DNA from: Lentimicrobiaceae bacterium
GTDB taxonomy: Bacteria; Bacteroidota; Bacteroidia; Bacteroidales; JAAYJT01
DNA length: 64,000 nt
Assembly: GCA_037445555.1 (NCBI GenBank)
Contig: JBBIKG010000007.1
Coordinates: 3,597-67,596, forward strand
Reading direction: 5' to 3'
The stretch's first letter is position 1. Each line of letters opens with the position of its first letter. Position numbers and translations under genes: made by a program. This document shows positions 1-64,000 of the stretch, in pieces. The notes beneath the pieces are model-generated. The model ran no database searches. It saw nothing but the letters and a program-made list of their open reading frames with translations, and was not told the DNA's origin.

Positions 1-723
1 GTTTCAATGTCAGCCACCTCAAAGCGGGCGCCTATACATAAGTTCAAAAAGCTGCGGGCTTCGTCAATAGAATCGAGTTTGCCCGGCAGTTCAGCATTCA
101 GGGTGGCATTATCCTTTTCGGGTCTAACCCTGAATGCGGCGCTGATTTTGTAATATCCGGTGCTTTCAAAATTCCTGATTTCGTCTTCCCGCTCGGCAAG
201 TAGCCTCACGGCCACCGATTGCACCCTTCCTGCCGAGAGCGCCGGCTTAACTTTTTTCCACAGAACCGGCGAAAGCTCATAACCCACCAGCCTGTCGAGC
301 ACCCGGCGCGCTTGTTGGGCATCTACCAGGTTTTGATCTATGCTGCGGGGTTTCTCAATGGCCTGCAAAATGGCAGTTTTTGTAATCTCGTGAAATGCAA
401 TTCGTTTGGTTTTCTTTTTATCGAGCGTCAATACCTCCGCCAGGTGCCACGAAATGGCTTCTCCTTCTCTGTCCTCGTCGGTGGCAAGCCATACCATTTC
501 GGCCTTATCGGAAAGTTTTCTTAACTCTGCAATTAGTTTCTTCTTGTCGGGCGCAATTTCATAGGCCGGCAAAAAGCCCTTCTGAATATCAATGCCTATC
601 TGGGTCTTACTGAGGTCACGAACGTGGCCATAGCATGACTCTACACGATATTCGCTGCCAAGAAATTTTTCAATGGTTTTAGCTTTGGCAGGCGATTCAA
701 CAATTACCAGGTTTTTGGACATA
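1..723 (-). CDS. topA: DNA topoisomerase I, N-terminal part; the gene continues past the left edge of the window
   Basis: My reverse-strand translation from the ATG at 723-721 reads MSKNLVIVESPAKAKTIEKFLGSEYRVESCYGHVRDLSKTQIGIDIQKGFLPAYEIAPDKKKLIAELRKLSDKAEMVWLATDEDREGEAISWHLAEVL, the TOPRIM N-terminus of type IA topoisomerases. I translated positions 723 to about 420 and saw no stop. It is absent from the ORF track because it has no in-window stop. Confidence 0.9.
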
Positions 724-845
724 TGGGTGAAGTTCGAAAAAGGTCACAGGTTTAGGGGCCGCAAAAGTAACGTATTTCCGCGTTCTAAATCAACATAGTA
801 TCTGTCAACCTAAAACATTCAACAACCCATAATGTTGCTTTGTCT

Positions 846-853
846 TACTTTTG
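846..853 (+). promoter_or_regulatory. Bacteroidota -7 promoter box TAnnTTTG (TACTTTTG) upstream of miaB
   Basis: Exact match to the TAnnTTTG consensus, 63 nt upstream of the miaB ATG at 916. Confidence 0.45.
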
Positions 854-915
854 CAGCCTGAAATAGTTTGAAAATTACAAATGCGCCCAATGAAATTTTG
901 TCATTTCACCAATTA

Positions 916-2259
916 ATGAAACCCCCTCAGAAAAAGTTTTATATCGAGACGTATGGCTGCCAGATGAATTTTTCGGACAGCGAGATTGTGAGTTCGGTTC
1001 TGGCAGATCAAGGTTTCGCCCTCTCTCCCAATTATCAGGAAGCCGATATCATTTTTGTCAACACCTGTTCAATACGTGAAAATGCTGAGCAGCGCATCCG
1101 GAATCGTCTGCAGCAGTTCAGGCCACTCAAAAAGAAAAAACCTGGCTTGATTCTCGGGGTACTTGGTTGTATGGCCGAACGGCTGAAGGATAAGCTGTTT
1201 GAGGAAGATAGTTATGTTGACTTGATCGTAGGCCCCGATGCGTATCGCGATCTTCCGCGCTTACTGGAAGAGGCCGGCTCCGGTCAAAAAGCCATAAATG
1301 TGATTCTGTCGGCTGATGAAACCTATGCCGACATCAACCCTGTGCGGGCCGGGGATAACCAGGTAACGGCATTCATCTCTATCATGCGGGGCTGCGAAAA
1401 TCATTGTGCCTATTGCGTGGTGCCTGCAACACGGGGACACGAGAGAAGCCGTGACCCCAGAACCATCTTGGCCGAAGTAGGGAAGCTGTTTGATGAAGGT
1501 TATCGTGATATTACCCTGCTGGGTCAGAATGTGAACTCTTACAGGTGGGTGGAAAACGAAACCATCACGAAATTTCCGGAGCTGCTCGAAATGGTTGCCG
1601 GATTGAGCTCCGATCTGCGCATACGTTTTGCTACTTCACATCCAAAAGATCTTTCGGATGAATTGCTGCATATCATCGCAGGGTATGAAAATATTTGCAA
1701 ATCCATTCACCTGCCGATTCAATCGGGCAGTTCAAGGATGCTGAAGCTGATGAACCGCCGTTACGACCGGGAGGGATACATGAGCCGGATTGACGCCATC
1801 AGGCGGATTTTACCCGGATGCACCGTCACTACAGATATTATTTCCGGGTTCTGTTCCGAAAAAGAGGAAGATCACCTTGAGACTATCTCATTGATGAAGT
1901 GGGCAAAATTTGATTACGCCTTTATGTTTAAATATTCGGAGCGCCCAGGCACTCCGGCTGCCAAACGCCTGGCCGACGATGTGCCCGAAGAGATAAAAAG
2001 TCGTAGGCTGGATGAAATCATACGGCTGCAGCAAAAATTGTCACTTAAAAGCAACCTGGCGGATGTTGGAAAAATATTCAGTGTGTTAGTTGAGGGTAAA
2101 TCTAAACGATCAGCCTCTGAATGGATGGGGCGCACCAGCCAAAACAAGGTGGTGGTTTTTCAATCGGAAAGTCTAAGGCCGGGAGTTTATACAGATGTTC
2201 GCATAATTTCTTGTACTGCCGCTACACTTAGAGGGGAAGAGGTAAGTTCCCGGCCTTGA
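916..2259 (+). CDS. miaB: tRNA (N6-isopentenyl adenosine(37)-C2)-methylthiotransferase MiaB
   Basis: The track ORF is 868..2259 with a TTG start. The first in-frame ATG at 916 gives MKPPQKKFYIETYGCQMNFSDSE, the canonical MiaB N-terminus. It also has the radical-SAM motif CENHCAYC and a C-terminal TRAM-like segment (VLVEGKSKRS...GRTSQNKVVVF). Confidence 0.93.
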   Translation: MKPPQKKFYIETYGCQMNFSDSEIVSSVLADQGFALSPNYQEADIIFVNTCSIRENAEQRIRNRLQQFRPLKKKKPGLILGVLGCMAERLKDKLFEEDSYVDLIVGPDAYRDLPRLLEEAGSGQKAINVILSADETYADINPVRAGDNQVTAFISIMRGCENHCAYCVVPATRGHERSRDPRTILAEVGKLFDEGYRDITLLGQNVNSYRWVENETITKFPELLEMVAGLSSDLRIRFATSHPKDLSDELLHIIAGYENICKSIHLPIQSGSSRMLKLMNRRYDREGYMSRIDAIRRILPGCTVTTDIISGFCSEKEEDHLETISLMKWAKFDYAFMFKYSERPGTPAAKRLADDVPEEIKSRRLDEIIRLQQKLSLKSNLADVGKIFSVLVEGKSKRSASEWMGRTSQNKVVVFQSESLRPGVYTDVRIISCTAATLRGEEVSSRP

Positions 2260-2449
2260 AATTGCCCAAGCAATAGCTTAACAATGAAGGGTATAGCCGT
2301 AAGGGCAGGAATGTTTCAACAACAAACAGTTACCCCGAATTTATTAGATAAAGAAATGAGCCAATTGAAACATGGCAGGGATTTCTGCCGGAGATGTTTC
2401 ATAAGATTTTGATTTTTAACGGCTCCATGTGTATTCCGACAATAAATTC

Positions 2450-2457
2450 TATATTTG
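2450..2457 (+). promoter_or_regulatory. -7 promoter box TAnnTTTG (TATATTTG) upstream of the C69 peptidase gene
   Basis: Exact consensus match, 40 nt upstream of the ATG at 2497. Confidence 0.4.
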
Positions 2458-2496
2458 TCAACTTAAATTATTTACCGGATACCAACTTATTCCATT

Positions 2497-4173
2497 ATGA
2501 AAAGACTTATTCTTGCTTCTGCTATCCTAATGCTGATTGCCATATCCCCCCTGGCAGCATTTGCTTGCACGAACATCCTTGTTACAAAAACGGCATCGGC
2601 CGACGGATCGACCATGATCAGCTATTCGGCTGATTCGCACGTTCTTTATGGCGAGCTATACCACTGGGCCGCGGGCACCTGGCCCGAATCCGCCATGATA
2701 GACATTTACGAGTGGGACACCGGAAAGTACCTTGGCAAAATCAAGCAAGTTCCCAAAACCTATAATGTAGTTGGCAACATGAATGAACATCAGCTTGCCA
2801 TTGCCGAAACCACCTTTGGTGGCCTGAAGGGGCTTGAACATGCCGAGGGAGCCATTATGGATTATGGTAGCCTAATTTACATCACCCTGCAACGAGCCAA
2901 AAATGCCCGCGAGGCCATAAAGATCATGTCCGACCTGGTGACAGAATATGGGTACTATAGTTCTGGCGAATCATTTTCCATTTCCGATCCCAATGAAGTA
3001 TGGATTCTGGAAATGATCGGCAAGGGCAATAAAGAAAAGGGCGCCGTATGGGTCGCTCTTCGTGTTCCTGAAGGATATATCTGTGGCCATGCCAACCAGG
3101 CCCGCATACAGACTTTTACCCTGGCCAACGGAAAAAATTCCATCACTTCGAAGCAAATGGACAAAATTTTCAGCCCGGCTATAGAAGTGGTATACGCCCA
3201 TGATGCCATCACGTTTGCACGCAACAATGGCTATTTTGAAGGAAAAGATTCAGACTTTAGTTTTTCGGATGTGTATGATCCTGTTGACTTTGGTGGCGCC
3301 CGTGCCTGCGATGCACGCGTTTGGTCGGTTTTTCTTAAGCTTGACCCTTCAATGAAGCAATATCTTGATTATGCAATGGGGCATAATCTTAAAAACCGCA
3401 TGCCTTTATGGATAAAACCAAACAGGAAGGTATCGCTGGCAGATGTAATGGAATTTATGCGCGACACATACCAGGGAACCCCGCTGGACATGACGAAAGA
3501 TCCGGGCGCGGGACCTTATGCGGTTCCTTATCGCTGGCGTCCCCTCACGTACAAAGTTGATGATGTACAGTACACCAATGAGCGGGCAATTGCAACGCAA
3601 CAAACCGGGTTTGTCTTTGTCAGCCAGTCGCGTTCCTGGCTGCCGGATCCGATAGGTGGTATATTGTGGTTCGGTGTCGATGATGCCGGAACCACCGTGT
3701 TCGTTCCTATGTACTGCTCCATTACCAGTGTTCCTGAGCCTTTTGCAAAAGGCAACGGAGCCATGATGGAGTGGAGCGATAATTCCGCCTTTTGGATTTT
3801 TAACCTGGTGGCCAATTATTGTTACACCCGTTATAACTACATGATTGAAGATATACGCCTTGTTCAGCGCGAGCTTGAGGGCAGGTTTATCGCTTTTGCG
3901 CCTGCAATTGATAAAGCCGCACAGGAACTTTACAGCGCGAATAAGGCACTGGCCATTGAATTTTTAACTGAATATTCGGTGAAACAGGGCAACTATACAT
4001 TCGAAAGATGGAAGAAATTATTCCAGGATCTGTTTATGAAATACATGGACGGCAACCTCAAAACACCCGATCCGGGTCAACAGAATCCAAAGGTTCGCTT
4101 TCCGGGATATTCTGATGAGTATTATCGCCGTATTGCAACCGAAGCAGGAGATCGTCTGAAGGTGGTAAGATAA
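2497..4173 (+). CDS. C69-family dipeptidase, secreted
   Basis: 558 aa. The signal peptide ends ...PLAAFA followed by C-TNILVTK, the N-terminal Cys nucleophile arrangement typical of peptidase family C69. Size and downstream content fit that family. Confidence 0.8.
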   Translation: MKRLILASAILMLIAISPLAAFACTNILVTKTASADGSTMISYSADSHVLYGELYHWAAGTWPESAMIDIYEWDTGKYLGKIKQVPKTYNVVGNMNEHQLAIAETTFGGLKGLEHAEGAIMDYGSLIYITLQRAKNAREAIKIMSDLVTEYGYYSSGESFSISDPNEVWILEMIGKGNKEKGAVWVALRVPEGYICGHANQARIQTFTLANGKNSITSKQMDKIFSPAIEVVYAHDAITFARNNGYFEGKDSDFSFSDVYDPVDFGGARACDARVWSVFLKLDPSMKQYLDYAMGHNLKNRMPLWIKPNRKVSLADVMEFMRDTYQGTPLDMTKDPGAGPYAVPYRWRPLTYKVDDVQYTNERAIATQQTGFVFVSQSRSWLPDPIGGILWFGVDDAGTTVFVPMYCSITSVPEPFAKGNGAMMEWSDNSAFWIFNLVANYCYTRYNYMIEDIRLVQRELEGRFIAFAPAIDKAAQELYSANKALAIEFLTEYSVKQGNYTFERWKKLFQDLFMKYMDGNLKTPDPGQQNPKVRFPGYSDEYYRRIATEAGDRLKVVR

Positions 4174-4216
4174 AAACAAAACGGCCTTTTCATATTATAG
4201 TTGGCCTCATGTTCGT

Positions 4217-4224
4217 TATCTTTG
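4217..4224 (+). promoter_or_regulatory. -7 promoter box TAnnTTTG (TATCTTTG)
   Basis: Exact consensus match, 47 nt upstream of the ATG at 4271. Confidence 0.4.
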
Positions 4225-4270
4225 CATAGTTAAATTAATCCTCCAGGAACTAACCTGCCAAAGTATTATA

Positions 4271-5182
4271 ATGAATACATTTTCGGACAACAAGGTTTTT
4301 AACCCCAAAAATATAATAATCCTTATCCTGCTCATTTTGAGTGTGATACTTGGGATTTTATATATGTCTAAGAATTCCCGTATCAATCAGCTCATTGGGG
4401 AAAAAGAGAAGCAGCGCCAGGCATTTCGGTCTGAGCTTGACTCACTGCTAACCGAACATCATAAGGTTAAAGAAGAATATGGCTCATTAACGCTTCAATT
4501 GGCTGCAAAGGACAGTATTATTCAGGCCAATGCCACTGAAATCAAGAAACTACTCGATACGGAGTGGGAATATTATCGTGTTCAGAAAAAGCTGACCCAG
4601 CTACGCAATATTTCACAAGGCTATCTCAAACAGATCGATTCGCTCTACACCGTAAACAAAGAGCTCAAGGAAGAAAACGTACAGATCCGCGCCAGTTATG
4701 AACGTGAGAAAATGGTGGTGCGCGATTTGCAAAAAGATAAGGAAGCACTTACCGAAAAGGTTGAATCGGCAGCCATGCTCAGGGCTTACGGAATAGAGGC
4801 TACAGGCATTTCGGCTAGCGGAGGCCGCGGACGTGAGTTAGCTACCGATCGTGCCCGGCGCACCGACAAAATAAAGGTGTGTTTTACCTTAGCTGAGAAC
4901 CCCGTGTTACAACCCGGAACGAAGGAAATTTTTCTACGGATCGCACGGCCCGACAACCGCATCCTGACCAAAGGTCTTGGTGATGAGTATTCATTCATGT
5001 ATAAAGGCGAGGTGCTGCAGTATACTTCAAAAATATCAGCCAACTATCAGAATGCAAGCATAAACCTATGTACCGAATGGATCCACCGTAACGATAAAGA
5101 CCCCGTTCAGGCGGGATTGTATGTGGTAACGATATTCGCAGAAGACCAGGAAATCGGGCAAACCTATTTTGAACTTAAATAA
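4271..5182 (+). CDS. Hypothetical membrane-anchored coiled-coil protein
   Basis: 303 aa. It has a single N-terminal TM helix (IIILILLILSVILGILY), about 150 aa of heptad-like E/K/L/Q-rich sequence, and a C-terminal beta-rich region. I recognise no catalytic motif. Confidence 0.7.
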   Translation: MNTFSDNKVFNPKNIIILILLILSVILGILYMSKNSRINQLIGEKEKQRQAFRSELDSLLTEHHKVKEEYGSLTLQLAAKDSIIQANATEIKKLLDTEWEYYRVQKKLTQLRNISQGYLKQIDSLYTVNKELKEENVQIRASYEREKMVVRDLQKDKEALTEKVESAAMLRAYGIEATGISASGGRGRELATDRARRTDKIKVCFTLAENPVLQPGTKEIFLRIARPDNRILTKGLGDEYSFMYKGEVLQYTSKISANYQNASINLCTEWIHRNDKDPVQAGLYVVTIFAEDQEIGQTYFELK

Positions 5183-5426
5183 CGATTGCGCACACATCTT
5201 CTGTTGCTGCAACTAAATTGAAAAAAAAGATTTTATCTTACCAGGGCTTGCAGAAAGGTCTGCACTAATAGTAGCTTTCTGTTTGAACCTCATTCAGCAT
5301 TTCTTTTACCCATACTACTTTGCTTTTACTCCGGGGCGGGACTTCTCTCGGGCCGGAGTAAACTATGCTTTTTGGCCGTATGGGTTTAAAAACTACCTTA
5401 GCCAAAAAGAAGACTGCCTTTCGCAG

Positions 5427-7148
5427 ATGACTGACGAACTACTTCTTGAAATAAAAGACCTCACCATTGACTTTCATACTCCTGGTGGGCTTTTTCGTGT
5501 CGTTGAAAACCTGAACCTGAGTCTGCTGCGGGGCGAAACCCATGGAATCGTAGGTGAGAGCGGGTCGGGAAAATCGGTTACCGCCCATTCGGTTCTTCGT
5601 TTGTTGAACACTGCCGCACGCAGTGTTTCGGGCGAGATTTTGTTTCGCCTGCGCGACGGATGCCAGATTGATGTGTTGCAGAGTAACGCTGAAGAGATTG
5701 TTCGGGTTAGAGGAAAGGAAGTGGGAATCATTTTTCAGGAACCCTCCCTTAATCCCGTAGTCAGGTGCGGCCCCCAGGTATGTGAATCCCTGATGGTGCA
5801 CGGCAGGATGAATTTAAGGGAGGCGGCGCAACAAACCCTGGCCTATTTTGAGGAGGTGATGCTTCAAAATCCGAAAAGAATCTATGACAGCTATCCTCAC
5901 GAGATTTCGGGCGGACAAAAACAACGGGTTATGATAGCCATGGCCATTGCCGGGAAACCGTCGCTGCTGATTGCGGATGAGCCAACCACAGCACTTGACG
6001 TCACCGTGCAGAAAAGTATAATCGGACTGATGAAAACCCTTCAGAAGAAATACCAGATGGCAATGTTATTCATCAGTCATGATCTTGCCCTGGTATCGCA
6101 GGTTGCCGACAGGGTATCAGTAATCCTTGACGGGCGTATTGTTGAAACCGGTCCTGCCTTTCAGCTGTTCACAAATCCCCGGCACCCATATACCAGGGGG
6201 TTGATAGGCTGCCGGCCTTCGCTGGGTAAAAGGCCTGATAAATTGCCCCAGATAGCTGATTTTATGTTTGATCCAATGCGGGAAAAGACTCTGGTTGAAA
6301 TAAAAACCAGAGAATCCGACCGAAAATTGTCGCAGGCCATAATGTATGCCAATTCCCCCTTGGTTTCGGTTAGGAACCTGAAGGTGTTTTTTGAGAAAAA
6401 GGATATGTTTTCAGGGAAATTGCCTCAAACTGTCAAAGCCGTAGATGATGTGACGTTCGATATTTATAATGGCGAGACCCTTGGTCTTGTGGGTGAATCG
6501 GGGTCAGGTAAGACCACTTTAGGAAGGGCCTTGCTAAGGCTTGTTGCCTCAAAGCAAGGACAGATTTACTGGAAGGGAACCGATCTTGCCTCGATGAGCA
6601 GGGAACAACTGCAGCTCTTGCGAAGCAAGATGCAGATCGTATTTCAGGATCCGAATTCGTCACTAAACCCACGCCTCACCATCGGGCAGGCAATTGCCGA
6701 ACCAATGATTGTTCACCGGCTATATGCTTCTGATGCTGCCACAAAGCAGAAAGCAATGGAATTGCTGAAATGCGTGGGTCTAAACCCCGATCATTACCAG
6801 CGTTATCCCCATGAATTTTCAGGGGGGCAGCGTCAGCGAATCGTAATTGCCCGCGCACTAGCCCTTAACCCTGAATTTATCGTATGCGATGAATCGGTTT
6901 CATCGCTTGATGTGTCGGTGCAGGCACAAATTCTTAATCTTTTAAACGATCTTAAGAAACAATTTCATATCACTTATTTGTTTATATCACACGATCTTTC
7001 GGTAGTTCATTATATGTCGGACCGAATAATGATTATGCAACATGGCAGGATCGTAGAGAGCGGTGACGCGGATGCCCTGATGAGGGCTCCAACAACTGAT
7101 TATGCGCGCCGCCTTATCGAATCTATTCCCGCATTTATTTATAAATAA
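5427..7148 (+). CDS. ABC transporter ATP-binding protein with duplicated ATPase cassettes, oligopeptide/dipeptide (DppD/F-like) type
   Basis: Two Walker A motifs ([16 protein letters not shown]), ABC signatures ISGGQKQR and FSGGQRQR, and Walker B motifs LLIADEPT and FIVCDES. An HPYTRGL element follows cassette 1. I chose the ATG at 5427 ([16 protein letters not shown]); the 48-codon TTG extension in the track looks non-coding. Confidence 0.88.
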
Positions 7149-7165
7149 TTTATTTACAGGTCAAG

Positions 7166-9358
7166 ATGGCAAAAAAACAAAAATCGAAAACCTCCAAACC
7201 ACTATTTGCAAAAAACAGTTTTGTCACTGCTGTTTTGTCTGTTTTCATTGATAATCCTACACGTGCATTCAATTTCAGGCAAGTCTCGGCCCACATGGGT
7301 GTCAGTGATAAAGCAAGCAAAGAGCTGGTGAAATCAATCCTTGAAACCCTCACGACCAAACGTGATGTGGTAGAATTGAACCGTGGCAAATATCAGCTCT
7401 CGCCCGACAAAATTCAAAAATATGTGCCTCAGACCATCGTCACCGGCACAGTCGACATGAAGCAGACTGGAAAAGCGTATATCATTACTCCCGAACTCGA
7501 TGAAGATGTCTTCATCGCCGCCAACAATACAGGCAGGGCTTTTCACGGCGATACTATAAGGGCACATTTGTTCCCTAAGCGCAAAGGGCGGAAAACAGAA
7601 GGACAGATCGTCGAAATCGTAAAGCGTGCCAGGACACGATTTGTGGGCACCTTGCAGCGAGGCTCCAAGTTCTCGTTTGTTGTATGTGATGATGTTTCTG
7701 TACCGGTTGATTTTATGGTACTCACCGAAAATACCAAGGGGGCGGCAAACGGGCAAAAAGTTGTGGTTAACCTAATGGACTGGCCTGAGCACGCAAATAA
7801 TCCGATTGGCGAGGTAGTAGAAGTTCTTGGTAAGCCTGGTGAAAACGAAGTGGAAATGAAATCGATTCTGGTAAATCACGATTTTCCTCTGGTGTTTCCG
7901 AAACAAGCCGAAACGGAAGCCTGGCGGATCCCCGAAGAAATACCGGAGCAAGACATCATGGCGCGCAGGGATTTTCGCAATATCCTTACGATCACCATAG
8001 ACCCCGAAGATGCCAAAGATTTTGACGATGCGTTATCGCTGAATATACTCGGCAATAACCTATACGAAGTGGGCGTACATATTGCGGATGTTTCGCATTA
8101 TGTAAAACCCGGAAGCGCTATTGATCACGAAGCGTATGAGCGAGGTACTTCAGTGTATTTGGTCGACCGTACCATACCCATGTTGCCCTCCAAGCTGTCT
8201 GAAAAAGTGTGTTCGCTCAGACCGAACGAAGATAAGCTCTGTTTTTCAGTGGTATTCACTATTGATGAACATGCCAGGGTAGTGGATCAATGGGTTGGCC
8301 GGACCATTATAAACAGCAATCGCAGGTTTAACTACGAAGAAGCACAGGCAATCATTGAGGGGGCTGAGGGAGATTACAAAACAGAGCTAATGGTGTTACA
8401 TGGGCTGGCACAAAAACTTCGGAACGAACGCTTTAAAGGTGGGTCGATCAATTTTTATTCGGTGGAAGTAAAATTTAAGCTGGATGAAAACGCTAAACCT
8501 ATAAGCACTTATATCAAGGAAAACAAGGAGGCAAACTGGCTGATAGAAGAGTTTATGCTTCTTGCCAATAAGCGGGTAGCTGAGCTTATTGGAATGAAAA
8601 AAGGAAATAGTACACCGAAAACATTTGTGTATCGCGTACACGATGTTCCGAACCCGGAAAAACTTTCCCAGTTCACTCAGTTCATTGGTAAACTGGGGTA
8701 TGGATTTAAAACATCAAACCGGAAGGGAATGGCGCAGTCTTTTAACCGGCTTTTTGAACTCATTGAGGGCAAAGGTGAACAAAATATGATCGAGACTATC
8801 GCCATTCGAACCATGGCAAAGGCAGAATACTCAACCAAAAACATTGGGCACTACGGACTCGATTTCAAATACTACACCCATTTTACCTCACCCATACGGC
8901 GGTATCCGGATTTAATGGTTCATCGTTTATTGGAGCGTTACCTGGCTGGTAAATCTTCTGTCAATGCCGAAGAATATGAACCCATATGTAGTCATTCATC
9001 TGAAATGGAGAAAAAAGCCGAACAGGCTGAACGCGACTCGGTGAAGTATAAACAAGCTGAATTCATGCTTGATAAAATAGGCCAGGAGTTTGATGGGTTG
9101 ATTTCAGGGGTGAGCAAATATGGAATTTACGTTGAAATTGAGGGAAACAAGTGCGAAGGCATGGTTTCGCTCAAATACATGAACGACGACTTTTACTATC
9201 TCGACGATGAAAACTACCGCGTAATTGGTCAACGTTACGGCCAGGAATACAAACTTGGTGACAGGGTGAAAATAAGGGTTCGTAAGGTCGATCTGCAGAA
9301 AAAACAGATGGATTTTGTGCTGGTGGAGCACGATAATCAGAAAAGCCGGAAAATATAG
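7166..9358 (+). CDS. rnr: Ribonuclease R (RNase II/VacB family 3'-5' exoribonuclease)
   Basis: 730 aa. RNB-domain motifs are present (ITIDPEDAKDFDDA, HFTSPIRRYPDLMVHR), with a C-terminal S1 domain (GLISGVSKYGIYVEIEGNKCEGMVS...GDRVKIRVRKVD). Confidence 0.93.
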   Translation: MAKKQKSKTSKPLFAKNSFVTAVLSVFIDNPTRAFNFRQVSAHMGVSDKASKELVKSILETLTTKRDVVELNRGKYQLSPDKIQKYVPQTIVTGTVDMKQTGKAYIITPELDEDVFIAANNTGRAFHGDTIRAHLFPKRKGRKTEGQIVEIVKRARTRFVGTLQRGSKFSFVVCDDVSVPVDFMVLTENTKGAANGQKVVVNLMDWPEHANNPIGEVVEVLGKPGENEVEMKSILVNHDFPLVFPKQAETEAWRIPEEIPEQDIMARRDFRNILTITIDPEDAKDFDDALSLNILGNNLYEVGVHIADVSHYVKPGSAIDHEAYERGTSVYLVDRTIPMLPSKLSEKVCSLRPNEDKLCFSVVFTIDEHARVVDQWVGRTIINSNRRFNYEEAQAIIEGAEGDYKTELMVLHGLAQKLRNERFKGGSINFYSVEVKFKLDENAKPISTYIKENKEANWLIEEFMLLANKRVAELIGMKKGNSTPKTFVYRVHDVPNPEKLSQFTQFIGKLGYGFKTSNRKGMAQSFNRLFELIEGKGEQNMIETIAIRTMAKAEYSTKNIGHYGLDFKYYTHFTSPIRRYPDLMVHRLLERYLAGKSSVNAEEYEPICSHSSEMEKKAEQAERDSVKYKQAEFMLDKIGQEFDGLISGVSKYGIYVEIEGNKCEGMVSLKYMNDDFYYLDDENYRVIGQRYGQEYKLGDRVKIRVRKVDLQKKQMDFVLVEHDNQKSRKI

Positions 9359-10023
9359 AAAAGTAAAATAACTGTTACAAGTGACGGAAGCAGGTTAACC
9401 ACGGCTATTCTTTTAATATCCAATATATTGAAGCCCATACCGATCAGCATTATTCCGCCGGCAGCAGTAATTTCATTAATCAAAGGCTCGGTGAGCAGGT
9501 GTTGGATATTGCCCGCAAACAACGTCAGCAAACTTTGATATATCAGCAGCGGAATGGATGAAAACATTACCCCGATACCCATGGCGGCAGAAAGTGCTAT
9601 GGATGAGAACCCATCCATAACCGACTTTGCCAGCAGAAGTTCAGAATTGTTTTTCATGCCTTCTTCAACTGCGCCAAGTATTGTCATACTACCCATGCAA
9701 AAAAGAAGAAATGAGGTGACAATGCCTTCGCTGAATTTTGAGCTGCTGATATTTAGTTTTTGCTTTATACGCTCACCAAGTCGGTTCATTCTGCTCTCCA
9801 GATTAATCATTTGCCCGATGATACCACCTGTGACCACGGAAAGAATTATTAATAGCCAGTTTTCGGATCTGAGGGACATGGAAATTCCAAAAAATACAGT
9901 TACCAGTCCGATCGCCTGAAACGTAATAGCGAGAAGTGAATCAGGCAGTTTTGATTTCAGCATCAGGCCGACGGCACTCCCGGCTAGCACTGTAGCCACG
10001 TTAACAAGAGTTCCTATAATCAT
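9337..10023 (-). CDS. DUF554-family integral membrane protein
   Basis: 228 aa with multiple TM segments. The N-terminus MIIGTLVNVATVLAGSAVGL matches my recollection of the DUF554 family pattern. Its 3' end overlaps the rnr 3' end by 22 bp. Confidence 0.75.
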   Translation of the reverse strand: MIIGTLVNVATVLAGSAVGLMLKSKLPDSLLAITFQAIGLVTVFFGISMSLRSENWLLIILSVVTGGIIGQMINLESRMNRLGERIKQKLNISSSKFSEGIVTSFLLFCMGSMTILGAVEEGMKNNSELLLAKSVMDGFSSIALSAAMGIGVMFSSIPLLIYQSLLTLFAGNIQHLLTEPLINEITAAGGIMLIGMGFNILDIKRIAVVNLLPSLVTVILLFYIFRLF

Positions 10024-11543
10024 TCTTCAAAAGGTGGTTTAAGTTTTACCCCGTCATATTTCACTTCCCGGCTATTACGGTATGTTATCACCAGCATCGG
10101 TGTACCGTCTTCTTCATATTTTACCCAATCTCCTTCTTTAATGCCGTTGACATAAAACTCTTCATCCCGTTTATTTCCGTTTTCCCAGTAGTAGGTGTGT
10201 TTTCCGTTGGGATTATCATCAATAAAACCACCTTCGAAACTCAATCGGCCATTCGCATAATAATGCTTCCATGTTCCGCTCTTCAACCCGGCCCGATAAT
10301 TGCCATCGATTTTGGTGTTATCAATACGGTAAACCCAAGGTCCTTCTTCCAAATCTTCAAAAAATTCTCCCTGAGAAATGATATCTCCATTATAATCAAA
10401 TTCGGTGGCCATTCCGTCCTTTAAACCATTGGTATAATATTCCTCAGCACGAAGGTTTCCGTTTTCAAAATACCACTCCCATTTTCCGATCAGTTTTCCT
10501 TCGTTGTTATACTCACCCTTTTGCTCCAAACTGCCACTTTCGTATTTAAACTGCCAAGCTCCAACTTTTCTGCCTCCGGCATACCTGCCCTCGGCACGCA
10601 AACTTCCGTTGGCAAAAAACTCTTTCCACATCCCTTCTTTGGTTCCGTCTTCGTTCAGAATTCCTTCAGAAAGCCTGATTCCCTGGACAAACACGCTAGC
10701 CGAAATAATTTTTCCCTCTTCGTCATATTCACGTCTGATTCCGTCCGGTAGGTTTTCACGAAAGGTAGTCAAACTTTTTACTTTTCCGTTTGGGTAATAT
10801 TCCGTAACAATAGTTAATTTGCTAATTTCTGGAACATCGACTATTTCAATATCTTCTGAATATTTCTTCAAGTCGGTAAGGTTTCCTTTCCGATCGTACG
10901 TTTTAAAATATCCATCTCTTTTTCCGGCTCTGTAGGTACCTTCTGACTGCAGTTTGCCATCCTCGTAGAAAAACTTCCACCTGCCCTGTCGTAACCCGTT
11001 CAGATCGGTTCGGTTGATACTTTCACGACTTACCACGTACCCCCTCCGGTATTCTGTTACTACGATGATGTTGCCGTTTTTGTCATACTCAAAACCATTA
11101 CCATTTTCAAGCTCATCCATAAAGGGAACTACCCTTTTAATCTTACCATCAGCGTAATAATAGGTAGTAAGACCTTCTTTTTTATCCATGACAAAGTTTT
11201 CGTTCACCGTTTCGTCTTCCCGGTAGGTGATACGAAGACCGTTTTTCTTTCCACCGTTATAATTGATTTCCATCATTTTCAGGCCATCCTCCCGGTAGAA
11301 CACCCATTTTCCTTCAAGTTGAAAATCAACTCTGTTGCCTTCCGATTTTAAAACCCCAGATTCAAAATATGTTTTCCAGTATCCGTCGGGTTTCCCCTGT
11401 CGCATCGTACCTTCGCTCGCAATGTTACCATTGGGATAATAAAATAAAGCATACCCCTCGGCCACCTGAAAATTTTGGCTGTTCACATACTTACACATTA
11501 TACACCATGCGGCCAGTGTCAGTATGGTAATTAATTTTTTCAT
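10020..11543 (-). CDS. Secreted MORN-repeat-variant (YwqK-like) repeat protein
   Basis: 507 aa. After a signal peptide (MKKLITILTLAAWCIMC) come about 20 tandem units of roughly 23 aa, of the form G-x-W-x-x-[FY]-[FY]-x-N-G-x-[LI]-x-x-E-G-x-Y-x-x-G-K-x-D-G. The stop overlaps the DUF554 start codon (ATGA). Confidence 0.85.
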   Translation of the reverse strand: MKKLITILTLAAWCIMCKYVNSQNFQVAEGYALFYYPNGNIASEGTMRQGKPDGYWKTYFESGVLKSEGNRVDFQLEGKWVFYREDGLKMMEINYNGGKKNGLRITYREDETVNENFVMDKKEGLTTYYYADGKIKRVVPFMDELENGNGFEYDKNGNIIVVTEYRRGYVVSRESINRTDLNGLRQGRWKFFYEDGKLQSEGTYRAGKRDGYFKTYDRKGNLTDLKKYSEDIEIVDVPEISKLTIVTEYYPNGKVKSLTTFRENLPDGIRREYDEEGKIISASVFVQGIRLSEGILNEDGTKEGMWKEFFANGSLRAEGRYAGGRKVGAWQFKYESGSLEQKGEYNNEGKLIGKWEWYFENGNLRAEEYYTNGLKDGMATEFDYNGDIISQGEFFEDLEEGPWVYRIDNTKIDGNYRAGLKSGTWKHYYANGRLSFEGGFIDDNPNGKHTYYWENGNKRDEEFYVNGIKEGDWVKYEEDGTPMLVITYRNSREVKYDGVKLKPPFEE

Positions 11544-11551
11544 GGTGCGTG

Positions 11552-11981
11552 TTGTTAATGCAATGTTATGAATAAATCGTTCAGGTGCATAAGGGGAAGT
11601 TTGAACGCACTATATTCAATTTATTTTTTAAAAGAATTATGTTGATGTAATTTAGCTTGTTAATTGTGTTGAATAAACGGGAACCGATTATTTGGAAAAT
11701 AGGTTATTAAGAAAAAATTAACAGCATTTTTAATAAACATATTTTTAAGTAACAGTTAAACAGTATTTTAAGAATTTAGATTGTTAATTAGTTTTAAGAG
11801 GGTTGTTCATAAAATATTTATAAATCGAACAGATGTTTTGTTAGTTGAGTTATTGATAAATACTCATAACCTCTTCTTTTTTCCTTGAAAGGATGATATC
11901 AGTGTTTTTGTTGTTGAAAAATTGTGTTTATCAAAAATTGATAACATATTTACTAACAGGATATGAAACATGTTTGTTAAT
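11552..11981 (+). repeat. Four same-orientation copies of TTGTTAAT dispersed in an AT-rich spacer
   Basis: Exact 8-mers are at 11552-11559, 11657-11664, 11781-11788 and 11974-11981. Near-copies TTGTTAGT (about 11838) and TTGTTGAA (about 11910) are also present. Confidence 0.6.
11928..11944. repeat. Inverted repeat TTATCAA-AAA-TTGATAA
   Basis: Perfect 7-bp arms separated by 3 nt. A further TTGATAA half-site lies at about 11854-11860. Confidence 0.6.
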
Positions 11982-12090
11982 AAGGATGCCTATTCGGTTG
12001 GTATAGAAAAAGAATTAGACCAGATACTGAATAAGACTATTACCGGGAACTCTAAAGGGGTTTGTGTGAGGTTTGATTGATTAGTTTGCT

Positions 12091-12098
12091 TACTTTTG
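12091..12098 (+). promoter_or_regulatory. -7 promoter box TAnnTTTG (TACTTTTG) upstream of rpiB
   Basis: Exact consensus match, 36 nt upstream of the ATG at 12134. Confidence 0.45.
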
Positions 12099-12133
12099 AG
12101 GATTATTAATGATTGATCCAAATAGGTTCTTCG

Positions 12134-12571
12134 ATGAGAATAGCCATAGGAAGCGACCACGCAGGTTTTTTTCTGAAGAAAATAATATTTGATGTGCTGA
12201 AGGAAAAGGAGATCGAAGTAATTGATTTTGGCACACAATCGACACAGAGTGCAGACTATCCTGACTTTGCTCACCCGGTGGCAAAAGCCATCAATGATAA
12301 GGTATTTGATTTTGGAATTCTGATTTGTGGAAGCGGTAACGGAGTGACTATTACGGCCAATAAATATTTGTTTGTGCGTTGTGCGCTTTGCTGGAATCCA
12401 GAAATTGCACGCCTTGCCCGGTTGCATAATGATGCCAACATACTTGCACTACCCGGGCGATTCATTGATATAGATCTTGCTCTCGAGATCGTTAAAACAT
12501 TTTTGAACACTGCATTTGAAGGTGGCCGGCACACAGCTCGTGTTGCCAAAATTTGTAAAATGATCGTATGA
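12134..12571 (+). CDS. rpiB: Ribose-5-phosphate isomerase B
   Basis: MRIAIGSDHAGFFLKK...ILICGSGNGVTITANK...ALPGRF is the RpiB/LacAB family pattern. I chose the ATG at 12134; the track start at 12113 adds 7 residues. Confidence 0.92.
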   Translation: MRIAIGSDHAGFFLKKIIFDVLKEKEIEVIDFGTQSTQSADYPDFAHPVAKAINDKVFDFGILICGSGNGVTITANKYLFVRCALCWNPEIARLARLHNDANILALPGRFIDIDLALEIVKTFLNTAFEGGRHTARVAKICKMIV

Positions 12572-13962
12572 GCCATATGAACACACCATATCATAACTTT
12601 ATCGAGGCATCGGAGAAAGCTGCGTTCGACCGTGAGCATCGGCGGAAGATTGATTACAATATTTCGAAATACGATCAGGCAGTAGTTCAGGGAAAACGCC
12701 AGTTCAGCAATCTTGAAATGGCACGCAAAAAAGCCGCGGTAATTAAATCAAAGGTCATAAGCAATCTTGAAAAATCCCTGATAGAGTTCGAAAAGAATTT
12801 TGACGAAAAAGGAGGCAAGGTAATTTGGGCGCTTGATGCACAATCGGCCGTGAAGGCTATTTATGAAATTGCAAAAACCTCGGGTTCAAAGCTTGTAGTC
12901 AAGAGCAAAAGCATGACCACCGAGGAGGTCGAGATAAATAAGCACCTTGAGAAAAAAGACATTGAAGTTTTAGAGACAGACCTCGGGGAGTTCATAGTGC
13001 AGCAGCGAAAAGAACCACCCTATCACATTGTTACTCCTGCCATGCATCTTTCAAAAGAAGATGTATCTGAGTTGTTTCATCTTAAATATAATCTTGACGC
13101 GTCAAGCACCCCCGAACAGGTAACCGCCTTTGTTAGAAACCTTATCCGTGAAAAATTTGAAAAATCGGATATAGCCATTACGGGAGCCAATTTTCTAATT
13201 GCCGATACGGGCTCCGTCGCCATAACTGAGAATGAAGGAAATGCGATGATGGCAATCTCATTTGCACGGATACACATCGTCATCGCCGGTATTGAAAAAA
13301 TCATCCCTTCATTATCGCAGCTAGATCTATTCTGGCCGTTGCTTGCCACACACGGAACAGGCCAGCTGATAAGCGTCTATAATTCAATTGTGAGCGGTCC
13401 TAAAACAGACGCTGAACCTGATGGTCCAGAAAAGATGTTTGTGATATTGCTCGATAACGGACGCACAAATTTATTGGCCCAGAAGCAGCAGCGAAAAGCG
13501 TTGTGGTGCATACGATGCGGTGCCTGCCTGAATGCTTGCCCCGTGTATCGGTACATTGGCGGGCACGCCTATGGAACAACCTACAGCGGACCCATTGGAG
13601 CGGTCATCACTCCTTGGCTCAAAGGAATGGATGAATATAAGCACCTGAGTTTTGCCTCAACGCTTTGCGGCAAATGTACCGATGTATGTCCTGTCAAGAT
13701 AAATCTGCATGAGCAACTGGTTTATAACCGGCAGGAAGCTGTGAAGCAAAAATACTATACCCGGGGGGAAGCTGTAAGCATGTGGACATTCAAGACCATC
13801 ATGAGCAGTGTAAACCCGGATGCCATTGGAGCACGTACCAAAAACCGGCTGCTTACTCACTTTTTTGCAAAACCCTGGGGAAACAGGCGGGCATTACCTA
13901 TTGTTAAGCAACAATCATTCAGGCAGTTGTATAATAAACACCTGAATAATAAGAGCGACTAA
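12568..13962 (+). CDS. LutB-like LUD-domain iron-sulfur protein (lactate utilisation protein B family)
   Basis: 464 aa. An N-terminal LUD/DUF162-like region (KSKSMTTEEVEINKHLE...ITGANFLIADTGS) is followed by two 4Fe-4S ferredoxin motifs, CIRCGACLNACP and CGKCTDVCP. The start overlaps the rpiB stop (ATGA). Confidence 0.8.
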   Translation: MSHMNTPYHNFIEASEKAAFDREHRRKIDYNISKYDQAVVQGKRQFSNLEMARKKAAVIKSKVISNLEKSLIEFEKNFDEKGGKVIWALDAQSAVKAIYEIAKTSGSKLVVKSKSMTTEEVEINKHLEKKDIEVLETDLGEFIVQQRKEPPYHIVTPAMHLSKEDVSELFHLKYNLDASSTPEQVTAFVRNLIREKFEKSDIAITGANFLIADTGSVAITENEGNAMMAISFARIHIVIAGIEKIIPSLSQLDLFWPLLATHGTGQLISVYNSIVSGPKTDAEPDGPEKMFVILLDNGRTNLLAQKQQRKALWCIRCGACLNACPVYRYIGGHAYGTTYSGPIGAVITPWLKGMDEYKHLSFASTLCGKCTDVCPVKINLHEQLVYNRQEAVKQKYYTRGEAVSMWTFKTIMSSVNPDAIGARTKNRLLTHFFAKPWGNRRALPIVKQQSFRQLYNKHLNNKSD

Positions 13963-13973
13963 CCCACGTACTC

Positions 13974-14465
13974 TTAGTGAATAACCGTACGGCTCAGAAT
14001 GGCGATCAGCAAATCCCTGACTGTATGCGGACCCAGATTATTGAGAAAATCAGAGATTTTATTTTTGCGGTCGGCTAGATCATCTGTTTGTTTGAGGATG
14101 GCAGCAAACTCACGATATTGTGAAACCCGCAGCACTTCTTCAATCGATTGCTGAACTACTGAAGGCTCCGCTGCCGGTGACAATTGAGGCGAAGGAAACA
14201 ATCGCAGCTCCTCGATAGCTGTTTTCAATATTTCGGCCCCCTTTTTTCGGGCTGTAAGCATAGGCGACAGGCCGGATGTATCACGCAGCGTCCAGCTGCT
14301 GTAGTCAATCGATATTAGTTTAAGCTGTTCAGTTTTTGTAGAGTTTTTACCAAAAATCCGGTCCAAAATCATCTGGGTTGTGCTTTTCCAGCTGGCAAAG
14401 TCAAAAGCCGGCTCATCGAGCTTTCTCAGTTGCTTCTCGAGCAGTTCTATTTCTTTGTCATTCAT
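13974..14465 (-). CDS. Hypothetical protein
   Basis: 163-aa ORF, predicted soluble and helical, with no motif I recognise. It fills the gap between lutB-like and dnaG on the opposite strand. Confidence 0.55.
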   Translation of the reverse strand: MNDKEIELLEKQLRKLDEPAFDFASWKSTTQMILDRIFGKNSTKTEQLKLISIDYSSWTLRDTSGLSPMLTARKKGAEILKTAIEELRLFPSPQLSPAAEPSVVQQSIEEVLRVSQYREFAAILKQTDDLADRKNKISDFLNNLGPHTVRDLLIAILSRTVIH

Positions 14466-14626
14466 GGCTTATTATCGTTGTTGATGCATTAAACAGATAC
14501 AATTTTGTAAAGTTACAACATGCTGATCAAAATCGGGCGGCACCTTTTTTGCCTGTTAATGACTATTGTCAGTAAATCAGGTCGTTCACTATCAGAAAAG
14601 AATTTTAACCCGATCAACAAATAGTG

Positions 14627-14634
14627 TAACTTTG
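14627..14634 (+). promoter_or_regulatory. -7 promoter box TAnnTTTG (TAACTTTG) upstream of dnaG
   Basis: Exact consensus match, 28 nt upstream of the TTG start at 14662. Confidence 0.45.
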
Positions 14635-14661
14635 AAAATCACATACTGAAAACAAAAGTCA

Positions 14662-16617
14662 TTGATTTCTAAAGATGTAATACAATCAGTTATTGAATTA
14701 GCCCGCATCGAAGATGTTATATCCGATTTTATATCGTTGCGGAAACGAGGCATAAACTATATCGGACTCTGCCCTTTTCACAACGAAAAAACCCCTTCTT
14801 TCAATGTGTCGCCGACAAAGGGTATTTATAAATGCTTTGGCTGCGGGAAGGCAGGCAACGTGATTGGTTTTGTCATGGAACACGAAAAGTTTACCTATCC
14901 TGAGGCCATACGCTATCTGGCTGGCAAATACCATATTGACATTATCGAAGAGGAGACTACTGCCGATCAAATTGCCGACAACAACGAAAAAGAGAGCCTC
15001 TACAACATTCACACCTTTGCCCAAAAATTTTTCAGCACTTACCTTTTCGAAAGCCAGGAGGGGAAATCCATCGGTCTGACATATTTTAACGAAAGAGAGT
15101 TTTCGCTTGATGTCATAAAGAAATTTCAGCTTGGCCATTGTTCGTCTGCATGGAACGATTTTACTGCGTATGCACTGAAAAACGGATACAGTGTACAGGC
15201 GCTTGTAAAGAGCGGGCTGACCATTGAAAAAGATCATGAATACTACGATCGTTTCAGGGGGCGGGTAATATTTCCAATACATAATCTTTCGGGAAAGGTT
15301 ATCGGTTTCGGAGGAAGAATACTGAAACACGATCCCTCAAAACCCAAGTATGTCAACTCGCCCGAATCGGAAATCTATAATAAGAGCCGGATCCTTTACG
15401 GGATATACCAGGCACGAAATTCGATTGTATCGCTAAACGAGTGTCTGCTTGTGGAGGGATATACCGATGTTATTTCTCTGCACCAGGCCGGAATAACCAA
15501 TGTGGTGGCCTCATCCGGAACCTCGCTTACTGCAGACCAGGTTAAATTACTGCGCCGGTTCACCAAAAACATTGTAATTCTTTTCGACGGCGACGAGGCC
15601 GGACTTAGGGCGTCATTTCGCGGAATCGACATAATCCTTGAACAGGGCTTGAACATAAAAATCGTCGTTTTCCCTGCAGGCGAAGACCCCGATTCGTTTG
15701 CGCGAAAGCAACGACCCGAGGAACTTAAAGACTTCATTGTCCGGAATGCACGCAGTTTCATCACGGTCAAGGCTCAATTGCTTGTGGATGAGGTGAAAAA
15801 TGATCCCATTAAAAAAGCAGGTCTGATTCACGAGGTGCTTAGTTCCGTGGCGATTATTCCTGATGGAATCATCCGAAGCAATTATCTGAAAGACTGTTCG
15901 AATTTGCTAAGCATTGAAGAAGAGGTCTTGCTGTTTGAACTGAATAAGCTTCTGCGTGCCAGGCACAAAGGAGCATACAGGCCGGCTGATATCAGCGAAC
16001 CGGAACCTGCGCCCCCTTCCGCTACTCAAATTCCTACCAGAAAGATTGAAAGTATGTTTGTGTCCGATACCCAGGAGAAAGCAATCATTCGCCTGCTGTT
16101 TCTCTATGGCTCACATGATATCTACTTTGACCAGCCCGATGAGTATCAGAAAATGCGGAAAGTGGCCTGCAATGTGGCCGGTTTCATTGTGAACGACATA
16201 ATATCCGACGAGATAAAATTTGATAACCCCCTGTACCAGAGTTTTTTTGACGAATTTGCTTTGATGTGGGCCAAACAAGAAGTCCCCGATATTTACCATT
16301 TTACATCTCACAGCGATCCCGCCATCAGACGGGCCTCCATGGAATTCACAGATCTGGAATACGAGCTGAGTAACAACTGGAAGAAAAATCGCATATATGT
16401 CAATGGCGAAGAAAAGAGGCTTAAAGAGGCGGTTACAAGCTCACTTTTAAGCCTTAAGGCAAAAAAACTAAGCCAGATGATCAAACAGCGCCAGGCCACC
16501 ATAAAAGAAATGAAGGATGACAGCGCACTGATAGCCCTTTTAAAAGATATAAAACAGCTTAAAGAACGACTGGTGGAGATTAACAAACAGCTAGGCCGTA
16601 TCATAACACCCGGTTAA
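14662..16617 (+). CDS. dnaG: DNA primase
   Basis: CHC2 zinc finger CPFHNEKTPSFNVSPTKGIYKCFGCGKAGN and a TOPRIM region (LVEGYTDVISLHQAG...ILFDGDEAG). 651 aa with a TTG start. Confidence 0.93.
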   Translation: MISKDVIQSVIELARIEDVISDFISLRKRGINYIGLCPFHNEKTPSFNVSPTKGIYKCFGCGKAGNVIGFVMEHEKFTYPEAIRYLAGKYHIDIIEEETTADQIADNNEKESLYNIHTFAQKFFSTYLFESQEGKSIGLTYFNEREFSLDVIKKFQLGHCSSAWNDFTAYALKNGYSVQALVKSGLTIEKDHEYYDRFRGRVIFPIHNLSGKVIGFGGRILKHDPSKPKYVNSPESEIYNKSRILYGIYQARNSIVSLNECLLVEGYTDVISLHQAGITNVVASSGTSLTADQVKLLRRFTKNIVILFDGDEAGLRASFRGIDIILEQGLNIKIVVFPAGEDPDSFARKQRPEELKDFIVRNARSFITVKAQLLVDEVKNDPIKKAGLIHEVLSSVAIIPDGIIRSNYLKDCSNLLSIEEEVLLFELNKLLRARHKGAYRPADISEPEPAPPSATQIPTRKIESMFVSDTQEKAIIRLLFLYGSHDIYFDQPDEYQKMRKVACNVAGFIVNDIISDEIKFDNPLYQSFFDEFALMWAKQEVPDIYHFTSHSDPAIRRASMEFTDLEYELSNNWKKNRIYVNGEEKRLKEAVTSSLLSLKAKKLSQMIKQRQATIKEMKDDSALIALLKDIKQLKERLVEINKQLGRIITPG

Positions 16618-16649
16618 GTTCCTTCAATTTTGGAATAAAACCTTTTGGC

Positions 16650-16895
16650 ATGACAATTGTTAAGCTATTACACAAAAATATTATTACAGTGAAAAGAAAT
16701 ATCGGAAAAACAGACAAAATCGTACGCATTCTGTTGGCAATCCTAGCCGCCATACTGATTATAACAAAAACATTTTCAGGAACCTGGGCTATTGTGGCCG
16801 GAGTAATCGGTGCAGCGCTTTTAGTCACCGCAATTACTGGTTTTTGCGGCCTATATGCGTTGATCGGTTGCAATACCTGTAAAATCAGGCAGTAA
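16650..16895 (+). CDS. DUF2892 (YgaP-like) small membrane protein
   Basis: 81 aa. It has RNIGKTDKIVRILLAILA, two TM helices, and the C-terminal ITGFCGLYALIGCNTC motif characteristic of DUF2892. Confidence 0.8.
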   Translation: MTIVKLLHKNIITVKRNIGKTDKIVRILLAILAAILIITKTFSGTWAIVAGVIGAALLVTAITGFCGLYALIGCNTCKIRQ

Positions 16896-16974
16896 TAAAC
16901 CAACACCTTGTGTTGCTTTATTAAAAAAAATGTTAATAATTTTGGATTTACATCTAAAGGACATCGATATTAAG

Positions 16975-16982
16975 TAATTTTG
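16975..16982 (+). promoter_or_regulatory. -7 promoter box TAnnTTTG (TAATTTTG)
   Basis: Exact consensus match, 35 nt upstream of the ATG at 17017. Confidence 0.45.
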
Positions 16983-17016
16983 CACTCATAAAAGATTAAC
17001 CAAAAACATCAGCGCT

Positions 17017-17493
17017 ATGAAAAGGATTTCTTTATTCCTGGCATGGGCTTTGATTTTTACTCTTGCTTCGACATTCGTTGTTCATGCACAAAACACCAAC
17101 CCTGCCAACAAGGTAAATGGCCCGCAGATCTCATTCGATAAGGAAACGCACGACTATGGCACCATATATGTCAATGGCGACGGTAATTGTGTATTTACCT
17201 TTACCAATATCGGCACCGAGCCGCTGATACTTTCCAGTGTGAGGGCGGGCTGCGGGTGCACCGTTCCCGAATGGCCCAAGGATCCGGTATTGCCAGGGAA
17301 ATCGGCAATAATTAAGGTTGCCTACACCACCCTAAGCACCCCGCATGACATCAACAAAAGCATTGTGGTTACCTCCAACTCAGTCGAAAAATCAACCATT
17401 GTGCTGCGTATTGTCGGGAAAGTCGTAAGCCCGCCGAGCCAGACCACACCCGAAAAAACCCTGGATAAGACAGGGTCGCCTTCGGCCAGGTAA
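17017..17493 (+). CDS. DUF1573 domain-containing secreted protein
   Basis: Signal peptide followed by FDKETHDYGTI...FTFTNIGTEPLILSSVRAGCGCTVPEWPK...PGKSAIIKV, the DUF1573 signature including GCGCT. Confidence 0.85.
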   Translation: MKRISLFLAWALIFTLASTFVVHAQNTNPANKVNGPQISFDKETHDYGTIYVNGDGNCVFTFTNIGTEPLILSSVRAGCGCTVPEWPKDPVLPGKSAIIKVAYTTLSTPHDINKSIVVTSNSVEKSTIVLRIVGKVVSPPSQTTPEKTLDKTGSPSAR

Positions 17494-17494
17494 A

Positions 17495-17528
17495 AGAAAA
17501 AACCGCCTCTGTAAAGGCGGTTTTTTTT
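17495..17528. terminator. Bidirectional rho-independent terminator shared by the DUF1573 gene (+) and tRNA-Cys (-)
   Basis: The stem ACCGCCT (17502-17508) pairs with AGGCGGT (17515-17521) around a 6-nt loop. It is flanked by an A-run on the left and T8 on the right. Confidence 0.8.
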
Positions 17529-17529
17529 G

Positions 17530-17600
17530 AGGTCTCGAGCGGATTCGAACCGCTGTACGAGGTTTTGCAGACCTCTGCCTAGCCCCTCGGCCACGAGACC
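17530..17600 (-). tRNA. tRNA-Cys (anticodon GCA)
   Basis: The reverse complement reads GGTCTCG-TG-GCCG-AGGGGCTA-GGCA-GAGGT-CTGCAAA-ACCTC-GTAC-AGCGG-TTCGAAT-CCGCT-CGAGACC-T. This gives a 7-bp acceptor stem, a GTTCGAAT T-loop and an anticodon loop CU-GCA-AA. 71 nt, with no encoded CCA. Confidence 0.92.
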
Positions 17601-17610
17601 CTTGCAGGCG

Positions 17611-17618
17611 CAAAGATA
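17611..17618 (-). promoter_or_regulatory. -7 promoter box TAnnTTTG (TATCTTTG on the - strand) for tRNA-Cys
   Basis: The reverse complement of CAAAGATA matches the consensus, 10 nt upstream of the mature tRNA 5' end. Confidence 0.5.
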
Positions 17619-17761
17619 TAAAGAAATTCATAATGCCACTAATGCCCGGCCGGGGTATTTCTGTTGCTAATGAGCCAGCACCGATTTGGCTGAAACAAAT
17701 CAAGCCTGCCTTCCGGTCAGGGTGGTATTCAACAACGTTATAATCCCCATGAGCTCGTGTA

Positions 17762-18139
17762 TTAGTCGCTGTTTCGATCCAGCAAATCGTCAGTTGTAAG
17801 CACCACACTGACTTTATTGATCTTACCTCCAAGTGGTGGATTAAGTTTCGATATCTTGACTTCGGCGTACACTATACCCTCAAACTGCGATAGCAAGGCG
17901 CGCAGAATCCGCTGGGCGACATGTTCAAGCAGGTGCGATTTTATTGCCATTTCGGTCTTTACCAGCAAATAAACACTTTGATAGTTAATGGTATCGTTCA
18001 GGTGATCGCTTTCCTGAGCTATCGAAGTGTCGGCCTCCAGAGTGCAATCCACAATGAACCTGGTTCCTATCACGCGTTCTTCGGCAAAACATCCATGATA
18101 GGCAAAGAATTCCATGCCCTCAATCATTATCAACGCCAT
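17762..18139 (-). CDS. folB: Dihydroneopterin aldolase
   Basis: 125 aa. IEGMEFFAYHGCFAEERVIGTRFIVD...NYQSVY...LLEHVAQRI...KISKLNPPLGG matches the FolB family. Confidence 0.9.
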   Translation of the reverse strand: MALIMIEGMEFFAYHGCFAEERVIGTRFIVDCTLEADTSIAQESDHLNDTINYQSVYLLVKTEMAIKSHLLEHVAQRILRALLSQFEGIVYAEVKISKLNPPLGGKINKVSVVLTTDDLLDRNSD

Positions 18140-18146
18140 AGTTTAA

Positions 18147-18154
18147 TATTTTTG
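18147..18154 (+). promoter_or_regulatory. -7 promoter box TAnnTTTG (TATTTTTG) for the symporter gene
   Basis: Exact consensus match in the folB/symporter divergent spacer, 68 nt upstream of the ATG at 18223. Confidence 0.35.
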
Positions 18155-18162
18155 AACAGGAA

Positions 18163-18170
18163 CAAAAGTA
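18163..18170 (-). promoter_or_regulatory. -7 promoter box TAnnTTTG (TACTTTTG on the - strand) for folB
   Basis: The reverse complement of CAAAAGTA matches the consensus, 23 nt upstream of the folB ATG (18139). Confidence 0.45.
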
Positions 18171-18222
18171 GCTAAATAGCTCAAGATCTGAGTTCTTAAA
18201 AACAGCATAACCACGCCGATCA

Positions 18223-19725
18223 ATGATTGCTGAGAATGTTTACGACAAGTTGAGCAACCCGTTCGCCCTCATGATTTTCTTGCTTACACTCATACTTCCT
18301 GTTGGCGTTGGATTGGCAGCTATGTTAAGAACCAGGAACCTCTCTGATTTTTACATTGGAGGCCGGTCCATGAATCCATTTGTGGTGGGTTTGTCAGCGG
18401 TGGCCTCAGGCCGGTCGTCGTGGCTGGTGCTTGGCTTGAGCGGAATGGCTTACATGCAGGGATTTAGTTCAATCTGGGCCATTGTTGGCTATACTTCCGT
18501 GGAGGCTTTTCAGTTTGTCTACCTCGGAAAAAGGCTCAGAAATGAGACCCAGCAAATGGGTTCCATAACGCTACTCGACTATTTTGAATCGAGATTTGGA
18601 GATAATCGAGGGTTATTGCGAATCACCGGTGTAATCATCATGGGCATCTTCATTACAGCATATGTAGCTGCCCAATTCAACGGAGGTGCAAAGTCGCTGT
18701 CCACGGCACTCGACATTTCTTTTGCTCTCTCGCTTACCATTTCGGGGATATTGATAATTGCCTATATGGTGCTTGGGGGATATGTGGCTGTTGCCTACAA
18801 TGATGTGGTGAGAGCAGTTATCATGCTGGTAGCATTGGTGGTATTGCCAGTTACAGGCTTGATTCAGATCGGTGGCCTGAAGACGATGAATGCCCTTTTG
18901 CACCAGCTTAATCCTGCTTACCTCGATCCCTTTTCGCTTGGCGTAGGTGCACTGTCCGGATTTCTGGGCATAGGGCTGGGGTCACCCGGCCAGCCGCACA
19001 TTGTAGTCCGGTATATGTCAATCAGTCATCCTAATAAACTGACATACAGTGCCATTTACGGCACCTTTTGGAATATTGTACTCGGGCTTGGCGCCATTGG
19101 CATCGGTCTGACAGGGCGTATCCTTATACCTTCGGCGGATGCATTGCCAAACGCCGATCCCGAAATGATTTATCTTGTGCTTTCATCAAAATACTTCAGT
19201 CCATGGCTTTACGGACTTCTCATTGGCGGGGTTTTTGCTGCCATACTGTCCACGGCCGACTCGCAACTGCTCATAGTGGCTTCTACCTTTGCAAGAGATT
19301 TCTTCGAGAAATATTTTGCAGCGGACAGGGTAATTGACGAAAAAACCAAACTGCGAATAAGTCGATGGGTGCTCGTCATAGCTGCGTTTACTGCAATTTT
19401 ACTGGCCTACTTTGCACACGACCTCGTCTTTTGGCTGGTTTTGTTTGCCTGGGGAGGTCTTGGGGCGGCATTTGGGCCCGCCTTGATCCTGTCGTTGTTC
19501 TGGAAAAACACAACAAAGGCGGGAGTATTTGCCGGTATGACCGGGGGCGCCCTGATCACCATTGCCTGGAGGCTTTGGTTTAAAAATACAACAGGCATTT
19601 ATGAACTTATTCCAGGTTTTGCAAGCGCCCTGCTGCTCATTTATGTGGTGAGCATCCTGACACAGCGTAACCAGGAAAGCAAAGAAACTCAAAGTAATCA
19701 TAACGGGCAAGCAGAACCTGCCTGA
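18223..19725 (+). CDS. Sodium:solute symporter (SSS) family transporter, PutP/PanF-like
   Basis: 500 aa with about 13 TM helices. N-terminal pattern ...DFYIGGRSMNPFVVGLSAVASGRSSWLVLGLSGMAY is typical of the SSS family. Confidence 0.85.
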   Translation: MIAENVYDKLSNPFALMIFLLTLILPVGVGLAAMLRTRNLSDFYIGGRSMNPFVVGLSAVASGRSSWLVLGLSGMAYMQGFSSIWAIVGYTSVEAFQFVYLGKRLRNETQQMGSITLLDYFESRFGDNRGLLRITGVIIMGIFITAYVAAQFNGGAKSLSTALDISFALSLTISGILIIAYMVLGGYVAVAYNDVVRAVIMLVALVVLPVTGLIQIGGLKTMNALLHQLNPAYLDPFSLGVGALSGFLGIGLGSPGQPHIVVRYMSISHPNKLTYSAIYGTFWNIVLGLGAIGIGLTGRILIPSADALPNADPEMIYLVLSSKYFSPWLYGLLIGGVFAAILSTADSQLLIVASTFARDFFEKYFAADRVIDEKTKLRISRWVLVIAAFTAILLAYFAHDLVFWLVLFAWGGLGAAFGPALILSLFWKNTTKAGVFAGMTGGALITIAWRLWFKNTTGIYELIPGFASALLLIYVVSILTQRNQESKETQSNHNGQAEPA

Positions 19726-19829
19726 TGGCGAGGTTTTCGTCCCAGCCCCAATCGCAAGTCCAGCCCGGCAAACATATGCATAACGATGGGTTTGGGCCAG
19801 CCGGTCCTGCGATATACGCCTGAAAAAGT

Positions 19830-19837
19830 TACTTTTG
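19830..19837 (+). promoter_or_regulatory. -7 promoter box TAnnTTTG (TACTTTTG) upstream of glnS
   Basis: Exact consensus match, 29 nt upstream of the ATG at 19866. Confidence 0.45.
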
Positions 19838-19865
19838 CACATTATTATATCAAAGAAGCCTTTTT

Positions 19866-21575
19866 ATGAGTCCGGTAAATAGTGCAAATGAATCGTCCAA
19901 GTCATTGAATTTCATTCAAGCCATTATCGAACAAGACCTTCGACAGGGAAAGAATGAGAAACGTGTACATACAAGATTTCCGCCCGAACCTAACGGATAT
20001 CTCCACATTGGCCACGCCAAATCGATCTGCCTAAACTTTGGCCTTGCCCTGCAGTATAATGGCATGTGCAACCTGCGATTCGATGATACCAACCCTGTTA
20101 AAGAAGATATAGAGTATGTTGAATCAATAAAAGCCGATGTACGCTGGCTTGGATTTGACTGGGAAGGGCGTGAATATTATGCCTCTGATTATTTTGAACA
20201 GCTCTACCAGTACGCCGTTGATATAATTAAAAAAGGAGCCGCGTATGTGTGCGACCTAAGTGCCGAGCAGATTAGTGCCGACCGGGGAACACCCACTCGT
20301 CCGGGAAATCCAAGCCCTACCCGAAACCGAAGCGTAGAGGAGAACCTTGATCTTTTCGGGCGTATGCGGAAGGGTGAATTTAAGGAAGGGTCAAGGGTGT
20401 TGCGTGCAAAAATCGACATGGCGTCGCCAAATATGCATATGCGCGATCCCATCATGTATCGGATTCTGTTTGCACATCATCACCGCACCGGCGATAAATG
20501 GTGCATCTACCCTACCTATGATTTTGCTCACGGGCAGAGTGATTTTATCGAAGGAATAACACATTCTGTATGCACTCTCGAATTTGAAGTACATCGCCCG
20601 CTGTATGATTGGTTTCTTAATCAGATTGTTGAAATAGATACCTATCGACCTCAACAGATTGAATTTGCCAGGCTTAACCTTAGCTATACTGTAATGAGCA
20701 AGCGCAAGCTTCTCGAACTGGTTAAGAATAAATATGTCAACGGCTGGGATGACCCCCGGATGCCGACCATATCGGGGTTAAGGCGGCGTGGCTATACGCC
20801 GGAGTCAATACGTTATTTCGCCGACAAAATAGGCGTTGCTAAACGCGATAATATGATCGATGTGGCACTACTAGAGCACAGCATACGCGAAGATCTGAAT
20901 AAGCGTGCCCCTCGACGGCTGGCAGTGATCAATCCTTTGAAGCTGGTAATTACTAACTATCCCGCCGATGGCACCGAGACACTGGAAGCCATAAATAATC
21001 CGGAAGACGAACTTGCCGGAGCTCGCCTTCTTCCTTTTTCGCGGGAGTTGTACATCGAAAAGGATGATTTTATGGAGAATCCGCCGCCAAAATTTCATCG
21101 GCTAAGCCCGGGAAATGAAGTTCGCCTGAAGTATGCCTATATCATACGTTGCGATAATGTTGTTAAGGATCACGCAACAGGTGAAATACTTGAAATACAT
21201 TGTACCTATGATGCTGAAACACGAAGCGGAATGCCTCAAAGCAACCGCAAAGTCAAGGGAGCCATTCACTGGTTGTCAGCAGCGCATTCCAGGGTAGCTG
21301 AGTTCAGGCTATTTGATCGGTTGTTCAGTGTTGAAAATCCGGATGCTGCCGAAGAAGGAAAAGATTATAAGGATTTTCTCAATCCGCAATCCCTGATTAC
21401 CACCCGGGGCTATGTCGAAGACTCATTTGATCAGGTAACACCACTCGAAAAGTTCCAGTTTGAACGATTGGGCTACTTCTGTGCTGATCCGGACAGTAGC
21501 AGTGATTCGCTGATTTTTAACCGCACCGTTTCGCTCAAGGATGCATGGGCGAAAATCGAAAAAAACAGCAAATGA
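19866..21575 (+). CDS. glnS: Glutamine--tRNA ligase
   Basis: Class I signature HIGHAKS and VMSKRKL (KMSKS variant). [14 protein letters not shown] and size (569 aa) are typical of GlnRS. Confidence 0.94.
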
Positions 21576-21599
21576 CATGCTGACATCAGGGTTATTTAT

Positions 21600-21607
21600 T
21601 AACTTTG
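21600..21607 (+). promoter_or_regulatory. -7 promoter box TAnnTTTG (TAACTTTG) for tRNA-Gln
   Basis: Exact consensus match, 11 nt upstream of the mature tRNA 5' end. Confidence 0.5.
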
Positions 21608-21618
21608 CGGCCTGAAAT

Positions 21619-21691
21619 TGTCCGATAGTGTAACTGGCAACACGTCTGACTCTGGATCAGAAGACTCTAGGTTCGAGCCCTAGTCGGACAA
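21619..21691 (+). tRNA. tRNA-Gln (anticodon CTG)
   Basis: TGTCCGA...TCGGACA forms the acceptor stem. The anticodon arm TCTGA-CTCTGGA-TCAGA carries anticodon CTG. The T-arm is CTAGG-TTCGAGC-CCTAG. 73 nt, with no encoded CCA. Confidence 0.9.
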
Positions 21692-21700
21692 CAAATCAAA

Positions 21701-21736
21701 GCCGCGCATAATGGTTCATGCGTGGCATTTTTTTTA
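21701..21736 (+). terminator. Rho-independent terminator after tRNA-Gln
   Basis: GCCGCGCAT (21701-21709) pairs with ATGCGTGGC (21718-21726, one G-U pair) and is followed by ATTTTTTTT. Confidence 0.75.
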
Positions 21737-21822
21737 TCCGCAAATCTGTTTTATTTTACGCAAATGGAAGAAAGCTGCTCCTCCGATCGTAAATTTATAC
21801 CATCTACGGTCTATTTGGTGCA

Positions 21823-22530
21823 ATGAAACAAACGAAGCTGGAGATAATTCTGGACGAGCTGCTGTCGCTGTTCTATCCGATTACCTGTGCGGCATGTGGC
21901 AACAGCCTGCATCGTAACGAGGAAATTCTCTGTACCTTCTGTAATTATCAGCTTCCTAAAACAAATTTTCATCTCGACCCCGACAACATTCTGGCCCAGG
22001 TATTTTGGGGGCGCGTTAACCTTGAAAGGGTAGGGGCGTTGTATTTTTTTACTAAAACCGGAAAAGTGCAACACCTTTTGCATCAGCTCAAATATAAAAA
22101 GCGAAAAGATGTTGGATGTTACCTGGGCAGGTTATATGGAAGCGAGCTCATAAAGTCAGGGTTATTTGATTCTGTAGCTTGCATCATCCCGGTTCCGTTG
22201 CATCCTGATAAGCAAAGAAAGCGCGGCTATAATCAAAGCGAGGTATTTGCCGCTGGCCTGGCGGAAGCCATGAATATCCCCGTCGATACCGCTTCACTCA
22301 TACGGACTGTGGCTTCTGAATCGCAGACGCGCAAATCGCGCTTCAGCCGATGGAAAAATGTGGGCGACATTTTTGCTGTCACCGATGAGGCCTCTCTCAG
22401 GGACAAGCATGTTTTACTGGTGGATGATGTGATAACGACCGGGGCAACCATTGAGGCATGTGCCATGAGGTTGCTCGAAGTGGCCGGCACACGTGTCAGT
22501 GTGGCCGCCATTGCCTGTGCCATCCACTAG
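21823..22530 (+). CDS. ComF-family phosphoribosyltransferase-domain protein
   Basis: N-terminal Cys pairs (CAACGN...CTFC) and a C-terminal PRTase motif VLLVDDVITTGATIEAC. 235 aa. Confidence 0.85.
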   Translation: MKQTKLEIILDELLSLFYPITCAACGNSLHRNEEILCTFCNYQLPKTNFHLDPDNILAQVFWGRVNLERVGALYFFTKTGKVQHLLHQLKYKKRKDVGCYLGRLYGSELIKSGLFDSVACIIPVPLHPDKQRKRGYNQSEVFAAGLAEAMNIPVDTASLIRTVASESQTRKSRFSRWKNVGDIFAVTDEASLRDKHVLLVDDVITTGATIEACAMRLLEVAGTRVSVAAIACAIH

Positions 22531-25164
22531 TCATAACCGGCCGCCCAACACCGCAGTTTTTTTGTATTGCCTAAGTTTCCCCGTCAGGTCGTACGTTTCG
22601 ATCAGAATCACATAATACCCAACAGAGGCTTTCTCATTACGATCGCTGATGCCGTCCCAGCTGAAGGTTCCCGAAGCGCCGAGCAACTGATTTAGCACAA
22701 GCCGGCGTATTAAACGGCCCTGCGCATCGTAAATCACAATATTGGCCATATACCCCGGGGCGGGCAACGAATAGACAATGTTGAGTACATCATTATACCC
22801 GTCATTGTCGGGCGAAAAAATGTCCGGACTAACGGAAAAATCACCCTCTTTTGCCTCTGCTGCCACGAACTGCGAGTTACGATAGGCCGGAGTTCCGTAT
22901 CCTACCTGCGAGGAAGCTGAATGCCAGTTGGTCGGATCGCTTGAAGGACGATCGGGATGGATGCGCTCAAGGGCAACGCCTTTATAGGTGGTCAACAGCG
23001 CAAAATGCATCTTTTCGGTATATACCAGACGGTCAATTACGGTTTCGTTTAGGTCGCTCAGCACCACTACTCCACTGGCATTGTTGTAGGAAGGAAAACT
23101 TGTCATTTTCAAAAACCCCCTAGGGTTGCTCGTACGATAATTGGCTTTAACCTGGTCGGGCCGTGTAGTTAATACCAGGTATTCTCCTGGGAACATCAGG
23201 TAGCCGGTCGAGGTGATTTCTTTGACTGAAGAAAGGATTTGTAACGCACTGTCGTATGACGAAAGCCTGAGAGAGCGCAGGTCAATAACCTTATTTGAAC
23301 GGTTATATAACTCTACATAATCCTCGCAGCCCGCCGGAGGATTGAAAAGCAGCTCATTTATGACAAGATCGTTCGTGCCAGCTGTTTTGGGAACGGCAAA
23401 GCGCTTGCTGCTGTTGGCTGAAATTAAATTGCCAGCACAATCGCTTATTTGTCCGGTAACGGATAACGAGTAGATAATATTATCCTGGAAAGTGGAGGAA
23501 AATGACAGAGTAACCGCATCATGTAGCGGGTCATTTATTATTGCTGAGGCGGGCGCACCAATATTGTAATCCACCCTGTATGCCTGAAGATTGCCGAGCA
23601 GGCCGGGATTCATTTTTTCAGTGAAATACACGGTGACGGTTCTACTGTCAATAATTAGAATGCGATCGATGTCAGGGCTTTGGTTATCCGGATTTCGGGC
23701 ATATACTGAATTCTGCTTTCCCGGCGTACCACCGCTCAAATCCACAGATGCCTTCCAATTGGTTGATTCGCCGCAGGGATTTGCCGGGTCAATCATTTCA
23801 AGTGTCCAACCCCCTTCTTTTTTTGCAGAACTTTCGTACCACTCATCCGAGTAAATAACAGAGTGTATTAATAGGCCGTCTTTGTCGTAAATACTCAGCG
23901 TAGCACCGCTGTTGGTCAATGCGGTAGATGACAAGCCTTCGATCACCGCAATAGGCCCAAAACGCTTCAATTCATCCAGCGCGAGGGAGTTGCATAAAAT
24001 CAGGTACCCCTTGGGTGCGAGCTCCACAGATGGTATTGTTCGTTTGGAGCCACTGTGTTGAAATACCCACCCGGACAGGTCAACCGGAAAAGCCGTGGTG
24101 TTATGCAGCTCGAAGAACTCATAGGCAGGCAGCCCAATGGTTGGAGTAGGATCGGCCATGATTTCGTTGATCACCACATCATGCAGTTTTGGCTTGTAAT
24201 AAAGGAATTTGACCTGTGTTTCCGGCATCAGGTTTCCTGAGAGATCGCGAATGTTTCTGACAGTCAATGTGTTTTCGGCCCCACTTTGGAAAGAGTTGAC
24301 GAACTGTAATACCACCTGTACCGGTGTGGTGCCGATTGCAGCCGAGGCCGCCACCCCAACGTTATTATTGACCGAATAGTTGTTCGAATTTACCGCAATG
24401 ATTTGATCTACCACTTCATTAAACGTTACAACCAGGTTATTCGGAGATAACGCCAACACCTTTTCAATGACCGGCGGGGTGTTATCAACTATTTCAGAAC
24501 CCACATATACGTTGTCGAAAAAATAGTTTTTTATGTTGCTCACTGTGTATTGGCAAAGAAATCCGAAATGGCCTCCGGGTGAAAAAGCATTGTCAATGGC
24601 AGTTGCCTCAAGCTGGTAAAGGCCCATATTGGTTTGGTCGGCATAAATCTTCCAGACGCCTGAAGCAGAGCGGGTAACCTTTACGCTTATGGCAAAGGCA
24701 TTGGCTACAAGGCCTGGCGTTCCGCGGCACAGACTTGTAGTTACGGTTCCTTGTTTTTTGAAAAGTTCGACAGGGTCATTTGCCAGATTTTCGCCAAAAC
24801 GCAGAAAATAGCCGTTCAGGGGCTCGCTAAGGTTGGGATTATTTCCCGAAAGATAAACCTCGGCAAAGTTGGTGGCCGACGGACTGAAATTCAGTCTAAT
24901 CCAGAATCTCCATTCCATTGTCCCAGTTGGGGCGCTATAAGGGGTACTGAGCCATGCCGTACCAGCCTGCGTATCATTAAGCTGCAATTGGAGGCTGCTG
25001 TTCACCGTGAATTTTTCGGTGGCCCCCACCCATGTGGGATTTTGGGTAAAATTTCCATCCGAAAAATTATCGATAAGCTGAGCAAAAACTGTCTGCGAAG
25101 CAAAGAGGAGTAAAAAAACCAGGGTTGATTTAACTACGAGGCGGCTAGATAATATTGTTTTCAT
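22531..25164 (-). CDS. Large secreted protein with two lamin-tail-like motifs and a T9SS type-B (gliding-motility C-terminal) sorting domain
   Basis: The signal peptide ends ...TVFAQ. VINEIMADPTP and VINELLFNPPAG resemble lamin-tail-domain openings. The C-terminal approximately 90 aa (FSPDNDGYNDVLNIVY...IYDAQGRLIRRL...FSWDG...GYYVILIETYD...KKTAVLG) fit the type-B sorting-domain pattern. I chose the ATG at 25164; a GTG at 25173 is also possible. Confidence 0.8.
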   Translation of the reverse strand: MKTILSSRLVVKSTLVFLLLFASQTVFAQLIDNFSDGNFTQNPTWVGATEKFTVNSSLQLQLNDTQAGTAWLSTPYSAPTGTMEWRFWIRLNFSPSATNFAEVYLSGNNPNLSEPLNGYFLRFGENLANDPVELFKKQGTVTTSLCRGTPGLVANAFAISVKVTRSASGVWKIYADQTNMGLYQLEATAIDNAFSPGGHFGFLCQYTVSNIKNYFFDNVYVGSEIVDNTPPVIEKVLALSPNNLVVTFNEVVDQIIAVNSNNYSVNNNVGVAASAAIGTTPVQVVLQFVNSFQSGAENTLTVRNIRDLSGNLMPETQVKFLYYKPKLHDVVINEIMADPTPTIGLPAYEFFELHNTTAFPVDLSGWVFQHSGSKRTIPSVELAPKGYLILCNSLALDELKRFGPIAVIEGLSSTALTNSGATLSIYDKDGLLIHSVIYSDEWYESSAKKEGGWTLEMIDPANPCGESTNWKASVDLSGGTPGKQNSVYARNPDNQSPDIDRILIIDSRTVTVYFTEKMNPGLLGNLQAYRVDYNIGAPASAIINDPLHDAVTLSFSSTFQDNIIYSLSVTGQISDCAGNLISANSSKRFAVPKTAGTNDLVINELLFNPPAGCEDYVELYNRSNKVIDLRSLRLSSYDSALQILSSVKEITSTGYLMFPGEYLVLTTRPDQVKANYRTSNPRGFLKMTSFPSYNNASGVVVLSDLNETVIDRLVYTEKMHFALLTTYKGVALERIHPDRPSSDPTNWHSASSQVGYGTPAYRNSQFVAAEAKEGDFSVSPDIFSPDNDGYNDVLNIVYSLPAPGYMANIVIYDAQGRLIRRLVLNQLLGASGTFSWDGISDRNEKASVGYYVILIETYDLTGKLRQYKKTAVLGGRL

Positions 25165-25270
25165 GAACAACACGTCAGAAATGAATCAATAAAATTACGC
25201 CAACAAAGGTCAGATCATGTCTCATTTTTCAGTGGGTTCAGGCATTTCAGCAAACAACGGGTAAATGTAC

Positions 25271-25278
25271 TAATTTTG
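25271..25278 (+). promoter_or_regulatory. -7 promoter box TAnnTTTG (TAATTTTG) upstream of asd
   Basis: Exact consensus match, 33 nt upstream of the ATG at 25311. Confidence 0.45.
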
Positions 25279-25310
25279 CACACATAACAGTTTATAACCA
25301 ATCAAACGAG

Positions 25311-26327
25311 ATGAAACTTGCTGTTGTTGGTGCCACCGGACTGGTGGGGAGCGTGATAATAAGAGTGCTGGAGGAGGGTAAATATCTTATCCATTCGGAT
25401 ATAAAGGAGTTCATCCCGGTAGCCTCAGAAAAATCTGTTGGCAAAGAGATAGGATATTTAGGGAAGGATTATAAGATAGTTGGATTGAGCGATGCTGTTG
25501 AGAAAAAACCTGACGTTGCCATTTTTTCGGCAGGAGCTTCCACCTCACTTCGTTGGGCGCCCGAATTTTCCAAGGCCGGAACCATCGTTATTGATAATTC
25601 CTCGGCTTGGCGCCTGTACGATCACGTTCCGCTAGTTGTGCCCGAAGTAAATTTATCCGCCATTAAGCCGGGCGATAGAATAATTGCCAATCCAAACTGC
25701 TCTACCATACAGCTCGCCCTGACACTCGCCCCTCTGCACAAATATTTCAGAATTAAAAGACTGGTTGTTTCAACTTATCAATCCGTGACAGGGTCCGGCA
25801 TAAGGGGCGTACGCCAACTTAAGGCTGAAAGGCTGGATATATTTACCGGGCTACCGAGGGCATACCCGCATCAGATAGACCTGAACCTTATTCCACAGGG
25901 GGGCGATTTTACCGATAATGGGTACACGACTGAGGAGTTGAAGCTGGTCAACGAAACCCGAAAAATACTGGACGATTATACAATCATGATTACCTCCACT
26001 GTAGTCAGGGTTCCTGTCTATGGCGGGCATTCCGAGTCGGTGAATATTGAGTTTCACAACCCTTTCGTACTGGATGATATCAGACGCATACTGCAGCATA
26101 CCCCGGGCCTCGTCGTTGTTGATGATCCCGGCCATTCAAAATATCCCATGCCTTTGGATGCCGAAGGAAAAGACGAAGTTTTTGTGGGCCGGATTCGCCG
26201 CGATGAGTCGCAGGCAAATTCGCTTAACTTGTGGATTGTTGCCGACAACCTGCGAAAAGGTGCTGCCACCAATGCAGTTCAGATAGCCGCCAGCATTACA
26301 AAATCCACCCAAAAGCAGACCGAGTGA
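25311..26327 (+). CDS. asd: Aspartate-semialdehyde dehydrogenase
   Basis: [14 protein letters not shown] (NADP-binding), the active-site region IIANPNCSTIQL, and VPVYGGHSESV. 338 aa. Confidence 0.93.
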   Translation: MKLAVVGATGLVGSVIIRVLEEGKYLIHSDIKEFIPVASEKSVGKEIGYLGKDYKIVGLSDAVEKKPDVAIFSAGASTSLRWAPEFSKAGTIVIDNSSAWRLYDHVPLVVPEVNLSAIKPGDRIIANPNCSTIQLALTLAPLHKYFRIKRLVVSTYQSVTGSGIRGVRQLKAERLDIFTGLPRAYPHQIDLNLIPQGGDFTDNGYTTEELKLVNETRKILDDYTIMITSTVVRVPVYGGHSESVNIEFHNPFVLDDIRRILQHTPGLVVVDDPGHSKYPMPLDAEGKDEVFVGRIRRDESQANSLNLWIVADNLRKGAATNAVQIAASITKSTQKQTE

Positions 26328-27250
26328 ATATCTACGAAGGAGACCGTTTACCACTTCAATTGAATAATACCGTGGTTTCGGTAGGAACCTTCGACGGCGT
26401 TCACCTCGGACACCAGGTTCTAATTGGAAGAATGAGGGAGGTTGCCTCACAGTACCGGGCGCAAACCCTTGTTATCACTTTCAATCCGCCGCCCAAAATG
26501 GTTTTGGGATCACAAAGCGGCCTGAAATTACTTACCCCTGAAAACGAAAAAATAGACCTGCTAAGGAAGGCCGGAATTGACAACCTATGGGTTATTCCAT
26601 TCACCCGTGAATTTGCACAAATAAGTCACGAAACCTTTATAGAGGAGTATCTTGCCGGCAGGGCAGGGGTAAGGCATCTTGTGATGGGACATGATCATTC
26701 ACTTGGAAAGGGTAAGCAAGCCGGTTTCGGCGATATTCTAAAACTGGCGCACCGACTTGGCTTTAGTTTGGAACAAATCCCTGCTTTAGTGAGTAATCAA
26801 TCAGCAATAAGCTCTTCGTTTATCCGCCAAGCCCTGAATGAAGGAAAGCTCGAAACCGCCAACAACCTGTTGGGTTATAACTATGCGTTACGAGGAGCGG
26901 TTGTCAGAGGAAACCAGATCGGAAAGCTGATAGGATTCCCGACCGCCAACCTTCGGCCCGAGTCTACCGATAAGCTAATCCCCGCCTATGGCGTGTACGC
27001 CTGCCTTATTGACTGGAAAAAAGAAACATTCAAGGGGATGAGCAACATCGGAACCAGGCCAACGCTGGAAACGCAACAACTCACCATTGAAGCGAACATT
27101 TTTGACTTTAATGAGGAGATCTATCACGATGAAATCAACATCAGGCTGGTGCACCGGGTTCGCGATGAAAGAAAATTCGGGAGCCTCGACATGCTTAAGC
27201 GACAGCTCATGATTGATAAAGAGGTTATAACGGCATATTTCAATGGCTAA
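26324..27250 (+). CDS. ribF: Bifunctional riboflavin kinase / FMN adenylyltransferase
   Basis: VVSVGTFDGVHLGHQ (FAD synthetase motif) and a C-terminal riboflavin kinase region (GFPTANL...GMSNIGTRPT...EANIFDF). I chose the GTG at 26324, which overlaps the asd stop (GTGA). The track start at 26231 would overlap asd by 97 nt with non-homologous sequence. Confidence 0.9.
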   Translation: MNIYEGDRLPLQLNNTVVSVGTFDGVHLGHQVLIGRMREVASQYRAQTLVITFNPPPKMVLGSQSGLKLLTPENEKIDLLRKAGIDNLWVIPFTREFAQISHETFIEEYLAGRAGVRHLVMGHDHSLGKGKQAGFGDILKLAHRLGFSLEQIPALVSNQSAISSSFIRQALNEGKLETANNLLGYNYALRGAVVRGNQIGKLIGFPTANLRPESTDKLIPAYGVYACLIDWKKETFKGMSNIGTRPTLETQQLTIEANIFDFNEEIYHDEINIRLVHRVRDERKFGSLDMLKRQLMIDKEVITAYFNG

Positions 27251-27875
27251 AAAGAAAAATTATTATGTTGTCTGGATAGGACGTACAACGGGCATATTTC
27301 ATCGTTGGGAGGATTGCTGCCAACAGGTGAAAGGATTCACAGGCGCAATCTATGCCGGATTCCCCACGCTGCAAATGGCACAACGTGCGCTTACTTCCGA
27401 TCCAACTTTATTTATCGGGAACTCTGGCCCCACGAAATCCGAATTAACCCAAGACCAATTACCCAAAGAAGTGATTCTTCCCAGCCTTTGCGTGGATGCT
27501 GCCTGCAGCGGAAACCCAGGAGCTATGGAATACAGGGGGGTGATTACCGATACAGGCAGCCTGGTTTTTAAACAGGGACCTTATAGGCTGGCCACCAACA
27601 ATATTGGCGAATTTCTAGCCATTGTTCATGCACTTGCCTGGCTGAAAAGGAATAATCTGGACTGGCCGGTGTACAGTGATTCGCGAAATGCCATTCTATG
27701 GGTGAAAAATATGGAGCCTAAAACCAAATTAACGCAAACAGATCAGAACAGGGATATATTTGAGTTGACCCGGCGTGCGGTAACCTGGCTTAAAACGCAT
27801 GAATACCAGACCAAGGTACTGAAATGGGATACGCAGCGCTGGGGTGAAATCCCAGCCGACTTTGGGCGGAAGTAA
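27243..27875 (+). CDS. rnhA: Ribonuclease H with N-terminal RNase H1-type hybrid-binding (caulimovirus viroplasmin-like) domain
   Basis: The N-terminus KNYYVVWIGRTTGIFHRWEDCCQQVKGFTGAIYAGFPTLQMAQRAL fits the HBD pattern. The C-terminal RNase H core has acidic residues in VDAACSGNPG, NNIGEFLA and YSDSRNA. It overlaps ribF by 8 nt. Confidence 0.85.
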   Translation: MAKKKNYYVVWIGRTTGIFHRWEDCCQQVKGFTGAIYAGFPTLQMAQRALTSDPTLFIGNSGPTKSELTQDQLPKEVILPSLCVDAACSGNPGAMEYRGVITDTGSLVFKQGPYRLATNNIGEFLAIVHALAWLKRNNLDWPVYSDSRNAILWVKNMEPKTKLTQTDQNRDIFELTRRAVTWLKTHEYQTKVLKWDTQRWGEIPADFGRK

Positions 27876-27880
27876 TAATG

Positions 27881-29416
27881 CTACCCCACAGATATCGAAT
27901 TGATAGCCCCGTCTATTCTCTCCAGGGTTTCTTTTTTGCCTAAATAATGCATAATCTGAAAAAGATCGGGTCCCATTGCTGAACCGACCAGGGCTATGCG
28001 TAAAGGGAGCATTACCGATCCTGGATTCAGGCTTTCTTTTTCCATGGCAGCCTTCACAATACATGATAACGATCCGGCTGAAAAATCTGTGATTCCGCCA
28101 AGCACTTCGGCCAGCCATTGCAATACGCGGGAAGTTTCCGGTTTCCAGCGTTTATTAATCAAGTCGACATCATAACTTGTGGGCTTTTCGAAAAAGAACC
28201 ACAGCTGACCCCATAATTCATGCACAAAGTTTACGCGATCAATCACCAGAGGGATGATAGTAGTTAATTTATTACGGTCAATAAACCCGTTCTCTGGATT
28301 CATTAGCTCGAGGAGCTGATCACACAGCGATTCGGCGGATTGCATCCGGAGGTAGTGCTGGTTAAACCAGCGGGCTTTTTCAACATCAAATTTTGCACCT
28401 GACTTACTCACCCGCTCCAATGAAAATTGATCGATCAGTTCGTTCATGGAAAAACATTCCTGCGCAGTGCCGGGATTCCATCCCAGCAAAGCCAGTATAT
28501 TGACGAATGCTTCCGGATAATAGCCAGATTCCCGGTAGCCGGACGAAATCTCACCGGTTTTAGGATCAACCCAGCGCAGCGGAAATACCGGGAAGCCCAA
28601 CCTGTCGCCGTCACGTTTGCTGAGCTTACCATTACCGTCAGGTCTAAGCAACAGGGGCAGGTGAGCAAACTGAGGCATATCTTTTTCAATACCCAAAAAA
28701 CGATAAAGCAACGCATGCAAGGGAGCAGACGGCAACCATTCCTCGCCCCTAATGACATGTGTGATGCCCATCAGAAAATCATCTACCACATTTGCCAGAT
28801 GATACGTAGGCATGCCGTCCGATTTGAATAACACCTTGTCGTCAAGCAGGTTGCTTTCGACCGCCACATGCCCACGGATAATGTCATTAATTTCAATAAT
28901 TATATCCTGGGGGATTTTGATACGAATTACAAACGGCATTCCGCTGGCGAGCAATTTGCTAACCTCGGATGCAGGAAGTGTGAGCGAGTTACGCATTGAT
29001 TTCCTGGTGAATACATCATATTGAAATGGTTTTCTGGTGCTTCTCTCTGCAGATTTACGCCGTTCCTCTATTTCTTCAGGAGTATCAAAAGCGTAGTATG
29101 CAAACCCGTCATGAACTAGTTTTTCTGCATACTCGAAATAAATATCCTTCCTATCGCTTTGCCGGTAGGGCGCATATGGCCCTCCCACATGTACCCCTTC
29201 GTCAAAAGTAATCCCGCACCATGAAAGCGCTTCAATAATATATCTTTCGGCGCCCTCCACGTAACGTGCCTGGTCAGTGTCTTCGATGCGCAGAATCATG
29301 GTCCCGCCATATTTGCGGGCAAATAAATAGTTATACAATGCAGTCCTCACCCCACCAATATGCAGGGGGCCGGTAGGACTTGGCGCAAAACGGACGCGAA
29401 GAGGTTTGTTTTCCAT
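27881..29416 (-). CDS. gltX: Glutamate--tRNA ligase
   Basis: RVRFAPSPTGPLHIGGVRTALYNY (HIGH region) and KLSKRDG (KMSKS). I chose the ATG at 29416 (MENKPLRVRF) because the track's TTG at 29440 lies inside the predicted -7 promoter box. Confidence 0.93.
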   Translation of the reverse strand: MENKPLRVRFAPSPTGPLHIGGVRTALYNYLFARKYGGTMILRIEDTDQARYVEGAERYIIEALSWCGITFDEGVHVGGPYAPYRQSDRKDIYFEYAEKLVHDGFAYYAFDTPEEIEERRKSAERSTRKPFQYDVFTRKSMRNSLTLPASEVSKLLASGMPFVIRIKIPQDIIIEINDIIRGHVAVESNLLDDKVLFKSDGMPTYHLANVVDDFLMGITHVIRGEEWLPSAPLHALLYRFLGIEKDMPQFAHLPLLLRPDGNGKLSKRDGDRLGFPVFPLRWVDPKTGEISSGYRESGYYPEAFVNILALLGWNPGTAQECFSMNELIDQFSLERVSKSGAKFDVEKARWFNQHYLRMQSAESLCDQLLELMNPENGFIDRNKLTTIIPLVIDRVNFVHELWGQLWFFFEKPTSYDVDLINKRWKPETSRVLQWLAEVLGGITDFSAGSLSCIVKAAMEKESLNPGSVMLPLRIALVGSAMGPDLFQIMHYLGKKETLERIDGAINSISVG

Positions 29417-29437
29417 TGGAATAGTCGTCTTTGACGG

Positions 29438-29445
29438 CAAAGGTA
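29438..29445 (-). promoter_or_regulatory. -7 promoter box TAnnTTTG (TACCTTTG on the - strand) for gltX
   Basis: The reverse complement of CAAAGGTA matches the consensus, 21 nt upstream of the ATG at 29416. Confidence 0.45.
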
Positions 29446-29579
29446 AAAAGAAGTTATATTGCAGCGCTCACCTGTATATAATAAGCTGAAAATCAGCTGA
29501 CAAGGATAGGTGGTTTTATATAACGATCATTACCGGTGAATGTTTCGTAAATTTGAACCCCTTAAAGTTCAGAACGGGC

Positions 29580-31703
29580 ATGAAAAGCAACAATCGTCAG
29601 GATATACCGAGGTACTATCTGATCAGGATTTACCTTTTTTCGGTAATGATATACCTCATGCTGATTTTGCCTGTGATCATGGTTTTGTCGCTTAAAGTTG
29701 CCCCGGCCATCATTGAAAAACGCGGAGGACTACTGATCAGGCCCGGCAGCGATACCATCGAAATTCTTCAAAAAGAGATTAATCTTGACAATGCGGGTAA
29801 AACTCTGAATATTGGTCGCAAGCGACACGGCAGCTATGCTCAGAGCGATCCAATTACTTCGGATGTACACAACAATGTCTCTTCCGGCAATAGCGAACAG
29901 GCTTCACCGGGTAAACCCATGCAGGCACAAAAGCCCTCTGTGTTCGGGCTCACTTTTTCTTTATTGTTTTACCTGGTAATAATATTTACGCCTGTTTTCG
30001 GACTTCTGATCAATGCACCACTAAAACGGTTCTTTAACCGTAAACGTAAGCGCAAGCCTGTGTCAGAACGCCTGTTAAACTATTGCAAACGGTTATTGCT
30101 CTACACACCGTATATCAATTCGGGCATACTGCTATTAGCCATGGCCGTAACTCATGCGGTCATGTTCGTAAAGATGCTTAGTGCGGATAGTTTCGAAGAC
30201 GCCCTCAGCCAGAACCTGTTCAGTCAGTTTTTCTATGTATCACTCGTAGCATCCTTGCTTTTAGTACTGTTTGTATTTTTCTGGCAAAAGCACCGCGTAC
30301 AAATACTGTATCTTGAACACGTTTTCAGCGACGAAGAGTTGTATAACAGAAGAAAGGTCTTTTTCAACGGTAAAATACAAAATCGGCTGCTTGTTTCCAG
30401 CGCCATGACCACGTTGCTGCCCCTGACCATTGTTATTCTTTATGTGATCCTGGGCTTAACCCCAGTTAAGAATCTGGGACCGCTATCCAACGAGCAGGCT
30501 GAAATCATTGTGGGCCCTTATAAAGCACTAATTGCCTCAGCACGTATTGATTCTGCACACCAGTGGGATCAAATGTACTATGTTAATGCCATCGACAACA
30601 TCCTGATGTTTACCGGAATAGCGATGGGAATTCTCGTTGCGCTGATTTACATCGTCTTTTTTGTGCGATGGACTACGGCCAGCATACTCAGGCCGGTTGG
30701 CGAACTTTTGGCAAACATGCGACTTACTTCAGGAATGCAAATTAACAATTACAGCCTGGTGCGGAGCAATGATGAAATAGGCGAGCTGAGCGAAGGTTAC
30801 AACTATATGACAAAACGACTGGTCGATTACATCGACACTATTTCAAGAATGAATGAAGCATACGTGAGGTTTGTTCCTCGAAAGTTCCTTCAGATTCTCG
30901 GGAAAGACACCTTTACCGATGTCCGGCTGGGCGATCAGGTTCAAAAGGAAATGACAATTCTATTCTCCGACATACGAAGCTTTACAGAGCTATCGGAAGA
31001 AATGACGCCAAAGGAAAATTTCGATTTTATTAACCATTATCTGGGTATGATGGAGCCCATTATCGCCCGCCATAATGGTTTTATTGACAAATACATCGGA
31101 GACTCCATTATGGCCCTGTTCGGTGAGTCGGTGGACGATGCGGTAAATGCCGCCATCGAAATGTGCAATGAATTGCGTCGATTCAATGAAGAACGAAAGG
31201 CGATTGCTAAGCCTGCCATTGATGTCGGTATTGGAATCCATACAGGAAAACTGATGCTGGGGGTCATTGGCGGAAAGGGACGCATTGACGGTACGGTGAT
31301 CAGCGACGCGGTCAATCTGGCATCACGAATCGAAGGGCTTACAAAAATCTATGGCGCCAATATCATCGTAAGCGAAGACTCTCTTTTCGGGCTAAAAGAT
31401 AAAGCTGCCTACCATGTAAGATTTCTGGATGTTGCTAAAGTAAAAGGAAAGCGACAGACAGTACACATTTTTGAAGTGTTTCATGGCGACCATGAAGCTG
31501 TAAGGGTTTTGAAACAGGAATCAAAGGAAATATTTTCTGAAGCAGTAGAATATTATATGAAAAATGAATGCGATAAGGCCGCCAGGTTATTTGGAATAGT
31601 TGTTGAAAACAATCCTGCCGACAAAGTAGCACGACTGTATATGGAAAGATGCATATATTATACTGCTCACGGCAGGCAGCCCGAGTGGCAAAATAGTCCA
31701 TAA
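29580..31703 (+). CDS. Membrane-bound class III adenylate/guanylate cyclase with HAMP linker
   Basis: Several N-terminal TM helices, then a HAMP-like segment (ILRPVGELLANMRLTS...NDEIGELSEGYNYMTKRL). The cyclase catalytic domain follows (MTILFSDIRSFTELSE...KYIGDSIMALFG...GIHTGKLMLGVIG...TVISDAVNLASRIEG), then a TPR-like tail. I chose the ATG at 29580; the track TTG is at 29553. Confidence 0.88.
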   Translation: MKSNNRQDIPRYYLIRIYLFSVMIYLMLILPVIMVLSLKVAPAIIEKRGGLLIRPGSDTIEILQKEINLDNAGKTLNIGRKRHGSYAQSDPITSDVHNNVSSGNSEQASPGKPMQAQKPSVFGLTFSLLFYLVIIFTPVFGLLINAPLKRFFNRKRKRKPVSERLLNYCKRLLLYTPYINSGILLLAMAVTHAVMFVKMLSADSFEDALSQNLFSQFFYVSLVASLLLVLFVFFWQKHRVQILYLEHVFSDEELYNRRKVFFNGKIQNRLLVSSAMTTLLPLTIVILYVILGLTPVKNLGPLSNEQAEIIVGPYKALIASARIDSAHQWDQMYYVNAIDNILMFTGIAMGILVALIYIVFFVRWTTASILRPVGELLANMRLTSGMQINNYSLVRSNDEIGELSEGYNYMTKRLVDYIDTISRMNEAYVRFVPRKFLQILGKDTFTDVRLGDQVQKEMTILFSDIRSFTELSEEMTPKENFDFINHYLGMMEPIIARHNGFIDKYIGDSIMALFGESVDDAVNAAIEMCNELRRFNEERKAIAKPAIDVGIGIHTGKLMLGVIGGKGRIDGTVISDAVNLASRIEGLTKIYGANIIVSEDSLFGLKDKAAYHVRFLDVAKVKGKRQTVHIFEVFHGDHEAVRVLKQESKEIFSEAVEYYMKNECDKAARLFGIVVENNPADKVARLYMERCIYYTAHGRQPEWQNSP

Positions 31704-31794
31704 TAAGGCGGAAATCATTTAAAAGCCAAATATGATATTGCCTTAAAAACTATTTACCACGCCGCAACGTTTTACACCTACTAACTGACCTTGA

Positions 31795-34700
31795 ATGTCA
31801 TCAACACCAACATACCAAGTTCTGATATCCAAACTCGACGCTTTCATCCGAAAATATTACCGGCATAGGATGATGAAGGGCCTGATTTATTCCATAGCCA
31901 TCTTGATTGCAGCATTTCTTATGATGACGCTTCTTGAGTACTTTGGACACTACGGCCAAACAATGCGCGCAATCTTATTTTACGGATATATCTTGTCCAC
32001 TTCGCTGGTGATATTTATATTCATACTGGTACCCGGTGCGAAATTGCTAAAGCTGGGAAAAATTATCACACACGAACAGGCAGCAGTTATTATAAGCAGT
32101 CATTTCAGTGAGATTGGCGACCAGCTCATCAACGCGCTGCAACTTGCTGCCATTGGGACGCGTGACGATTGTGACGCACAGTTTTTACAGGCCGCCATTG
32201 AACAAAAAACCCGCAATATTCAGCACATCCCCTTTAATGCAGCCATCGACCCTAAGGAAAACACTCGAAAGCTGCCGCTGGCACTCATACCTGCCGCCAT
32301 CTTGTTACTTCTTTTCATTCTGGCTCCAACCTTTATCAAAGAACCCGCCCGGCGAATCGCACAATACAGCACGCACTTCGAAAAGCCGATGCCTTTTTCG
32401 TTCAATCTGCTCAATGAAAAGCTCGAAGCTATGCAGGGCGATGATATTGAGCTGAAAATTGAAATTCAGGGTAACCAGCTGCCCGCAGAAGTTTATATTA
32501 CCTCGACATCGGGCCCATTGAAGGCATTGAAAAGTTCGATCAACAAATTCTCCTATCGCTTTCGGAATGTGCAAAAATCTTTTGACTTCAAACTGGAAGC
32601 CGGAGGTTACCGAAGTCGTCAGTTTTCTGTAAGTGTCTACCCAAAACCTGTGATTGTCAGCTATACGGTCACACTTGACTACCCAGCATATACCGGACGC
32701 CCAAATGAACAATTGGTGAACACAGGCGACTTTACCGTACCCGAGGGAACAAGAATATTATGGGAATTCAGTGTAAAGGCTTGCGATTCAATCGTTTTTT
32801 CTCAAGCTCCTGAAAATTCAGTGAAAAAGATCCCCGCAAGGAATGAGGTGTTTGCTTTTAATTCAACTGCCCAAAAACCTTTTAGCTATGTTGTTAAACC
32901 TATCAATATACACTCCATAAATGCGGACTCGCTTATTCATTTTGTTGGCGTCATCGCCGACCAGTACCCGGAAATTCAGATCGAAGGCTATGATGATCCA
33001 AACAATACACGAATGAGATATTTTACAGGGATAATCAGAGATGATTATGGTTTTGAAAAGCTGTTGTTCCATTATATCAAACGAAATCTCGATGATCCTG
33101 ACCTTGTGACCGAGAATAATACGATGGAGGTAAAGATCGATAAGAAACTCGCTGCACAAACCTTCTACCATAATGCTGATTTTTCGGATATAGAACTAAA
33201 CCCTGGCGATAGGATCGAGTTTTGGTTTGAAATATGGGACAATGACCAGGTAAATGGCAGTAAGGCAGCGCGGACAGGGGTCGGCATGATTGAAATACCT
33301 GACATTGAGCAGATGGAGCAGATGGCCAATCAGCAACGCGACGATTTAGGAAAAGAGGCCGCCAAGTTATTTGCTGAAATTCAAAAAGTGCAAAACGAAA
33401 TCAATAAGCTTCAGAAAAATATCCTCGAAAAGGAAAGCATCGGGTGGGAGGAAAGCCAACGACTACAAAAATTGCTTGAGAAACAGCAGGAACTGCAGCA
33501 AGCTGTTAATCAGCTGAGCACAGGAAATAAGAAGCTAAACCAGATGCAGCAAGAGTATAGGGCTTATGATGAAGACATTATCCGTAAGCAACTTGACATA
33601 CAAAAGCTTTTTGATGAGATAATGACCGACGATATGAAAAAGATGATCGAGGAGCTTCAGAAAATGCTGCAGGAGATGAACAAGGATAATATGCTCGATG
33701 CGTTACAAAACATGAGAACGAGCAACGAGGAACTTTCGAAAAGCCTTGATCGCTCTCTTGAGCTGTTCAAACAACTGGAACTTGAAAAGATAATTAAAGA
33801 AACGGCCGATAAATTAGGTGAGTTAAGCAAGAACCAAAAGGATGTCTTGCGCGATACGCAGAATAAAGAATCAGAAAATCTGCAACTTATTAACAAACAA
33901 ACCGATATCAATCGCGAATTTGAGAACGTTAAAGAGTCGCTGCAGCAGATGGATCGCAAAAACAATGAGCTCGATGATCCGAACAGCCTCATGGATACAA
34001 AAGGCCATCAGGATAAAATAGATCAGTCGCTTAATGAAAGTCTGAAGCAGCTTCAGAAGAAAAGCCCTTCGCAAGCTGCACCCAATCAGAAAGAAGCCGC
34101 AGATCAGATGGAAAAGCTAGGAGGCGACTTGATGGATATGCTTACGGAGATGCAAAATGAACAGTTGGGCGAGGATATACAAATGTTGAGGAAGCTTTTG
34201 GAAAACCTGGTAGATATTTCATTTGATCAGGAAAATTTAATGAACACTACCCTGAAAACAAATCCGGTTGATCCCAGGTTTGTGGGATTACTGAATATGC
34301 AGAATAAGCTTAAAGAAGACCTGCGTCTTGTGGAGGATTCATTACAGGCACTGGCCAAGCGACAGATAAGTATTGAAACATTCGTTCTGAGTGAGATCGC
34401 ACAAATCAATCTGAATGTACGCGAAGCGATTTCCTCGCTCGAAAACCGGTCACTTAATGTAGCAGCCGCCAAACAGCAATTCGTAATGACATCCGTAAAT
34501 AACCTAGCTTTAATGCTTGCTGAAGCTATGCAAAAGATGAATGATCAGATGGCGTCTAGTAGTGCGGGAAAAGGGGGTTCGTGTCCTCGCCCCGGTATGG
34601 GAGGTAAGGGAAAACCCTCGATGAGCAATATGCGCGATTTGCAGCAACAACTTAACCAGCAGATGCAAAACCTGAAGCAGCAGATGCAGCAAGGTCAGCA

Positions 34701-35142
34701 AAGTCCCGGAGGCCGGCAGATAAGTGAACAGTTCGCTCGAATGGCCGCTCAGCAGGAAGCGCTTCGAAGGCAGCTTCAGAGCTATATGGACGAGTTGAAG
34801 AGCGAAACAGGAAAAGACGATTCGGGGATTAGGGAAACACTAAAGGAAATGGAACGAACCGAACAGGATCTGGTCAACAAACGCCTGTCGAATGAAACAC
34901 TTACGAGACAGCAGCGCATCGAGACACGATTGCTCGAAAGCGAAAAAGCCCTTCTGGAAAGAGAAAAGGAGCAAAGACGAGAATCAACGGAAGCACGCGA
35001 CTATCCACAAAATGCCCCTGACTCGATCCTGGAAATGTTTCGCCAGAAAATGAAGGAACGCGAAATGCTGCGAACCGTTCCTCCACAGTTCAACTCCTAC
35101 TACAGGGGCAAAACAAACGAATACTTCCTTAAACTTCAATAG
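31795..35142 (+). CDS. Large membrane-anchored coiled-coil protein of unknown function, possibly DUF4175-like
   Basis: 1115 aa. Two or three N-terminal TM helices are followed by a beta-rich middle region and about 600 aa of E/K/Q/L-rich heptad sequence, including a Q-rich tract (QQQLNQQMQNLKQQMQQGQQ). The DUF4175 label is from memory of Bacteroidota annotations and is not verifiable here. Confidence 0.75.
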   Translation: MSSTPTYQVLISKLDAFIRKYYRHRMMKGLIYSIAILIAAFLMMTLLEYFGHYGQTMRAILFYGYILSTSLVIFIFILVPGAKLLKLGKIITHEQAAVIISSHFSEIGDQLINALQLAAIGTRDDCDAQFLQAAIEQKTRNIQHIPFNAAIDPKENTRKLPLALIPAAILLLLFILAPTFIKEPARRIAQYSTHFEKPMPFSFNLLNEKLEAMQGDDIELKIEIQGNQLPAEVYITSTSGPLKALKSSINKFSYRFRNVQKSFDFKLEAGGYRSRQFSVSVYPKPVIVSYTVTLDYPAYTGRPNEQLVNTGDFTVPEGTRILWEFSVKACDSIVFSQAPENSVKKIPARNEVFAFNSTAQKPFSYVVKPINIHSINADSLIHFVGVIADQYPEIQIEGYDDPNNTRMRYFTGIIRDDYGFEKLLFHYIKRNLDDPDLVTENNTMEVKIDKKLAAQTFYHNADFSDIELNPGDRIEFWFEIWDNDQVNGSKAARTGVGMIEIPDIEQMEQMANQQRDDLGKEAAKLFAEIQKVQNEINKLQKNILEKESIGWEESQRLQKLLEKQQELQQAVNQLSTGNKKLNQMQQEYRAYDEDIIRKQLDIQKLFDEIMTDDMKKMIEELQKMLQEMNKDNMLDALQNMRTSNEELSKSLDRSLELFKQLELEKIIKETADKLGELSKNQKDVLRDTQNKESENLQLINKQTDINREFENVKESLQQMDRKNNELDDPNSLMDTKGHQDKIDQSLNESLKQLQKKSPSQAAPNQKEAADQMEKLGGDLMDMLTEMQNEQLGEDIQMLRKLLENLVDISFDQENLMNTTLKTNPVDPRFVGLLNMQNKLKEDLRLVEDSLQALAKRQISIETFVLSEIAQINLNVREAISSLENRSLNVAAAKQQFVMTSVNNLALMLAEAMQKMNDQMASSSAGKGGSCPRPGMGGKGKPSMSNMRDLQQQLNQQMQNLKQQMQQGQQSPGGRQISEQFARMAAQQEALRRQLQSYMDELKSETGKDDSGIRETLKEMERTEQDLVNKRLSNETLTRQQRIETRLLESEKALLEREKEQRRESTEARDYPQNAPDSILEMFRQKMKEREMLRTVPPQFNSYYRGKTNEYFLKLQ

Positions 35143-35147
35143 GCAGT

Positions 35148-35576
35148 ATGATTACTTATCAAAGTATTAACATTTCATATCGCCTGAAAAACCGGAGGAA
35201 ACTTTCACAATGGATACGACAGTGTGCAGAAGAGACTAAGATGAGAATTGGAGAGTTGGCTATTGTGCTTTGTGATGACGTTACATTGTTGGAATATAAT
35301 GTTAAATATCTAAAACACAACACATTAACTGATATTATAACGTTTAATTACAATGAAGGTAGCGTGTTGTCAGGGGATATAATCATCAGCCTGGATCGGA
35401 TAAGAGAAAATGCTTACAGGTATGACGTACCAATGGACCTGGAGTTGAAGCGAGTCATTATCCACGGCGTACTACATCTTTTGGGATTTAGGGATAAAAT
35501 AAAGGAGGAGAAGGATCTGATGCGCCGCATGGAAGATGAATATCTGCAGAAGTACGATTTACTGTTTAGGGGGTAA
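35148..35576 (+). CDS. ybeY: rRNA maturation endoribonuclease YbeY
   Basis: 142 aa with the zinc-binding motif [11 protein letters not shown] near the C-terminus. Confidence 0.92.
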
Positions 35577-35594
35577 AGTTTTTGTAAGCCCAGA

Positions 35595-35610
35595 TGTTTC
35601 ACGTGGAACA
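35595..35610. repeat. CACGTG-centred palindrome TGTTTCACGTGGAACA (one mismatch) immediately upstream of mnmG
   Basis: 15 of 16 positions are palindromic. Its centre lies 14.5 nt upstream of the mnmG ATG (35617). Confidence 0.7.
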
Positions 35611-35616
35611 ATTACG

Positions 35617-37488
35617 ATGTTGCAGGAGTATGACATAATTGTGGTAGGAGCAGGGCATGCCGGCTCGGAAGCCGCTGCCGCCGCGGCTACCATGGGCTCC
35701 AAAGTGTTGTTGGTTACCATGAATATGGGCACAATTGCACATATGAGCTGCAATCCGGCAATGGGCGGAATTGCAAAGGGTCAGATTGTTCGAGAAATAG
35801 ATGCGCTCGGGGGATTTTCAGGCATTGTCACCGACCGAACAATGATACAATTCCGGATGCTTAATAAATCAAAAGGGCCTGCCCTGTGGAGTCCCCGTGC
35901 ACAGAATGATCGGGCAAAGTTCTCGGAGGAATGGCGTAAAGTGCTTGAAAATATTCCCTCGCTTCATTTTTGGCAGGATATGGTCACCGGGTTGATCGTA
36001 GAGAGCCAAAAGGTGTGTGGTGTAACTACGGCAATGGGAATTGAAATACGGGCAAAATCAGTTATCCTTACAAATGGCACATTCTTGAATGGTATAATAC
36101 ATATAGGAACAAAAAGCTTCGGGGGGGGGCGTATTGGCGAAAAGGCCGCCATCGGGCTGACCGAAAATCTGAAGAAGCTGGGGTTTGATGCCGCACGAAT
36201 GAAAACCGGAACACCTGTACGTATTGATGGCCGAAGTATCGATTTCGGAAAGCTTGAAGAGCAAAAAGGCGACGCTAATCCCGGGAAGTTTTCATATACA
36301 CACACGCCGCCTCTCACAAAACAGCGAAGTTGTTACATCACGTACACCAATTCGGAGGTTCATGATATATTGCGAACCGGGTTTCATCTTTCGCCGATGT
36401 TTAGTGGGCGTATCGAAGGCATCGGTCCGCGCTACTGCCCCAGTGTGGAAGATAAGATAGAAAGATTTTCGCATCGCGACCGGCATCAGCTCTTCATTGA
36501 GCCTGAAGGGTGGAACACAATCGAATACTATCTGAACGGATTCAGCTCATCCCTTCCCGAAGACATCCAGCTTAAAGCACTTAATAAGATCCATGGACTT
36601 GAAAACGCCAGAATCTTTCGGCCTGGTTATGCAATCGAGTACGATTATTTTCCTCCGACGCAATTAAGATATACCCTCGAAACAAAACTCATTGAAAACC
36701 TATATTTTGCAGGTCAAATAAATGGTACCACCGGGTATGAGGAAGCCGCCGCCCAGGGTTTAATAGCGGGCATAAACGCACACCTTAAGCTCCATGATCA
36801 ACAAGAATTTATTTTGGGCCGTGCCGATGCCTATATAGGTGTGCTGATTGATGATTTGATAACAAAAGGCGTCGACGAACCCTACCGTATGTTTACCTCG
36901 CGCTCTGAATACCGGCTGCTTCTGCGTCAGGATAATGCCGATATGCGATTAACCCGTCGAGGATATGATATAGGCTTGGCTGACATAGAGCGGATGAAGC
37001 ACGTTCAGGAAAAAGATCAGAAAGCCAGCAGCATCATCGCACATCTGAAAAGTAACAACGTAAGCCCGGAAGTTATTAACTCGTTACTGAATATGAAAGA
37101 TACCCAGCCTGTGAGCCAAAAGGTCAGGTTGTCAAATATACTGCTCAGGCCACAGATTGAATTCGTTGAAATGGTGCATCATATTCCTGCGCTTGAAAAA
37201 TTTCTTGCACAGATAGATGCCTTGGACGAAAGCATCATTGAGTCGGTGGGCATAATGATTAAATATGAAGGCTATTTGGTGAAGGAACAGGAGCTGGCCA
37301 CGAAACTTTCGAAATATGAAAACATCCCATTAAAGGAGGATTTTGACTACCAAACGCTGCAATCGGTATCCTACGAGGCACGCGAAAAACTTAACCGCAT
37401 TAAACCGCGCACCATTGGCCAGGCATCCCGCATAAGCGGCGTGTCGCCGGCCGACATCTCGGTGCTGCTTGTTTTCTTAGGCAGGTGA
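35617..37488 (+). CDS. mnmG: tRNA uridine-5-carboxymethylaminomethyl(34) synthesis enzyme MnmG (GidA)
   Basis: [24 protein letters not shown] (FAD-binding), plus [21 protein letters not shown] and [17 protein letters not shown] chose the ATG at 35617; the track start at 35536 overlaps ybeY. Confidence 0.95.
36121..36129 (+). repeat. G9 homopolymer tract inside mnmG (codons GGG GGG GGG)
   Basis: Nine consecutive G residues, in frame, encode the GGG of ...[11 protein letters not shown].... Confidence 0.9.
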
Positions 37489-37493
37489 TAACA

Positions 37494-37511
37494 TTGTTTC
37501 ACGTGAAACAA
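37494..37511. repeat. Perfect 18-bp palindrome TTGTTTCACGTGAAACAA between mnmG and the methyltransferase gene
   Basis: It is its own reverse complement. Its centre lies 14.5 nt upstream of the ATG at 37517, the same spacing as the copy at 35595. Confidence 0.85.
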
Positions 37512-37516
37512 AACCC

Positions 37517-38419
37517 ATGAGACATAATACCACTGAGCATGCTCCCGGCTGCACGCTGTGCGGAAGCCAACATTTTAATCTATACCTGGAGACAACGGAT
37601 TATTTTCTCACGAAGGAAAGGTTTGATATATACCAATGCGGGAAATGTAAGGTTTTATTTACGTGGCCAGTGCCAGAAGAGGACCAGCAGGCACGGTATT
37701 ACGAATCCGAACAATACTTCAGCCACAATACACCTACCATTTCCATTACCCGGATGATATATGATTTTGCCAGGCAAATAATGGTCAGGAAAAAGTTACG
37801 ACTCGTGTCGCGTCAGTCGCCCCAAGGGAAAATTCTGGATATTGGTTGTGGCACAGGAGAATTTTTGCATCAGTGCGTGAAGAAAGGCTGGGATGGCTAC
37901 GGAGTTGAGCCCAGCCGGCAGGCGCGTGAATTTGCGATAGGTAAACACGGCCTGAGGATTTATGACCTGAGTGAAATGATGAATTTGAGTGATGGCACGT
38001 TTGATGTCGTCACTATGTGGCATTCACTTGAGCACACTGGCACGCCGGCAGATTATCTTAAAATGGCTTTCCGTTTACTTACCCCCTGTGGCACCCTGGT
38101 TGTAGCCCTGCCAAATCCGGAGTCATGGGATGCTTTTCGATATTCCGCGCATTGGGCCGCTTGGGATGTGCCCCGGCATTTATTTCATTTCACTCGTGGA
38201 GCCATCAGCCAATTGGCTGAGACAAACGGATTCACTCTTAAACATATTTATCCTCTCAAGCTGGACGCTTATTATGTTTGTCTACTGAGTGAAAGATATT
38301 CGAAAAGGAAGTTCGGCCTTTTCCGCGGAAGCCTTGCCGGGCTGACATCCAACATTAATGCCAGCAAAAACAATAATTATTCAAGCCTGATTTATATCTT
38401 TAGCAAATTAATGCATTAG
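37517..38419 (+). CDS. Class I SAM-dependent methyltransferase with N-terminal Cys4 zinc-ribbon-like motif
   Basis: The SAM-binding motif I is ILDIGCGTGEFL. N-terminal CTLCGS...CGKCKV pairs are present. 300 aa. Confidence 0.82.
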   Translation: MRHNTTEHAPGCTLCGSQHFNLYLETTDYFLTKERFDIYQCGKCKVLFTWPVPEEDQQARYYESEQYFSHNTPTISITRMIYDFARQIMVRKKLRLVSRQSPQGKILDIGCGTGEFLHQCVKKGWDGYGVEPSRQAREFAIGKHGLRIYDLSEMMNLSDGTFDVVTMWHSLEHTGTPADYLKMAFRLLTPCGTLVVALPNPESWDAFRYSAHWAAWDVPRHLFHFTRGAISQLAETNGFTLKHIYPLKLDAYYVCLLSERYSKRKFGLFRGSLAGLTSNINASKNNNYSSLIYIFSKLMH

Positions 38420-38536
38420 GGCTCTTTTGCGCGATTTTTGTGCACTATGAAGGCTGTGGCCACCCTGCCTCCGAAGTGCGTTTAAAAGCGGTCTAATGAA
38501 GTCGGGTTATAAGTGCGTTATATTCAGATCAATGCA

Positions 38537-41500
38537 ATGAGAATTTGGAAGCTGTTGTTAAACAAAGGCGTAAAACGGTCAATATTGTTCGCCCTGCTGC
38601 TCATCATGCTTGCCGTAAGCACTGAGTGGATATATAGATCATCTCAGATACCGAAAAGGCAATATGAAAGATTTAGCGATGAGCTTAGCCGCCAGAGATC
38701 GAAGCTGGGAACGCTTTTGGATGAGCTGAAAATGAACTCCGGAATAGATTTCTTTCAAACCGCCTTAACAAAATCAAAAAATTCGGTCCAGCCTGCATTG
38801 TTTGTATACGAAAACGACACCCTCAGTTTTTGGTCAACACCCGCGATTTCAGTACCACAGATTTACGATTCCCTGTTTTTCGGGAGCGATTTCATTGAGA
38901 CCTCAAACGGGCTGTTTATTTGTGAAAGCCTGGAATTAGAAAGCAAAACCCTGATCGGCCTTATGCTGATAAAGCATAATTATCTGTATGAAAACGAATA
39001 TCTCCAAAATAAATTTAATCCCGTTTTCAAATTATCACACACAACCCTAATAGGCTATAAACCAGCGAGATACGATATATTCGACACGAAGGGTACATTC
39101 GCCTTTGCCCTGCATTTTCCGGATATAATATCCCCGCCATCGTATATCATTTTTATTCTCTTCGCATTATATCTTGGGGCTATAGTGCTGATATTTAGTG
39201 CCATAAGATACGCTTATCAGGGCTTGTCCGTTTTGATTAAAAACAAATATCTGCTTCTGGCGGCCTTATGGGTTGATTTGTTGCTGGTACGCACACTGAT
39301 TTTTTTCTTTAAAATACCCGGAATACTCTACGAATCTGAACTGTTCAGCCCAACCACACTTGCCATAAGCAGCCTGATTCCCTCCCTGGGCGATCTGATC
39401 GTGAATGCGGTTATGCTCGTATTTATTGCATGGAGTTTTTATAACCTGCCCCAGCCGGTCAAACAGACAGGAAGCAGAATCGGGAGGTGGTTTACAGGCT
39501 TTTCCCTCTTGTTCCACGTTCTGATATTTTTTCAACTCTTTCTGATGCTGCTTCGGAGCATCATATTTGATTCGACCATTCCGCTCGACCTAAATAATAT
39601 TTTTAGCCTAAACGCTTACAGCGTGCTGGGGTTTCTGTCTGTTGCATGCATATTATTGTCGCTTTTCCTAGTGGCTTTTCGCCTGGTTATGATGGCAAAA
39701 GCCTTGGTAAATAAAACTACAAAGCTATGGCTGCTTATTGCCATTACGGTGCTGCTATATGGCACCCTATCCTTTTTAATCGGAAAGTTTAACTTGCTCC
39801 ACCTGACAACAGCCACCATTTTTATCATTCTCACTGCCGTAATGTTTCGCCGCGGAACCACTCTGCGTGGCACAGGCCAGACAATGGTATATCTGGCGCT
39901 GTTCTCATTTGTCCTGGCATTTACACTAAGGGGGTTCAAAAATGAAAAGGAACATCAGGAAAGGATGCTTCTGGCCATGGACCTGAGTGGCGAACGGGAT
40001 AAAATAGCGGAATACAGATTTGCGCTGATACGAGATTCACTGCAGGTTGACCCTGTTGTATCAGGTATGCTGACAGGATCTAGCGAGCCGGTGCAAACCG
40101 AAGATTCCATTGTGAGCTACATCACCCAAAAATACTTTGATAGATTCTGGCAGAAATACGATGTGCTGATTACCATCTGCTACCCTGGCAAAATACTTGA
40201 AATTAAACCGGGAAATTTTGTGGTAGGATGCTCGGAGTATTTCAACAATTATATTGACACATTTTCAGAGCCGACGGGATTGAAGGATATGTATTTCCTT
40301 TTTCCGGGTACCGGAGAGATTAACTATCTGGCCCGGATCAGTTATCAAAACAAGACAGCGCCCGTGGCTGATTCGGTGCAAGTGTATTTTGAAATACTCT
40401 CAAAAACCATTAAAAAAGGCCTTGGCTATCCTGAACTGCTCATTGATGCAAAAAACGAAAAAACCCCTGACCTTGCCAGTTACAGCTATGCCATGTTTCA
40501 CAACGGCATCATGACTAAAAGCTTTGGGCGATACCCCTATGGCAAGCATGAACAACAACGAGCCCCGGCTGACACAGAATATGAATTTTACCGAAGCAAC
40601 CAATACAGCCATTTGTTCTACCGCACAGGGAGTTTAGGTTATATTATTGTTAGCCTGCCCGAACCAACTCTGATCGAAATAATTGCACCTTTTTCCTATC
40701 TATTCATCTTTTTTGGGCTTATCGCACTGATATTTTCGCTGGTTGTTCGCGCTCCGGCAGGTCTATGGGTTATACCCGCCAGTTTTCGCAACCGCATTCA
40801 GTATTCAATGTTTCTGGTTATTCTTCTTTCTTTTATCATGATCGGGATAAGCACCATGATGTATCTCGTGAGGCTCAACTATAACAAGAACCTAAGCATC
40901 TTGAATGAGAAAAGCCATTCGGTGCTACTCGAACTTGAACACAAGTTATCAGGCCGAAAACAACTGAGCAGGAGCGAAACAGGTTACTACACAGATTTAT
41001 TGACGAAATTTTCGCAAATATTCTTTACCGATATTAATCTGTTTGATACCCGGGGAAAATTACTTGCCACAAGCCGCTGGCAGATATTCAGTGATGACCT
41101 TATATCACAAAACATGAACCCCGTGGCATTCAACAAAATGGTCAACCAACGAAGTGCCTACCACATCCACAATGAATCCATAGGGAAATATCAGTATTTA
41201 TCTGCCTACCTGCCCTTCAGCAACGACCAGGGAAGCCTGATCGGCTATGTAAATTTGCCCTATTTTGCACGACAAAGTGAACTGCGACAGGAGATTTCCA
41301 CATTTCTGATAACGTTTACCAATATTTATGTGGTGCTGATGGCTGTTGGGCTGCTGCTGGCTCTTGTGCTTTCAAATTACCTGCTTAGGCCGCTCACCCT
41401 TTTAAAGACTTATCTGCAGAGGACAAAAATCGGGAAGCCTAACCAGCCCATTCCGTGGAGCAGCCAGGATGAAGTGGGGCAGTTGATAAGCCAGTACAAT

Positions 41501-42223
41501 CGTATGATTGATGAACTGGCCATGAGTGCGGAAGTGCTGGCGAGGTCTGAAAGGGAAAATGCCTGGCGAGAGATGGCACGCCAGGTAGCACATGAAATTA
41601 AAAACCCGCTTACTCCGATGAAGCTGAACATTCAGCATCTGTATAAGGCATGGAATGAAAAAGCGCCAGGCTGGGATCAGCGCTTGCTGAAATTTACACG
41701 CACAATGACCCAGCAAATTGATGTGCTGGCCGAAATAGCCTCTGCATTTTCTGACTTTGCCACCATGCCCGGCACCAACAATCAGCGGCTTGATTTGAAA
41801 GCCCTTGCTGTATCGGCAGCATCTCTTTACCAGGGAAGTGAAAACATTTCGATTGAAGTAAGTGCCGAAAATCCGAATGCCGACTACTCGTTCTACGGAG
41901 ACGAAAAACAGATGATAAGGGTATTTAATAATCTGATTAAGAATGCTGCATACGCCATTCATGACCAGCCTGAAGGCAAGATTGAAATCCGTTTTTATTC
42001 CACCCCGGGGCTAATTCATATTCACGTCAGCGACAACGGAACGGGCATGGCACGGGAGCAGCAAGAACTTATTTTTACCCCCTATTTTACTACAAAAAGC
42101 AGTGGAATGGGACTTGGGCTGGCCATTGTAAGAAATATAATCAAAAGCAACGGGGGTGAAATCAGTTTTGAATCTGAGCTGGGAAACGGAACAACATTTC
42201 ATATCACTTTGCCGGTTCGGTAA
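38537..42223 (+). CDS. Large multi-pass membrane sensor histidine kinase (NtrY-like HAMP-HisKA-HATPase C-terminus)
   Basis: About 900 aa of N-terminal TM-rich sensor region are followed by a HAMP-like segment (LLRPLTLLKTYL...QDEVGQLISQYNRMIDEL). The H-box is HEIKNPLTPMKL, the N-box NNLIKNAAYA, and the G-boxes DNGTGM and GMGLGLAIV. I chose the ATG at 38537; a GTG at 38513 is possible. Confidence 0.88.
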   Translation: MRIWKLLLNKGVKRSILFALLLIMLAVSTEWIYRSSQIPKRQYERFSDELSRQRSKLGTLLDELKMNSGIDFFQTALTKSKNSVQPALFVYENDTLSFWSTPAISVPQIYDSLFFGSDFIETSNGLFICESLELESKTLIGLMLIKHNYLYENEYLQNKFNPVFKLSHTTLIGYKPARYDIFDTKGTFAFALHFPDIISPPSYIIFILFALYLGAIVLIFSAIRYAYQGLSVLIKNKYLLLAALWVDLLLVRTLIFFFKIPGILYESELFSPTTLAISSLIPSLGDLIVNAVMLVFIAWSFYNLPQPVKQTGSRIGRWFTGFSLLFHVLIFFQLFLMLLRSIIFDSTIPLDLNNIFSLNAYSVLGFLSVACILLSLFLVAFRLVMMAKALVNKTTKLWLLIAITVLLYGTLSFLIGKFNLLHLTTATIFIILTAVMFRRGTTLRGTGQTMVYLALFSFVLAFTLRGFKNEKEHQERMLLAMDLSGERDKIAEYRFALIRDSLQVDPVVSGMLTGSSEPVQTEDSIVSYITQKYFDRFWQKYDVLITICYPGKILEIKPGNFVVGCSEYFNNYIDTFSEPTGLKDMYFLFPGTGEINYLARISYQNKTAPVADSVQVYFEILSKTIKKGLGYPELLIDAKNEKTPDLASYSYAMFHNGIMTKSFGRYPYGKHEQQRAPADTEYEFYRSNQYSHLFYRTGSLGYIIVSLPEPTLIEIIAPFSYLFIFFGLIALIFSLVVRAPAGLWVIPASFRNRIQYSMFLVILLSFIMIGISTMMYLVRLNYNKNLSILNEKSHSVLLELEHKLSGRKQLSRSETGYYTDLLTKFSQIFFTDINLFDTRGKLLATSRWQIFSDDLISQNMNPVAFNKMVNQRSAYHIHNESIGKYQYLSAYLPFSNDQGSLIGYVNLPYFARQSELRQEISTFLITFTNIYVVLMAVGLLLALVLSNYLLRPLTLLKTYLQRTKIGKPNQPIPWSSQDEVGQLISQYNRMIDELAMSAEVLARSERENAWREMARQVAHEIKNPLTPMKLNIQHLYKAWNEKAPGWDQRLLKFTRTMTQQIDVLAEIASAFSDFATMPGTNNQRLDLKALAVSAASLYQGSENISIEVSAENPNADYSFYGDEKQMIRVFNNLIKNAAYAIHDQPEGKIEIRFYSTPGLIHIHVSDNGTGMAREQQELIFTPYFTTKSSGMGLGLAIVRNIIKSNGGEISFESELGNGTTFHITLPVR

Positions 42224-42265
42224 TCCTTTTCTGTTTCCCGAAAAGAATAACCATTTAAATTTTCC

Positions 42266-42273
42266 TAATTTTG
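42266..42273 (+). promoter_or_regulatory. -7 promoter box TAnnTTTG (TAATTTTG)
   Basis: Exact consensus match, 26 nt upstream of the TTG start at 42299. Confidence 0.45.
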
Positions 42274-42298
42274 GCCTTATTCAGCCCGCCAGCCACCC

Positions 42299-43771
42299 TT
42301 GAGTTCGATTAAACAACTTGCCGGACAAACTGCCATATACGGCTTGCCCACTATCCTCGGAAGGATACTGAATTACCTGCTCGTACCCCTCTACACCCGG
42401 GTGTTCAGCACGGCCGAATACGGCGTGGTGACCGAACTGTATGCATACGTTGCATTCCTTTACGTTTTGCTTCTGTACGGCATGGAAACCGCTTTTTTCC
42501 GATTTGCGCAAACCGAAGATTCAAATAGAGTATTTGGCACGGCACTCATTTCACTCAGCATAAGCAGTGCTTTTTTCATGGTTTTTACGGTTGTTTTCTC
42601 ATCGCCTCTGGCCGGGGCAATGGGATACGGAAGTCATCCCGAATATATTTGGTGGTTCGGGTTGATCCTTTCTTTTGATGCCCTCTGTGCCATTCCTTTT
42701 GCCAACCTCAGGCAGAAAGGCAATGCCAAGCGATTTGCAATAATAAAATCAGTGAACATTGGCGTGAACATAGGGCTAAACCTCTTTTTTATCGTTCTGT
42801 GCCCAGTTTTGCTGAAAAACAGCAAATTGGGCGAAGTAATCGGGTGGGTGTACTCGCCGGAAATAGGCGTGGGCTATATTTTTATCAGCAATCTGATAGC
42901 AAGCCTTGTGACGCTGCTGCTGCTCATTCCTGAGATGAGTAAGGTATGCCTGGCTTTCGACAGCAGATTGTGGAGGAAGATGTTTTCGTATGCATGGCCA
43001 CTGCTTATTCTTGGGTTTGCCGGAATCATCAATGAGACATTTGACCGTGTTATTCTTAAACACCTTCTGCCATCGCAGCCCAACCCTATGGGGCAACTGG
43101 GAATTTACGGCGCCTGTTACAAGATTTCAATCCTGATGACCATTTTCATTCAAACTTTTAAGTATGCAGCCGAACCGTTCTTTTTTGACCAGATGAAGAA
43201 ACAGGACGCCCCTCGCACCTACGCCACGGTGATGAACTATTTTGTGGCCGTGTGTGCATTCATCTTCCTGGCAATTATGTTGTTTATTGATATAGCACTC
43301 TATTTCGTAGGCCCTGATTTCAGATCCGGCGCACCGGTTATTCCCATCCTTTTGCTTGCGAATTTGTTCCTCGGCATATTCTACAACCTGACGGTTTGGT
43401 TTAAGATAACAGGCCACACACTATATGGGGCTATGGTTGCAGTGGCCGGGATGATAATTACCCTGGTCATGAACTTTGTGCTGGTTCCGGTGATGGGGTA
43501 TATGGGAGCAGCCTGGGCCACGTTTATATGCTATGCCTTCATGATGATTATTTCCTATATCATTGGCCGGCGATATTATCCTGTTCCATACAATATTCCA
43601 AGAATCGCCGGATACATTTTATCGGCAGTAGGGATGTATCAGCTAAGCAACCTGCTGCCCGACACTTACAAGGTGGCGGACTACGCTCTTCGGTTTCTGA
43701 TGCTGGGAGCCTTTGCGCTGCTGGTGTTATGGATTGAAAGAGGCCGAAAACTGGCGGCACCCAAGCTCTGA
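42299..43771 (+). CDS. MOP-superfamily polysaccharide/oligosaccharide flippase (polysaccharide biosynthesis protein)
   Basis: 490 aa with about 14 TM helices. The N-terminus MSSIKQLAGQTAIYGLPTILGRILNYLLVPLYTRVF is typical of Bacteroidota Wzx-like flippases. TTG start. Confidence 0.82.
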   Translation: MSSIKQLAGQTAIYGLPTILGRILNYLLVPLYTRVFSTAEYGVVTELYAYVAFLYVLLLYGMETAFFRFAQTEDSNRVFGTALISLSISSAFFMVFTVVFSSPLAGAMGYGSHPEYIWWFGLILSFDALCAIPFANLRQKGNAKRFAIIKSVNIGVNIGLNLFFIVLCPVLLKNSKLGEVIGWVYSPEIGVGYIFISNLIASLVTLLLLIPEMSKVCLAFDSRLWRKMFSYAWPLLILGFAGIINETFDRVILKHLLPSQPNPMGQLGIYGACYKISILMTIFIQTFKYAAEPFFFDQMKKQDAPRTYATVMNYFVAVCAFIFLAIMLFIDIALYFVGPDFRSGAPVIPILLLANLFLGIFYNLTVWFKITGHTLYGAMVAVAGMIITLVMNFVLVPVMGYMGAAWATFICYAFMMIISYIIGRRYYPVPYNIPRIAGYILSAVGMYQLSNLLPDTYKVADYALRFLMLGAFALLVLWIERGRKLAAPKL

Positions 43772-43802
43772 CATGCCGGAATGGTGATAGTGCTGAAATG
43801 AT

Positions 43803-43810
43803 TAATTTTG
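43803..43810 (+). promoter_or_regulatory. -7 promoter box TAnnTTTG (TAATTTTG) upstream of dut
   Basis: Exact consensus match, 18 nt upstream of the ATG at 43828. Confidence 0.45.
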
Positions 43811-43827
43811 CAAAAAATTGATCGTAC

Positions 43828-44262
43828 ATGGAAGTCAGGATTGTCAATATGTCGCCACACCCGTTGCCGTCTTATGAAACCTTACATGCTGCAGGGATGG
43901 ATCTGAGAGCCTATCTTGACAGGCCCCTGGTGCTTGAACCACTCGGCAGAGCGCTTGTGCCGACAGGGCTATTCATCGAATTGCCGGAAGGGGCCGAGGC
44001 CCAGGTGCGCCCACGCAGTGGCCTTACATTAACGAAAGGCATTACCGTGCTCAATACCCCCGGCACCATCGACAGCGACTACCGGGGGGAAATAAAAATC
44101 ATCCTGATAAATCTTTCAAACGAGCCGGTTGCTATCAATGACGGCGACCGGGTGGCACAGATGGTCATAGCGCGCCATGAGAGAGCCTGCTGGAAGCAGG
44201 TGGATAAGCTTAACGATACGGGTCGAGGAGGCGGAGGATTCGGGCATACGGGCACAAGATGA
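43828..44262 (+). CDS. dut: dUTP diphosphatase
   Basis: [33 protein letters not shown] and the C-terminal [10 protein letters not shown] are the five dUTPase motifs. Confidence 0.94.
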
Positions 44263-44346
44263 CCGGCCCTCTGAATTGCCGGGAATCTGCAAAAAACAAT
44301 AACCCGATCAATTAGTTGTTAGAACTTAAATCTTGAGCCTGAATAT

Positions 44347-46089
44347 ATGAAGCTGATCAAATATATGGCAATGGCCTGGATGCTGGTTTCGATGGCGCAA
44401 TGCACGCCGGCAAATGAGGTAGCCGCTGCACGGGCCGCACAACCGGCGACTCAGGCAGAAACCGTGCAGGAAGATCGGAGGGTTACCTCTATGTTTATTG
44501 ATGCACAAAAAGAAAAACTATTGGGCAATTATGGAAAAGCGATGGAACTTTTCCAGAAAAGTATTTTAAGGGACTCGAGACATGCTCCCTCATATTACGA
44601 AATGGCTCGCATACTCCAGATACAGCTCAACCTTTCAGAGGCAGTGAAAATGGCCAAAAAGGCAACTGAAATTGATCCCGATAATGAATGGTATACACTC
44701 CTGCTGGCACAGCTGTATCAGGCCACCGGACAAAATGCCCTGGCTACCCAATGCTTTATAACCCTGCAACAAAAGCATCCGGCCAATCTGACTTACAGCT
44801 ATGAGCTGGCCAATATCTACATGAAAATGAACCGGTATGCCAGCGCCATTGAGGTGATGAACAAAATTGAATCACAGATTGGTATATCAGAAGAAATAAG
44901 TTTGCAAAAACAAAAGCTCTACATCCTGTCTAACAACCTGAAGGACGCCATTGCTGAAACTGAAAAACTTTCGGCTGCTTTCCCGCGTGAGAGCCAGTAT
45001 TACAACATGCTGGCAGAGTTACACCTTTCGAACAATGAGCCGGCCAAAGCACTCAGCTATTATAATAAAGTCCTTGAAATGGATCCGGGCAATCCATATA
45101 TCCGAATCTCGCTTGCTGAGTTTTACTGGAAAACACAAAAACCTGAGCAAGCTTATCAGGAACTATTGAAGGGTTTTGAAAATCCCAGACTTGATGTGGA
45201 TTCAAAAGTGAGGGTACTAGTGGCATTCTACAATATCAACCAGCCGAATGAAGACGAAAAAGTGAAGCTTACCCGTTTGTCTGAAATATTGGGACGGGTT
45301 CATCCTGAAGACGTCAATGCACAGGATTTAATTGCATACATAAGTCTTCGCGACAACAGGTATCAGGAAGCCAGAGAGCTATATAAAAAAATAACGAAGC
45401 TTGATAAAAATCGTTATCCTGCATGGGAGAGCCTTATGAGGCTTAACCTGCATCTAGGCATGTTTGACAGCCTTGCTTCTGATAGCCGCAAAGCCATTGA
45501 GCTGTTTCCGCTTCAGCCTATGCCCTATTATTTTGCCGGTATCAGCGCTTATCAGCGCGAGAGCTATAACGAAGCCATCAGTTTATTCAATTCGGGCAAG
45601 GATTTGGTGGTTGACGACAATGAACTTGCTTCGGAATTCTATATGTACCTGGGTGATTCTTACCACCGAACACAAAACTATCAGTCAGCCGATCTGGCAT
45701 ATGAAACCTCTCTTAGCTTCAACCCCGACAATGCGTATGTGTTGAATAACTTCAGCTATTATCTGTCGTTACGCAAAACGAGGCTTGATGACGCTGAACG
45801 GATGGCCAGACGTGCCAATGAACTTTCGCCGGATAATAAGTACTACCTCGACACCTATGGCTGGGTTATGTATCAAAAAGGCAACTATATTGAGGCGCAG
45901 AAATGGATCAGGAGATCGCTGGACCTTGATGACAAACCGAACGCCGAAGTGCTTGAACATTACGGCGATGTGTTATTCAGGCTCGGGAAAACCGATGAAG
46001 CTCTCGATTACTGGGAAAAGGCCATCGAGGTTGGCGGGGGCAGTGATTTGCTGGAAAAGAAAATTAAAGACAGGATGATCTATGAATAG
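44347..46089 (+). CDS. Tetratricopeptide-repeat lipoprotein
   Basis: The signal/lipobox-like N-terminus ends ...VSMAQC. Multiple 34-aa TPR-like units with the A-x-x-x-[FY]...P-x-N pattern run through the 580 aa. Confidence 0.8.
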   Translation: MKLIKYMAMAWMLVSMAQCTPANEVAAARAAQPATQAETVQEDRRVTSMFIDAQKEKLLGNYGKAMELFQKSILRDSRHAPSYYEMARILQIQLNLSEAVKMAKKATEIDPDNEWYTLLLAQLYQATGQNALATQCFITLQQKHPANLTYSYELANIYMKMNRYASAIEVMNKIESQIGISEEISLQKQKLYILSNNLKDAIAETEKLSAAFPRESQYYNMLAELHLSNNEPAKALSYYNKVLEMDPGNPYIRISLAEFYWKTQKPEQAYQELLKGFENPRLDVDSKVRVLVAFYNINQPNEDEKVKLTRLSEILGRVHPEDVNAQDLIAYISLRDNRYQEARELYKKITKLDKNRYPAWESLMRLNLHLGMFDSLASDSRKAIELFPLQPMPYYFAGISAYQRESYNEAISLFNSGKDLVVDDNELASEFYMYLGDSYHRTQNYQSADLAYETSLSFNPDNAYVLNNFSYYLSLRKTRLDDAERMARRANELSPDNKYYLDTYGWVMYQKGNYIEAQKWIRRSLDLDDKPNAEVLEHYGDVLFRLGKTDEALDYWEKAIEVGGGSDLLEKKIKDRMIYE

Positions 46090-46960
46090 AATTGCCTCCG
46101 GCACACTCCAATCCACTGAATTCTATTTGTTAACTGCGGGTAAAATCTTTTTACTTTCGGTTGTTTCACTGGTGCTTTTGGGGGCCTGCTCATCGAGTCG
46201 CGGCATCGCAAAAAGCACTCTGGCCGAAACGAGTGTTGAGCACCTTTTTGGACTCATGAAAGCCAACCAGGTTTCATGCACAACCCTCACCGCGAGCTTT
46301 TCATCTGAATACCGCACCGGAAAAACAACATACACTTTCAATGGACAGATGCGTTTTCTGAAAGACAGCATGGTGTGGATAAGCCTTTCACCGGGGCTGG
46401 GTATCGAGGCCGTTAGGGCAATCATCAGCAGCGATTCGCTCAAAGGCATCAACCGGCTACAGAATACTTATATTGCTGCCCCTGTGGGATATCTTGCCGA
46501 AGTCCTGCATCCGGCATTGAGCTTTGATTTGCTGCAGGCTATGCTGCTCGGAAACGACCTTAGCTTGCCCGAGCACGGTTGCTTCAGCGCTTCGATCGAT
46601 AAAAAGCAGTATAAACTTACCGCCACCAATCGCCGGATCAAGAAAATGACCAAAGGCGACACAGAAATTACCACTATCTCATCGCAGCAGATATGGCTTG
46701 ATCCGGAAACCCACAGGATAAAACGGGTGGTAATACGGGACAAGAAAGACAAAGGTGAGGTGGTTGCCGAAGCCAGTTACAGCAACTTTACTTTACTGGG
46801 CCAGTCCTGGTTCCCCGTACAACAAAAACTTTTGTTTGAAGGCAAGAACACAAAAATACGGATCTGGATTACGTTCAGCCGGCTTGATCAGCCCGCATCG
46901 CTGAGCTTTCCGTTCAGTATCCCCGCCAATTACAGCCCGGCCCTAAAACTAATGCAATAA
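46082..46960 (+). CDS. DUF4292-like (LolB-fold) lipoprotein
   Basis: Lipobox LLGAC, 292 aa. Its position between a TPR protein and an M23 peptidase matches a synteny I recall as conserved in Bacteroidota. The family label is from memory. It overlaps the upstream gene by 8 nt. Confidence 0.65.
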   Translation: MNRIASGTLQSTEFYLLTAGKIFLLSVVSLVLLGACSSSRGIAKSTLAETSVEHLFGLMKANQVSCTTLTASFSSEYRTGKTTYTFNGQMRFLKDSMVWISLSPGLGIEAVRAIISSDSLKGINRLQNTYIAAPVGYLAEVLHPALSFDLLQAMLLGNDLSLPEHGCFSASIDKKQYKLTATNRRIKKMTKGDTEITTISSQQIWLDPETHRIKRVVIRDKKDKGEVVAEASYSNFTLLGQSWFPVQQKLLFEGKNTKIRIWITFSRLDQPASLSFPFSIPANYSPALKLMQ

Positions 46961-48222
46961 TGATTTCGCCTTTTCCTATCGGCGTGCAGCAATGCATTAA
47001 ATCAGTACTCTGGGTACTCTTTTTTCTGGCAATACCTGAAGGCCTCTTGGGGCAATCCGAAAAAGACAATCTGATACGCAACCGCCGGGAGGTTGAGAAA
47101 GAGATAGAGCTTACCAGCCAGTTGCTTACCGAAACGCGGAAGAACCGCACAACATCACTCAACGAACTGATGCTGTTAACCAGGCAAATCGGCAGGCGTA
47201 ATTCTCTCATTGGGCTGATAAACGACGAAACTAAAGAAATTGACAATAAAATCAGGCGTATTAACGATACGGTACAACGTTTGTCGAGCCAGCTCAAAAC
47301 ACTAAAGGCCGAGTATGGACGGATGATCTATGCCATCAGCAAACAGCAGAATGCCACAGGTAAACTTATGTTCATTTTTGCCGCACGCGATTTCAATCAG
47401 GCCTATAATCGAATTAAATATTTTCAACAATACGGTACCTACCGGAAACTGCAGGCTCAGAAAATCACCGCCACCCAGAATAATCTGACTATCCAGCTGC
47501 AGAAACTTGACTCGGAAAAGGTTCAGAAACTAGCCCTCCTCATTTCGGTTGAAAAAGAAAAACGAATGCTGGCAACAGAGCAGGAATTGAAAAATCAAAC
47601 TGTAAAGACCTTATCGCAGAAGGAAAAAGATCTTGTTAAATCGCTAAGGGAAAGCGAAATAGCGTTGCGAAAGCTACAAAAGGCCATCGAAGAGATAGTA
47701 GCCGCCGAGATGCAAAAGACGGCAGAATCGGCGAAGCAAAAGGGCGAAAAAACCCCCGAGGGGTTTGCCCTGACTCCGGAAGAACTCATTTTATCAGGAA
47801 ATTTTGCCGCAAACAAAGGAAAGCTGCCCTGGCCGGCCGAGAGGGGAATTATCACCGGGTCGTTTGGCGAACATCAGCACCCTGTGCTTAGCCATATAAA
47901 AACCCAAAACAACGGAATCGATATCACCACCAGTAAAGGTGCAGCAGCCAGGGCGGTGTTTGACGGCGTTGTGACCAACGTCCTCACCATCCCCAGCCTT
48001 AATAATGTTGTAATCATAAAACACGGGGATTTTCTTACTGTGTATGCAAATCTCGATCAGGTGCTGGTTTCGAAAGGCGACAGAGTAACCATAAAGCAAC
48101 CGGTAGGCATTATCCACTTCGACGAAGAACAGGCAAGAAGCAAACTGAATTTTCAAATTTGGAAAGGGAAAGAACTTCTTGATCCCGAATTGTGGATTGC
48201 GCGCACCCTGGCTGCTTCCTGA
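46960..48222 (+). CDS. M23-family peptidase / EnvC-like murein hydrolase activator
   Basis: An N-terminal coiled coil of about 250 aa is followed by a C-terminal LytM/M23 domain (GKLPWP...GSFGEHQHP...NNGIDI...VIIKHGDFLTVYANL). The start overlaps the previous stop (TAATG). Confidence 0.85.
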   Translation: MISPFPIGVQQCIKSVLWVLFFLAIPEGLLGQSEKDNLIRNRREVEKEIELTSQLLTETRKNRTTSLNELMLLTRQIGRRNSLIGLINDETKEIDNKIRRINDTVQRLSSQLKTLKAEYGRMIYAISKQQNATGKLMFIFAARDFNQAYNRIKYFQQYGTYRKLQAQKITATQNNLTIQLQKLDSEKVQKLALLISVEKEKRMLATEQELKNQTVKTLSQKEKDLVKSLRESEIALRKLQKAIEEIVAAEMQKTAESAKQKGEKTPEGFALTPEELILSGNFAANKGKLPWPAERGIITGSFGEHQHPVLSHIKTQNNGIDITTSKGAAARAVFDGVVTNVLTIPSLNNVVIIKHGDFLTVYANLDQVLVSKGDRVTIKQPVGIIHFDEEQARSKLNFQIWKGKELLDPELWIARTLAAS

Positions 48223-48284
48223 GGCAGGAGCCCTTATGGCACAAAGTTTTCGATGTGCAGGCGTACTTTGCAATCAAAATACAG

Positions 48285-48292
48285 TATTTTTG
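48285..48292 (+). promoter_or_regulatory. -7 promoter box TAnnTTTG (TATTTTTG) upstream of tatA
   Basis: Exact consensus match, 17 nt upstream of the ATG at 48309. Confidence 0.4.
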
Positions 48293-48308
48293 TAAAAAAA
48301 CTGTTACG

Positions 48309-48497
48309 ATGAACGGATTAATAATTTTAGGCATGGTCGGAATTTGGCAGATTCTGGTCATTGTGCTTATTGTACTTCTGCTTTTTGGCGGGAAAAAAAT
48401 ACCCGAACTCATGCGAGGACTTGGGCGGGGTATTCGTGAGTTTAAGGATGGCATGAGCGGGGAAGAGGGAAAAAAAGACCCCGAAGCTAAATCATAA
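48309..48497 (+). CDS. tatA: Twin-arginine translocase subunit TatA/E
   Basis: 62 aa: MNGLIILGMVGIWQILVIVLIVLLLFGGKKIPELMRGLGRGIREFK. This is a TM helix followed by the FG hinge and an amphipathic helix. The track start at 48192 overlaps the M23 gene and is rejected. Confidence 0.9.
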   Translation: MNGLIILGMVGIWQILVIVLIVLLLFGGKKIPELMRGLGRGIREFKDGMSGEEGKKDPEAKS

Positions 48498-48688
48498 TGA
48501 CGAAGGCCTTTCCTGGGTTTCCTTCTGCAGGACTCCAGATAAGGAGCCATTCCGTTCCTGCCGAAACTGCCGGAGGTAATCTTCAGCCAAATGGCTTCAG
48601 AATGTTTAACGAGTGTACTGTGACAGCACTGATTTTTTAGTCGGTGCGGTATTCTTAATTGGAGTCCAAATTGTTGTTTATTAAGTTT

Positions 48689-50410
48689 ATGCAAAAAATA
48701 TTTATAATACTATTGCTGCTTGCCTCGATGGGGTTGATAGCACAGGAGGTGGTTCCCGTCGACGACAGTCTGCTTTATACGGATGAGTTATACCAGGGTG
48801 ATTCAATAAGTGTAGGCGATACCCTTAACCGCCGCGATTTTCTGCAAACAGGCCCGATACTCGATATGCTCGACAGCCTCTACAGATCTTCATTATTCGG
48901 AGGAAACGGCGGCGAGGTGATTTATCACAAAAACAAATATGGTTACGCCCCCGACTTTGTTCCAGTGTATTCGGACTCAGTACATTTTGAACGCATGGCA
49001 CACCTCAACCGGCACACTCCAATCGAGCTTTCATACAATTGGCAGGTGAAAGAGTTTATTGATTTGTACGGGGTTCGGCGGCGCAACCTTACCAGCCGCG
49101 TTCTTGGCCTGAGCGATCTGTATTTTCCTTTGTTCGAAGAGCACCTCGACCGGCTTGGGCTTCCTCTTGAGCTGAAATACCTGGCAATTGTCGAGTCGGC
49201 ATTGATTCCCACGGCGCGCTCGCGAGCCGGCGCTACCGGATTATGGCAGTTCATGTACGGAACAGGCAAGATGTATAACCTGCAGGTTACGTCACTGGTC
49301 GACGACCGCAGCGACCCGTACAAATCAACGGTGGCTGCTGCTGAACACCTTCGCGATCTGTACAATATCTACAACGACTGGTTGCTTGCTTTGGCCGCCT
49401 ACAACAGCGGGCCGGGCAATGTGAATCGGGCGATCAGGCGGTCGGGCGGAAAAACCAGCTTCTGGGAGATAAGCCCGTTTCTGCCCAGGGAGACCAGGGG
49501 ATATGTGCCTGCATTTATCGCGGTCACCTACATCATGAGCCATCCCGAAGAATACAACCTCTACCCGGTAAAGCCGGAATTTTTGTATTATGAGATTGAT
49601 ACTGTTGCTATAAAAGATGTACTCTCTTTCGATCAGTTGGCTGATATACTCAAAATCCCCGTTGACCAACTGAAGTTTCTCAACCCCTCGTTCAGGCAGG
49701 GAATCATACCGGCTTCGGCAGAAAAGAAGTACTTTTTACGACTGCCCCAGCAATACATAGGAGATTTTATTGAGAAAGAAAAAGACCTGTATTCATACAC
49801 TGCCGAGCGGAGCCAGCAGCGTGAGCAGCTGCTTGCACAGGTGAAGCAGATGAAAGAGCAGCAATATCACAGGGTGCGTAAAGGCGAAACCCTCGGTTCC
49901 ATTGCAAGAATATATCACTGCTCGGTAAACGACCTAAAGCGCTGGAACAACCTGAAAAGCACCTCTCTGGCAATAGGACAACGCCTGATGGTGCAGGCCG
50001 GGCCAGGCTATAAGCCTCCGGTAGCCACCAAAGCTAACATAAGCAGCAAGCCATCACCGACCGGGGTACATGTAGTGAAAAGCGGTGAAACCCTTGGCGA
50101 AATAGCCGCGCTTTACAAAATCTCTGTAGCCGAACTGAAAAAACTCAACAACCTTAACACCGATTTTTTGCAGGTAAATCAAAAACTTAAAGTGACAGGC
50201 GAAGCTGCACCAGCCGCCCAGGTAGCAACCACAATCCAGGCGGGGAAGCAGAAATTTATTTTTTACACTGTTCAGAAAGGCGACACACTGTGGGAAATAG
50301 CCAACAAGCACAAAGGGGTAACCGTTGAGCAAATTAGAAAGTGGAATAATTTTGGAATAAAAAGTACGTTGCAACCCGGGCAAAAAATCATTGTTGGCGT
50401 GAGCGGATGA
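48689..50410 (+). CDS. LysM-domain lytic murein transglycosylase (MltD-like)
   Basis: The SLT catalytic region is LKYLAIVESALIPTARSRAGATGLWQFMYGTG...AYNSGPGNVNRA. Three C-terminal LysM repeats follow (YHRVRKGETLGSIA..., VHVVKSGETLGEIA..., FYTVQKGDTLWEIA...). I chose the ATG at 48689. Confidence 0.9.
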   Translation: MQKIFIILLLLASMGLIAQEVVPVDDSLLYTDELYQGDSISVGDTLNRRDFLQTGPILDMLDSLYRSSLFGGNGGEVIYHKNKYGYAPDFVPVYSDSVHFERMAHLNRHTPIELSYNWQVKEFIDLYGVRRRNLTSRVLGLSDLYFPLFEEHLDRLGLPLELKYLAIVESALIPTARSRAGATGLWQFMYGTGKMYNLQVTSLVDDRSDPYKSTVAAAEHLRDLYNIYNDWLLALAAYNSGPGNVNRAIRRSGGKTSFWEISPFLPRETRGYVPAFIAVTYIMSHPEEYNLYPVKPEFLYYEIDTVAIKDVLSFDQLADILKIPVDQLKFLNPSFRQGIIPASAEKKYFLRLPQQYIGDFIEKEKDLYSYTAERSQQREQLLAQVKQMKEQQYHRVRKGETLGSIARIYHCSVNDLKRWNNLKSTSLAIGQRLMVQAGPGYKPPVATKANISSKPSPTGVHVVKSGETLGEIAALYKISVAELKKLNNLNTDFLQVNQKLKVTGEAAPAAQVATTIQAGKQKFIFYTVQKGDTLWEIANKHKGVTVEQIRKWNNFGIKSTLQPGQKIIVGVSG

Positions 50411-50441
50411 TTCAATTAGTGTATTCACAAAACGCAATCCT

Positions 50442-51443
50442 ATGACAAATCGCCTCAGCCTGACTTTGGCAACCGTTATTGCTGCTGCCGCTTTTTTTCA
50501 GGCTTGTAATTCAAAGCAACGAATCGTGCCTGCGTCCACAGGCAAAACAGGCGAGATGTTGATAGTGGCCGAGAAAGGCCTATGGAACGGACCTTTAGGA
50601 GAATCCGTGCGGGAATACTTTGGGCAGGATATTGTGGGATTGCCGCAGTCAGAGCCCATGTACACCCTGCCCCAAATCGGGGAGGGAGAGTTTGGCACTA
50701 TTTTTCAGTCGCATCGCAATCTTTTCATCATCAGTATCAAACCTGAATTTACCAAACCTTTTATAGAAACCAAACGCGACCTGTGGTCAAAGCCCCAGCG
50801 GGTGATCAAAATCAACGCTTCGTCTGATACCGCCGCTCTCCGCTTGTTTGAAGAGAACAAACGGACATTTCTTCTTCTGTACGACCAGATGGAGCGGGAG
50901 CGCATTCAGGCTGCCTACAGGGCAGTCTCCGATCAGGCAGTACATAAACAACTGGTCGAAAAATTCAACATTTCGATGACAGTCCCACAAGGATATTATG
51001 TGGCAAAAAAAACCGAGGATTTTATGTGGTTGAGGCGCGAAACACTTGAATTCAGCCAGGGAATCCTCATTTATACCTATCCGTACAAAGACACCCTTTC
51101 ATTCAAGTCCGGAAGGATCATCGCCATGCGCGACATCATGACACAGCTTTATGTGCCGGGAACCCTTGACGGGACATTCATGACCGTGTCGAAGAATTAT
51201 GTGCCTCCAGTCACCCAGCCGGTGACGCTAAACGGGCAATTCGCGATAGAAACCCGCGGATTGTGGGAGGTGCAGGGCGATTTCATGGGCGGACCGTTCA
51301 TAAGCTATACTATGGTTGATCAAACCGGTCATAAGATCCTGACCCTTGACGGGTATGTATATGCCCCGAAAGACCTTAAGCGGGATCTGGTCAGACAAAT
51401 GGAGGCCATTCTCTATACCTGTAGGCCTTACGATGTGCAATAA
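50442..51443 (+). CDS. Lipoprotein of unknown function, possibly DUF4837 family
   Basis: Lipobox FFQAC, 333 aa, no catalytic motif. The family label is from memory only. Confidence 0.6.
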   Translation: MTNRLSLTLATVIAAAAFFQACNSKQRIVPASTGKTGEMLIVAEKGLWNGPLGESVREYFGQDIVGLPQSEPMYTLPQIGEGEFGTIFQSHRNLFIISIKPEFTKPFIETKRDLWSKPQRVIKINASSDTAALRLFEENKRTFLLLYDQMERERIQAAYRAVSDQAVHKQLVEKFNISMTVPQGYYVAKKTEDFMWLRRETLEFSQGILIYTYPYKDTLSFKSGRIIAMRDIMTQLYVPGTLDGTFMTVSKNYVPPVTQPVTLNGQFAIETRGLWEVQGDFMGGPFISYTMVDQTGHKILTLDGYVYAPKDLKRDLVRQMEAILYTCRPYDVQ

Positions 51444-51540
51444 ATTCCCCGGTTTGTGTAAAAATCAAGACAATCAACAGGATGTTGATAATCAAATAAA
51501 AACTTTTTTATATTCGCAGCCACATTAAACCTAATCGTTT

Positions 51541-52023
51541 ATGAAAAAACTCATCACCCCATTTCTTCTTGCCCTGCTCGTGCTGTTGGCAAGCGAATCA
51601 AAAGCCCAGGCAGCCGCCGAACGTATTGTTGGTTATTATCTTGCTGTTGATGACGAAGACAACCCAAACTCACAGGTGAGGATCTTCAAAGCACCCAATG
51701 GCAAATACTTCGGCGAAATTGTGTGGCTTAAGGAACCCCTGAATGATCAGGGAAAACCAAAGGTTGACGACAAAAACCCCGATCCGAAGCTGCAAAGCCG
51801 CAAGGTTATGGGATTGCGCATCCTGACTGACTTTACTTATGACGCCTCACGCGAAGAGTGGAGCGGAGGGCAGATCTACAGTCCCAAAACAGGGAAAACC
51901 TACAAGTGTTATCTGAAGTTTGAAGAAGACGGCAGCCTGAAAGTGCGCGGCTACATCGGAAGCGCATGGATGGGCCTCGGAAAAACCGTACACTGGAAGA
52001 AAGAGCAGGCCCTCAGAAACTAG
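51541..52023 (+). CDS. DUF2147 domain-containing secreted protein
   Basis: Signal peptide, then IVGYY...QVRIFKAPNGKYFGEIVWL...GLRILTDFTYD...WSGGQIYSPKTGKTYKCYLKFEEDGSLKVRGYIG, the DUF2147 pattern. Confidence 0.85.
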   Translation: MKKLITPFLLALLVLLASESKAQAAAERIVGYYLAVDDEDNPNSQVRIFKAPNGKYFGEIVWLKEPLNDQGKPKVDDKNPDPKLQSRKVMGLRILTDFTYDASREEWSGGQIYSPKTGKTYKCYLKFEEDGSLKVRGYIGSAWMGLGKTVHWKKEQALRN

Positions 52024-52044
52024 ACAAAATTTACTCTGGCCGCA

Positions 52045-52094
52045 AGGCTGTTGACGGGTCTGTAGACTCCGGCAACAGCCTTTTTTGTTTTTTT
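52045..52094 (+). terminator. Rho-independent terminator after the DUF2147 gene
   Basis: AAGGCTGTTG (52044/45-52053) pairs with CAACAGCCTT (52073-52082) and is followed by a T-rich run TTTTTTGTTTTTTT. Confidence 0.8.
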
Positions 52095-52270
52095 AACATT
52101 TATTTAGCCGCCCTTGTAAATAATTGTAATTCAACCATGTGCGCATTCTGTTAATTTGCATTTTCACTCATGGATTAGGGTAGAAATATGCAGAGTCGCA
52201 TGAGGCGCCATAACAAATCTCCTTAAAAATCGTTTATATACTACCTCTGGCCCTATATTTCATATTTGGT

Positions 52271-53767
52271 ATGAAATTTGTTCATAAGGGCAGGCCATGT
52301 CGAACGAAAAAAGACAGGATGTTTTTTTTATGGAAATTCAATCGAAAGCTGATAACCGCTTTCCTTTCGATGATCAATCTGTTGTGGTCGTGCAACCACG
52401 CCTCCCTGCTTTATCAGTCTGATCTTACCTCCAAATCTGATTCGCGCCTTCAAACCATCATTGAGCGGGGCAAGCTTATCGCTGTAACTGATCCGGGAGC
52501 CACCAGCTATTTCGTTTACCGAAGCCAGCCGATGGGATACCAGTTTGAGCTGCTTCAGCAATTTGCGAAACAAATCGGTGTCCGACTCGAAATCCATGTG
52601 GAACGCGATCCCAAAACCGCTCTCGAAAAGCTTAATGAGGGCTATTTTGATATTGTGGCCAAAACGATTGTCATTACGCGCGAACGAAGCGAGACAGTTG
52701 ATTTTATGGCTCCCATGATCACATCGCGACAGGTGCTGGTGCAGCGAAAACCAAAAGGATGGCGACAGATGGCAACCATGGAGGAAGTAAATAAACGGAT
52801 GGTTCGCCAAATCACGGATTTAGCAGGCAAAACCATCCATGTGCCAAAAAATTCAGCGTTCTATTATCGCCTGGTCCATGTGCAGCAGGAAATCAAGGCG
52901 GATATTGATATTGCCGAAGTGTCTGGAAAAGACCCTGAAGACTTTCTTCGGATGCTTGCCAATGGAGAAATAAACTATACCGTATGCGACGAAAATGTTG
53001 CCAGGGTCGCCCAAAAAGTATTTCCCGAACTGGATGCCGAAACTGTGATAAGCCTGCCTGCGAAGTCGTCATGGGCTGTTGGAAAAGGCAATGAGTCCCT
53101 GCTCAACGCACTCAACCTATGGTGGGCTGAATTCAGCCAGACTGAACAGGCCGCCTTGCTGTACGACAAATATTTTAGCAACCCCATGGGATTGCTTGCC
53201 GGACAGCGTGATTATCACCTTAGCCGCAGCGGTCAAATTTCGGGATATGATGAAACCATTCGTAAATACAGCTCATTCCTCAACTGGGATTGGCGCCTGC
53301 TGGCCTCGCTTATTTACCAGGAATCGAAATTCATGCCCGATGTAACCTCTCATAAAGGTGCTTACGGAATCATGCAGATGATGCCTAACACTGCCATGGC
53401 TTATGGCGTTGATAGTAGCTCTACGCCCCAGGAGCATATTGAGGCTGGTGTTAAACACCTTCGCTGGCTTGACAATCAACTGAAAAAAGAAATTGAAAAC
53501 TCCGCCGAAAGGCAAAAATTTGTTCTGGCGGCTTACAACGCGGGTCTTGAACATGTGAATGATGCGCGGCGCCTGGCTGTTAAGCACAAAAAAGATCCCA
53601 ATGTGTGGGATAATAATGTCGACTACTTTATGCTCAACAAATCAAACCCGAAATACTACCGCGACGACGTGGTACAATACGGGTATTGCAGGGGCGAAGA
53701 ACCCTATAAGTTTGTGCGAGAAATCATCGAGCGGTATGATCATTACCGCTGGGCAGTTACCAATTAG
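52271..53767 (+). CDS. MltF-like protein: periplasmic solute-binding (SBP_bac_3) domain fused to an SLT lytic transglycosylase domain
   Basis: The N-terminal SBP-like region includes GKLIAVTDPGATSYFVYRSQPMGYQFELL. The C-terminal SLT region is LIYQESKFMPDVTSHKGAYGIMQMMP...AYNAGLEHV. The start is uncertain: ATG at 52271 or 52319. Confidence 0.85.
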   Translation: MKFVHKGRPCRTKKDRMFFLWKFNRKLITAFLSMINLLWSCNHASLLYQSDLTSKSDSRLQTIIERGKLIAVTDPGATSYFVYRSQPMGYQFELLQQFAKQIGVRLEIHVERDPKTALEKLNEGYFDIVAKTIVITRERSETVDFMAPMITSRQVLVQRKPKGWRQMATMEEVNKRMVRQITDLAGKTIHVPKNSAFYYRLVHVQQEIKADIDIAEVSGKDPEDFLRMLANGEINYTVCDENVARVAQKVFPELDAETVISLPAKSSWAVGKGNESLLNALNLWWAEFSQTEQAALLYDKYFSNPMGLLAGQRDYHLSRSGQISGYDETIRKYSSFLNWDWRLLASLIYQESKFMPDVTSHKGAYGIMQMMPNTAMAYGVDSSSTPQEHIEAGVKHLRWLDNQLKKEIENSAERQKFVLAAYNAGLEHVNDARRLAVKHKKDPNVWDNNVDYFMLNKSNPKYYRDDVVQYGYCRGEEPYKFVREIIERYDHYRWAVTN

Positions 53768-53802
53768 AAGATTTCATTAACAGGTCCGGCAATCACTGAC
53801 GG

Positions 53803-54816
53803 TCAGAATGCGAGAAACCTCAGGTAGTGTGCGCAATGATCGCGTATTGACACCTCGATGGGTATGAACGAGAAACCGAATTCGTCAGTAATATTCTTAC
53901 TGCTGTATCGTATTCGCTTATTGGCTGCACGGGCAGTATCGCGTGTAAGCAAGACAGGCCTGCGGGAAATTACTGACGCGATTTTGTCTGCTCTCCACGC
54001 CAGCTCAAGCATCCAGGGACGGGCATTTATCCGGGGCCGCCTGCGCCCGAAAGCATCAGCCATCAGATTAAACAGGTAGCGGTAGGTGTGATTGCCTCCC
54101 GAAAGTACAAACCGCTTGCCGGAGACCGGTCTCTCCATCAAAGTTATCATAGCGCGGCTCACATCGCGAACATCCACAAAAGAGTTTACGCCTGATGTGA
54201 AAAATAAATTGCCCTTGTGGGCCTGTTTTAGCAGCTGTACGGAGCTTTTTTGAGGATCGCCGGGCCCGATGATTATACTGGGGTTAACTATCACAGCAGG
54301 CAGCCCCTCAGCGATACCACGCCACACTTCGCGCTCAGAGGCATGCTTGCTTAGGGCATATCCTGAATTATCAGCAGAGTCAACCCAGTCGCTGCTTTCA
54401 TCGATGAGTACGTCTTCGCCCGTACGGCCAAGGGCCGCTACCGAACTTACAAAACAGAGTTTGTCGACCCCTGTTTCGAGGCATGCATTCACTACGTTGT
54501 TGGTACCTTCGACATTTACATACATCATATGATCAATGTCGGCAGGATTAAATGAAACGGTGGCTGCACAGTGATATACCTGTCTTACGCCATCCAGCGC
54601 CCCGAGCAGCGAATAATAATCTGTCACATCGCCATCAACCCATTCTATGGCGGCGAGCATATGTTCGTAAGAGGCGCCGTACAGACTGAATATCTTGCTG
54701 ACTATTTCCAGATTGGAGGAAGATCGTTTCAGCACTCTGACTTTTTTACCTGCCTTCACCAGGTCGAACAGCACATGTGAGCCCACAAGTCCTGTGGCTC
54801 CGGTGATCAGTATCAT
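53803..54816 (-). CDS. NAD-dependent epimerase/dehydratase (extended SDR) family protein
   Basis: [15 protein letters not shown] (Rossmann TGxxGxxG) and a YxxxK element (YALSKHASE). 337 aa. Confidence 0.85.
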
Positions 54817-54885
54817 AGCGGATTGTTTTACAGAGGCAAAGATAAGAGAGTTCGCTCTGCCGGGTGCAGATTTTGGCCAATCATT

Positions 54886-54893
54886 TATCTTTG
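54886..54893 (+). promoter_or_regulatory. -7 promoter box TAnnTTTG (TATCTTTG) upstream of tyrS
   Basis: Exact consensus match, 15 nt upstream of the ATG at 54908. Confidence 0.45.
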
Positions 54894-54907
54894 CACAAAA
54901 AAATAGG

Positions 54908-56197
54908 ATGAATTTTGTAGAAGAATTGCGCTGGAGAGGGATGATTCATGATGTGATGCCCGGAACGGAAGAGCATCTGGCAGCCGGCATGGGCACTGCA
55001 TACGTGGGCATCGACCCCACATCCGACTCGTTACATATCGGACATTTGGTTGGTGTGATAATGCTAAAGCATTTTCAACATTTTGGTCATAAACCCCTGG
55101 CTTTGGTCGGAGGCGCCACCGGTATGATAGGCGATCCCTCCGGGAAATCACAGGAGCGCAACCTGCTCGATGAGCAAACATTACGTCACAATCAAAACTG
55201 CATTGAAAAACAGCTGCGCAAATTTCTTGATTTTGATCCTTTGCTGGCCAATGGCGCTGAGATCGTGAATAATTACGACTGGATGAAGGAATACTCCTTT
55301 CTGGATTTTATCCGCGACATAGGCAAGCACATCACTGTCAACTACATGATGGCCAAGGAGTCGGTTCGAAAGCGTATTGAGGGCGATGCAGCCAGTGGAA
55401 TGTCGTTCACCGAGTTTACTTATCAGCTGGTGCAGGGATATGATTTTCTTTACCTGTACCGCACAAAAAACTGTCGTTTGCAGATGGGTGGCAGCGACCA
55501 GTGGGGCAATATCACCACCGGCACCGAACTTATCCGGCGAATTGACGGGGGTGAGGCATTTGCACTTACCTGCCCGTTAATTACCAAAGCCGATGGCGGA
55601 AAATTTGGAAAAACCGAAAGCGGTAACGTATGGCTCGATCCCTCAAAAACCTCTCCCTACCAATTTTATCAGTTCTGGCTTAATACCAGCGACGAGGACG
55701 CTGCCAAATACATCAAAATTTTCACCCTCTTTTCGCGCGAACAAATCGGCGAAATGATTGCACGTCATGCCGCAGCACCCCACGAGCGCATGCTACAGAA
55801 AGAGCTGGCACGCGACCTCACTATTCGTGTGCACTCCGAAAAAGACTACCTGGCTGCCCTTGACGCATCGGAAATACTTTTTGGCAAGGGCACTACCGAA
55901 ATGCTGAAAAAACTCGATGAAAAAACATTGCTCTCGGTGTTCGAAGGAGTCCCCACCTGCGAAATATCCGGCAAACAATTGCAAAACACCATCCCCATCC
56001 TCGAATTTTTAGCCGACAAAACCTCAATTTTTCCTTCGCGTGGCGAAGCACGGCGCATGATCAAAGACGGAGGAGTGCTGATAAACAAACAAAAAGTTGG
56101 CGAAGATTTGAACATTACCCCCGCACATTTGCTCACCGACCGCTATTTGCTGGTGCAACGTGGCAAGAAGAACTATTTTCTGGTAAAGGTGGTTTGA
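54908..56197 (+). CDS. tyrS: Tyrosine--tRNA ligase
   Basis: [15 protein letters not shown]..., the HIGH-type motif (SLHIGHLV), KFGKTE (KMSKS variant), and a C-terminal S4-like domain ([17 protein letters not shown]). I chose the ATG at 54908; the track start at 54695 overlaps the divergent epimerase gene and the promoter. Confidence 0.94.
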
Positions 56198-56423
56198 TCA
56201 AAACCCCTTTTTATTGTCATCATTCACCCTACAAGCAGGACTGCTCTGACACAGGACGCCTGATTGGTATACCTGGCTTATAAGCCATTGTTTATCATGT
56301 TGAAAGAATGATAGATTGGCGCCAACCACATTCATAGAACACAACTTCAAAAATCGCATTGGGCAGCGGAATCTGCCGACTCTAAGATTCTGATGATTAG
56401 CGATGCCCTTTCCCTGAAGATAC

Positions 56424-56431
56424 TAACTTTG
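56424..56431 (+). promoter_or_regulatory. -7 promoter box TAnnTTTG (TAACTTTG)
   Basis: Exact consensus match, 42 nt upstream of the ATG at 56473. Confidence 0.4.
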
Positions 56432-56472
56432 TATTGTAACAGGCAAATTAAATCAAACCTAAATCAAACATT

Positions 56473-57222
56473 ATGAAAGAATATAATAAAATAATCATTG
56501 CCATTGCCATCGTAATCGGCTTGGGATTGAACGGTATATTTATAGGACGGGCAATTCAACGGTTTAAAAAAGAAGACCGGTTTATTTCAGTAAAAGGATT
56601 TTCGGAGCGCGAGGTTAAAGCTAACCTTGCAGTATGGACAATCACAATTCGGGTTACAACAAACGATATTGCCGAAGGAAGCCGAAGGACGGAGGCTGAA
56701 AAACAAAAAGTTATAAATTTCCTTCTCAATAAAGGAATCAAACAAGAAGAAATTTTTCAGAAAGACCTGAATGTGGTGGATAAAATAGCCCGCGAGTATG
56801 CAAATTCCGACATCGGGACTTTCCGCTACATCATTGAAAACATCATGCAGGTGCGCTCCGAAAATGTAGACACCATTCAATCTGTTAAAACTATGACCGA
56901 CGAACTATTGAAAGACGGAGTTGTTATATCGAACATCGAAAATTATCAGCCAACAGTGCAATATCTTTTTACAAAGCTCAACGATATAAAACCCGCAATG
57001 CTGCTCGAGGCTACCCAAAACGCCAGGCAGGCCGCCCTCGAATTTGCCAATGAAAGCAAGGTTTCGCTGGGACCATTGAAAAAAGCCAGTCAGGGTTTGT
57101 TCACCATTGTCGACAGGGACGATTTTATTGCCGGTCAGGCCGACGGTGGTTATGGCAGCAATTTAAACGATATTTATAAAAAGGTGCGGGTGGTTGTGAA
57201 TATCGAATATTCGGTTGAATAA
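56473..57222 (+). CDS. SIMPL (DUF541) domain-containing protein
   Basis: 249 aa. An N-terminal TM anchor is followed by RFISVKGFSEREVKANLAVWTI..., which fits my recollection of SIMPL-family proteins. Confidence 0.7.
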   Translation: MKEYNKIIIAIAIVIGLGLNGIFIGRAIQRFKKEDRFISVKGFSEREVKANLAVWTITIRVTTNDIAEGSRRTEAEKQKVINFLLNKGIKQEEIFQKDLNVVDKIAREYANSDIGTFRYIIENIMQVRSENVDTIQSVKTMTDELLKDGVVISNIENYQPTVQYLFTKLNDIKPAMLLEATQNARQAALEFANESKVSLGPLKKASQGLFTIVDRDDFIAGQADGGYGSNLNDIYKKVRVVVNIEYSVE

Positions 57223-57359
57223 AACCACCGGAAGATTCAATTCTCATATGCTTTTTCAGGCAAAAGAGAAGATTATCGCCCTGTCATTTGCTCAATGGTC
57301 GTTATATTCTCGTGCATGAAGGAAAGAAAAATTATTACGTGATTATTGCAGAATAAAAT

Positions 57360-58532
57360 TCACGCCACCCTGAGTCGAAGCAAGCGAGGAACGGTTGCCT
57401 CCGCCGATTCATTATAATCCGTATTCACAAAGAAGCTTCCGGCTTTCGGTCGCATATTGTAATTCAGCATCATAGATTCGGCATAGGCCCCGCACGATAG
57501 TATGGCCAGGCGATCTCCACGGCGGGTTTCGGGCAACGGAACGTCTTCGGCAAATACATCACTCGATTCGCAAATGGGGCCGGCCACGTCATACACCTCA
57601 ACCTGTCCAGGTGAGTCGGAATTTTGAATCCGGTGCCTGGCCTGATACAATGCTGGCCGCATTAACTCTGTCATACCGGCGTCGGTGATGATAAATTTCT
57701 TATTTACTCCCTGTTTAACATACAAAACCTTAGTGATAAGGCGTCCGCATTGACCCACAAGGCTGCGGCCCAACTCAAAATGAACTCTAACCGAAGAGGG
57801 GATTCGAAGATTTGAGGCAAAAACACTGAAAAAATCATAGAACGGAGCCACTGGATTTCTTTCCGGATCTTCGTAATCAATACCCAGCCCGCCACCGAGG
57901 TTGAGAACTTTAAGGTTGTATCGGGCAACGTCAAATTCATGCCAGAGACGATTCACCTGTTCGCAAAGCTTTATGTAAGGTTCAAATGAAGTTATCTGAG
58001 AGCCGATATGGAAGTGAAGCCCAACAAGGTCAATCCATGGCGACCTATGGGCAAGCGAAAGTGCTTTTTCGAGAAAAGGAACAGGAATTCCGAATTTGTT
58101 TTCATACAGGCCGGTGGTAATATAGCGGTGGGTGTGGGCCTCGATACCCGGATTTACCCTCAACGCTACACGTGCCACACGGTTACGGTGCCGGGCTGTA
58201 TCAGCTATCACCTCCAACTCTTCCACTGATTCACAGGTGAGGTAGGCAATGTCCGATTCAAGTGCAAAATCAAGTTCCTGATCGGTTTTGCCTACACCGG
58301 CGAATACAATATCGGTAGTAGCAAACCCCTGTCGAAGTGCTTCGACCACTTCGTTGCCACTGACACAGTCGACACCTATGCCATACTGCCTTACCAGTTG
58401 GGTAAGGACAGGGTTGTTGTTTGCCTTGATTGCATAATGGATTTTATATCCAAAAACATCTGCCGCCTCACGTGCAATCGTGAGTGTCTGGTTCAACTGG
58501 CCAAGATCATACAGGTAATATGGAGTCTTCAT
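57360..58532 (-). CDS. lysA: Diaminopimelate decarboxylase
   Basis: MKTPYYLYD...IHYAIKANNNP (PLP lysine), GLHFHIGSQ, LNLGGGLGI and CESSD, characteristic of group IV decarboxylases. 390 aa. Confidence 0.9.
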   Translation of the reverse strand: MKTPYYLYDLGQLNQTLTIAREAADVFGYKIHYAIKANNNPVLTQLVRQYGIGVDCVSGNEVVEALRQGFATTDIVFAGVGKTDQELDFALESDIAYLTCESVEELEVIADTARHRNRVARVALRVNPGIEAHTHRYITTGLYENKFGIPVPFLEKALSLAHRSPWIDLVGLHFHIGSQITSFEPYIKLCEQVNRLWHEFDVARYNLKVLNLGGGLGIDYEDPERNPVAPFYDFFSVFASNLRIPSSVRVHFELGRSLVGQCGRLITKVLYVKQGVNKKFIITDAGMTELMRPALYQARHRIQNSDSPGQVEVYDVAGPICESSDVFAEDVPLPETRRGDRLAILSCGAYAESMMLNYNMRPKAGSFFVNTDYNESAEATVPRLLRLRVA

Positions 58533-58543
58533 AGAGTTTGGTT

Positions 58544-59890
58544 TTATTGCGAAAGCACTTCCTGATAGGCCGTTGTGACTGCTTTCCGACCAGGCCCAAA
58601 AATTTGCTGCAGCGCATTCAGTACCTGGGATTTCTGCGATTGCTCAATTACAAACGTGATATTATTTGAGCTGGCGCCCAATGAGATCATCCGTACGTTG
58701 AAGGGTTTGATCAACCGCATGATTTCAGCTACATGGCCCGGTTCGAGGACAGCACCCACCACGCACACAATACACCGGTCCTGCTCAATATCCACCCGAC
58801 CGAGCTTTTCGAGCTCCGCTTCCAGCGCCGGTAACTTCGATGTATCTTCGATGGTCATCGAAACAGATACTTCGGAGGTAGTCACCACATCTACCGGTAC
58901 GCGTGCCTGTTCAAAAACGGCAAAGAGCCGGCCAAGAAAGCCATAGGCGTTGAACATGCGCGCAGAGGTGATACGCAAAATGGTGATATTGTCTTTGGCT
59001 GCTATGGCGCTGATGCCCGATCCACTCTTTTGGGCATTGATCAGTGTGCCGGGAGCATCCGGATCAAGCGAGTTTTTAAGCTGTATAGGTATTTGCCGTT
59101 GGCGTGCAGGCAATACGCACGAGGGATGGAGTATTTTGGCTCCGAAATAAGCCAGCTCTGCTGCCTCGGCATATGAAAGCCTGCGTACAGGCCTGGTGTT
59201 TGCCACATGTCGGGGATCGTTGTTGTGCAGGCCGTCGATATCGGTCCATATCTCGATAACCGGAGCATGTATGGCTGCTCCTATAAGCGTGGCGCTATAA
59301 TCGCTTCCGCCGCGTTTGAGGTTGGCGACCTTTCCCTGTGGATTAGCCGCAATGAAACCCTGGGTCACATAAAAATGGTTCTCATGTATCACAGGCCGCA
59401 GGCGCGTTGAAATATCCTCCAGATCGGGTTCACCATCCGAGTTGAGGCGGATAAAATCCAGTGCATGAATAAGTGTGCCCGGGGTACCTGAAAGATTCAG
59501 AAATGCATTGAATATGAAAGAAGTTGAAAGCTCGCCGACAGCCAGCAAGGCATTTTCGGCATCAGGGGAATGCGGATGCCTGAGAAGTTGCTGAGCCTGC
59601 AAAAAATATATATTCACCTCCTCCTGGATACGGAGGGTATCCCAATGATTGACAAACAACTCCTCACAATGCATGAAAAAATTTCGGCTGATATTTTCCA
59701 GAGTCAGGTCTGCCAGCAGAGGATTGCCATTTTTCCATGCTGCGGACACTTCGATCAGGGCGTTGGTCATGCCTGCCATTGCCGAACAAACCACCACCGC
59801 CCCGGAGTATCCTCTGACGATGCCCACTGCAGTCCTGATGCGTGTGGCATTTCCGAGCGATGTGCCTCCAAATTTTAGTACTTTGATCAT
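58544..59890 (-). CDS. lysC: Aspartate kinase
   Basis: MIKVLKFGGTSLGNA (kinase N-terminus), LKRGGSDYSA, ILHP, and C-terminal ACT repeats (...ISLGASSNNITFVIEQ). 448 aa, 11 nt upstream of lysA. Confidence 0.9.
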   Translation of the reverse strand: MIKVLKFGGTSLGNATRIRTAVGIVRGYSGAVVVCSAMAGMTNALIEVSAAWKNGNPLLADLTLENISRNFFMHCEELFVNHWDTLRIQEEVNIYFLQAQQLLRHPHSPDAENALLAVGELSTSFIFNAFLNLSGTPGTLIHALDFIRLNSDGEPDLEDISTRLRPVIHENHFYVTQGFIAANPQGKVANLKRGGSDYSATLIGAAIHAPVIEIWTDIDGLHNNDPRHVANTRPVRRLSYAEAAELAYFGAKILHPSCVLPARQRQIPIQLKNSLDPDAPGTLINAQKSGSGISAIAAKDNITILRITSARMFNAYGFLGRLFAVFEQARVPVDVVTTSEVSVSMTIEDTSKLPALEAELEKLGRVDIEQDRCIVCVVGAVLEPGHVAEIMRLIKPFNVRMISLGASSNNITFVIEQSQKSQVLNALQQIFGPGRKAVTTAYQEVLSQ

Positions 59891-59966
59891 CTATCTGAAT
59901 AATAGGCGGCAAAGGTGGCACACATAAGGCAAGGCAGAAATTTTTCATACGATTTAAACATATTAT

Positions 59967-59974
59967 TAACTTTG
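59967..59974 (+). promoter_or_regulatory. -7 promoter box TAnnTTTG (TAACTTTG)
   Basis: Exact consensus match, 18 nt upstream of the ATG at 59992. Confidence 0.45.
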
Positions 59975-59991
59975 TGTTAGAAATATAACAT

Positions 59992-60666
59992 ATGATCACA
60001 ATTGCACAAGCAGTTGATGAGATTATCAGCCGATCGCCGTTCTTGGAAGAGGCACTGGGTGATGGGTTAATCAATGTCACTTCGCTGGCCCGCCGGCTTC
60101 AGCCCGAGGTAGAGCGACGGCTTCACAAATCCGTCAAACCCGGCGCTATAGTGATGGCAATCAGCCGCAGGCCCTCCAACATGTCGCTGAAGGTGACCAG
60201 GGTGATCAAAGACTTCATGTATGGGCTGGGCGACACCATTGTACGTTCAGACCTCAGCGAATACACCTTTGCCAATTCAGCGACGCTTACCCGGTGCAAC
60301 GGATTACTGATGGAGGAAGCCTCACAGATGAAGGAGGTGTTTTGCACCATTTCGCAAGGTGTTTTCGAAACCACCCTGGTGGTAAGCAATGCCTTGAACG
60401 CGCTCGCACATGATATTTATGCCGGAGAAAAACTTCTGGCACGTAAAGAAAGGCTGAGCAGTGTAACGCTTCGTTTGCCCGTCACCAATACCGAGGTGTC
60501 GGGGGTGTATTATTTTCTGCTAAAAAATCTGGCCTGGGCGGGCATAAATGTGTGCGAAATTATCTCCACCAGCAACGAGGTAACCTTTGTGGTGGACGAA
60601 AAAGATATCAACCGGGCCTTTGGCATCCTGATGTCACTGAAACAGGAGCATGGGGAAGGCGGGTAA
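59992..60666 (+). CDS. Stand-alone ACT-like domain protein, function unknown
   Basis: 224 aa. The C-terminal segment LAWAGINVCEIISTSNEVTFVVDEKDINRAFGILM resembles the ACT-domain pattern of aspartate kinase regulatory regions. It is divergent from lysC. Confidence 0.6.
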   Translation: MITIAQAVDEIISRSPFLEEALGDGLINVTSLARRLQPEVERRLHKSVKPGAIVMAISRRPSNMSLKVTRVIKDFMYGLGDTIVRSDLSEYTFANSATLTRCNGLLMEEASQMKEVFCTISQGVFETTLVVSNALNALAHDIYAGEKLLARKERLSSVTLRLPVTNTEVSGVYYFLLKNLAWAGINVCEIISTSNEVTFVVDEKDINRAFGILMSLKQEHGEGG

Positions 60667-60772
60667 AGTTGAGGAATACTGTTGGCAAGTTCATCTCTCA
60701 CTGCTGGATCAGCTACAAGCCCAAAATTAGTGCATGTAAACAGCTTGCGTATGAGATTGTTAAAATGCTCGC

Positions 60773-61118
60773 TTAGACACTGTATGGAAAACTGCCCTTA
60801 TCGGGTATCCGTGTTTCTTCTTTCGAAAAGTGCAGCAGGTCATTAAGGGCCTTAATATCAGACAGGTTTTTGTCAATGCGGTGAAATCCGCGACGATGAT
60901 CCTTGTCGAATGCAAGTCCAACATTCCTGAAAATGTTCAGGTAGCGGGAGGTGGTTTGTAGAGTCCCCCAAGTGTTCAGCAATTCTGCTGGCGTTGCAAC
61001 CTGTTTTCGACAAAACCATAATCAGTATTTCGGGCACGAGTATGGGTTTTTCTTTATCGGCCTTGATTTGCAGCGAGTTACTCCTGGGCAAAATACATAA
61101 ACAATCGACCGGTGGCAA
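60773..61118 (-). pseudogene. ArsR-like winged-helix transcriptional regulator interrupted by a +1-nt frameshift in a G5 (C5 on +) run
   Basis: Two overlapping minus-strand ORFs (61118..60873 and 60982..60773) each carry half of an HTH. The first ends ...ILIMVLSKTGCNASRIAEHLG and the second reads TLQTTSRYLNIFRNVGLAFDKDHRRGFHRIDKN. Removing one G from the run at 60965-60969 joins them into a roughly 114-aa wHTH protein. Confidence 0.65.
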
Positions 61119-61124
61119 GCAGTT

Positions 61125-61958
61125 CTATACTGACCGTTGAAACCCCGCCAGGTAATCGGCCACATGTTTTTCGAACAACTGTTGCAGATAACTGAGTAAT
61201 GGGTGCTTAGTGGCGAAAGGCTTATCATCAATCCGGTTCACCGGCAACACCCTGCGCGAGGTGCCTGAAATAAACAGGGCGTCAAAATTTCCAATGACGC
61301 TGTGATGCACAGTCTGTTCAATCACAGGGATACCCTGTGTGGCGCAGAGCTGCATGATGTGCAGCCGGGTGATTCCTTCGAGCACCGTATCCAAGGGAGG
61401 GGTGATGAGTGTATTGTTCCGGATAAAAAACACATTCGAGCGGCTGCCCTCGGTGATAAAACCATCGCGATCGACCAGCAGCACTTCATAGACCTCACCG
61501 GTGGCCTTCACCCGATCGGTGGCCGCTCTGAGGCTCACATCCATCACTTTTGCGTTGGGATTATGACGTTCGGCAAAAAAAAGACTCACCGGAACTCCGT
61601 TTTTATACTGTTCCGCTGTGGGATATTGATGCGGGGTGAAGTAAATCAGAGTGCTCATTCTCTGCCTTTCGCCGTGCTGTATTACGATCTTGATGTTTCC
61701 GTCGCCGCCGGGATTGGCATCAATCAGTTGCAGGATATCGTGCAAAAGTTCTTTTTCGGAGTAGGGCAGCGAGACGTGTTCGAGGGCGGCCGTTTTCCAC
61801 AAACGGTTCAGATGATCTTCAATGAACAGTGGTATGCCTTGCTGGGAGCGAAAAACCTCGTAGATATATTTTTCAGGCTTTCCGAAGCAGATTTCAAATG
61901 TGTCGACAGAAGTCAGCTTCCCATCTGCAAGAAAGAAGGTACGTGTGCAGTCGGTCAT
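61125..61958 (-). CDS. Class IV (fold type IV) aminotransferase-family protein, PabC/ADC-lyase-like
   Basis: 277 aa. The layout and segments such as EVFRSQQGIPLFIEDHLNRL, GFITEGSRSNVFFI and TPPLDTVLEGITR fit fold-type IV PLP enzymes. Confidence 0.78.
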   Translation of the reverse strand: MTDCTRTFFLADGKLTSVDTFEICFGKPEKYIYEVFRSQQGIPLFIEDHLNRLWKTAALEHVSLPYSEKELLHDILQLIDANPGGDGNIKIVIQHGERQRMSTLIYFTPHQYPTAEQYKNGVPVSLFFAERHNPNAKVMDVSLRAATDRVKATGEVYEVLLVDRDGFITEGSRSNVFFIRNNTLITPPLDTVLEGITRLHIMQLCATQGIPVIEQTVHHSVIGNFDALFISGTSRRVLPVNRIDDKPFATKHPLLSYLQQLFEKHVADYLAGFQRSV

Positions 61959-61979
61959 TAGGGCAGTATTTGGGGTGAA

Positions 61980-63557
61980 TTACCTGCGTCGGCTTCCGCC
62001 AAAGATTGAGCCAAGGATTCCGCGTACCAGCTGGCGCCCGATTTCGTTGCCTATGGTACGAGTAACCGTTGACGTGGCCTGGCGGGTAAGCTGCCCGAAA
62101 ATATCGCCGCCGGTGCTTCGGCGCTGAGCCTGTTCGGCGCGCTCTTTGGCAGCTTTGGCGCGAGCCAGAGCTGCTTCCTGTCTCAAACGTGCAGCTTCTT
62201 CCTTCGTTCTTGCAGCTTCTTCTTTGGCTCGCTGGGCGGCTTCGGCGTCTGCCTGCTTGCGCGATTGCTCGGCAGCCACACGGCTGTTGAGCAGCTCATA
62301 CGCCGATTCACGGTCAATGGTTTGATCGTACACACCAAATACTGGCGAAGTTTTTACAATCCTGGCGCGATCGGAAGCCTCGATGGGTCCTATCTGCGAG
62401 CAGGGAGGCAGAATAAAAGCACGCTCCACCATGGCAGGGATCCCTTTATGGTCGAGAAAGGATACCAACGCTTCGCCCACTCCGAGTTCGGTGATGGCCG
62501 ACTCTACGTCAAGTTTTGGATTTACGCGGAAGGTGGTAGCCGCTGCCTTTACGGCTTTCTGGTCGCGCGGAGTATAGGCGCGCAGGGCATGCTGCACGCG
62601 GTTGCCTAGCTGGCCAAGCACCATGTCGGGGATATCGAGGGGGTTTTGAGTCACAAAATACACACCCACACCCTTTGATCGTATCAGTCGAACCACCTGC
62701 TCAATTTTTTCGAGCAGTACCCTGGGGGCATCGGAAAACAGGAGGTGGGCCTCGTCAAAGAAGAATACCAGCTTGGGCTTTTCGGGGTCGCCCACCTCGG
62801 GTAGTTCTTCGAACAGCTCGCTGAGCAGCCATAACAGGAAGGTGGAATATACCCTGGGCGACTGCATCAACCGTGTCGATGCCAGAATATTGATCAGCCC
62901 GCGCCCGTCGGCATCGGTCTGCAACAGGTCATTGATGTCGAAGGCAGGCTCGCCGAAGAAATGTGACCCGCCCTGGTCCTGAAGCACAAGCAGATTGCGC
63001 TGGATAGAACCTATGCTTGCCGCCGAAATATTGCCATAGGCCGTGGTGAACTGTGCCCTGTTCTGGCCTACATAATCGAGCAGCGAGCTGAGGTCTTTCA
63101 TATCAAGCAGAAGAAGACCGTTGTCGTCGGCGATGCGAAAAACGATATTCAGCACGCCAGCCTGAGTATCGTTGAGATTAAGCAGTCGCGAAAGCAGCAG
63201 GGGCCCCATTTCAGAAATTGTCGTTCGCAACGGGTGGCCATTTTCGCCAAAGACGTCATAAAACACCACCGGAAAACCCATATTGGTGTATCCGTCGAGC
63301 GAAAGCTTATCGATGCGTTCCTGAATCTTTGGATTAGGTACGCCCGGCTTGCTGATACCCGACACATCCCCTTTAATATCGGTGATAAACACAGGTACTC
63401 CCTGCATGCTAAACGATTCGGCAATCACTTGCAGGGTAATAGTTTTTCCGGTCCCGGTGGCTCCGGTGATCAGGCCATGCCGGTTGGCCATTTTGGGATT
63501 GAGATGAAGCTCAAGGGCCGATTTGGCTATAAGAGTTGGGGCATTTGGGTAAGCCAT
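61980..63557 (-). CDS. HerA-like P-loop ATPase (DUF853/YjgR family)
   Basis: Walker [13 protein letters not shown] and Walker B-like [12 protein letters not shown]. The characteristic Ala/Arg/Glu-rich tail ends ...[14 protein letters not shown] chose the ATG at 63557 ([13 protein letters not shown]); the track TTG is at 63605. Confidence 0.85.
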
Positions 63558-63771
63558 AAGAGGTAATGTTGATTTTCTGACAAAAATAATGGATTTGATC
63601 GTCAAATGCTACCGGAGGCAACTCCTGAAAAAATAGCGGACACCCTGCCTGGCGAAATCCCTGCAAAGGACTAATTTTACATTAGTAAGATGAGGAAGAT
63701 TTCAGAGCCATGCATTTCCTGTTAAGCCTAATACGATGACAGGCTGCCTTCGGCTCATCACAATACAATAC

Positions 63772-64000
63772 ATGAGACGAATTTTATTATCTCTTTGCTT
63801 TATCCTCGCCGCAGCTACTCCGAAGTTTCCTTTGCCTACCGATACCAAGGAGCTTCGCCTGATGACCTACAACATACGTTTTGCCAATCCCGCTGACACA
63901 CCGCATACGTGGGAGGCAAGAAAATCGTTGATAATCAGACAGGTTCTGAATTTTGCGCCGGATATTGCCGGGTTTCAGGAAGCATTGCACATGCAGGTGT
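63772..64000 (+). CDS. Endonuclease/exonuclease/phosphatase (EEP) family protein, N-terminal part; the gene continues past the right edge
   Basis: My translation from the ATG at 63772 reads MRRILLSLCFILAAATPKFPLPTDTKELRLMTYNIRFANPADTPHTWEARKSLIIRQVLNFAPDIAGFQEALHMQV. It has a signal peptide, the EEP opening motif (L-x-x-M-[TS]-Y-N-I-R) and the G-x-Q-E element. Confidence 0.75.
   Translation, partial: MRRILLSLCFILAAATPKFPLPTDTKELRLMTYNIRFANPADTPHTWEARKSLIIRQVLNFAPDIAGFQEALHMQV

Follow-up and report, generated by a model that had tools for sequence, protein, structure and literature searches.

The window analysed here, a 64-kb stretch of DNA from a Lentimicrobiaceae bacterium, carries mnmG between ybeY and a methyltransferase gene, and each of the two short spacers that flank mnmG contains a palindrome centred on CACGTG (Table 1). 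The three genes provide context only. Their assignments in the preliminary description of this DNA are upheld by Pfam, and the start codons of mnmG and of the methyltransferase gene agree with independent gene calls, those of NCBI and Logan in the case of mnmG. The lineage is isolated, no relative of its methyltransferase exceeding 49% identity.

Table 1. Genes and palindromic sites around mnmG in the 64-kb window
Feature	Coordinates	Strand	Remarks
ybeY	35148..35576	+	Pfam YbeY, E = 1e-25; upstream of site 1; context only
Site 1, putative parS	35595..35610	.	TGTTTCACGTGGAACA; in the 40-nt ybeY-mnmG spacer
mnmG (gidA)	35617..37488	+	Pfam GIDA, E = 1e-164; bracketed by both putative parS sites; context only
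Site 2, putative parS	37494..37511	.	TTGTTTCACGTGAAACAA; perfect 18-bp palindrome; in the 28-nt mnmG-methyltransferase spacer
Class I SAM-dependent methyltransferase (Methyltransf_23)	37517..38419	+	Pfam; 300 aa; 3' of site 2; context only

The coordinates and sequences of both palindromes had been reported correctly to the base. The CACGTG cores occupy positions 35600-35605 in site 1 and 37500-37505 in site 2, the 16-bp core of site 2 extends from 37495 to 37510, and both dyad centres are located 14.5 nt 5' of an ATG, that of mnmG (35617) and that of the methyltransferase gene (37517). With mnmG between them, the sites are separated by 1.9 kb, and they are the sole copies within the 64 kb. 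The absence of a third copy, already remarked upon, is confirmed by mismatch-tolerant scans of the window, in which neither the 18-mer at up to 4 mismatches nor the relaxed consensus at up to 2 mismatches yields an additional site. The 16-mer at up to 3 mismatches matches the window twice where 0.23 matches are expected, and none of 100 shuffles yielded as many as 2. The motif occurs well beyond chance.

The 16-bp core of site 2 coincides at 16 of 16 positions with the idealised parS consensus TGTTTCACGTGAAACA. Site 1 is the reverse complement of TGTTCCACGTGAAACA and fits the consensus TGTTNCACGTGAAACA, varying at the degenerate position only. A review table gives TGTTNCACGTGAAACA as the chromosomal parS consensus in Bacillus subtilis, Corynebacterium and Burkholderia and documents it across Firmicutes, Actinobacteria and Proteobacteria; the same table lists TGTTTCACGTGAAACA as the parS of Hyphomonas and GTTTCACGTGAAAC as that of Mycobacterium. 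The string TGTTTCACGTGAAACA also serves as the idealised consensus in ParB-parS crystallography and has been used to scan the genomes of gut bacteria, including Bacteroides caecimuris, for parS. Full-text matches in the literature to the 12-mer core TTTCACGTGAAA all concern, among those listed, ParB/parS, Noc or chromosome origins. Judged by this agreement in sequence, both palindromes are very probably chromosomal parS, with ParB (Spo0J) dimers predicted to nucleate on them. The element itself is a textbook one, and its two exact-consensus copies found here represent something already known; the founding survey of parS is said to be that of Livny et al. 2007. The preliminary description did not recognise the motif as a described regulator site and was mistaken on this point, the sequence being that of the published consensus for canonical parS. 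Its reading of the motif at the DNA level was correct in kind, as it took the palindrome for the target of a dimeric DNA-binding protein, while the proposed new operator covering the translation starts gives way to the match with parS. The predicted binder is a clamp for segregation and condensin loading rather than a dedicated transcription factor. Motifs of the Rex, CRP/FNR, LexA, NrdR, BirA and PadR types were compared with the palindrome, and none of them fits. Palindromes designated as unknown should be compared with the parS consensus.

In ParABS systems each half-site of parS is recognised by a single ParB monomer through its helix-turn-helix. Once bound to CTP, ParB forms a closed clamp at parS, moves along the neighbouring DNA and builds the partition complex. 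ParA uses this complex to segregate the origin region, and in many bacteria the complex also loads the SMC condensin and so organises the origin domain. By analogy, ParB dimers would nucleate at the two sites flanking mnmG, and the CTP-bound clamp would load there and spread to the adjacent DNA. The resulting partition complex, moved by ParA, would segregate the origin region, possibly with loading of SMC condensin. ParB binding, clamp loading and a function in segregation are predictions for this organism that draw on the analogy, and we assume that its genome encodes a cognate ParB.

The surroundings of the sites can be compared with those of described partition loci. The sites share with chromosomal parS of the Bacillus subtilis type the sequence, the palindromic structure, the adjacency to gidA/mnmG and, within the 64 kb covered, the small number of clustered copies, and differ in that both are intergenic and very near to start codons, and in that ParB binding is here predicted from sequence. 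gidA/mnmG is a classical origin-region gene, as in the gidAB-parAB locus. ParABS homologues have been reported from all 12 OMM12 genomes, among them Bacteroides caecimuris, in which clusters of parS mark the origin domain. The two sites probably mark an origin-proximal partition locus of this metagenome-assembled genome (MAG). No parA or parB was detected in the 64-kb window by Pfam on 15 ORFs, by six-frame searches for the motifs GERRxRA and KGGxGKT, or by tblastn with Spo0J and Soj probes. Unlike the gidAB-parAB arrangement of Pseudomonas, the Bacteroidota loci examined do not contain either gene within 10 kb of mnmG (84 loci). The window displays neither a GC-skew switch nor a cluster of DnaA boxes (15 matches against 16.6 expected), and the possibility that the palindromes are overlapping weak DnaA boxes marking oriC was rejected for this reason.

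The preliminary description had suggested aligning both spacers with those of related Bacteroidota. In the three nearest relatives (loci L003, L004 and L006) the order DUF4175, ybeY, mnmG, methyltransferase, histidine kinase is retained, and GTTTCACGTG(A/G)AAC is present in both spacers, the remainder of which cannot be aligned. These relatives are distant, their methyltransferases being only 46-48% identical to that of the window, yet both sites are kept. The persistence of the motif in both spacers while its surroundings diverge indicates that the element is real and under strong selection. A homologue of the methyltransferase directly follows mnmG in 50 of 84 loci.

The association with mnmG extends over the phylum. 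We surveyed 80 mnmG loci with 10-kb flanks from Bacteroidales, Flavobacteriales, Cytophagales, Sphingobacteriales and Chitinophagales, counting a site if it had no more than one mismatch outside positions 5 and 12. Up to 160 bp from either end of mnmG, a total of 26.7 kb, there are 113 parS sites; the remaining 1.49 Mb contain 26, which makes an enrichment of about 240-fold. By chance, 0.24 sites would be expected in all 1.51 Mb surveyed, and most of the far sites are still within about 1-5 kb of mnmG. At least one site is present in 66 of the 80 loci, upstream of mnmG in 58, downstream in 37 and on both sides in 29. Loci devoid of sites belong mainly to Saprospiraceae, Lewinellaceae and Sediminibacterium. 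Tandem upstream pairs occur in 18 loci, with a separation of 33-69 bp (mostly 37-49 bp), and in three loci a site falls within the mnmG coding sequence. Sites of this kind accompany mnmG in most of the Bacteroidota examined, though parAB is not nearby, and we found no description of this association in the literature on parS with mnmG or with Bacteroidetes. The mnmG-linked parS offers a handy landmark for finding origin domains in Bacteroidota MAGs.

The identical spacing noted in the preliminary description is exact in the window and holds roughly in the three nearest relatives, the distance from centre to ATG being 13.5-15.5 nt at both positions in these genomes, but across the phylum the sites are 11.5-145 nt from the mnmG ATG and between 14.5 and over 100 nt from the gene after mnmG. 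Between the stop codon of mnmG and the downstream site, by contrast, the spacing varies little and is mostly 8.5-17.5 nt. The equal spacing of 14.5 nt follows from the packing of a 16-bp site into spacers of 28 and 40 nt, inherited within the clade, and is a local coincidence rather than a property of the element. Likewise, the palindromes are near both starts because the spacers are very short, and not through an action on translation.

The pattern of variation among the 113 sites discriminates between a site read as DNA and a structure formed by RNA. The preliminary description had also proposed a hairpin of 7 bp with a 4-nt loop, 6 nt 5' of each start, with a role in intercistronic processing, perhaps by YbeY, or in the stability or translational control of the transcript. 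In principle every palindrome that is transcribed can fold in this way, both copies are on the sense strand just 5' of the ATGs in the window and in its nearest relatives, and with A changed to G in site 1 a U-G wobble would remain. With loci oriented by mnmG, an RNA hairpin should tolerate T5/G12, which yields a U-G wobble, and not C5/A12, which yields a C-A mismatch, whereas a symmetric dimer treats both alike. Variation clusters at positions 5 and 12, which are 'N' in the published consensus; on the gene-sense strand they read CG in 39 sites, TA in 29, CA in 24 and TG in 21. Since C-A variants are as frequent as U-G variants, selection does not act on RNA pairing, and the constraint at the motif is of the DNA type and symmetric between strands. 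The sequence itself is conserved beyond the demands of mere pairing: the remaining 14 positions hardly vary, every counted site having at most one mismatch there. Folding gives no better support to the hairpin. In a 41-nt context the two sites reach -4.5 and -6.2 kcal/mol, which against shuffles corresponds to z-scores of +0.40 and -1.05. At both sites the minimum-energy fold differs from the proposed one; an Rfam scan of positions 35000-38600 at E up to 10 returned no match. Elsewhere in Bacteroidota the sites may be far from starts, in tandem or inside the mnmG coding sequence. No functional link between ybeY and the motif was found. Strand symmetry, the z-scores of the folds and the variable distance to the ATG lead us to reject both the RNA element and its connection with ybeY, and we give this reading practically no credence.

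By its form, a palindrome with the length of an operator, situated near promoters and start codons, could also be the operator of an unrelated transcription factor, dimeric and not yet described, that shares the sequence of parS, or a nucleoid-occlusion site of the Noc type. The Noc-binding site TATTTCCCGGGAAATA resembles the window sites as a 16-bp palindrome with T-rich and A-rich outer arms, read by a helix-turn-helix of the ParB family. It departs from them at the central specificity positions, where its CCCGGG contrasts with the parS-specific CACGTG, and the window sites are consequently not Noc-binding sites. Noc is not known outside Firmicutes. The match to parS at 16 of 16 positions and the lack of a regulon-like spread, the 64 kb containing no further copy and the sites across 1.5 Mb of related loci being gathered around mnmG, make an unrelated operator or a Noc site extremely improbable. 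A secondary role in cis would retain the parS reading: ParB nucleating at the sites, one between the promoter and the start of mnmG and the other just 5' of the methyltransferase gene, and spreading from them might dampen the expression of both genes, or couple it to the cell cycle, in the operator-like manner of the DNA reading in the preliminary description. In the relatives a -7 box of the Bacteroidetes type (TAnnTTTG) precedes the mnmG-proximal parS by about 10-15 nt (L003, L004) to about 25 nt (L006), so that ParB would occupy the transcription start or the bases just beyond it, and the placement of parS beside mnmG is kept phylum-wide. Silencing by ParB in plasmid P1 and by ParB1 of Vibrio cholerae likewise involves parS near promoters or starts, and comparable spreading could reduce transcription of both genes here. 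The chromosomal ParB of Vibrio cholerae represses a few genes in its spreading zone, and related effects are reported from Pseudomonas aeruginosa and Streptococcus pneumoniae. Known chromosomal silencing is weak, however, and in Vibrio cholerae is confined to few genes; at the window sites it is putative. Relative to the ATG, and so to the promoter, the sites vary widely in position across the phylum (over the range given above for mnmG), and a need of parS for a stable, origin-proximal neighbourhood of essential genes accounts equally well for the adjacency to mnmG. Regulation of the two genes by ParB is conceivable but unlikely as an addition to the predicted partition function of the parS sites. 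More speculative still, and in our estimation very unlikely, is the proposal that the centromere of Bacteroidota has been anchored at mnmG, and not at parAB, since early in the history of the phylum, and that the sites are placed so exactly, one between the promoter and the start of mnmG and the other between mnmG and its partner methyltransferase, that occupancy by ParB gates the expression of the two genes. Such gating of a tRNA-modification pair would couple the fidelity of translation to the chromosome cycle.

Homologues of parA and parB are absent from the whole 64-kb window and, in all 84 fetched Bacteroidota loci, from the 10 kb on either side of mnmG, which sets these genomes apart from Pseudomonas, where the gidAB and parAB genes are linked. 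The Bacteroidota do not display that linkage, yet the centromere-like parS site remains with mnmG (gidA). In 18 loci, among them L011, L012, L013, L018, L019, L022, L031, L051 and L072, two parS sites are arranged in tandem on the 5' side of mnmG, with a centre-to-centre distance mostly of 37-49 bp and most frequently of 43-47 bp. Three unrelated loci have a parS-like site in the mnmG coding sequence itself, at approximately +1390 to +1480 nt, which suggests that the placement of parS inside the gene is either recurrent or ancient. No parS was found within 170 bp of mnmG or elsewhere in the fetched flanks of four Saprospiraceae loci (L014, L021, L026 and L033), one locus of Lewinellaceae (L079) and one of Sediminibacterium (L065). 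The centromere may have been moved or lost in these lineages.

Features in the mnmG loci (numbering of the respective locus)
Feature	Locus	Position	Remarks
Class I SAM methyltransferase, 300 aa	window	37517-38419	Methyltransf_23; N-terminal CxxC...CxxC motif
parS-like site inside mnmG	L016	~11470
parS-like site inside mnmG	L040	~1528
parS-like site inside mnmG	L055	~11388

In 50 of the 84 loci, mnmG is directly followed on its own strand by a homologue of the window methyltransferase, and the two are a conserved gene pair. It is no more than a guess that the methyltransferase acts, as mnmG does, in tRNA U34 modification. The pair belongs to a larger block, which in the window spans positions 31795-42223 and comprises the genes of a DUF4175-like protein (1115 aa), YbeY, MnmG, the methyltransferase and a histidine kinase (~1230 aa). 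The block is syntenic in relatives despite a methyltransferase identity of merely ~46-48%, and in the nearest relatives of the window locus (L003, L004 and L006) it is followed by a Polysacc_synt gene.

The longest mnmG open reading frame in the window begins at 35536 and overlaps ybeY, whereas the actual start is at 35617. In L006, in the region 2064-2099, the deposited mnmG (635 aa, start at 2064) places parS within the coding sequence, and is probably too long by about 12 codons.

Away from this block, the GC content of the window is reduced at positions 8000-14000 (0.406, against ~0.46 elsewhere), with a locally negative GC skew. The same segment holds a 570-bp gap between divergent long open reading frames, one ending at 11543 and the other starting at 12113.
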